A model generated the notes under the pieces. The model saw nothing but the letters and a program-made list of their open reading frames with translations. It was not told the origin of the DNA and searched no databases. A stretch of 63,068 bases of DNA, counting the filler, from Collodictyon triciliatum (lineage: Eukaryota): assembly GCA_043381765.1 (NCBI GenBank). It is 31 parts of 31 records of this genome, joined end to end, with 100 filler letters (N's around TTAATTAATTAA, not from the genome) between each part and the next. Parts side by side here need not be neighbours in the genome. Positions count along the whole stretch, not along the records: positions 22,460 to 24,402 come from JBHJMP010009866.1; 30 more parts are not named here. One strand, 5' to 3'. Both the position numbers and the translations under genes were made by a program. Positions 1 to 63,068 of the stretch are shown here, piece by piece; within the stretch, counting starts at the first letter, position 1, and each line of letters starts with the position of its first letter.

Positions 1-258
1 TTTTATCTCTTCTTTTTTTTATCTCTTCTTTTTTTATCTCTTCTTTTTTTTATCTCTTCTTTTTTTTATCTCTTCTTTTTTTTTTCTCTTCTTTTTTTTT
101 TCTTTTCTTTTTTTTTTCTCTTCTTTTTTTTATCTCTTCTTTTTTTTATCTCTTCTTTTTTTTATCTCTTCTTTTTTTTATCTCTTCTTTTTTTATCTCT
201 TCTTTTTTTATCTCTTCTTTTTTTTATCTCTTCTTTTTTTTATCTCTTCTTTTTTTTA
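1..258. repeat. Low-complexity tandem repeat (T6-8 ATCTCTTC)n at contig start; representative of the SSRs that end most contigs, e.g. (CAAA)n, (CTCA)n, (ATT)n, (TTTTCC)n, (CATAAT)n
   Basis: Directly visible tandem units. Confidence 0.95.
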
Positions 259-459
259 TTGTCACAGTGGCACTTTGAATCTACGCTACAACGACCAATT
301 TCCAATCTCGTATCAAAAAGCTAATATGATATTCATCCTCCACAAGCGTATGTACTTGTTAGAGATAATTACTCCATTTGTACAAAAAAAAAATAATAAA
401 AGACCACCGCATTCCATGTGTAAACCTTTTCATCACAATCTTTTAGATTTGAACAGTAG

Positions 460-1769
460 GGATAACTTCACTGTTGTAGAGCACATACAAACAAAATTCA
501 AACAGGAGAAGCCAAACATGTATCGCTTGCTTAAGCTGCTTTGTACTTCATTATTCAATCCTGGATTATATACCGACGAGGCGCAGATTGCAAGTGGAGC
601 TTTTGGGGTAAGAGAGTGATTCTTTTCTGCAGTAGCATTAAAAAAAAAAAAAGCTTTAGTTTGTTCATTAGCCTCTGATTTGAAATTATAGACTGTCTAT
701 CGTTGTAAGTCACCGATATTTCCCGATGACGTGGCCGTCAAAAAAGTTCCCACGCCAAAGGTTTAATATTAGAGAATTTAAAAATGCTGCTTTCTCGATT
801 ATGTCTCGTCTTATTTAATATATTAAATTTTGGTGATATTGTGATAGAGTGGTTTAAATGATTCAGTAATGCGTTTGTATTATATTTTCCTTATGTCCTG
901 CAGAATATTCAAGATAGATGCAGCCTATTTGACATATTTACTGAAATTCTGATTATGGACCAACACAACGGCGACCCAAGAATTTGTCACATGTTCGTCA
1001 TCATAAAAAGGAGAAAATAAATGTATTATGTAAATGTAAACCAGAAGGATGAATAAATAAAGTATTGATGTGCTTGTCATAAAGGGTTGACTACGGTGTG
1101 ACTGATACTCATTACTACATCGTCATGCGGCGGTATCAAGCCAGTCTCAGGGTTTGTTCGTGCAATGCTTCTCTTTTTTTAAAAAAAAAATTATCAAATA
1201 TATAATGTATATATTTTATGTTATTTGTGTAAAAATCAACTAAAATACGCGGCTATGCAAGACATGGAGAGCCCGACAACCCATCGAATATAAGCAACAC
1301 ACGTTGTATTACTTGCAATTGTACAGCCGGTTGCTGAAGTCGTTTATCTTCCTGAAAGAAAACAGTTTGGTTTTTATTATCTTCATTTGGTCAATATAAT
1401 TTTCATGAATAATGGGACTAATCCTCCGTCGTCAATAGATATCAACCACTTTGATATAAAAAGTGATAATATTCTTGCCCATCCTTCCGACCCAAAAATA
1501 TCCCCAGAGCAATTTTACGCTGAATCATTGACTTCTTTAAACATGACACTGCATATAAGTGGTGAATATATATATATATATATTAGAAATGAGCTTTATT
1601 TTATGAGAACTATTCATTACGAGGAAATAAGCACATATATATGAACCTCCAATTCCTTTTTTTATTTTACAAAACGTAGATTTTGGTGAGTCCATAGTAT
1701 ACTCCAACGAAGAGGATTGCTTCGCCACTAAAAATTCAGGCACAGAGTTTATCAAAAGTCCAGAGATGT
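460..1769 (+). CDS. Ser/Thr protein kinase, multi-exon fragment
   Basis: Spliced exons give the Gly-loop IASGAFG|TVY, VAVKK, EILIM (alphaC), catalytic HFDIKSDN, DFGES and GTEFIKSPEM, separated by introns. Exon ends are approximate. Confidence 0.88.
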
Positions 1770-1944
1770 TAGGTATTACATATTCTGGGCAAAAGTATCG
1801 CGTTAACTTTGATCGCAGGAAGAAGGTTATTCTTTATTCATTATTCTTTTTTATTCTTTTTTATTCTTTTTTATTCTTTTTTATTCTTTTTTATTCTTTT
1901 TTATTCTTTTTTATTCTTTTTTATTCTTTTTTATTCTTTTTTAT

Positions 1945-2044
1945 NNNNNNNNNNNNNNNNNNNNNNNNNNNNNNNNNNNNNNNNNNNNTTAATTAATTAA
2001 NNNNNNNNNNNNNNNNNNNNNNNNNNNNNNNNNNNNNNNNNNNN
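1945..2044. other. Artificial contig spacer N44-TTAATTAATTAA-N44 (representative; 30 such spacers occur about every 2.04 kb up to ~61050-61137)
   Basis: Identical 100-nt unit whose 12-mer has stops in all six frames; recurs at regular spacing; sequences on either side are unrelated. Confidence 0.98.
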
Positions 2045-2589
2045 AACAAACAAACAAACAAACAAACAAACAAACAAACAAACAAACAAACAAACAAACA
2101 AACAAACAAACAAACAAACAAACAAACAAACAAATTTGAATAAAATAGTATACCCAGTCTAATTCGAAACAAACAAAAAAAACTTGATGAATGTGGAAAA
2201 CCATCTTGTGAGAAACGTATACGAAAATCTCACACATGATATTTCTTGTATGGCCAATCCTATTTCAGTGTTCACTAAATAGTAAACAAATAAAAATAAA
2301 AAGACTTAGGGCGAGGAGTAAAATAAAATTCCTTTTTTTTTTTAAAAAAAAAATAAATAAATTATAAAGACAATAGCGATGATATGATGGGAAACGAAAC
2401 TTATATTAGGGCTGTTCCCCCTACTTTTACTTAATGAAATGTCCGCTATTACCCAATATTGACCAATTATCTTACATATTAAATCAAAACATTTTTTTAT
2501 TGAAAGATACAGTATGCCACACTATTCACTTTTACTTATTTGCCTAATGTATCATACTCATAAAATTTTTTTCCTCATCGTATATCAGA

Positions 2590-3988
2590 ATGGATTCTCG
2601 TGCTTGTTCAACAATAGTAGTTTTGATCATTGGTATATTCGCTTTTAATTAAATTTTATACTACATATCCAATCGATTTAATATTGAATCGTTAAGACAA
2701 CGAATGAGCCTAAATCAAGGGGAAAAAAACGACCTAAACCATACTTTTTTCTGCCTTTCAGGAATTTTGTTCCATAACCAAATCGCATTTGTAAAAGGAC
2801 AGGATTACCTGGTGTTTTCAATAAACGCACACTACAATTCGATTTACAGTGTCGGGTTTACACCAGATGGAACACACTTAGTTTCTGGAAGTTTTGACAA
2901 CACTATAAAGCTATGGGACTTGTCGAATGGAGAGTTGATTTATTCTTTCGAAGGTCGCGCTGATTGGATAAATAGTGCTGTTGTTACTCCAGATGGAAAG
3001 AAAGTGGCCTGTAGAAGTACTGACCTCAGCATTAAATTTTGGAGTCTCGAGGACGGGAGTCTAAGTTTCACATTGGACGGGCATGGCACTGAGATAAATG
3101 GTATGTTCATTACAAAAGATGGGTTGCAATTAGTCTCCGTCGGATACCAATTGATCAAAGTCTGGGATTTATCAAACAGAGTTAGTTTATTCACTATTTA
3201 TGCCAGCGATGAATGGATTAATTGTGTGACGATCACTCCGGATGGTACGAAAATAATAGCAGGAAGCCAAGATGCTATGACAACTATTTGGGATATGTCG
3301 AATGGAAACTACATAAATACTTTGACTGGTCATAGCAATTGGGTGAATAGTGTCACTGTTTCCCCAAACGGAGAAAAGCTCATAACTGGGAGTTTTGACA
3401 AAACAATCAAAATCTGGCGTCTTTCAGACTGGAGTTTGATTCGAACTCTAGTAGGCCATTACAGCGTTGTTTATACAACTGCAATTACTCCTGACGGACT
3501 AAAAATCGTATCTGGAAGTGCGGATTACACGATAAATTTCTGGGATATCGATTCTGGTTCATTACTATTGACATTGGTAGATGAATACACTGGAATTAAC
3601 TGCATTGCTATTTCTCCGTATGGTTCCAAGATAGCATCTGCGGGTGATGACGGGGTAGTGAGAATATGGGATCCATCTGATTATTTCTCACAATTTTTAA
3701 CGGAATCCCAATCTCAGTCTCAGTCTCAATCCCAATCTCAGTCTCAGTCTCAGTCTCAGTCTCAGTCTCAGTCTCAGTCTCAGTCCCAGTCCCAGTCCCA
3801 GTCCCAGTCTCAAGCGTTAGCTGGCTCTCAGTCTCAGTCTCAGTCTCAGTCTCAGTCTCAGTCTCAATCTCAGTCTCAGCCTCAATCTCAGTCTCAGTCT
3901 CAGTCTCAGTCTCAGTCTCAGTCTCAGTCTCAGTCTCAGTCTCAGTCTCAGTCTCAGTCTCAGTCTCAGTCTCAGTCTCAGTCTCAGT
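2590..3988 (+). CDS. Probably secreted 7-bladed WD40 protein with a long C-terminal (SQ)n tract; 3' end truncated
   Basis: Exon 2590-2632 (MDSRACSTIVVLIIG) joins in frame across a GT-AG intron (2633-2761) to ILFHNQIAFVKG, which looks like a signal peptide. About 7 regular WD repeats follow (GH..WVNSVTVSPNGEKLITGSFDKTIKIW), then SQ repeats to the contig end. Confidence 0.88.
3706..3988 (+). repeat. Coding hexanucleotide repeat (TCTCAG)n encoding (SQ)n
   Basis: Synonymous variants (TCC/TCT, CAA/CAG) keep the SQ frame. Confidence 0.95.
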
Positions 3989-4299
3989 NNNNNNNNNNNN
4001 NNNNNNNNNNNNNNNNNNNNNNNNNNNNNNNNTTAATTAATTAANNNNNNNNNNNNNNNNNNNNNNNNNNNNNNNNNNNNNNNNNNNNTTTTTTATTCTT
4101 TTTTATTCTTTTTTTATTCTTTTTTTATTCTTTTTTTATTCTTTTTTTATTCTTTTTTATTCTTTTTTATTCTTTTTTTATTCTTTTTTTATTCTTATGT
4201 GTTTATTAGTTAATTTATAATTTGTTAATATGTTTATTACTATCGTCATCATCAGGTGCGGTTTCCAATCCAAAATTTAATTAATATATCTATATCTAG

Positions 4300-5787
4300 A
4301 CAAGAACTGGAATCAGCCAAATCCCGCCTGTATTCTCAGTTAGAAACCGGGGACCAGTCATCTAGTTCATCCAACTCCTTTCCGCTACCCGAAGTGGTCG
4401 GCACAATTCCACCAAAGAACCGCGGAATATGTAATGCAATCACGTATCAAAACATCTCTTGCTCGCGGGATTAATAGCACTAATGTTCTTCCTTTTCTAC
4501 TTCTATTTAACGTTATCTATTTATTTATTGTTAAAAGGGAGCGCGTCTCCTATGCTTACATTATCTCCGAGAAAACTTCGTCTTGTTAATGATCCTGTTT
4601 CACAAATGTTGACCCAACTTCACAAGCTTGTTTATGCTTCACAGGTTTATCTCTCTTTTAACCTCGTTTCGCTGCAAAAAGAAAAAAAAAGAAATATCAA
4701 GGATTAAATTAATTTCATTTTTTCAACCATTTAAATAACTCCACGCATGAAAGAAATTGACAATCGACCAGCATTTTCTCTTTTTATGTAAAAACAATAA
4801 TCTAATTACCCTCAAACAAAAGCTACCTCCGACGTTGGAGCCTGATTATAATAGGAAGTGCGTAGATCGATATAAGAGATCCCTTTTTTCGAGTGTGAAG
4901 CTGTGGAATCTGAAAGTAGAGTTAAAGAAGGTTCAAAGAATATATATCGAATTTTTTATGTAATATCAAACAATATTATGGAAAAGATTATTTGTTAATA
5001 TTTTACAAAAGAGCTAATCCGATTCAATTTATACCAAGCTCATGTCTGGCTCGAAAGACCTGATTGATTTGGATTTTGGTGTGGATTCCACTTCACAAGC
5101 AATCCAGTCCATAGTTTGTTTCTTTTTATATCATACCAATCGTTTTGACATATACTCTTTATTAATTTTTTTCTGTCAATCAATCAATAGAACAAAACAA
5201 ACGACAAAACATTCGTTTTTAAATTTCACGCAGATGCACATACTAACACTCTTCACTTTGAACATCAGAGTCATACAAGTCAACTTCCTTGTCAAAGATT
5301 AAGTTATTTTGAGCTTCAGAATATGGTGGAAGCTGTCTTACTCAAAACAAACTACTATGAGCAGCCACAACATCTTGACCTTGGAAGGGAATCACCACCG
5401 AACTCATCACCCTCTATTATCCCTCAAACCATAACACCTCCACAATCTTCACCGCATTCCGGGCAAGCATACCTCATACCAGTTCAAAAGTCCCCTTCAA
5501 AGCCCCCTCAACAACAAACTTTTCCTCCAGCATTACCGCACTCTGCACCGCTTCCGCCAGTGGCAAACCACATTCCCCGACCAAAACTCGTGCAAACCTC
5601 TGCTTTTGGCGGAAACTTCCCTTCACAGATGTCGCAACAGCATCAACCAGCTACTTCTTCAAAGACCCCGTCACATACGCAACCAAAAACCAAATCAGGG
5701 GTTCCTTCATCGACCCTTCTTCCATCTCTCAAACACCATCCTGTGCTACCGCCTGTGCACCCAACACGGCCAAATCCGATTCTGTAA
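4300..5787 (+). CDS. Multi-exon hypothetical protein with a Pro/Ser/Gln-rich C-terminus
   Basis: ORF 5323-5787 is P/S/Q-rich and ends at TAA. Several upstream exon-like segments alternate with AT-rich introns. No family recognised. Confidence 0.5.
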
Positions 5788-5847
5788 TACAATAGACATT
5801 TGTATGGGTCTTGAATCCTGATTTTTATCCTTTTTTTACTTTTACTT

Positions 5848-5951
<104 letters not shown>

Positions 5952-6295
5952 TTCTTTTTTATTCTTTTTTATTCTTTTTTATTCTTTTTTATTCTTTTTT
6001 ATTCTTTTTTATTCTTTTTTATTCTTTTTATNNNNNNNNNNNNNNNNNNNNNNNNNNNNNNNNNNNNNNNNNNNNTTAATTAATTAANNNNNNNNNNNNN
6101 NNNNNNNNNNNNNNNNNNNNNNNNNNNNNNNTATTGTGTTTTATTGTGTTTTATTGTGTTTTATTGTGTTTTATTGTGTTTTATTGTGTTTTATTGTGTT
6201 TTATTGTGTTTTATTGTGTTTTATTGTGTTCTATTGTAGTGTATTTGCATCGTACTTTCATTTATCGTCGACATTCTCAGTCTATTAGATTGCAG

Positions 6296-7815
6296 ATGGA
6301 AAAGTTTGGAACGGCCGAGTCATCCGTTAAAAATATTGTCCAGCAATACGAAGAAGAAAAACGAAAGCTGGAATCTGAATTGGAGAATAGGTTTTCCTAA
6401 TTCCAAAATATTTAGATGGTTCAAATTTAACATTCTTTTTATACATGAATTTATGCAATATTGGTAAATATGTGTGAATTTTATAGTTATGTTGATGATA
6501 ATGATATAAAAAAATAGAAACACATCAGTCAAGCATCTTGAAGGGCTAATTGAGAAAATTTCCAACAAATCGAGCGAACTTGAAGCGGAGCTAGCTCAAT
6601 CGAAAAAATCAGTAGATTTAATCAAAGAACAACATAGAATTCTGGAAACTCAGTTAAATGAAGTCAGTGAAAAGCACGATGTGTGTCAAAGAGATTTAGC
6701 AAAGGCTAAAATGGAAACGGAAACAACTATTCAAAATCACCAGAAAGAATCCGATGCCCATTTGATGACCAAAGAAAGAAATGCTGTCTTGGAGAATGAT
6801 TTGTCAGAAAGAAATCGAATTTTAGAGGAGCTTCAACGCCAAGTACACTCCAATCAGAATATGTCTGAATTAATTACAACCAAAATGAAGAAACTCAATG
6901 AAGATAATGAAAATACCATACAAAATCTTCAGAAATTGCTTAGTGATAAGAACCTTGAAATTGAGAGGCTGAACGGAAAATTGGACGGTGCCAATGAAAT
7001 AGCTGAGGTCTCTAAAAAGGATATTGAGACCTTCCAGCAATCCGGTCGAGAGCTCGAGAAAAGGGTATCTATGCTAGAGGATGAACTATTAAAGACAAAG
7101 AACTTTTACGAATCGTGTCTTCTTGACAAAGATGCCCAAATACAGAAATTAGAAAAATCGGTAAGTATTCTTACTGATTCGAAACAAAGCTATGAACATC
7201 AAATATCAGATTTGAAGAAACAATTGGAACTTAATTCTGAAGAAAATAAAGTCATCTCGAAAAATATTGAAAACATTACTCGCGAAAAAGCTGAGCTTGA
7301 GTCTGCAAAAGTGGAAACGAACTCAAAGGTTGTTAAAAAAAAAATCTTAACACTTCATGTGACTCGTTAGACTAAATGTAATAATATATATTGAAAACGA
7401 ACAATAACTTGTATTCCTTAAAAATTAAGTATTGAAAAAAGAAGTATTTCCTCTCAGTATACTGCTCTATGGGAAGAGGTTAAAGTCGGTAAATCCCTGG
7501 CTGAGGAACGAAAGAAGGCAAATGATGAAAAAATGATGACACTTCAAATGGAAAATGATAAGTTGTCTAGTTTGGTGAACAAGTTAAAGGATGTACGTAT
7601 TTATGTATACATGTATACATACGCACATCCAGAACGGGAATGTAGGGTATTTTCCATTATTATTATTTTTAAGAATTATTCTTTTCAGGATTTGGATCGT
7701 ATAGCTGAATCCAATGGACAAGCAAGCATGTCCCACCAGACGAAATTGGATAAACTAACTGAAGAACTGCAGCAAGCGAATGCAAGAATTCAGGAACTTG
7801 AGGCGATGCTACATG
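6296..7815 (+). CDS. Long coiled-coil protein, multi-exon internal fragment
   Basis: E/K/Q/L-rich heptad pattern across ORFs 6681-7370 and 7533-7856, interrupted by intron-like segments. Confidence 0.7.
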
Positions 7816-8173
7816 TTGAACTCACGTTATACTTTTTGTTCTTAATAATTTCCTAATACAGTTTAGCTTTTATCTATCTTAAATCTCTTTATGAGGGTAA
7901 TGGAATTTTTTTTGTCTTTTTTTGTCTTTTTTTGTCTATTTTTTGTCTTTTTTTGTCTTTTTTTGTCTTTTTTTGTCTTTTTTTGTCTTTTTTTGTCTTT
8001 TTTTTGTCTTTTTTTTGTCTTTTTTTTTGTCTTTTTTTGTCTTTTTTTTGTCTTTTTTTTTGTCTTTTTTTTTNNNNNNNNNNNNNNNNNNNNNNNNNNN
8101 NNNNNNNNNNNNNNNNNTTAATTAATTAANNNNNNNNNNNNNNNNNNNNNNNNNNNNNNNNNNNNNNNNNNNN

Positions 8174-8324
8174 GCACGCCCAGCTCGATGAGGTCCACGC
8201 CCCCTGCCTGCATGGCCAGCAGCAGCCCCGCGCTCTCTGCGGGCGTCGGGTAGCCGCACGGCACGTACCCGATGAACGCCGCCCGCCCCTGGGTGAACGC
8301 CCTGTTCAGCCGCTCCACGCTCAT
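8174..8324 (-). CDS. trpA: Tryptophan synthase alpha subunit (or alpha part of a TRP5-type fusion), N-terminal fragment
   Basis: AFIGYVPCGYPTPAES...MQAGGVDLIELGV matches the TrpA N-terminus, including the catalytic Glu in IELG. Cut by the contig end. Confidence 0.9.
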
Positions 8325-8652
8325 CCCTCGGCTGCTTCTCTCCTCGCTCGGTCCTGCAGTGGGGCCCGTGTTTTATGGTTTTGTTTTGATTTGTTTTTTG
8401 TTTGTTTTTTGTTTGTTTTTTGTTTGTTTTTTGTTTTTTGTTTGATTTTTGTTTTTGGTCTTAGTGGTGGGTGCGTGCCGAAGCGTGTGTGTGTGCGTGC
8501 GTGTGTGTGCTGCCTACTTGCTGATTCATGGATTGAGCCTGCGCAGGCTTTTCTTTGTGCGGAAATATAGGGTTTGTGATTAGGCTCTGCATCAGGAACT
8601 GATCGGGTTGGGTTTCTTTGGGCCACTGCTGTATCTGGAGTTTATATGAATA

Positions 8653-8770
8653 CTAGATGACGCATACCAATATTTCGAATAGTAAACCTGGTCTGCTGGT
8701 ATCCAAGGTCTCATCACTTTTCACAAAGATTGTGTGGTGGTGAAGGCTGTCAGAAATGCCTGGACAGCCT
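8653..8770 (-). ncRNA. Putative Fanzor omegaRNA scaffold, copy A
   Basis: Sense AGGCTGTC..GACAGCCT hairpin, TCACCAC..CACAA-TCT-TTGTG..GTGATGA hairpin, degenerate terminal hairpin, then CTAG|T. Confidence 0.65.
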
Positions 8771-9640
8771 GTTGTTTTTTCAGTGAGTTGTATGCATTTT
8801 TTGAAGGATTAAAGGAACTTCAATGAGTAAATTTTTAGCGCTGATAAAGTCCCTTGTCAAAAATACAATTTGTTTGCTTTCTGAGTGATTGCATTCTTTA
8901 TGTATATCAGGCATCTATACAGCTTTTTTTGGATTCCCTTTCAGTTTCATATATTCCAGTTATTTTTCGCAGTTGCAGCACATCTTGGAGGTTCTAAATT
9001 CATCCACACTATCTGGTTCAAAATGTTTGGATAGTATTTTTCGTAATCCTTTTCCGATCGTTGCCATAAAATGTTTCATCGGACGTTTTCTGCTCCAGTC
9101 TCCATACGCCAGTACAACATCCTTGCCAAATGCCTTTTCGATTCGGTCCATAAAAAATTCTTCACTTCTTTTTGTATTAACATACTGTATCCATCTCATC
9201 TTTCGAAAAGTCACTTCATAAAATCTGGATAATTCTATCTGGTAACTCGATTTCATAGGTACATATTCTCGAAATTTTTTTCATAACCGACCGTGCATGA
9301 ACTATGTTTACTCCGTTCTGTCTCTAAACCGATTAAAGATACTCTTGATGTCTCAAACTGCTGAATTTCTTAAAAAGTGATATGACCAAAAGAAACAGCT
9401 CTTTGTAAATCTGTTGCCATGCATATCCCTGAAGAATTGTACTTTTCTTTCTCTCACTAGAGTATTTTGTGATTTTTAAGATATTTGCTATCATGTCTTG
9501 TTTGGTGTGCCGTGTAATATAATTTCTTACCTGTCTCATCCACCACGTAAACAAAATTAAACTTGCCTGCGCCCACTCCAACTATTTTTTTTTCTTTTGT
9601 CGCTAATAAAGATAACTGCTCTTCGGAAAGTTCATCTGTA
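8653..9640 (-). mobile_element. Fanzor1-like transposon copy A (3' half, pseudogenised; interrupted at 9640 by a LINE 3' end)
   Basis: FGKDVVLAYGDWSRKRPMKHFMATIGKGLRKILSKHF..VDEFRTSKMCCNCEK and TRDFISAKN, with frameshifts. Alignable by eye to copies B-D. Confidence 0.88.
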
Positions 9641-10115
9641 TTTTTTTTCCCCCTTTATTCGATTCAACGTACAGCGAGGTTATGCCATACAAAGGGGCGG
9701 GATGGGAGCACATGGGAGAGAGCAAACGCGATTAATAGACGACAGTACCGTGGAGAGGGTAGCACTGGAAAGAAATCAGTGATAGCGAGTTGGTCAGGTG
9801 GGCGACCCAACTGGTCGATTGGTTGCGTGGGTAGCAGGGGTTGGATATGCTGTGGGGATATCGCACGACACATTCCCACATCTCTCTTCGCTTGCGGTCA
9901 GAGTAGCGAAGAATGCGCACGTGTTTCAGTCGGCTGTTAAGGAAGCTGTATTGTATGAGTCTTTCAAGCCTGGCTACATTGATTTCTCGTTCAGGTGAAT
10001 CATCGGAGCGAGAGAATGCACGCACACTCCATAAGGACCACAGCATATGTCCCCTTGTGACTGTCCAGAGTATTCTAGAGTCGTGGGTCATTTGGTATTG
10101 TGGGCCAAACAGGAT
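9641..10115 (-). mobile_element. Non-LTR retrotransposon (L1/Tx1-like) 3' fragment: ORF2 C-terminus, 3' UTR, AATAAA and short A-tail
   Basis: ILFGPQYQMTHDSRILWTVTRGHMLWSLWSVR..IQYSFLN..LRYSDRKRREM is homologous to the zf-RVT-linked ORF at 15618-16234. The 3' UTR is repeated at 19877-20013. Sense end is TTGAATCGAATAAAGGGGG-A8. Confidence 0.75.
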
Positions 10116-10215
10116 NNNNNNNNNNNNNNNNNNNNNNNNNNNNNNNNNNNNNNNNNNNNTTAATTAATTAANNNNNNNNNNNNNNNNNNNNNNNNNNNNN
10201 NNNNNNNNNNNNNNN

Positions 10216-10271
<56 letters not shown>

Positions 10272-11415
10272 GCTATACTGCCAATATAACCCTACAATCT
10301 TGTCCGCACGATTCCTTTATTGCTTTTGTGTATGTTGTCTGTTTGGTGTTTGGATACATCAGATATAAGCCCCTGTCAAGGTTAGGCCAACCGCGATCTG
10401 CCTCCTATGAGGAGAGTCCAACCAATTTTGCCCTAGCATCAAAGTTGTTGTAAAAGTCAATATTATATTACATATTGATAATAAAATACTATATAAGTCA
10501 TATATATGCCTACAGGAAGCAACTATATGTTATTAAAGTAATATTATAATATATTCCATAAATGAATAATAATTCCGGAAAATTATATATTCCAATTAAA
10601 AACTTTATATTTTGCGCAAAAAATTACTATATCAATAATATCGACACTTTAAATATAATATAAATTAGTTATGTATCAAGCTTCGTGATTTTTCCGTGGC
10701 CAAGTCAATTTTTTTCCGTCTAGCGTTAAATGCGCTATACCCAATTAGGTGTACCTGATCTGGACATTATTACTGATGATAGAGTTTTTCACGGAATATA
10801 TGCGAGGGCGATGGGGCGGAACGTTATGAATACTGGTGCAGGAATTCCATTGTACCTACTGTGTGGAAATTAAGAATTTCCCAGGATGCTGTGGCTCTGA
10901 GACCAGAAACATTCAATCTGGAGCAACAAAGTCAGATTGACACCCATGCCAAATGTCAAATGCACTTCGCCACTCCCAAAGCGGCAAATTTCACTGAATG
11001 AACATCCGTTACTAACGCCGTCAAGAGAAAAAATCTAATACAAAAAAGCCTCGAGTCATACCAGGGTTCTTTCATATGTTCGCCCCGTGAGGCAGATACC
11101 AGTGGTGAGGAAGAGAATTAGTGATATCGCGAGATTATTCGCTCAACCATTAATCTTCGTCTGTCAGTGTGCCGCAGAATAGCAATTTCCTACCTTCATG
11201 TATAGGCAATCCAGCACAGTCTCTCCTTTTCTCTCCCATAAGCCCCGTAATCAATCTCTCTATGCAAACCAAAGTGAAGGCCGCACTCGTCAGACAACCA
11301 GCACATACCCACATACCCACATACTCGCATACTCACATACTCGCATATTCACCTTTCCCTTTTTTTCTTTTTTCTTTTTTCTTTTTTCTTCCTTCTTTCA
11401 CAGCAAAAGTTCACG

Positions 11416-12156
11416 ATGAAGCATCACTGCGCATCCCTACACGGACAAGGACGCCCGAGCAAAACACCTGCGCCACTTCTGGCCATCACAGCGGCCATGG
11501 CCTTCCTGTTCATCACAGGCATCACACCCGGACTGCCATCCGCTGCAGCCACTCAACAAGACGTTATCCGCCGAGGCATCTGCATTCTGCGCGGCACAGG
11601 CGTTCGAGATGGTTTGCTAAAAGGCGTGATTCGCCTGCGCCAGAACGGAACATCGCCCGGCATCAGCGTAGATGTGGACATCGAAGGTGTGGGAATCGAC
11701 GAGACGCACGGCATTCACATCCACCAGTACGGCGACATCAGCGACCAGCTCAAAGGCCTCAACAACGGCGCTCACTTTGCAGTGGGCCACATGAGCGACG
11801 GAGCCCGCCACGGCCGACCCGGCGACAGCGACCCGCGTCCGCATAACGGCGACCTGGGAAATGTCAAGGCCGACTCACAAGGCCGTGTCAAGACCAGCCT
11901 GCTGCCTGTCATCAACGAATGGGCCACGCTGGACGGCGACGAGTACTCGGTCATTGGACGTGCAATTGTCATCCACGAGAAGATGGACACGGGCGAGCGA
12001 AACACAGAGACGGGCAACGCCGGAGGACGCTTTGGCCAGTGCACCATCGGCATCGACGGCCTCCAGGACAACAGCCTCAACTCGGCCAAGGCTGCGCCCA
12101 TCCCCTCGGGGTCTTTCGGCTCCTGCACCCTGAACCCGCTTTCTGACAGCCCAGTC
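11416..12156 (+). CDS. Cu/Zn superoxide dismutase with signal peptide; ORF continues past the SOD domain to the contig end
   Basis: HGIHIH, GAHF, ARHG, PHNGDLGN, SVIGRAIVIHE and GNAGGR motifs supply all Cu/Zn ligands and the catalytic Arg. Hydrophobic N-terminus. Confidence 0.92.
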
Positions 12157-12389
12157 NNNNNNNNNNNNNNNNNNNNNNNNNNNNNNNNNNNNNNNNNNNN
12201 TTAATTAATTAANNNNNNNNNNNNNNNNNNNNNNNNNNNNNNNNNNNNNNNNNNNNGAATTAGATATAATAATAAGTAAAAAAACGCAGAAAACAATTGA
12301 GGATGAAATAAACTGATATTTATTTATTCTAGATATATAGAATAAATAAATATCATGGGGATAAATTCACCACGAAAAACAATGGCTCT

Positions 12390-14081
12390 ATGAACTCAAC
12401 AGATTGTATTTGTAAAGATGGGTTTGATCTAAGAAATTTTACGTGTGATTGCAGACCTGGGTGTTATGAAGATAAAAAAGAGTGTTATCGATGTCCACCA
12501 AGCACCTACAACGAGAGATATGGGCTGGCTTTATGTAAAGAATGCCCGACAAACTCGTACACAAATAAAAGTGGTTCTGAATCAGTAAACGATTGTGTTT
12601 GTCTAAAGTTTACGTACTTGGATTCGATAAATGAAAAATGTGAAAGTTGCCCTAGAGGCTTTATCTGCGACGGAAGTAGTCAACTAATCGTTGCACCTGT
12701 ATATTGGCAAGCACCGACATCGAATGGGGATTATATTGCTTACAAATGTCTGAATGAAGATGCTTGCCATGGAGGAAACAACACGTGTGCCGAAGGATAC
12801 ACAGGCGCACTTTGTAGTGTTTGTGAAAAAGGCTACGGAAAGATGGGCATATTTTGTGTAAAATGTCCTAACGAAGGAACGAACGGCTTTTTGGTTTTCC
12901 TCAGTATAACATTTCCATTTTTATTCGTCTGTTACATGGTAGAGCCATCCAGACAACCTAAAACAGCAAATATTCAAATTTTAAAGACGCTGTCATCTCA
13001 TTTTCAAGTTTTGTCATATTTGGCGAACTTTGATGTGGACTGGAGCTCTACAATCATATCCATAATGAAATTTCCAGCTTTTTTTTCATTTTCATTATCG
13101 ATTGACAGCTATCCGATGGAATGTAGATTCGAAATGACAATCTACGACAAGGTTTTGTATTCGATGATAACCCCTCTGGTATTGATTGGAGTAGTACTTT
13201 TTGTAGTTGCAATCAAAACATTATGGAAACTTAAAACCAATCAAATAGATAAAAAGGATGTTCCTTTCTTCAAGATTAACCAAGAGTTTATATTTTCCAT
13301 GCTGGTTATGCTATTTTTTGTCCACCCAACAGTGACTTCGTCAATATCTAATATATTTCGCTGCGAGAGGTATGGTGATGAAAGTTACTTGAATGCTGAC
13401 ATGTTTATTTTGTGTGAAGACTCAACTTATCTATATTGGACTAAATTTTCTGTAGCGTACTTGGTACTTTATTGCTTCGGAGGTCCACTTATTCTGGCTG
13501 CATATATGTTTAGAAACAGGTCATCTCTGATTGACCCTGCATCGAACACGTATAACTTACTCAGATTTCTTGTTGATGGGTACACAGAGAAGTGTTACTA
13601 TTGGGAAATTGTGACTATGATACAAAAATTACTGGTTGTGATCATAAGTGTTTTCTTTTCACCATCTTTGCAAATTTACTTTGGATTATGGTTGCTCTTG
13701 ATTACTGTCGCATCTTCTATTTATTTCAAGCCTTTTATGTCTAATGTACTTCGGAAGTCACAAATTTGGTCTATATCGGTGCTTTATTTTACCTTGATGA
13801 CAAGCCTTTTATTCAGATATGCAGACCTTAGTACATTTAGTGAATATTTTCTTGCGGCAGCTGTTTTTTTGTTAAATGGGATGATTGCGGTCATATCTCT
13901 AATCAAAGCTGGACCTGTTGTTTTCGTTTCTTTCTTCAATAAGATGGAGATATTTGCACAGTCAATTTTCGAAACTGTAGCGAACTCATCCTTTATGATA
14001 TACACCAATAGCAGATGGGAAGAATTAAAAAAGGATAGGGAATTAACCAATATCAGGGGAGAAACAAAAACTTTTCTTTAA
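12390..14081 (+). CDS. Cys-rich (GCC2/GCC3, ephrin-receptor-like) ectodomain plus multi-pass membrane protein
   Basis: CPPSTYN..CKECPTNSYT, CPRGFIC, YW, GYTGALCSVC, then ~8-9 hydrophobic segments with YL.ADM...C and GY....YYWE motifs typical of a protist receptor-like family. Confidence 0.8.
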   Translation: MNSTDCICKDGFDLRNFTCDCRPGCYEDKKECYRCPPSTYNERYGLALCKECPTNSYTNKSGSESVNDCVCLKFTYLDSINEKCESCPRGFICDGSSQLIVAPVYWQAPTSNGDYIAYKCLNEDACHGGNNTCAEGYTGALCSVCEKGYGKMGIFCVKCPNEGTNGFLVFLSITFPFLFVCYMVEPSRQPKTANIQILKTLSSHFQVLSYLANFDVDWSSTIISIMKFPAFFSFSLSIDSYPMECRFEMTIYDKVLYSMITPLVLIGVVLFVVAIKTLWKLKTNQIDKKDVPFFKINQEFIFSMLVMLFFVHPTVTSSISNIFRCERYGDESYLNADMFILCEDSTYLYWTKFSVAYLVLYCFGGPLILAAYMFRNRSSLIDPASNTYNLLRFLVDGYTEKCYYWEIVTMIQKLLVVIISVFFSPSLQIYFGLWLLLITVASSIYFKPFMSNVLRKSQIWSISVLYFTLMTSLLFRYADLSTFSEYFLAAAVFLLNGMIAVISLIKAGPVVFVSFFNKMEIFAQSIFETVANSSFMIYTNSRWEELKKDRELTNIRGETKTFL

Positions 14082-15071
14082 AAAATGTCTTACTCTCTCA
14101 CTCACTCACTCACTCACTCACTCACTCACTCACTCACTCACTCACTCACTCACTCACTCACTCACTCACTCACTCACTCACTCACTCACTCACTCACNNN
14201 NNNNNNNNNNNNNNNNNNNNNNNNNNNNNNNNNNNNNNNNNTTAATTAATTAANNNNNNNNNNNNNNNNNNNNNNNNNNNNNNNNNNNNNNNNNNNNAAA
14301 AAAAAGAGAATAAAAAAAAAGAGAATAAAAAAAAAGAGAATAAAAAAAAAGAGAATAAAAAAAAGAGAATAAAAAGAGAATAAAAAAAGAAAAAAAAAAA
14401 AAAAAATAAAAAAAAGAGAATAAAAAAAAGAGAATAAAAAAAGAGAATAAAAAAAAAAGAGAATAAAAAAAAAGAGAATAAAAAAAAGAGAATGAAGAAA
14501 AAGGGAATAAAAAAGAATAAAAAAGAATAAAAAAGAATAAAAAAGAATAAAAAAGAATAAAAAAGAATAAAATAAAAAAAAGAGAATATAAACCCGCTTC
14601 GTGAGCCCCAGAAGCTGTCATGGTAGTCCTCTTCATAGGCGCTCAGCATGGTCCGATTTGTGTGCCCCTTCTTTTGCTGGCCCGACTGACCTTTCGACAC
14701 GTTCATTCTGCGTGCTACTATGCAATCGTTCAATAGTTTACTTGGGCCAATCCTGAGCAAGAAGCACCCGATCATACCCACTCACAGCCTTCGTTTGCTG
14801 TCAAGCGAAGACTTTTAGCGTTAGAATCTGCCAAACTATCTCACAACATTCAAAGCGTCATATGAATCGCGCCTTTTATGATCCGATCACACGTAAAGCC
14901 ACACGCAATAATTAAATAAAGATAATAACAATAATAATAAACAGGTAAAAGAAAGCAACTGATGCATATGCAGAAATAGAAAAGCGCAAAAAAGAGACCA
15001 CAGTGATGGAGAGTGTAATATAAAAAACGGCGACACTGAAGACGCAAACACTGAACAGGTCTGAGCGTAGG

Positions 15072-15305
15072 ATGAGCCCAAAGGCAACCGCAGCGTCCTT
15101 CCGAGCAGTCCTTCGTGCACTGGATGGAGTCTGCGAAAAGAGTCACGCACTCGCCTCAACACTCAAGTCCAAGACAGCAACGTCCAGTGGACCGCTGCCA
15201 AAGGTATGGCGCACTCACGCTCGGGCAGCCGCAGCCTCCAGAGTGTGGGACGATTCCGACGCGGCTGAGTACGCAAGTCTTGTCTCCAACATCCACAAAC
15301 ACCGG
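15072..15305 (+). CDS. First exon of a small protein, possibly FMC1/LYR-family mitochondrial ATP synthase assembly factor
   Basis: FRAVLRAL at the N-terminus and AAEYASLVSNIHKHR resemble FMC1-like proteins; followed by a GT donor. Similarity judged by eye only. Confidence 0.4.
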
Positions 15306-15384
15306 GTTTGTCTCGTCCTTTCTCTCCTCTTTTTTCTTTCTTATGTTCTTGGTACTATTCTTGACTGGTTAACTATTCCCCCAC

Positions 15385-16238
15385 TTTTTTTTTAATTATA
15401 TTTATATTTATTTTCTTTTTGATTCTACCTCTCCTTTTCGTCCAGAGTCTCTTGTTTGACATGGGGCTTGGTGAGGTTCAGGTGAGTGTTCGGCAGACTT
15501 TGAATCGTAGCGCAGCGAGCGTGGGTCTTTCCATGCCGAAGGAATACGGAGAGGAAAAGGCCGATAAATGATGAACACACGATTCTCTTGTCTTCTAATC
15601 CCTTTCTCATCCCTTTTTCACATGTCTCTTCTCACAGGGTCTGAGTAGTGGAGAACGTGCAGGTGGCGAAGGAAGTTATTGAGGAAAGAGATTTGTATGA
15701 TGTCATTCAACCTATTATCAGGAATGGGTGGCTGGTTGTTGAGTCTTACTTTGCGTGAGTATGTGCGCGCTATCCACATAGTCCATAGCAAATAGCCTCG
15801 CATCACTGCCCAGAATGTTTTTGCATCTGGTCGCAGCTGTTGCAGAGGCCCAAATATCGCCTGGATTGGGCCAACAGCCGCAGCCGCCTTGAGAGTCAGT
15901 CGAAGAATCTCACCGCTGTTTTGCGCAGGTTTTGAGCGAAGGGACATTGCACAAATGTGTGCTCAATGGATTCATCACCGTTGCTGCAAAGTGTGCATTG
16001 TTGGGAGACTTTGCCAGCTTTTGCCGCACGTGTGCCTATACATAGCTCCCTATTGGTGATATCAAGCATTAGAGAGCGGTGATTTGGAAGGACTTGCGGG
16101 GTTCGTGCTTGTCTCCAGCTCGCGGTGAGCGGGGTGTGGGTGATGCCCAGGGTTTCTCCCCATCGTTGATGTTTTGACTTTTTGTAGGGTGTTGGCGGCG
16201 ATATTTTGTATCGAAAGAATTTGGAGTAGGCCATAGCC
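15385..16238 (-). mobile_element. Non-LTR retrotransposon (L1/Tx1-like) 3' part with zf-RVT CCHC finger, decayed
   Basis: CTLCSNGDESIEHTFVQCPFA (CxxC-x5-ExxxH-x4-C), then LLWTMWIAR. Frameshift near 15900 and TGA where the 9.7-kb copy has Trp. A-rich 3' end. Confidence 0.78.
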
Positions 16239-16599
16239 NNNNNNNNNNNNNNNNNNNNNNNNNNNNNNNNNNNNNNNNNNNNTTAATTAATTAANNNNNN
16301 NNNNNNNNNNNNNNNNNNNNNNNNNNNNNNNNNNNNNNCTCTTCTTTCTCTCTTCTTTCTCTCTTCTTTCTCTCTTCTTTCTCTCTTCTTTCTCTCTTCT
16401 TTCTCTCTTCTTTCTCTCTTCTTTCTCTCTTCTTTCTCTCTATTCTTTATATACTCTTATTATTTTGGCTTTGTCGTTTTCTCTCACTGAAAAGAAAGGA
16501 AAGAGTAAGTTTGTACCGAACCCCCATGTCTTCGCACTGCACCTGTATTTCTGATTGTTTAAAAAAACAAAATACCTCTCTTTAAAACTACTCCTAAAG

Positions 16600-17943
16600 T
16601 GCCGGTATCACCTCGCTACAGGCCGCAGAAGTGTTTGGACAAGTCGACGAAGAACTCCAAAGCGCATTTTTAGAGCGACTCAAGCACATTCACCAGCAGG
16701 AGCAAAACATCATCGACCATGTAACGATTGCTTTTGCATACAACCGTGTCATTTTCATGGCCCATTTACAAAGTCTCTTCCGCATCTACCTGAGCAGCTG
16801 CGGGTCATTTCACGCCGCCAAGTCAAGGCCTTGAGCCACATGGAAGAAAACTGCACCCGGCTTATCCGATTAAGCAAAAACATCGTAGACCGAAAAGCTC
16901 GGAAGGGCCCATCCAATCACACACATTGGTCTTTGGTATCGGTGCTCTTCGACCCATCTGTCATGTCAACTCGAAGCAGCGAATCCGTCGTTGCTGGGCC
17001 GCACCAGCGCAGCTTTTTCATCTGCAATCGTGTGGAAAAGATCGCTGTAATTGTGCATCACGTGGACATTGCCCCACACTCCATCGTGCACGAGGGGTTT
17101 TTCCCCATCACGCGAACAGTATCCACCATCTCTTCGGCTGTGGAAACCTTCTCTACCTCAAAGTGTGGCCATAAAGTGGCTGGCCCATGGGGCTTGGCCA
17201 TCCACCCCATCACCGGGAATGTCTTTGTTGCCGAAAGAATGAACTCGTGCATCCTCGAGCTTGATCCGGACCTTCGCTTCGTGAAGGCACACAAGTGTAT
17301 GAAAACCAGCGATGGATTCGTCGATTTTAATTCGCCCATCGGCGTGGGCATCTCATCGGAAGGGATGATAGCGGTTGTGGAGTATAACAAGCACCAAATG
17401 AGGCTTCTCGACAGTGACTTCCGCCTCATCCGAACTGTGGGCAAACAAGGCAAGGCCACCGGCGACTTCAGCTACCCGTATTTTGTTCAGTTTGACCCAG
17501 AGGACAACATGTATCTGAGCGACAACAGCAATGGCTGCATTCACAAGTTTGACTCGAGCGGGAAGCTTCTGTTTGACCTTGCCGAGCATAAAAGTACTGG
17601 CTCTGTCGGCGTTCCATCGGGCGTCGCTGTTCTCGAGTCCGGGGTTGTCATCGGCATCGGATGCGGGAAGTCTGTGGTGAAGTGCTTTGCTTCAGACGGG
17701 TCTTTCAAGAGCGAAATCAGCCTTCCTGAGTCGACTGCGTCGGGCTCTTACAACCATCTCGCACGCGGGCCGGATAATACGTTTGTTCTCTCGGACAAAG
17801 GAAATAACAGAGTCTGTGTTGTGGACTTGAGCGGGACTGTCCTGCTGACGTTTGGGGCGAATGGTCCGGTCGGCGCGGCCTTTGGTATAAACAACAGGTT
17901 GTATGTGGCAGAGAGCGCAGGCAACAGAGTCTGCATGTTTTGA
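16600..17943 (+). CDS. Coiled-coil plus NHL-repeat beta-propeller protein (TRIM-NHL-like C-terminus); possible frameshift near 16775
   Basis: GPWGLAIHP, FNSPIGVGI, FSYPYFVQFD..MYLSDNSN and GPVGAAF..RLYVAESAGNRVCMF NHL repeats. Confidence 0.85.
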   Translation, partial: CRYHLATGRRSVWTSRRRTPKRIFRATQAHSPAGAKHHRPCNDCFCIQPCHFHGPFTKSLPHLPEQLRVISRRQVKALSHMEENCTRLIRLSKNIVDRKARKGPSNHTHWSLVSVLFDPSVMSTRSSESVVAGPHQRSFFICNRVEKIAVIVHHVDIAPHSIVHEGFFPITRTVSTISSAVETFSTSKCGHKVAGPWGLAIHPITGNVFVAERMNSCILELDPDLRFVKAHKCMKTSDGFVDFNSPIGVGISSEGMIAVVEYNKHQMRLLDSDFRLIRTVGKQGKATGDFSYPYFVQFDPEDNMYLSDNSNGCIHKFDSSGKLLFDLAEHKSTGSVGVPSGVAVLESGVVIGIGCGKSVVKCFASDGSFKSEISLPESTASGSYNHLARGPDNTFVLSDKGNNRVCVVDLSGTVLLTFGANGPVGAAFGINNRLYVAESAGNRVCMF

Positions 17944-18519
17944 TGAGGGTGCCACGGAAGTCCGGTGCGTGGCTCGAATAAATCTCGCCGCACGGCAGAG
18001 TGTGACAAAGGATTGTGCATCAGTGGGAAAGAATAGAGAACGGGAGGGGGAAAGAGCACTTGTGTGTGGCACGTTAAATACAGTGTGGATATGGCGGTTT
18101 CTTGTTCTTTTCTCTTTTCACTTTTCTATTTTTCTTGTTATTTTTTGTTATTTTTTGTTATTTTTTGTTATTTTTTGTTATTTTTTGTTATTTTTTGTTA
18201 TTTTTTGTTATTTTTTGTTATTTTTTGTTATTTTTTGTTATTTTGTTCAATATTGTCATCATTTATATATTAATAGTTANNNNNNNNNNNNNNNNNNNNN
18301 NNNNNNNNNNNNNNNNNNNNNNNTTAATTAATTAANNNNNNNNNNNNNNNNNNNNNNNNNNNNNNNNNNNNNNNNNNNNTTTTGTTTTTTTTTTGTTGGT
18401 TTGGTTGGTTTGGTTTATTACACTATCCAACATAATATGTCCAATTATATTTAAACTGATTAAAAGACATCCTATCAAAGAAATTAGCCCTGTAGTAAAG
18501 AATATCAAGGATTTTTAAA

Positions 18520-19629
18520 TTGATGTTCGGGTTCCTAGAAGCGCCGGGACCCAAAATGCCAGGAAACAGTTTTGGTTTCCAGGACAGGCCCAAAGTTAAT
18601 TTTCTTCATCATGAGACTGTGGCAGTGGCTGCTGGACTTACGAGGTCAGCCAGCACATGGCAATATTCATTTCTTTATCACTTGGCTTCAAAAATGAAGG
18701 TTTTCATTACATTTACCAAACACCTTTTTTTTTAAAGTCATGCTATTTTAGTTGTCACTAATATAGGTAACTTAGGCCGTTAAAGTGGGGATATTTTAAA
18801 CTCCACAGATACTCTCCTCTTTTTTTTTTTTTCATTGTCATTTTGAGAAGGGCGATATTATGCACACTGTCCTGATTACATGGATAAGATTAATCATAAG
18901 ATAACTTATTAGGTCCCATTTATTGCATTCAGCTCTGAGAGATTAAAGGTATGGCCGGATGAAAAGGTCTTAGGGAAGTCACTGATAATTAAGAGCCATC
19001 ATTTTGACTCAAAACTTCTGAAGCTCTCTGATTTTGTGATTACATCCCACCGGGACCTTCGAGATGTCCTCTCTTCGTACATCAGAAAGAATTTTTACGA
19101 CTGCGCCAGCTCTCAGGACCCAAATTACGAGTCGTGCATAGAAATGTTAGAGGCATATTTCCAGCATTACCTGCGCTGGGCTGAATTTTCCCATATAAAT
19201 ATCAAGTATGAGCATTGGTATTTCAATAGAATGGAATCTGCCCGAAAGATTATGGCTTTAGTTGGGGTAGACAAAGTGTCAGAGGATGAATTGGCCTTTT
19301 TAATGAAGCAATCGGACACAGTTTTTCAAGAGCAACACAATCAGACAGAGTCTTTTTGGTTTGTTGGTAAAATACATCACACAGACAATGATCAACCTGG
19401 CCTTTACAAGCAATTTCTGCATCCTGGTATTGTTGATTGTGTTAACTTTCTTTACTGGGATTGGTTGGTGGAGAATGAGTATGAGGTTGGTACCAAGAAG
19501 CCTAGGCCAACCATGTGGTGTATGAGGCTTCAATCTAAATTTGTGAAGATTCGAAAACGTAGATTTAGCAAGTCTTCGGGTTCAAGCTACTTAAGTCAAA
19601 AAAGCGAAAACATTCAAAAGAAACCCTAG
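18520..19629 (+). CDS. PAPS-dependent sulfotransferase family protein, multi-exon
   Basis: 5'-PSB loop GLTRSASTW, KSH, 3'-PB motif HRDLRDVLSS, IKYE. Confidence 0.75.
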
Positions 19630-19876
19630 TCATGGGACCGAAGTCCGTATTATTTTCTCATTTGTTCATCAACACCTTATTGCAAAGATTGCACACGAAA
19701 ATTTTTTGAACTGATCACATCAAAACTCGAAGATATACCGGCGATAGCCATTTTCTAATAAACGCTTCTGATGAAATCAGAAAACTAATAAAGAAATACT
19801 GTCCTACATATATAATTATATAGTTAACAGCAAGGATTAGAAAAATCATATAAATTTATTGAACAACCCTAGAATC

Positions 19877-20013
19877 TTTTTCCTTTATTCGATTCAAAGT
19901 GCAGCGAGGTTATGTCATACAAAGGGGCGGGATAGGTGCGCATGGTAGAGAGCAAGCGCGAGTAAGGGAAGGCACTACTGTGGAGAGGCTAGCACTGGAA
20001 AGAAATCAGTGAT
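19877..20013 (-). mobile_element. 5'-truncated copy of the LINE 3' UTR
   Basis: About 137 nt colinear with 9641-9783 (CTTTATTCGATTCAA..AGCGAGGTTATG..CATACAAAGGGGCGGGAT..AGCACTGGAAAGAAATCAGTGAT). Confidence 0.85.
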
Positions 20014-20471
20014 GAAAGACATTAAAATATTTTTCAAGAAATAAAGTATCCAGCTTCTTAATATGAATTTTTTGGGTGTACTAATATCATGCATATTTAT
20101 GGATATTAACTTCTTTTTAGGTGAGAAAAGAAACAATTAATTTTTAACTCCATCAATATTTTTGGGTTTGTTCATGAATCTTTGTTTTTGGTTTTGCTTA
20201 GTTTTGATTGGTTTTGCTTGTTTTTCTTTTCTTTTTTCTTTTTTCTTTTTTCTTTTTTCTTTTTTCTTTTTTCTTTTTTCTTTTTTCTTTTTTCTTTTTT
20301 CTTTTTTCTTTTTTCTTTTNNNNNNNNNNNNNNNNNNNNNNNNNNNNNNNNNNNNNNNNNNNNTTAATTAATTAANNNNNNNNNNNNNNNNNNNNNNNNN
20401 NNNNNNNNNNNNNNNNNNNAAAAGAAAACAGAAACAATCTTTTTTTTTTTTTTTTTTTTGCTTATACTCAG

Positions 20472-22013
20472 GGTGAGAATACTGTGATGTCCCTTCAAAC
20501 AGCTCGATATTTGCTCAAGGTATACCCTGAATCAAGCCTATCTTTCTTTCACACTCCATAATTTTATCCTTCTATAACAGTTTTCTTGTTTTATTTTTTT
20601 TTGTACAATTTTTGTGTTTACACATTTTCTCAAGTTCGATGTCTCAGTCATTTACTATATATTTCATTTCATTTTCTACACCAAATAACCCAGAAGAAAA
20701 TTCAAGGAGAAAAATTAGAACACGTTTTAACAGAATACGAGAACATGGACTTAGCTATTATCATATTACGTTTCTATCTCAACACTAACTAGCTTATTAA
20801 AAAAAAATCCACATGATAGTCCTTGGCTGCTGCACGAAATGGCACAAAAATTACTGGAAACACGAGTTATCTCAACAGCGCAAACGATCACCTTGAAGCG
20901 GTCAGTCCTGTCCGTTCTGCTGCTGATTGGCTGAGCCCTGGAGTTGTCCTCGACATATATCGCCACCGTGCTTGCAGGTTTCATTTCATTTTATTATGAC
21001 AGTATCAATTAGTCTCGCAGACCACTTTTTTTTTTGCGTTTTAATATTACTTTGAAGATTTGAATACAAAAAGATACTTGATAGATACCCATCATACTAT
21101 TTTCTCGTGCTTTCCTTTTGTTGGTCTTTTTCCTCCTCGCTCACTCATTAAGGTTGATTTCTTTTGTTCCCAAATGGCCACCGCTTAATAAATATGTATT
21201 ACCATTGCAGAATGGTTATCGACGCAGATGCGGAAGTTAAAGAAGGACTGAAGAGAGGACTCAGTCAAAGTGACGCATGGAATCAGGTACCATTTTTTTT
21301 TTCAGGCGTATAGCCATCACTTGCATCATATTTAAAGCATAAAGATGTGTAATTTAATGACAATATTTCGCCTCCAGCTTGTAAAAAAACAAAGATTGCC
21401 TTTAATTCTTTCTGTTCATTTCATTCTCATTCGCAAGGCCATGGTTTCTCTTGTTCGTGCCTCAAATGCCCATTGCCATTATACCGTCGTTCACAATTTC
21501 GTGGCCGGCATCGAGCAGCTGCCATCCAACCCTAATTCTGACCCGGCCATTGCCAAGTCCCTGAAGCTGTTGTGTGATTTTTACTCATTGGTTGGCATCG
21601 AAGAGAACCTTGGTGACTTTGCAGAGACTGGGTATGCACATAATAGTCTATAACAACCAATTACTTTATCTATACTTTAGGTCTATATAGGTAAGTCGAG
21701 GAGAAGAGTTGTGAGTTTTCATATATTTACTAAGATTTGAACACACAACAGGTTTGTTCGGCCCGAGCAAGTGCGATGGTTGAAGATGCAAATCCGCAAC
21801 ATACTTGGTCAACTGCGCCCCGATGCAATTGCGTTAGTGGACGGATGGGCTTTTTCAGACTTCCAACTCAACTCGGCACTCGGTCGCTACGATGGGGATG
21901 TTTACCGTGCGCTATGGGAATGGGCTCAGCAGGAGCCGATGAACAAGATGAAACAGCCCCCAGGGTATGAAAAAGCTATCAAGCCCTTACTGAATCTGCA
22001 CTCGAGACTATGA
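20472..22013 (+). CDS. ACOX1: Peroxisomal acyl-CoA oxidase, C-terminal multi-exon part
   Basis: GENTVMSLQTARYLLK, NAHCHY, LRPDAIALVDGWAFSDFQLNSALGRYDGDVY; ends in the PTS1 tripeptide SRL-stop. Confidence 0.93.
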
Positions 22014-22474
22014 TCCAAACATTCTCATGAAATAATGGAAAAAGAAAAGAAGAAAAAGAAAAGAGGAGCGCCCAAAACAAAACACAACATTTCATCTCCC
22101 CCTTCTTCATACTATATGACTCAGCTCCCCTAAACTTACACTATCACACTCCTCAATATACATTCCCCCGATGTCCATCTTACTTTTCTTCATGACCATC
22201 ACCAGCAGAAAAATGAATAAAGAATTTAAGAAAAGTTTACACAGAAAAACAAGAAACAAGAACAATAAAAACAATAAAAACAATAAAAACAATAAAAACA
22301 ATAAAAACAATAAAAACAATAAAAACAATAAAAACAATAAAAACAATAAAAACAATAAANNNNNNNNNNNNNNNNNNNNNNNNNNNNNNNNNNNNNNNNN
22401 NNNTTAATTAATTAANNNNNNNNNNNNNNNNNNNNNNNNNNNNNNNNNNNNNNNNNNNNCGCTTTACCAGCAAA

Positions 22475-22594
22475 CTAGAAGGGGTTTACCAAACGAAAGA
22501 TTGGTAAACCTGGTGCGCTAGTATCCAAGGTCTCACCACTTAGTTCACAAAGATCGTGTAGTGGTGAAGGCTGCCAGGAAATCCCCAACAGCCT
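22475..22594 (-). ncRNA. Putative Fanzor omegaRNA scaffold, copy B
   Basis: Three hairpins, including a perfect 10-bp stem GGTTTACCAA/TTGGTAAACC (22483-22492 and 22501-22510) next to the terminal CTAG at 22475-22478. Confidence 0.7.
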
Positions 22595-22869
22595 GTCTTT
22601 TAGAAGAAGATGTAGGCATATTTTGAAGGATGAAAAGAACTTTGTTGAGTATATCATTAGCGCTGATAAAGTCCCTTACCAAGAATACAGTTTGTTTGCT
22701 TTCTGACCGATTGCATTCTTTATATGAGACATCTATTCATTTTTTTTTTTTTTTTTGTATTTCCTTTCAGTTTCATATATTCCTGTTCTTTTTCGCAGTT
22801 ACAACACATCTTGGAGGTTCTAAATTCATCTACACCAACTGCTTCAAAGCGTTTGGATGTATTTTTCGT

Positions 22870-22914
22870 TTAAAAGACGAGACTCTTGCACTTTGAATCG
22901 AATTAAGGAAAAAA
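22870..22914 (+). mobile_element. 45-nt retroposed LINE 3' tip inside Fanzor copy B, with target-site duplication
   Basis: TGCACTTTGAATCGAATTAAGGAAAAAA matches the LINE 3' end. Flanked by GAT(A)GTATTTTTCGT at 22856-22869 and 22915-22929, which is single-copy in the other Fanzor copies. Confidence 0.8.
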
Positions 22915-23798
22915 GATAGTATTTTTCGTAATCTCCTTCCGATTGTTGCCATAAAATGTTTCACCTGACATTTTCTGCTCCAGTCTCCATAGACCAGTAC
23001 AACATCCTTGCCAAATGTCTTTTCGATTCGGTCCATAAACAATTCTTCACTTCTTTTTTGTACTTACATACTGTCTCCATCTCATCTTTCGAAAAGTTAC
23101 TCGTTCATAAAATCTGGAAAACTCTATCTGGAATCTTGATTTCATAGATACATATTTTCGAATTTTTTTCATAATCGACCGTGCTTGAAATATATCTACT
23201 CAGTTCTGTCTCTAAATCGATTAAAGATGCTCTTAATCTCTCAAACTGCTGATTCTCTTCAAAAGTCAGGGGAACAAAAGAAGCAGCACTTTGTAAATCT
23301 TTTGCCATGTATATCCCTGAAGCATTATACTTTTTCTTTCTCGCACATGAGTAGTTTGTGATTTTTAAGAGATTTGCTATCATGTCTTCTTTGGTGCGCC
23401 ATGTAACGTAATTTCTTACCTGTCTCATCCACCATCTAAACCAAATTAAACTTGCCTGCGTCCACTCCAATTATTTTTTTTCGCTAATAAAGATAACAGC
23501 TCTTCGGAAAGTTCATCTATATATTAACATAATCTTGGAACTTTTTTTTTTATTATACTTGAATTTTGAAATTGAAATACCTTTCTTTTCAAACAATGAT
23601 GACACCGCCAAGCTGTCTGTTTGTATCATGTATTTAAAATTGTAGTCTCTTTGACGAAAGACCCTCTTCTTCATTTCAAAGAAACCATCCCATCGGGTCT
23701 CTTTGCATCCTGATATATATTCAGTAGATATTTTTCCAGATAATACTAATAGAACTATCAAACATGCAGTATCTATATTAATGTGACATGGTATATTG

Positions 23799-23866
23799 CG
23801 GCTAGCGAACCAAAGCCAACATCCCCCCTCGGTCCTGCACAAAGTTGAAAGGAAGAATAAAAAAAA
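23799..23866 (+). mobile_element. 68-nt retroposed insertion (second 3'-end family) with 15-bp target-site duplication
   Basis: Perfect direct repeat TGACATGGTATATTG at 23784-23798 and 23867-23881. The insert ends GAAAGGAAGAATAAAAAAAA and is absent from copy D. Confidence 0.82.
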
Positions 23867-24718
23867 TGACATGGTATATTGTTAGTTCTTATAGAGATTG
23901 GTTGAAACAGTTTTGTTCCACTGTCCTTAAAAATGCGATACATGTAAATCAGACATGGAATGCACTTATTTGGATTGACTTTGACGATATATTTGATACC
24001 ATTTACAATATCGCTGGGAATGATATGATGCAAATGCTTCATAGCCCATTATTTATATTTTTCCAGTATTTCGAGTTTCTTGAAGATGGCTTTTTTTTTT
24101 TAACTTTCGTAACTCTGCCATTTTAATGGCATCCGTAATATTCTCATCTTTAGGAACTTTTGATTTATAAAGCGCAGTAACCTCTTTACAAAATTTTCCT
24201 TATTGTTACTATGAGAAACTGTTAACATTTGCTTCGCCAGGTACGGTAATACATGAGACAATCCGACCAACGGAAAGCGCTCTTCTCGGGTCAAAAGGAA
24301 TCGAAAATCATTGAGATAAAAAAGTCATCATGTCGATACTCAATTCTGGTTTGTTTTTTTTTTTAATCTTGCTGGTCTATCTTGTGGAACTATTCCGACA
24401 GTNNNNNNNNNNNNNNNNNNNNNNNNNNNNNNNNNNNNNNNNNNNNTTAATTAATTAANNNNNNNNNNNNNNNNNNNNNNNNNNNNNNNNNNNNNNNNNN
24501 NNTATTTGTGTTACTTATTTGTGTTACTTATTTGTGTTACTTATTTGTGTTACTTATTTGTGTTACTTATTTGTGTTACTTATTTGTGTTACTTATTTGT
24601 GTTACTTATTTGCGTTACTTATTTGTGCACATTATGTTAATTATTTATCATTTATTTCATCAAAATTTAAAGGAGCAAAATACCCGCTCCAAACTTATCG
24701 TATTTATAACTACCACAG

Positions 24719-25662
24719 ATTCAAGGAATCTGCTATCACGTTTATTCCTTGCAGTGGGATGACAGGAGAAGGCCTCAAGGTTAGAAAAGATCTTCCGTGG
24801 TATACGGGACCATCGATTTATGACGCAATCGGTAAGAGAATGCTTGTTTACAATGCCCTTAGCCCGACTGAGTATCAATCCTTGTCATTCCACCATATGT
24901 AGATGCACTCCCCACCGTGGCAAGACCGATCGAAAAACCATTGAGAATGGCTATCACAGATTTTTATCGCAGCATGAATTTAGGAACGACTGTTGCTGGT
25001 CGAATTGAATCAGGCATCATATGTGTTGGCGACAATGTATGTTGTGCATACTTTTTTTTTAATAGAAAACACTAATCATTCACACATATTCATTAAATCT
25101 TGATTTGGTTTTTTCTTTTTTTTCTTTTTCTTATTATTTTTTCTCTTTCTCTTATTATTTATTATTATTTCTTATTTTTCATTTCCCATGTCCCGTTTCT
25201 CGTTTCTCGTTTCTCGTTTCTCGTTTCTCGTTTCTCGTTTCTCGTTTCTCGTTTCTCGTTTCTCGTTTCTCGTTTCTTTGGAATATGGGAGTATAGGTTG
25301 TTGCTATGCCTTCTAATGAACGCGCTGTTGTCAAAGGTAAAAATAAATCGTATGAACCTAAACTCATTTTTTTTAGAAAAAACCTAGATTGTGTATGTGT
25401 TTGTGATGAATTGCTCCTTTTCTCGTACAATATATATGCTAGCCATCGAACTCAATAAGACTCAAGTACCTTGGGCCAAGGCTGGAGACAATCCTGAAAT
25501 CGGCCTAACAGGAATCGATGCAATATCGCTGGGGTAAGGATGTACTTGTCTCCTTTGGTTTTGCTTTCAAAGTTGGATTATGAGTAATGTCGCCTCCTCA
25601 ACGCTTACAAAGATTTCATCACCTCTAGGATTGGGCATGTGATTTGTGACCCGGAGAATCTA
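24719..25662 (+). CDS. HBS1: HBS1-like (EF-1alpha/eRF3 family) translational GTPase, multi-exon internal fragment
   Basis: FIPCSGMTGEGL..PWYTGPSIYDAI | DALP..RPIEKPLRMAITDFYRS..VAGRIESG | AKAGDNPEIGLTGID | IGHVICDP. Confidence 0.75.
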
Positions 25663-28378
25663 GTAAAATTCAAAATATATTTATTATTAGTAAACGATCT
25701 AGAGCCTTTTGTAGTGTAATCTGCTTTGTATTGACATGTATTTATAATAATAATAATCATGCTTCTGGTCATTCTTACCGATTGAAATAACCTTTTTTTG
25801 CTTCGAAGATACCCGTTGTGTCTAAATTTCAAGCTACGGTTCTGACGATGAATATTCTTCAACCGATAACAAGTGGTGCGACTTTAGATAGTTTATAATT
25901 TGTTATCATTTGACGTCTTTGTTGTTTTTGTTTACTTTGCTTCGAATTTTGGAATTTTAGATGTATTTTATAAGGCCTTTGGTTTGATTTAATTTATCGT
26001 CAACCCCTCGCGACGAGCTTTTTTCATAGTCACCGAGAGAATTACCAACACATTTCGAAAGAAAATTTCGCATTATAATGACGGCATTATTTTACATACC
26101 TCGGCGTCTTCTCCTTGATTGTCCCTTCCACCGACTAATTAAGATAATCACAGGTTATCAAGCCGTTCTGTATATTCAAAGTGTCAGCGAAGATGCAGTC
26201 GTGACCAAGCTGATTACTCTGTATGAGAAAGCCACTGGCTTGCCGACCGGAAAGAAACCAAGGTTTTTTGCTTTTTGATGCAATTTTTTATTTTTAGTTT
26301 GTTCTTACTTTTTTTTTCTTCTTTTTTGTGTTTTGTTTTTTGGTTTTTGTTTTTTTTGTTTTTTGTTTTTTGTTTTTTGTTTTTTGTTTTTTGTTTTTTG
26401 TTTTTTGTTTTTTGTTTTTTGTTTTTTGTTTTTTGTTTTTTGTNNNNNNNNNNNNNNNNNNNNNNNNNNNNNNNNNNNNNNNNNNNNTTAATTAATTAAN
26501 NNNNNNNNNNNNNNNNNNNNNNNNNNNNNNNNNNNNNNNNNNNTTTGCCTTAAACTTGTGCCTTTTGAAATGATGTTTGCCCTCTTTTCCCCTTGTTATA
26601 TTTTTGTTTTATTGTTTTATTGTTTTATTGTTTTATTGTTTTATTGTTTTATTGTTTTATTGTTTTATTGTTTTATTGTTTTATTGTTTTATTGTTTTAT
26701 TGTTTTTGCGTTGAAAGATGACTTCAAAATACAAAACGAGCTAGTAATCTTTTAAATATGTGTAGAAATGAATATCACAATCTGCATTCTTCCAAAAAGA
26801 ATTAATGTAGAGTCGACATATATTTTTTTTTTCATCTGAAATAGGTTTCAACTCTGTTTATCAGCCGCGTGGCGATAAAGGCTGGTTAGCATTGGTGTAA
26901 TTTTTCCAGAGTCCTGCTTCTGATTCCCACGGAACATGTTTGTTCAATCATGCTGATATAGCTCGTAAGTAAATAAGCGGTGATTTTGGAGATATAAATA
27001 AAGGATAATCCGGAAATCGGTGTGTGTACCCCCCTTCAGTATTTCCTTGTGTATTGCAACACCTAAAAAAAAAAGGGGGGGCGGGGGGCAGTTTTCTTAA
27101 TTCCCTTTCGGTGTATAAAGTGTTTGATTGCTTGTTAATGAGACGAAGGTGCACCGCTGATTGGATATTATCTTCAAAGTAATTCTTCAACACCCAATTA
27201 TAAGCTGTTGGTTTTGTTTTTTGCTTTTTGAACTTTTACTCTGTCCATTGTATATATCGAAGGGAAGAAAGAAAAATTGTCTAAATAACTTAGGATTATG
27301 GAAAGCGATTAAACATCTTACCGACCACACTACTTTTTGTTTTGGTATTGGGAAGGAGGGCTTCAGGAACTAAGCTGATTGAATTTGGCTCCAATGTTTT
27401 CCTGGGTGTTCAAATTGGAAAATTCAGCTAGTTACAGAAAAAAATGCAACTTATGTGTAGACTGGCATATGTTCTATTATTTTATAGAATCATCGCATGT
27501 AGCAAGAGAAAAATACTTGATAATCCGACAAAGTAATACTCCACCAGAGCCTTGTGAGGAACAAATGACCCTATAACATTTTGATAAGTAATTCATTTTT
27601 CCACTCTAATTCGATATTTTGATAATGACTAAATAAATAGTAAAATCTCTTTTTTTTTTAAAAAAAAAAAAGCAACTAGCTAAAAAAAAAAAACCGGGGA
27701 TGGCGGCTGGAAAGAAATTTTTAACATATATGCACAATTAGCCTTGTGTTAGTTTGGATTTATTAAGATATAAAAAAATTAGGAGAAAGATTACATTGAA
27801 AACTCAGGGACATAATACAGAATCGATAGTCTGTCCATCCCTTGCAGATAACTACGAAAAGGTTCGTCTGTATGGTTTGGCCTTCGAAAAAAAAAAAGCT
27901 AAGTTTCTGTGTGCTTATGTCTCTGTGTTTTTCGCAGCCTAGCATTTCTTTTCTTACACAAGCCATCCATAATGAATCACAACATACTATCATAATCATG
28001 TGAATTATCAGCCAAGCTACATTTAAAAAGAAAAAGGATTGCGTGTATTGACAGTACGTCATTCACGGATGCGGTTGATATCTTACCTGGGCATTAGTTT
28101 CCCAGACGAATAGATGAGATTCATATCCATATCCATGATATTAATTCCGCTCTTGTCGACCCCGAGGATGTAATATAAATCCTTTTAACTATAAATCGAA
28201 TTATGCACTGTTTAGTACGCTGAAAAGAGTCAATAAGAAGAGAAGGCAAACGTGGAATGCTCCTTGTCACAATTAAATGATGAGAACTTACATCAATTTT
28301 TGTTTGAGGGACGCGTTGGAGGTTTGGAAGATTGAAAATCAGCATGCTTGTTTATATAATTGCGCTTGTAGAGGAGAA

Positions 28379-28411
<33 letters not shown>

Positions 28412-29276
28412 GATAATGATAATGATAATGATAATGATAATGATAATGATAATGATAATGATAATGATAATGATAATGATAANNNNNNNNNNNNNNNNNN
28501 NNNNNNNNNNNNNNNNNNNNNNNNNNTTAATTAATTAANNNNNNNNNNNNNNNNNNNNNNNNNNNNNNNNNNNNNNNNNNNNTTTCTTTTGTTTTCTTTT
28601 GTTTTCTTTTGTTTTCTTTTGTTTTCTTTTGTTTTCTTTTGTTTTCTTTTGTTTTCTTTTGTTTTCTTTTGTTTTCTTTTGGTTACTTTTTGTTTTCTTT
28701 TGTTTTCTTTTGTTTTCTTTATTTTCTTTTTTTCTTGTTTTGATTTAATTTTGCAATCCAAAATTTATATCCACGCGGCAGTCCCTCTTACAAATATGGA
28801 AAATATAGTATATATTGTAAATTATATTCTCTATTCTTTATAATCTAATATAAATACTATATTAGCTATATATTAGTAATATAAAGTATAAAGTTCATGC
28901 ATCTAACGCTTGCTCACCATAACATGTGGCGTGCCAACTGTGGAACTATAGCACACAAGCTATATGCACTACGACATAGCGAGGGAGGCCTTGATCGATG
29001 AATCAAAGTAAAGGGCAAAGGAAGGGAGTTTTATTATGTCGAGTTCTTCAGCGGCAGGTGTGGGTGAGTAATCCTGGTGTTAATCTACAACGAACAAAAA
29101 GCCTTAAACCGATGCACACAACTATGTCAATGAAAGTTTTGTAGCACAACCTTCTTTAGAAATAGAAGAAAAAAAAAACTCAAGAGAAAAAGAGCACAAG
29201 ACAAACGTCGTTAAACTAACACCCACAAAATCAAATCCTGGAGCTCTTATTTTAAAGAATGTTATTGCTTTTCTAA

Positions 29277-29414
<138 letters not shown>

Positions 29415-29871
29415 ACTATGACGTTGATAGCTCGGTCAGTCAACGGAATAAATAAGAAATAGAGCCCAACACACACGCACTGCAAGCATTTCACAGCAGC
29501 TGCACCCTATTCTTGGCAGTACCGATAACCTCTATTCCAACCGTAAAGCTGGGGCTGGGAAATAAGACGGGCCGCCCCAGAATCTGAATAAGAGAAAGAA
29601 ACGCCGTCTTTGCTACATTCCTTATAGCTGCCCTATTATTCGTTTTACTGCTTACTTTGTAGACAAACTCTCTTACACCTTGTGTGGACCCAATTTGTAC
29701 CTTCCATAGGTAGAAATCCACACCACAGAGGCAACTCCAAAGCTTTAGGCGAACAAAAACGCGAACAAAAGCAAAAAAAAACAAAAACAAAAACAAAAAC
29801 AAAAACAAAAACAAAAACAAAAACAAAAACAAAAACAAAAACAAAAACAAAACAAAAAAACGTAAGCCTCG

Positions 29872-30262
29872 ATGTTCAAGTTCAAAAGCTCCAAAGTTAT
29901 CTATGTGACTGATGGCTCGGGTGTGGTGATAGAGCCGCAAAATCCAAGTGGGTCCAGTTCAGGTTCCAGCTCAAATCAATCCATACGTGTCGACACGGAG
30001 CCTGGCAAAGAGGCTACACACTCAGTCCATAGTCAATCTGCTGCAGCTGATGATTTACAGACTAAAAAGCCCGAGAATCGGACAGGCTTGTTGGTATCAC
30101 ACCTGAAGCTCAAAGCATTGACGGTCTTACCTGCGTTCAAAACACGCGCACAGAAGGAGCAGCAACAACAGCGGCAGCAGAAGGTGGCCGATAATGTAGA
30201 CAGCGAGATGGAGAAGGGCAGAGTCAAGGTTGAAGTGTGGGATGAGAATCTAGAGATATTGG
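29872..30262 (+). CDS. Exon of an unknown protein (low complexity)
   Basis: Open, codon-like 130-aa stretch ending at a GT donor after DENLEIL. Confidence 0.4.
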
Positions 30263-30427
30263 TGCGTATATCGTACTTTTGTGCTTCTTTACTTGTTTGT
30301 GTGTTTTCAGTGTAGTCACACCTGGTATTTTGGTTGATTCATGTATATATATGTATACATAAATGATTCTTTTTTTTGGATTATTCTTAGTAATGAGTTT
30401 TTTTTTCAATTCTTGGTGGTAATCAGC

Positions 30428-30522
<95 letters not shown>

Positions 30523-30685
30523 NNNNNNNNNNNNNNNNNNNNNNNNNNNNNNNNNNNNNNNNNNNNTTAATTAATTAANNNNNNNNNNNNNNNNNNNNNN
30601 NNNNNNNNNNNNNNNNNNNNNNAAAAAAAAATTCTGACGGATGAATAAACGAATTTTTTTTTTTTAAAAATTTAAAAAGAAAGGT

Positions 30686-31588
30686 CTACCGAAACTTGAA
30701 AGATGTCAAACGTATTATCAGCGGCCAGACCGACCAAGGTTCCGGTTGGGTCGAATGTTATGAAGGATGCATCATAATAGTCCCGTGAAATGGGATGCAG
30801 TTGTGTATCAACTTTGTAAACAATAAAAACAAAAACAAAAACAAAAACAATAATAATGATAGAAAAGAAATCAAATTGTTGGATGATACTGGGTTTTCTA
30901 TGAAAAAAAAAACTCTAAATTAACAAAAGAAAATAGAAAAATGTTCATAACATAACACAATATAATTAAGCATAACAAACGTGTGTCTCGGGTTCGGAGT
31001 ATATCACGGAACAGCATTACGTCCTTTGAAACAGTACACATTTGAAACAACTAATCATAATCCAAAAAGAAGAAGAAAACTTCTATGAATAAACGTTTGA
31101 ATTACAGATACTTAATCATAAATTGTAGATCATTTGATATATACTGGTTTATATATTGTTGATCTTTCCTAACGGGATTATCGATTCCCGAATTCAAAAA
31201 AATGTGGAGCAAAGTTGAAGCATAAAGCGTCGGCTGAGCGTTGATGCGCACTTAGTAAAGTAACCGGCTAAGATTGCATACGTATGAGCGATTCGGTATT
31301 AATCTCAACAAATGAAACATCTTAAAACTGTATTTATTGCCGAGATTGATCAACATGCAGAAAGGAAAGCATAAATATGAATAATTTCATGTAATTCATA
31401 TATCAATGCAGAAGCGTAATTAAACTGATTAGAAGGGCAAACGGACTACAAAAAAAAAATAGTTATGAGAGGATGACGAACTAATAACAAAAAGAACATT
31501 GAATTAAAAAGAAAAGGAAAAGGAAATGAGAAAGGAAAAGGAAAACAAAAAGGAAAAAGTCACTGCACTTACCTATTGGAAAGGACAT
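30686..31588 (-). CDS. First two exons of a possible beta-propeller protein (MSFPI|VDTQLHPISRDYYDASFITFDPTGTLVGLAADNTFDIFQVS)
   Basis: GTAAGT donor after MSFPI joins in frame to an exon at ~30686-30811. FDPTG..L is a WD-like strand. Confidence 0.4.
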
Positions 31589-32799
31589 GTTAAGTTGCAC
31601 AGCAGCAGCGCATTCTGAGGCGGGGCAGACAAGCGAAGCAGAAGCAGAGGATAGCACCGAGCCGTCGGACCGGAGGGTGGGCGTGGCTGCAGATTCTGTG
31701 CGCGTGGGTGGGTTTTAAGGGCTTGTTCATTGGGTTTTTTCTTTGGTGTATGTGTGTTGGAGGCTGTTTAGTATATTATTTGCTATAGGCTTTGCATTAT
31801 CACAATAACAGAGAAATGAATTGCCGGAAAAGAAAAGGTCGACGCATGCAAAATAATTCGTCTACCACTTACCCACTAGAGCTGCTGGGTTAAGTCTGCT
31901 TAGATTGAGAAATAATTGAATCGGCGGAAATTGTCTAAGTACATTTATAGCATCATCTGTATGAAATTAATACTGCATATTCAAGCAGTTATAATGTTAG
32001 CATGATATATCCCACATTTGTATAATTTTTTTGAATTTATTTTCCATTTTTGTATAATTTTCATATAAAATCTTTTATGCAAATGTGGATAGAATTCGTC
32101 ATTTGGTTTTTTCAATCTGGTATTTTTGTCCAAGACTTCATCCGTTCTCTGGTTTCCGTTGGGTTCGCAATTCTCCGAAGCCGAAGAACAACACTCTCGA
32201 CGGTAAAGTTCCCTTCGTGGTTCGGGCATCCTATCACTCTCGAGGAATACCTGCAGCACTTTCTGTGCCTGCACTGGTTCTCGAAGGTGCTCTTTTGCGA
32301 TTGAGAGGGTTGAAAAATAAACAAGAAAAAGCTCGCACTGTTAACTAATCATGTTTGTATCAAGCAAGCAGCGTTAAGGATGGGTGGCGCTTCTCCGCCA
32401 ACAAATTCCAGGTCGTTTTAGATGTATGGTTTGTTTTTACTTATTTAAAGAACACTTGGACAAATAATTCGTGACAACATACATACATACATACATACAT
32501 ACATACATACATACATACATACATACATACATACATACATACATACATACATACATACATANNNNNNNNNNNNNNNNNNNNNNNNNNNNNNNNNNNNNNN
32601 NNNNNTTAATTAATTAANNNNNNNNNNNNNNNNNNNNNNNNNNNNNNNNNNNNNNNNNNNNTGTTATTATTGTTGTTATTATTGTTGTTATTATTGTTGT
32701 TATTATTGTTGTTATTATTGTTGTTATTATTGTTGTTATTATTGTTGTTATTATTGTTTTTATAAAAAAAAATATCAAGGAAAAGAAAAAGGGTAAAAT

Positions 32800-33776
32800 A
32801 TACCTTCTTTTGTGTCTGTGAACCCAACCGCAGCAATATCGGGCGATGAGTTAGAGTCCTCTTGTTCTTGTAGACCGACCAGCGGACGTGCAGATACAGC
32901 CAGCCTGGAGGATATACAGCTTTCTGCATGGGTAAGTGGGCCATCACTGGTGGTTTTCTTTGCCTCTTCTACTCTGTGGATTTTTGGGGACGGGGATGAC
33001 GGCTCATCGCATTGCGCATCTGTGCTTCTCTTTATCCCTTGGCTTTTTTGAGACCTATTCTGGCTTTCAGGGGAGGGGAACCCTGATTTCAAGGAGAGGG
33101 TACTTGGCGCCTTTGGCAAAGAGACCATTGCTTGGTTATGTGCTTGAGTCGATTCATTTGCTGATAAGTGGTCAATCCCAAGTGCAGAAGAGGCTGCAAG
33201 TTCATTTGGATTTGATTTTTGGGCCAACAACCTGGGTGATGGTGCTGGCCAGACCGAGCGATGGCATCCAGCCACTGGACTCAATGTCTGCTGATGTGGA
33301 AATACAACAGATGATGGAACGTGGTACATGTGGGCGTATTGTCCCTGAGCGAAGGCAAAATGTTGTGGATACACATATGGATTGTATACAAGGAATTGAT
33401 ACGGATGTACAAGTCTTGCTGCATCTGCGCTCTGATGAGGAGCTTCTCCTGTTGATGGGGCCCCGCGAATGCTGTCCAAATCAGCCGCTGCCTGACCAAA
33501 AGGGCTGGGATATGTGTAGGAAAGGATAGACAGAGGCAGCGGGAGGGGTGGAGCTGAAGGCAAGAAATGAGGCTGGTATTGGGGAATGGCCGACGTGGTT
33601 GGTTGGTTGGTCGGGCGGACATTTGTTGTTTGCAAAGGTGGATCTGACACTGTATATGAGGTGTTAAACAGGAGGCTGGGTTGGACGGTTGTTGGCCCAG
33701 GAGAGAAACTCTCTGAATGCGAATGGCTAGTCTCATTCAGTTGCTCGTCTGCGAGGGTAGTTCGTGTGTAGAGCAC
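32800..33776 (-). CDS. Large exon of a Pro/Ser/Gln-rich, probably disordered protein
   Basis: 333-codon ORF with low-complexity composition, ending at a GT donor before an (AAC/AAT) repeat. Confidence 0.55.
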
Positions 33777-34699
33777 CTCTGATGCTGCTTTCTCTCTATG
33801 CGTTTTATCTCATAAGAAAGAGAAATCGTGCTCGTTCGATGGAACGGGGTGGTGTTCAGGAAAATACAGTTGGACAGGGAACAAAAGAAACCCATGAGTG
33901 AATGCAACTTTCAGCAGGACGTAAATTCGAATGAGGAGACAGACGTGGCTGGTCTGGGGCTTTGACATCGGCCGAATTCGTTGCATCCTTCGAAGAACAG
34001 CTCCTCTAGAAAGTCATATGATAGGTCTGAGCTGCTATTGGGGTTCCTGGTGAATAGCATTTCATAATATGATTAGCAGCTGGCTTAACTTGCAAATAAT
34101 GCATGAAGTTGGGTGGGATTTTTATTTGGGTAGTTCCGATTGGAATTATTCTAAGACAAATATGTATCATGGATATAGATAAATCTTTTTTATCACTGAG
34201 CAGGTGCTGCTCATAATTGTACGAATAAATTAATTTTTTTGGTAAGCAGCGCCCTTTAGCATCCTTACTGGACAAGATCGTCTTTGCTGGTTTCCATCGG
34301 CCGTGATGAATCAAGTTGGCAGAAAGTTTCTTCTTCAAAGGCTGCAATACTAAAGGACTATACTAATAATTTCCCTCTTTTTCGTATTATTAGCTTGAAG
34401 TTCCTCTCCTATTTTTATCTCTTTTTTGGACCCAATATACCTTGTTGAAAAGATGTTTGTGTGTTTGTTTTCCTACTTTAGATAAGAAAAGGTCTGATAA
34501 GATGCTAAGTATAGTAAGAGAAACAATTAACAGCTTAGTCTGTCGTGAATAAAAAAAAATAGTAAGAGAAACAATTCATTCAACACAATTGTAAAAAAAN
34601 NNNNNNNNNNNNNNNNNNNNNNNNNNNNNNNNNNNNNNNNNNNTTAATTAATTAANNNNNNNNNNNNNNNNNNNNNNNNNNNNNNNNNNNNNNNNNNNN

Positions 34700-35081
34700 C
34701 CAAACGTTTTGAAACAAGTTAGTGTAGGTGAATTCAGAACCTCCAAGATGTGCTGCAACTGCGAAAAAGAACTGGAATATATGCAATTGAAAGGAAATAC
34801 AATAAAGGTGTATATATGTCACACATGTAAAGAATGCAATCACTCAGAAAGCAACCAAAGTGTATTCTTGACAAGGGACTTTAGCAGCGCTCAAAATATA
34901 CTCAAGAAAGTTCTTTTAATCCCCCGATAAATGCATACACTTTTCTCTAAAAAAAAAAAACAGACTGTCGGGTCTCTCCTGGCAGCCTTCACCACTACAC
35001 GACACTTGTGAAAAAAGCAGTGAGTCCTTGGATACCAGCGCACCAGGTTTACCAATCTTTCGGTTGGTGGGCTCTTCGTAA
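34700..35081 (+). mobile_element. Fanzor1-like transposon copy C (3' end only; contig starts inside it)
   Basis: VGEFRTSKMCCNCEKELEYM..ICHTCKECNHSESNQSVFLTRDFSSAQNIL gives RuvC-II Glu, Zn ribbon and RuvC-III Asp in one frame. Confidence 0.9.
34962..35081 (+). ncRNA. Putative Fanzor omegaRNA scaffold, copy C
   Basis: Same three-hairpin layout. The terminal stem GGTTTACCAA/TTGGTGGGCT keeps pairing through G-U substitutions. Confidence 0.65.
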
Positions 35082-35703
35082 TTACCTAACAAAGGAGAAT
35101 TGCTCGAAGGCACGCGGTGCAAGGGTCTGGAGTTCGTTTGGGAAAATCCAGAATAAGGTTTCTCCACAAATAGAATTTCTTAACTGGGAATTGGAATGAC
35201 AAAAGAGCACAGGCCCGCGAAGGAAAACAAGTGAAACGGAGCGGATTGGACGGGGACGGGTTTCTCCGTCTGGCGCTGTGATCTGCGTCTGGCCTTTGAG
35301 CGCTGCTGTTGGAGTCAGTCTGGGCCATACGCGCCCGAGCCTTTTTTTTCTTTATTCTCTTATTTTTGTACTTTATTCATTATTTGTTATTGACTCTATA
35401 TTCTTTCTATATTTTCTTTTTCATCTTTATCTTTATCTATATCTTTTCTTTTCTTTTTCTTTTTCTTTTTCTTTTTCTTTTTCTTTTTCGTTTTCGTTTT
35501 CTTTTTCCTTTTTCTTTTTCTTTATTCTTTATTCTTTGTTCTTTTTCTTTTTCATTGGACTTTTCATTTTTCTTTGTTTTTCATCATTTTTCTTATTCTT
35601 TTTTCCTTTTCTTCTTTACTTTTCTTTTTTCTTTCCCTGGTCTTTTTTCGTTTCCTTTTTCGTTATACTTTACTGTTCTTTTGTGTGGTAGCAAAAAGGC
35701 AAG

Positions 35704-36279
35704 ATGGACGGTCGAGAGAGCGACCTGCAAGTGTCCCCGCTCGAAGTCTTGCGCCGGCAAAAGGACGCCATCATTTACACTTTGGAGCAGGAGGTCGTGG
35801 AGTACAAGGAAAAGTGCAACTTGGCCGGAGGTATCCAATAAACCAGCCCTGCGCTTTTGAGTTGTGCACCTTCATTATAGATTTTCTTGAATCTCTTTCG
35901 CCGTACTGGTCACATGCTCTCAGCTACCATCACTTCATTGTAGGGTACGGCCTTGACCTTCAAAGAAAATTACAAAGCTCCAAGGACGAGGTATACTCGA
36001 TGAAAAAAATATTTATTTATATATTTATTTATTTATCTATTTATTTATTTACCTCAGCAGCAATTGCTGAAGCTTCGTATGGATAGTGACATGTTATATG
36101 TACTGGCACCACTGGTGTATGTTATCCCGAGCTTTTCATGATGCATATTCCCATCTTGGGAATTATTTTCTTTTTATATTTTTTTATGAAACCACAAGGT
36201 TCAGCTACTTCAAATCAAGTTAGACGAAGCCCACGAAGAGAATCGAAGACTACGTAATGATTACGCTTCACTCAAGATG
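35704..36279 (+). CDS. Coiled-coil protein, 5' exons
   Basis: MDGRESDLQVSPLEVLRRQKDAIIYTLEQEV.. | GYGLDLQRKLQSSKDE | VQLLQIKLDEAHEENRRLR joined across GT-AG introns. Confidence 0.6.
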
Positions 36280-37580
36280 GTAAATAGTCTTCTTTTTTTT
36301 TTTTTTTTTTTACATGGGCTCGTGTGTTTGTATTTTTCGTCTTCGATTTTCACAGAAGAATCTCTGTTATGGCTGACTATTCTTTTGTCAGGGTCACAGT
36401 CTTGTTTTTTCTCTTCACCTTTTCATTTTCTTCTTTACCTTTAGCTTTTTTACTCTTTTTTACTCTTTTTTACTCTTTTTTACTCTTTTTTTACTCTTTT
36501 TTACTCTTTTTTACTCTTTTTTACTCTTTTTAACTCTTTTTTACTCTTTTTTACTCTTTTTTACTCTTTTTTACTCTTTTTTACTCTTTTTTACTCTTTT
36601 TTACTCTTTTTTACTCTTTTTTACTCTTTTACTCTTNNNNNNNNNNNNNNNNNNNNNNNNNNNNNNNNNNNNNNNNNNNNTTAATTAATTAANNNNNNNN
36701 NNNNNNNNNNNNNNNNNNNNNNNNNNNNNNNNNNNNTTTTTGTTTTTTTGTTTTTTTGTTTTTTTGTTTTTTTGTTTTTTTGTTTATCCAGACTAGTGCA
36801 AATAGGAATCATAAAATACTATTAAATTATCTAAAAAGCAGGATATCTTGCGAGGATTGATATAGCCTGCTCGCCATTTTAGTGGTGCGTTCATTCGTTG
36901 CTAATATATGTATACAGTCTGCTTCAAGGCGAAGTAAATGGGGGGAATGGGCTCGTCTACATTATTTTTTTCACAACCAAATCAAAATGACTCACCGGCG
37001 CTATTATGTTGCTCCACATGTTAACACCATTCTTTGACCTAAAGGGATGTTTATCGAGCTGATAACCTTTTGAAAAACGTAAGATATCACGAAACAAGAC
37101 ATGTTGCTATTTTTTTATTCCATTTTATAGAAACTTCTGCAGAGTTCTTGTGCAAAAAAAAAAAAAAGAGAAAAAGAGTGTGTGATATTGAAACATAAAA
37201 TTATATAACAAGAATAAAAAGAATTAAAGATAGTAGTCGTGGAGAAAGTGTGACACTCTGGTGCCTTTGAACTCCCGAGACGATACAACTTTTATTCAAG
37301 GAAGAAGAAAGAAGAAAGGCGACGTGTAATACGTATGGATATCATATGTTGTTGGTGAACAACAGCACAGACACCAACAAACAAACAAACAAACAAACAA
37401 ACAAACAAACAAACAAACAAACAAACAAACAAACAAACAAACAAACAAACAAACAAACAAACAAACAAACAAACAAACAAACAAAAGCCCTCGGTACAGC
37501 GCAGGAAAGAAAAACAAAACAAAACAAAACAAAAAAACAGAAAACAACAACAGAAAAAAAACAACAACAGAAAACAGGCG

Positions 37581-61137: not shown

Positions 61138-63043
61138 TTGCTGGTTGGAACTCCGTTTCATCTAAATTTTCTTCATTCATAAAGTTTAATATCATGGCGT
61201 CTATCTCATTTAATTTTTCTTCTGTACTATCAATATTTGGAGCCAGTGCTTGTAATGCATATTTTTGAAATTCCCAATATTGTTCAGTGATTTTATTTTC
61301 TAATAAATCTTCATGCAAATTGTAGGATTGTATTAACATAGCATACTCTTCGACCTGATTATCCAATAAATCAAAATTAAAGTTTTCTGCAATTATAATA
61401 TCTGATTCATCCATATCATACTGATCTCTGCGACTTGCTCTTTTATTAAGAAATTCATCTACCTCATCTCTTGCTCTGCTTGCTTGTTCTCTTGTTTGTA
61501 GCTGTGCTTCTCTTGCTTGTTCTTTTGCCAACGTGATAACTCTTTTAATATAAAACAATTGAGCATATGTTAGCATTTGTGGATCTACCCCTTCGGGAAT
61601 AACCAGTCCTGCTTCTACAACGCTTTGCAATGCCTGATTTCTTTCTGTAAGCAATTTTCTTATTTTATCGAGTTCTTCATCAGTTTTTGCTTGATCTTTT
61701 AGTCCATGATTTCTTAATTGTTTTCTAGTAGCTTCTTGTTCAGCTCGAATTTTTTCCTGTCTTTCTTCCTCTTGTTTTTTTCTTTTATCGCGCTCCTCTT
61801 GTCTTAGATTACGTTCTTTATCTTGTTTTCTACGCTCAACTTCTTCATTAATTAATTCTTCTTCAGCTATTCTTTGAATGAGAATTCGTTTAGCATTTGT
61901 ACGATCATCGCGAGTTTGTTCTCCACCTGGTAAATCATCATTGACCCAAATACCAACTAAAATATCATACACTTCTTTTGTAAAATATTTAATAAGAAAA
62001 GCATCTAAAACTTCAAACGCAGGAGTTCCTGTCCCCCAAGTATTTTCGGTTGCATCAGGTGGCATTACAGCCGGCGGTAAATCTGTTTTTGCTAAAAGTA
62101 AATTTCTTTTTGAAAGTTCTTTTAATAAATCGTTTGCCAAAGCATGTATATGAGTAGCTCTTGGTTGCTTTTTGTATGTACTAGCACGGTAGCACTGTAT
62201 ATTAAATACTTCTGTCCGTTTTAAATTGGGATATCTTTGTGATACTATTGCAGCTCTTGAATTAATTTGATCCGTGGTTATAACAATTTCTGGTTCAGGC
62301 TCCTGTTGTATTTCACTTTCAAGATCTATTACTTCTTCATCATCGGGCTTTCTAATTATTCTAGCGTCTCCTACTTCTCCAGTTAAATCATCATTACCTG
62401 GTTGAAATTTTATATCCTGCGGTTGCTCTAGTACAGGTGCCTCCCATGGTTCAACCGCGTATAAGTATGCTAATGGAGTATAATAATTTTGCATATCATT
62501 ATACGGTTTTGATGTACCCCAAATTCTTGCAAAATAATCTTCCTTAACAATATTTGATGTACCGGATAATATCATATTCACTTCATAGTTGGCTCTTTCA
62601 AAAATTCTATTTTCGTCTCCCCCCTCTGCATAAATGAATTTAAATCTTTGTCTTGCTATTTGATTAATTAAATACCCATATTGTGTTGCAGTTGTAATAT
62701 TTGCTTTTGCAAAATAAGGATATCTAGTTAAAGCCGTAACTTTTACAACTTCAGCAGGGGTTTGTTTTTTGGTATAATACATGTTTACAATTTGCTTTCG
62801 TGCAGCTGTAATATTTGCATCTCTAGAACCCTCTTTAGGCGTTTGTCGTAAAATGTCTTCATTAATCTCGTCGACTTCATTTTTGGACGGAGTAAGTGAG
62901 GGATTAAAAACAGGTTGAAAGTCTGAGGCTGATTCAGCTTGAACGGGTTGCTCTGTTTGGGTTGATTCCGGTGAAGTACTTCTTTCAGCTTCTGCTTGTT
63001 GTGCCGATTTTTTTTGTTGTCCATATATTTTAATTCGTTTCAA
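61138..63043 (-). CDS. Long intronless hypothetical protein (>635 aa, 3' truncated) with a central charged coiled coil
   Basis: Uninterrupted AT-rich ORF filling the whole contig; no SSRs or introns; no family recognised. Confidence 0.75.
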
Positions 63044-63068
63044 TAAATTTTGAGCACCCCCGGGTGTA

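Follow-up and report, generated by a model that had tools for sequence, protein, structure and literature searches.

A structured block at the 3' end of four decayed Fanzor1 copies in Collodictyon triciliatum, a candidate relic of an omegaRNA scaffold

Guide RNAs of Fanzor nucleases have been described previously. The omegaRNA of SpuFz1 consists of a conserved 75-nt scaffold ending at the right-end inverted repeat and a variable guide of 14–15 nt, and the omegaRNA of GtFz1 overlaps the last 17 codons of its ORF (Saito 2023, PMC10432273). Reported omegaRNA lengths are 150 nt for GtFz1, 90 nt for SpuFz1 and 75 nt for PpFz1; stem-loop SL1 comprises 7 bp in each of the three Fz1 complexes with a solved structure, and the RNA of GtFz1 forms four stem-loops (Xu 2024, PMC11423790). 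Fanzors are associated with Mariner/Tc1 among other transposons, and their guide RNA overlaps the right inverted repeat, with conservation reaching into the coding region (Jiang 2023, PMC10530073). Here, we analyzed a block of about 120 nt from Collodictyon triciliatum (GenBank assembly GCA_043381765.1), for which a sequence-only reading had proposed a conserved three-hairpin omegaRNA scaffold with compensatory changes.

Decayed Fanzor1 copies and their right ends

The window, i.e. the whole stretch of 63,068 nt that was analyzed, consists of 31 contigs of ~1.93–1.94 kb each, arranged by descending size and connected by 30 linkers (44 N + TTAATTAATTAA + 44 N, e.g. at 1945–2044 and 3989–4088). 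Three more runs of N lie inside contigs (41467–41754, 55678–55727 and 59960–60530). The sequence has a eukaryotic appearance. Since the window is a chain of joined contigs, neighbours by window coordinate are not neighbours in the genome. Copy B of the repeat studied here is located at the very start of contig 12 (22460–24402), and a blastn search of this contig against the window revealed three further copies, in contigs 24, 5 and 18 (copies D, A and C), at 81–90% identity. Copies in contigs 12 and 5 read on the minus strand, those in contigs 24 and 18 on the plus strand. A microsatellite, (AACAATAAA)n at 22255–22359, reaches the end of contig 11, which resembles an intron-bearing gene, and adjoins copy B only through the concatenation. 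The four copies comprise the following elements:

22474–22594, minus strand: 121-nt 3' module of copy B (candidate omegaRNA scaffold) with the best-kept fold (z −4.51, an outlier among 47 windows)
48327–48445, plus strand: 3' module of copy D (alignment of the four copies)
8652–8770, minus strand: 3' module of copy A (alignment of the four copies)
34962–35082, plus strand: 3' module of copy C (alignment of the four copies)
22545–24402, minus strand: decayed Fanzor1 ORF of copy B (P0001 residues 83–643, three frames)
46980–48364, plus strand: decayed Fanzor1 ORF of copy D (P0001 residues 180–642, three frames, in-frame stops)
8789–9633, minus strand: decayed Fanzor1 ORF of copy A (P0001 residues 346–624, two frames)
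34718–34999, plus strand: C-terminal ORF remnant of copy C (P0001 residues 551–642), truncated by the contig start at 34700

The repeat on these four contigs encodes a Fanzor1 (TnpB-like) nuclease and is decayed in every copy. A 210-aa ORF fragment, read through its stops (written as X), matches the Fanzor1 proteins in the PDB (PpFz1, E 1.4e-12; SpuFz1, E 1.2e-7; GtFz1, E 3.4e-7). In a large protein collection we found an intact relative, P0001, with 648 aa and 66% identity to the fragment, together with nine further relatives that are all more distant. P0001 itself matches the solved structures at E values of 2.1e-28 (GtFz1), 2.7e-24 (PpFz1) and 3.7e-23 (SpuFz1). Judged by these similarities, the repeat ORF can be assigned to the Fanzor1 family. 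A Pfam search with the window fragments gave a single sub-threshold match to Cas12f1-like_TNB (E 0.027; score 15.1 bits, cut-off 26.3). Motif remnants in the window ORFs include GVDAGKF, VDEFRTSKMC..C and RDFISA. In the alignment of relatives, D364, E555 and D604 are invariant, and we take these residues to be the RuvC triad.

None of the four window copies has an intact ORF that includes the acidic RuvC residues and the CxxC zinc-finger region. When P0001 was compared with the window by tblastn, each copy required two to three frames or contained stops, with in-frame stops in copy D, and these copies are therefore Fanzor1 pseudogenes. No window copy extends to the left end of the element or to the N-terminus, the longest beginning at residue 83 of P0001, and an intact Fanzor1 ORF of this repeat family was not found within the window, all four copies being frameshifted or interrupted by stops. 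Differences between the ORFs affect the three codon positions evenly (19/26/24 and 19/22/28), which indicates that the copies diverged mostly through neutral decay; under such divergence, selection on an RNA is not expected.

The 3' module lies on the strand of the ORF and overlaps its 3' end, an arrangement common to all four copies. It begins 47 nt ahead of the stop codon, corresponding to an overlap of ~16 codons. In copy B, the stop codon (22545–22547, module positions 48–50) falls within hairpin 2, so that hairpin 1 and the 5' half of hairpin 2 are coding. The module and its flank in copy B are composed as follows:

22568–22594, minus strand: hairpin 1, 11 bp with a 5-nt loop, entirely within the coding tail Q-A-V-G-D-F-L-A-A-F (copy B fold)
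22533–22567, minus strand: hairpin 2, outer stem of 8 bp and inner stem of 5 bp, with the stop codon in the 3' arm of the inner stem (copy B fold)
22509–22529, minus strand: extra helix, module positions 66–70 with 82–86, CUUGG/CCAGG (RNAalifold)
22483–22510, minus strand: hairpin 3, 10 bp (copy B fold)
22474–22482, minus strand: unpaired tail of 9 nt, up to the loss of likeness between copies, i.e. the right end of the element (copy alignment)
22460–22473, minus strand: flank past the right end, where a guide would lie; it ends at the contig start after 14 nt

Hairpin 1 has 11 bp in copies B and D and 8 bp in copy A, and the extra helix overlaps the first 2 bp of hairpin 3. The copies cease to be alike ~9 nt after hairpin 3 (...CTAGT) and continue into unrelated flanks; among the matches listed when the flanks were compared with each other, all were of low complexity. 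Related contigs from two public runs also lose cover at ~48440, with one loose end running from ...CCTTCTAGT into poly-A. As both the likeness and the contig cover end at this point, we consider it the right end of the element. The flank of copy B is truncated to 14 nt because the contig starts at that distance from the block. When the window was searched for the terminal 19 nt in inverted form, only the copy itself was returned. Copies D and A, as well as a single loose end, continue with TA after ...CTAG, and copies B and C with TT; a TA target-site duplication was considered, but the pattern was too weak and the candidate was rejected.

Fold and substitution pattern of the 3' module

The fold of the copy B module lies far beyond chance, reaching −45.2 kcal/mol with a z of −4.51, and none of 200 shuffled sequences was as good. 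Of the 47 windows obtained by sliding 121 nt along the contig of copy B, the two covering the module had z values of −4.5 and −4.7, while the other 45 ranged from −3.1 to +1.9. The second most structured window of this contig (22642–22762, minus strand, z −3.09) contains a poly-A tract and zinc-finger codons just upstream of the module. Three of the four module folds are eroded: z is only −2.27 in copy A, −1.39 in copy D and −0.32 in copy C, the last two being typical of shuffled sequence. Copy B also folds well on its antisense strand, with a z of −3.62 compared to −4.51 on the sense strand, and of the pairs in the four-copy consensus 36/37 form on the sense strand versus 31/37 on the antisense strand.

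The sequence-only reading proved accurate in its description of the block. All strings that it quoted were found where it had placed them, hairpins 1, 2 and 3 read as it described, and the block of ~120 nt does overlap the ORF end on the sense strand. The same holds for the changes from U-G to U-A and from U-G to C-G in copy A and for the four G-U wobbles in copy C. Its account of these changes as compensatory was not borne out. Across the three hairpins (34 pairs, 135 cells in four copies), 89.6% of the cells are paired, but none of the 34 pairs changed on both sides; 14 cells pair through a one-sided change to or from G-U, a further 14 cells, which the sequence-only reading left unmentioned, are unpaired, and a column-shuffle control on the three hairpins of the four decayed copies gave no covariation signal. 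RNAalifold, proposed at the time as a check, added to the four copies one extra helix with one two-sided change, from G-C to A-U in copy D. At this site, G and C are the majority letters in related contigs from public runs. The claimed conservation in all four copies only follows from the block belonging to a repeat: the module is present in 4/4 copies but no better kept than the remainder of this repeat, with a pairwise identity of 70–82% in the module compared to 81–85% in the 300 nt upstream.

Substitutions are distributed unevenly within the module. Stems carry 0.36 substitutions per column, close to the 0.38 of the dead ORF upstream, while apical loops carry 1.2–1.7 and the 3' tail 0.9 (module columns 12–16, 42–44, 95–102 and 111–121). 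Since stems change as fast as the dead ORF, the location bias stems from hypervariable apical loops and not from protected stems. Hairpin tips seem to be hypermutable in this Fanzor1 repeat. In addition, we relocated the substitutions at random onto like bases, a test that rests on four related sequences and on a structure derived from one of them. The observed 136/148 paired cells compare with a null of 121.2 ± 3.1 (1/5,000), and with 130.0 ± 1.9 when relocation was confined to stems (33/10,000); on the antisense strand, 121 cells compare with 112.8 ± 3.1 (33/5,000). Substitutions thus spare pairs to a modest extent, slightly more on the sense strand, which is suggestive but not proof. Of the proposed selection on RNA structure, the argument from wobbles and conservation fails, and what stands is this modest pair-sparing signal. 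More generally, wobble changes among a few pseudogene copies are no proof of selection on an RNA.

Between copies, hairpin 3 differs by an exact reverse complement of its apical tetraloop, which reads UUUC in B and C and GAAA in D and A (approximate sites 22493–22500 in B, 35056–35063 in C, 48421–48428 in D and 8669–8676 in A), and its closing C-G pair is kept in spite of the loop inversion. Grouping the copies by this loop conflicts with the grouping by position 8 and by the loop of hairpin 1. Such an inverted tetraloop is the hallmark of an inversion mediated by a DNA hairpin. Taken with the hypervariable loops, it indicates that the palindromes also act as hairpins at the DNA level.

Intact relatives and database searches

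Metagenome contigs were scanned with an alignment of the ten proteins, and the best 80 of 469 relatives' loci were kept. The closest of them (L001–L006) show 41–47% identity to P0001. These metagenome relatives, L001–L013 among others, are complete elements of ~3.3 kb. In L002 (1637–4952), for example, a left inverted repeat is followed by a DDE_3/HTH_28 transposase on the opposite strand (1638–2678), an intact Fanzor1 ORF and a 3' module ending in the right repeat. This layout of inverted repeats, transposase and 3' module agrees with the description in Jiang 2023 (PMC10530073).

The relatives carry a 3' module of their own at the same position, covering the last codons, crossing the stop and ending abruptly (...GGTGTAAA). 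An alignment of 13 loci revealed one hairpin in which 3/4 pairs changed on both sides, and 0/500 shuffles reached its covariation score; 2/13 rows are off by one column and were scored as unpaired. A second hairpin (consensus CGCCGA/TCGGCG) keeps its pairing by a register shift, and L006 and L057 differ there on both sides. In the tails of L001–L006 and L057, a strongly conserved C-terminal peptide, ..EKVGQSVDF.., lies over the conserved RNA module, which suggests that the conservation of this peptide may arise from constraint on the nucleotides. As a terminal inverted repeat, the final ~33 nt of the relatives' module occur downstream of the ORF in 35/80 loci and, inverted, also upstream in 15 of these (best 80 of 469). 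In L002, the sole locus examined for a transposase, the DDE_3/HTH_28 gene is situated between the left repeat and the nuclease gene. A tblastn search with this transposase against the window gave chance matches only (E ≥ 4.5), without any transposase relic.

Likeness between the module of the window and known RNAs was searched in several ways. A covariance model built from the four copies (R1) matched only those four when applied to the window and the best 80 of 469 relatives' loci, and an nhmmer profile of the relatives' module gave no match in the window at E ≤ 1. In Rfam 15, no family reached its gathering score anywhere in the window, and around the module there were two chance-level matches (E 1.3 and 5.8); for one relative's module, a single match at E 0.49 was obtained. 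No relative of P0001 was found in viral contigs. Matches to a degenerate 19-nt motif in 4 viral and 28 prokaryote-genome stretches were treated as chance, the best E values of R1 there being 0.61 and 0.91. Three of the 28 prokaryote matches (L096, L097 and L110) come from one Gallionellaceae MAG, each near a contig end; because none of them matches the covariance model, they are probably an unrelated bacterial repeat.

Ten listed public runs each contained a minor fraction (0.05–0.07) of the query's words, none of them being on record as RNA. Related contigs at 80–99% likeness were also found in four public runs (17, 293, 126 and 4 in X1–X4); these matches are contigs only, lacking strand, RNA ends and phased copies, and the depth drop across the module is not interpretable. 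The family is abundant: 293 contigs of run X2 and 126 of the freshwater metagenome X3 align to copy D (46990–48445). Private letters of copy D are mostly minority states among the aligned contigs.

Readings of the module and comparison with known systems

Altogether, we regard the block as a probable ancestral omegaRNA/fRNA scaffold from a family of Fanzor1 transposons, surviving as relics in four dead copies. The protein family, the position, strand and boundary of the block and the exceptional fold of copy B are direct observations; that an active ancestor transcribed the block, bound it by protein and used it with a guide is what we infer from them. In such an ancestor, the RNA would have been made from the sense strand, starting within the last ~16 codons of the nuclease, and would have folded into three to four stem-loops, namely hairpin 1, hairpin 2 with its inner stem, an optional 5-bp helix and hairpin 3. 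It may then have been bound by the Fanzor1 protein and have extended past the right end, where the next ~15–20 nt of flank would serve as the guide for DNA cleavage. Support comes from the relatives, since they carry a covarying 3' module at the equivalent place, and from published Fanzor omegaRNA/fRNA scaffolds, since those lie at exactly that position (PMC10432273, PMC10530073). Of the original proposal of an omegaRNA scaffold, therefore, the Fanzor1 ORF, the strand, the overlap with the ORF tail and the right boundary stand and are joined by the relatives' module, while the arguments from compensatory changes and conservation were lost. Several findings count against this reading: hairpin 1 has 11 bp (8 in copy A) instead of the 7 bp of SL1 reported for the solved Fz1 complexes; R1 has no match in the relatives, the relatives' nhmmer profile none in the window, and Rfam none; the inverted loop of hairpin 3 points to hairpin formation at the DNA level; the module is kept no better than the repeat, next to a neutrally decaying ORF whose rate the stems share; no pair of the three hairpins changed on both sides, and three copies fold like shuffles or little better. 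From four decayed copies, the scaffold reading cannot be proven.

One alternative is that the hairpins act as DNA, i.e. as a recognition structure of the transposon's right end (an inverted repeat, subterminal palindromes bound by transposase, or a cruciform), with an incidental RNA fold. The reverse-complemented tetraloop of hairpin 3 (UUUC versus GAAA), apical loops that vary 3–4 times more than stems and ORF, and the well-folding antisense strand of copy B (z −3.62) all speak for such a role. The last ~33 nt of the relatives, found inverted upstream in 15/80 loci (best 80 of 469), and the DDE_3 transposase of L002 point the same way, and they imply that right-end DNA signals and the RNA module overlap in this clade. 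However, five G-U pairs of copy B are C-A mismatches on the other strand and G-T in DNA, the consensus pairs form at 36/37 on the sense strand but only at 31/37 on the antisense strand, and hairpin 1 with half of hairpin 2 lies inside the ORF, ~75–120 nt from the end and thus deeper than a typical inverted repeat of ~30 nt. Inverted repeat and guide-RNA scaffold moreover coexist in published Fanzor loci (PMC10530073), so that a role as DNA does not exclude one as RNA. As a full explanation, we regard it as unlikely. It seems quite improbable that the block is a relic without any guide function, either a structured mRNA tail resembling a 3' UTR or terminator, or palindromes simply carried along by the repeat. 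Pseudogene status of all four copies, a module kept no better than the ORF, the neutral ORF divergence and the lack of a matching RNA family in Rfam 15 would fit this explanation, but within this element the copy B fold stands out as extreme, and stem substitutions keep pairing more than relocation predicts (33/10,000). In addition, the Fanzors tested in PMC10432273 and PMC10530073 all carry their guide RNA at exactly this position.

A further possibility is that the module is still in use, the copies being 'ghost'-type guide loci with a dead ORF whose RNA serves, in trans, a Fanzor1 encoded by an intact copy at another place in the genome. The pair-sparing signal beside the neutral codon-position divergence of the ORF, the perfect fold of copy B despite its broken ORF and the abundance of related contigs in runs X2 and X3 (293 and 126) would be in line with such use, as would the ghost loci of S. 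punctatus, which retain the omegaRNA region (PMC10432273). In contrast, stems change like the dead ORF (0.36 versus 0.38 per column), copies C and D fold like shuffles and the window holds no intact ORF of the family, which makes continued use highly improbable. Doubtful, too, is a compound reading in which a scaffold of a Fanzor1 lineage without detectable RNA likeness to its nearest intact relatives is under selection in ORF-dead, trans-complemented guide loci, and flips of the hairpin 3 loop between UUUC and the GNRA-type GAAA are harmless; such loci would resemble 'ghost' loci but keep the wreck of the gene.

If the preferred reading of a relic omegaRNA scaffold is true, the block adds one more Fanzor1 guide-RNA scaffold, of the long, GtFz1-like form with three to four stem-loops and overlap with the ORF tail. 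Scaffold sequence would then turn over fully between Fanzor1 clades that are still ~45% identical in protein. Catalogues of compact eukaryotic RNA-guided nucleases would gain somewhat from such an addition; no new question is opened, as Fanzor guide RNAs at the 3' end have been known since 2023 and the copies studied here are dead.

Among known systems, one comparison is with TnpB of ISDra2 (IS200/IS605), a prokaryotic element that is moved by a Y1 transposase as single-stranded DNA. Its scaffold likewise overlaps the 3' end of the nuclease gene and ends at the right end, with the flank as guide (PMC10432273), but it has no sequence relation to the window module, and Rfam 15 gave no match. The metagenome relatives (L001–L013 and others) belong to the same protein clade and share a module reaching from the coding tail to the right end, with several hairpins, one of them covarying, and an abrupt end. 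They differ in that their 3' module has no detectable sequence or covariance-model likeness to that of the window, in their terminal inverted repeat of ~33 nt (both ends in 15/80 of the best 80 of 469 loci) and in the DDE_3/HTH_28 transposase of L002, of which the window holds no relic.

Among the characterized Fanzors, SpuFz1 resembles the window copies in a scaffold that ends at the right-end inverted repeat and is followed by a variable guide of 14–15 nt, and in the genome of Spizellomyces punctatus with its many full, partial and ORF-less copies (both PMC10432273); the window ORF fragment also matches its protein (E 1.2e-7). Its scaffold, however, measures 75 nt, lies past the stop codon and has only two stem-loops (PMC11423790), whereas the window module measures 121 nt and overlaps the ORF. 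GtFz1 is likewise a Fanzor1 and the best PDB match of P0001 (E 2.1e-28). Differences from GtFz1 lie in the first stem, with 7 bp in SL1 against 11 bp in hairpin 1 (8 in copy A), counted from a 5' end of the RNA that is only presumed in the window, and in the window copies being dead and known from sequence alone. The overlap with the ORF, in turn, is 17 codons in GtFz1 (PMC10432273) and ~16 in the window module, and an RNA of ~150 nt with four stem-loops (PMC11423790) compares with 121 nt plus guide and three to four stem-loops. By overlap, length and stem-loop count, the window module is thus most like the GtFz1 type.
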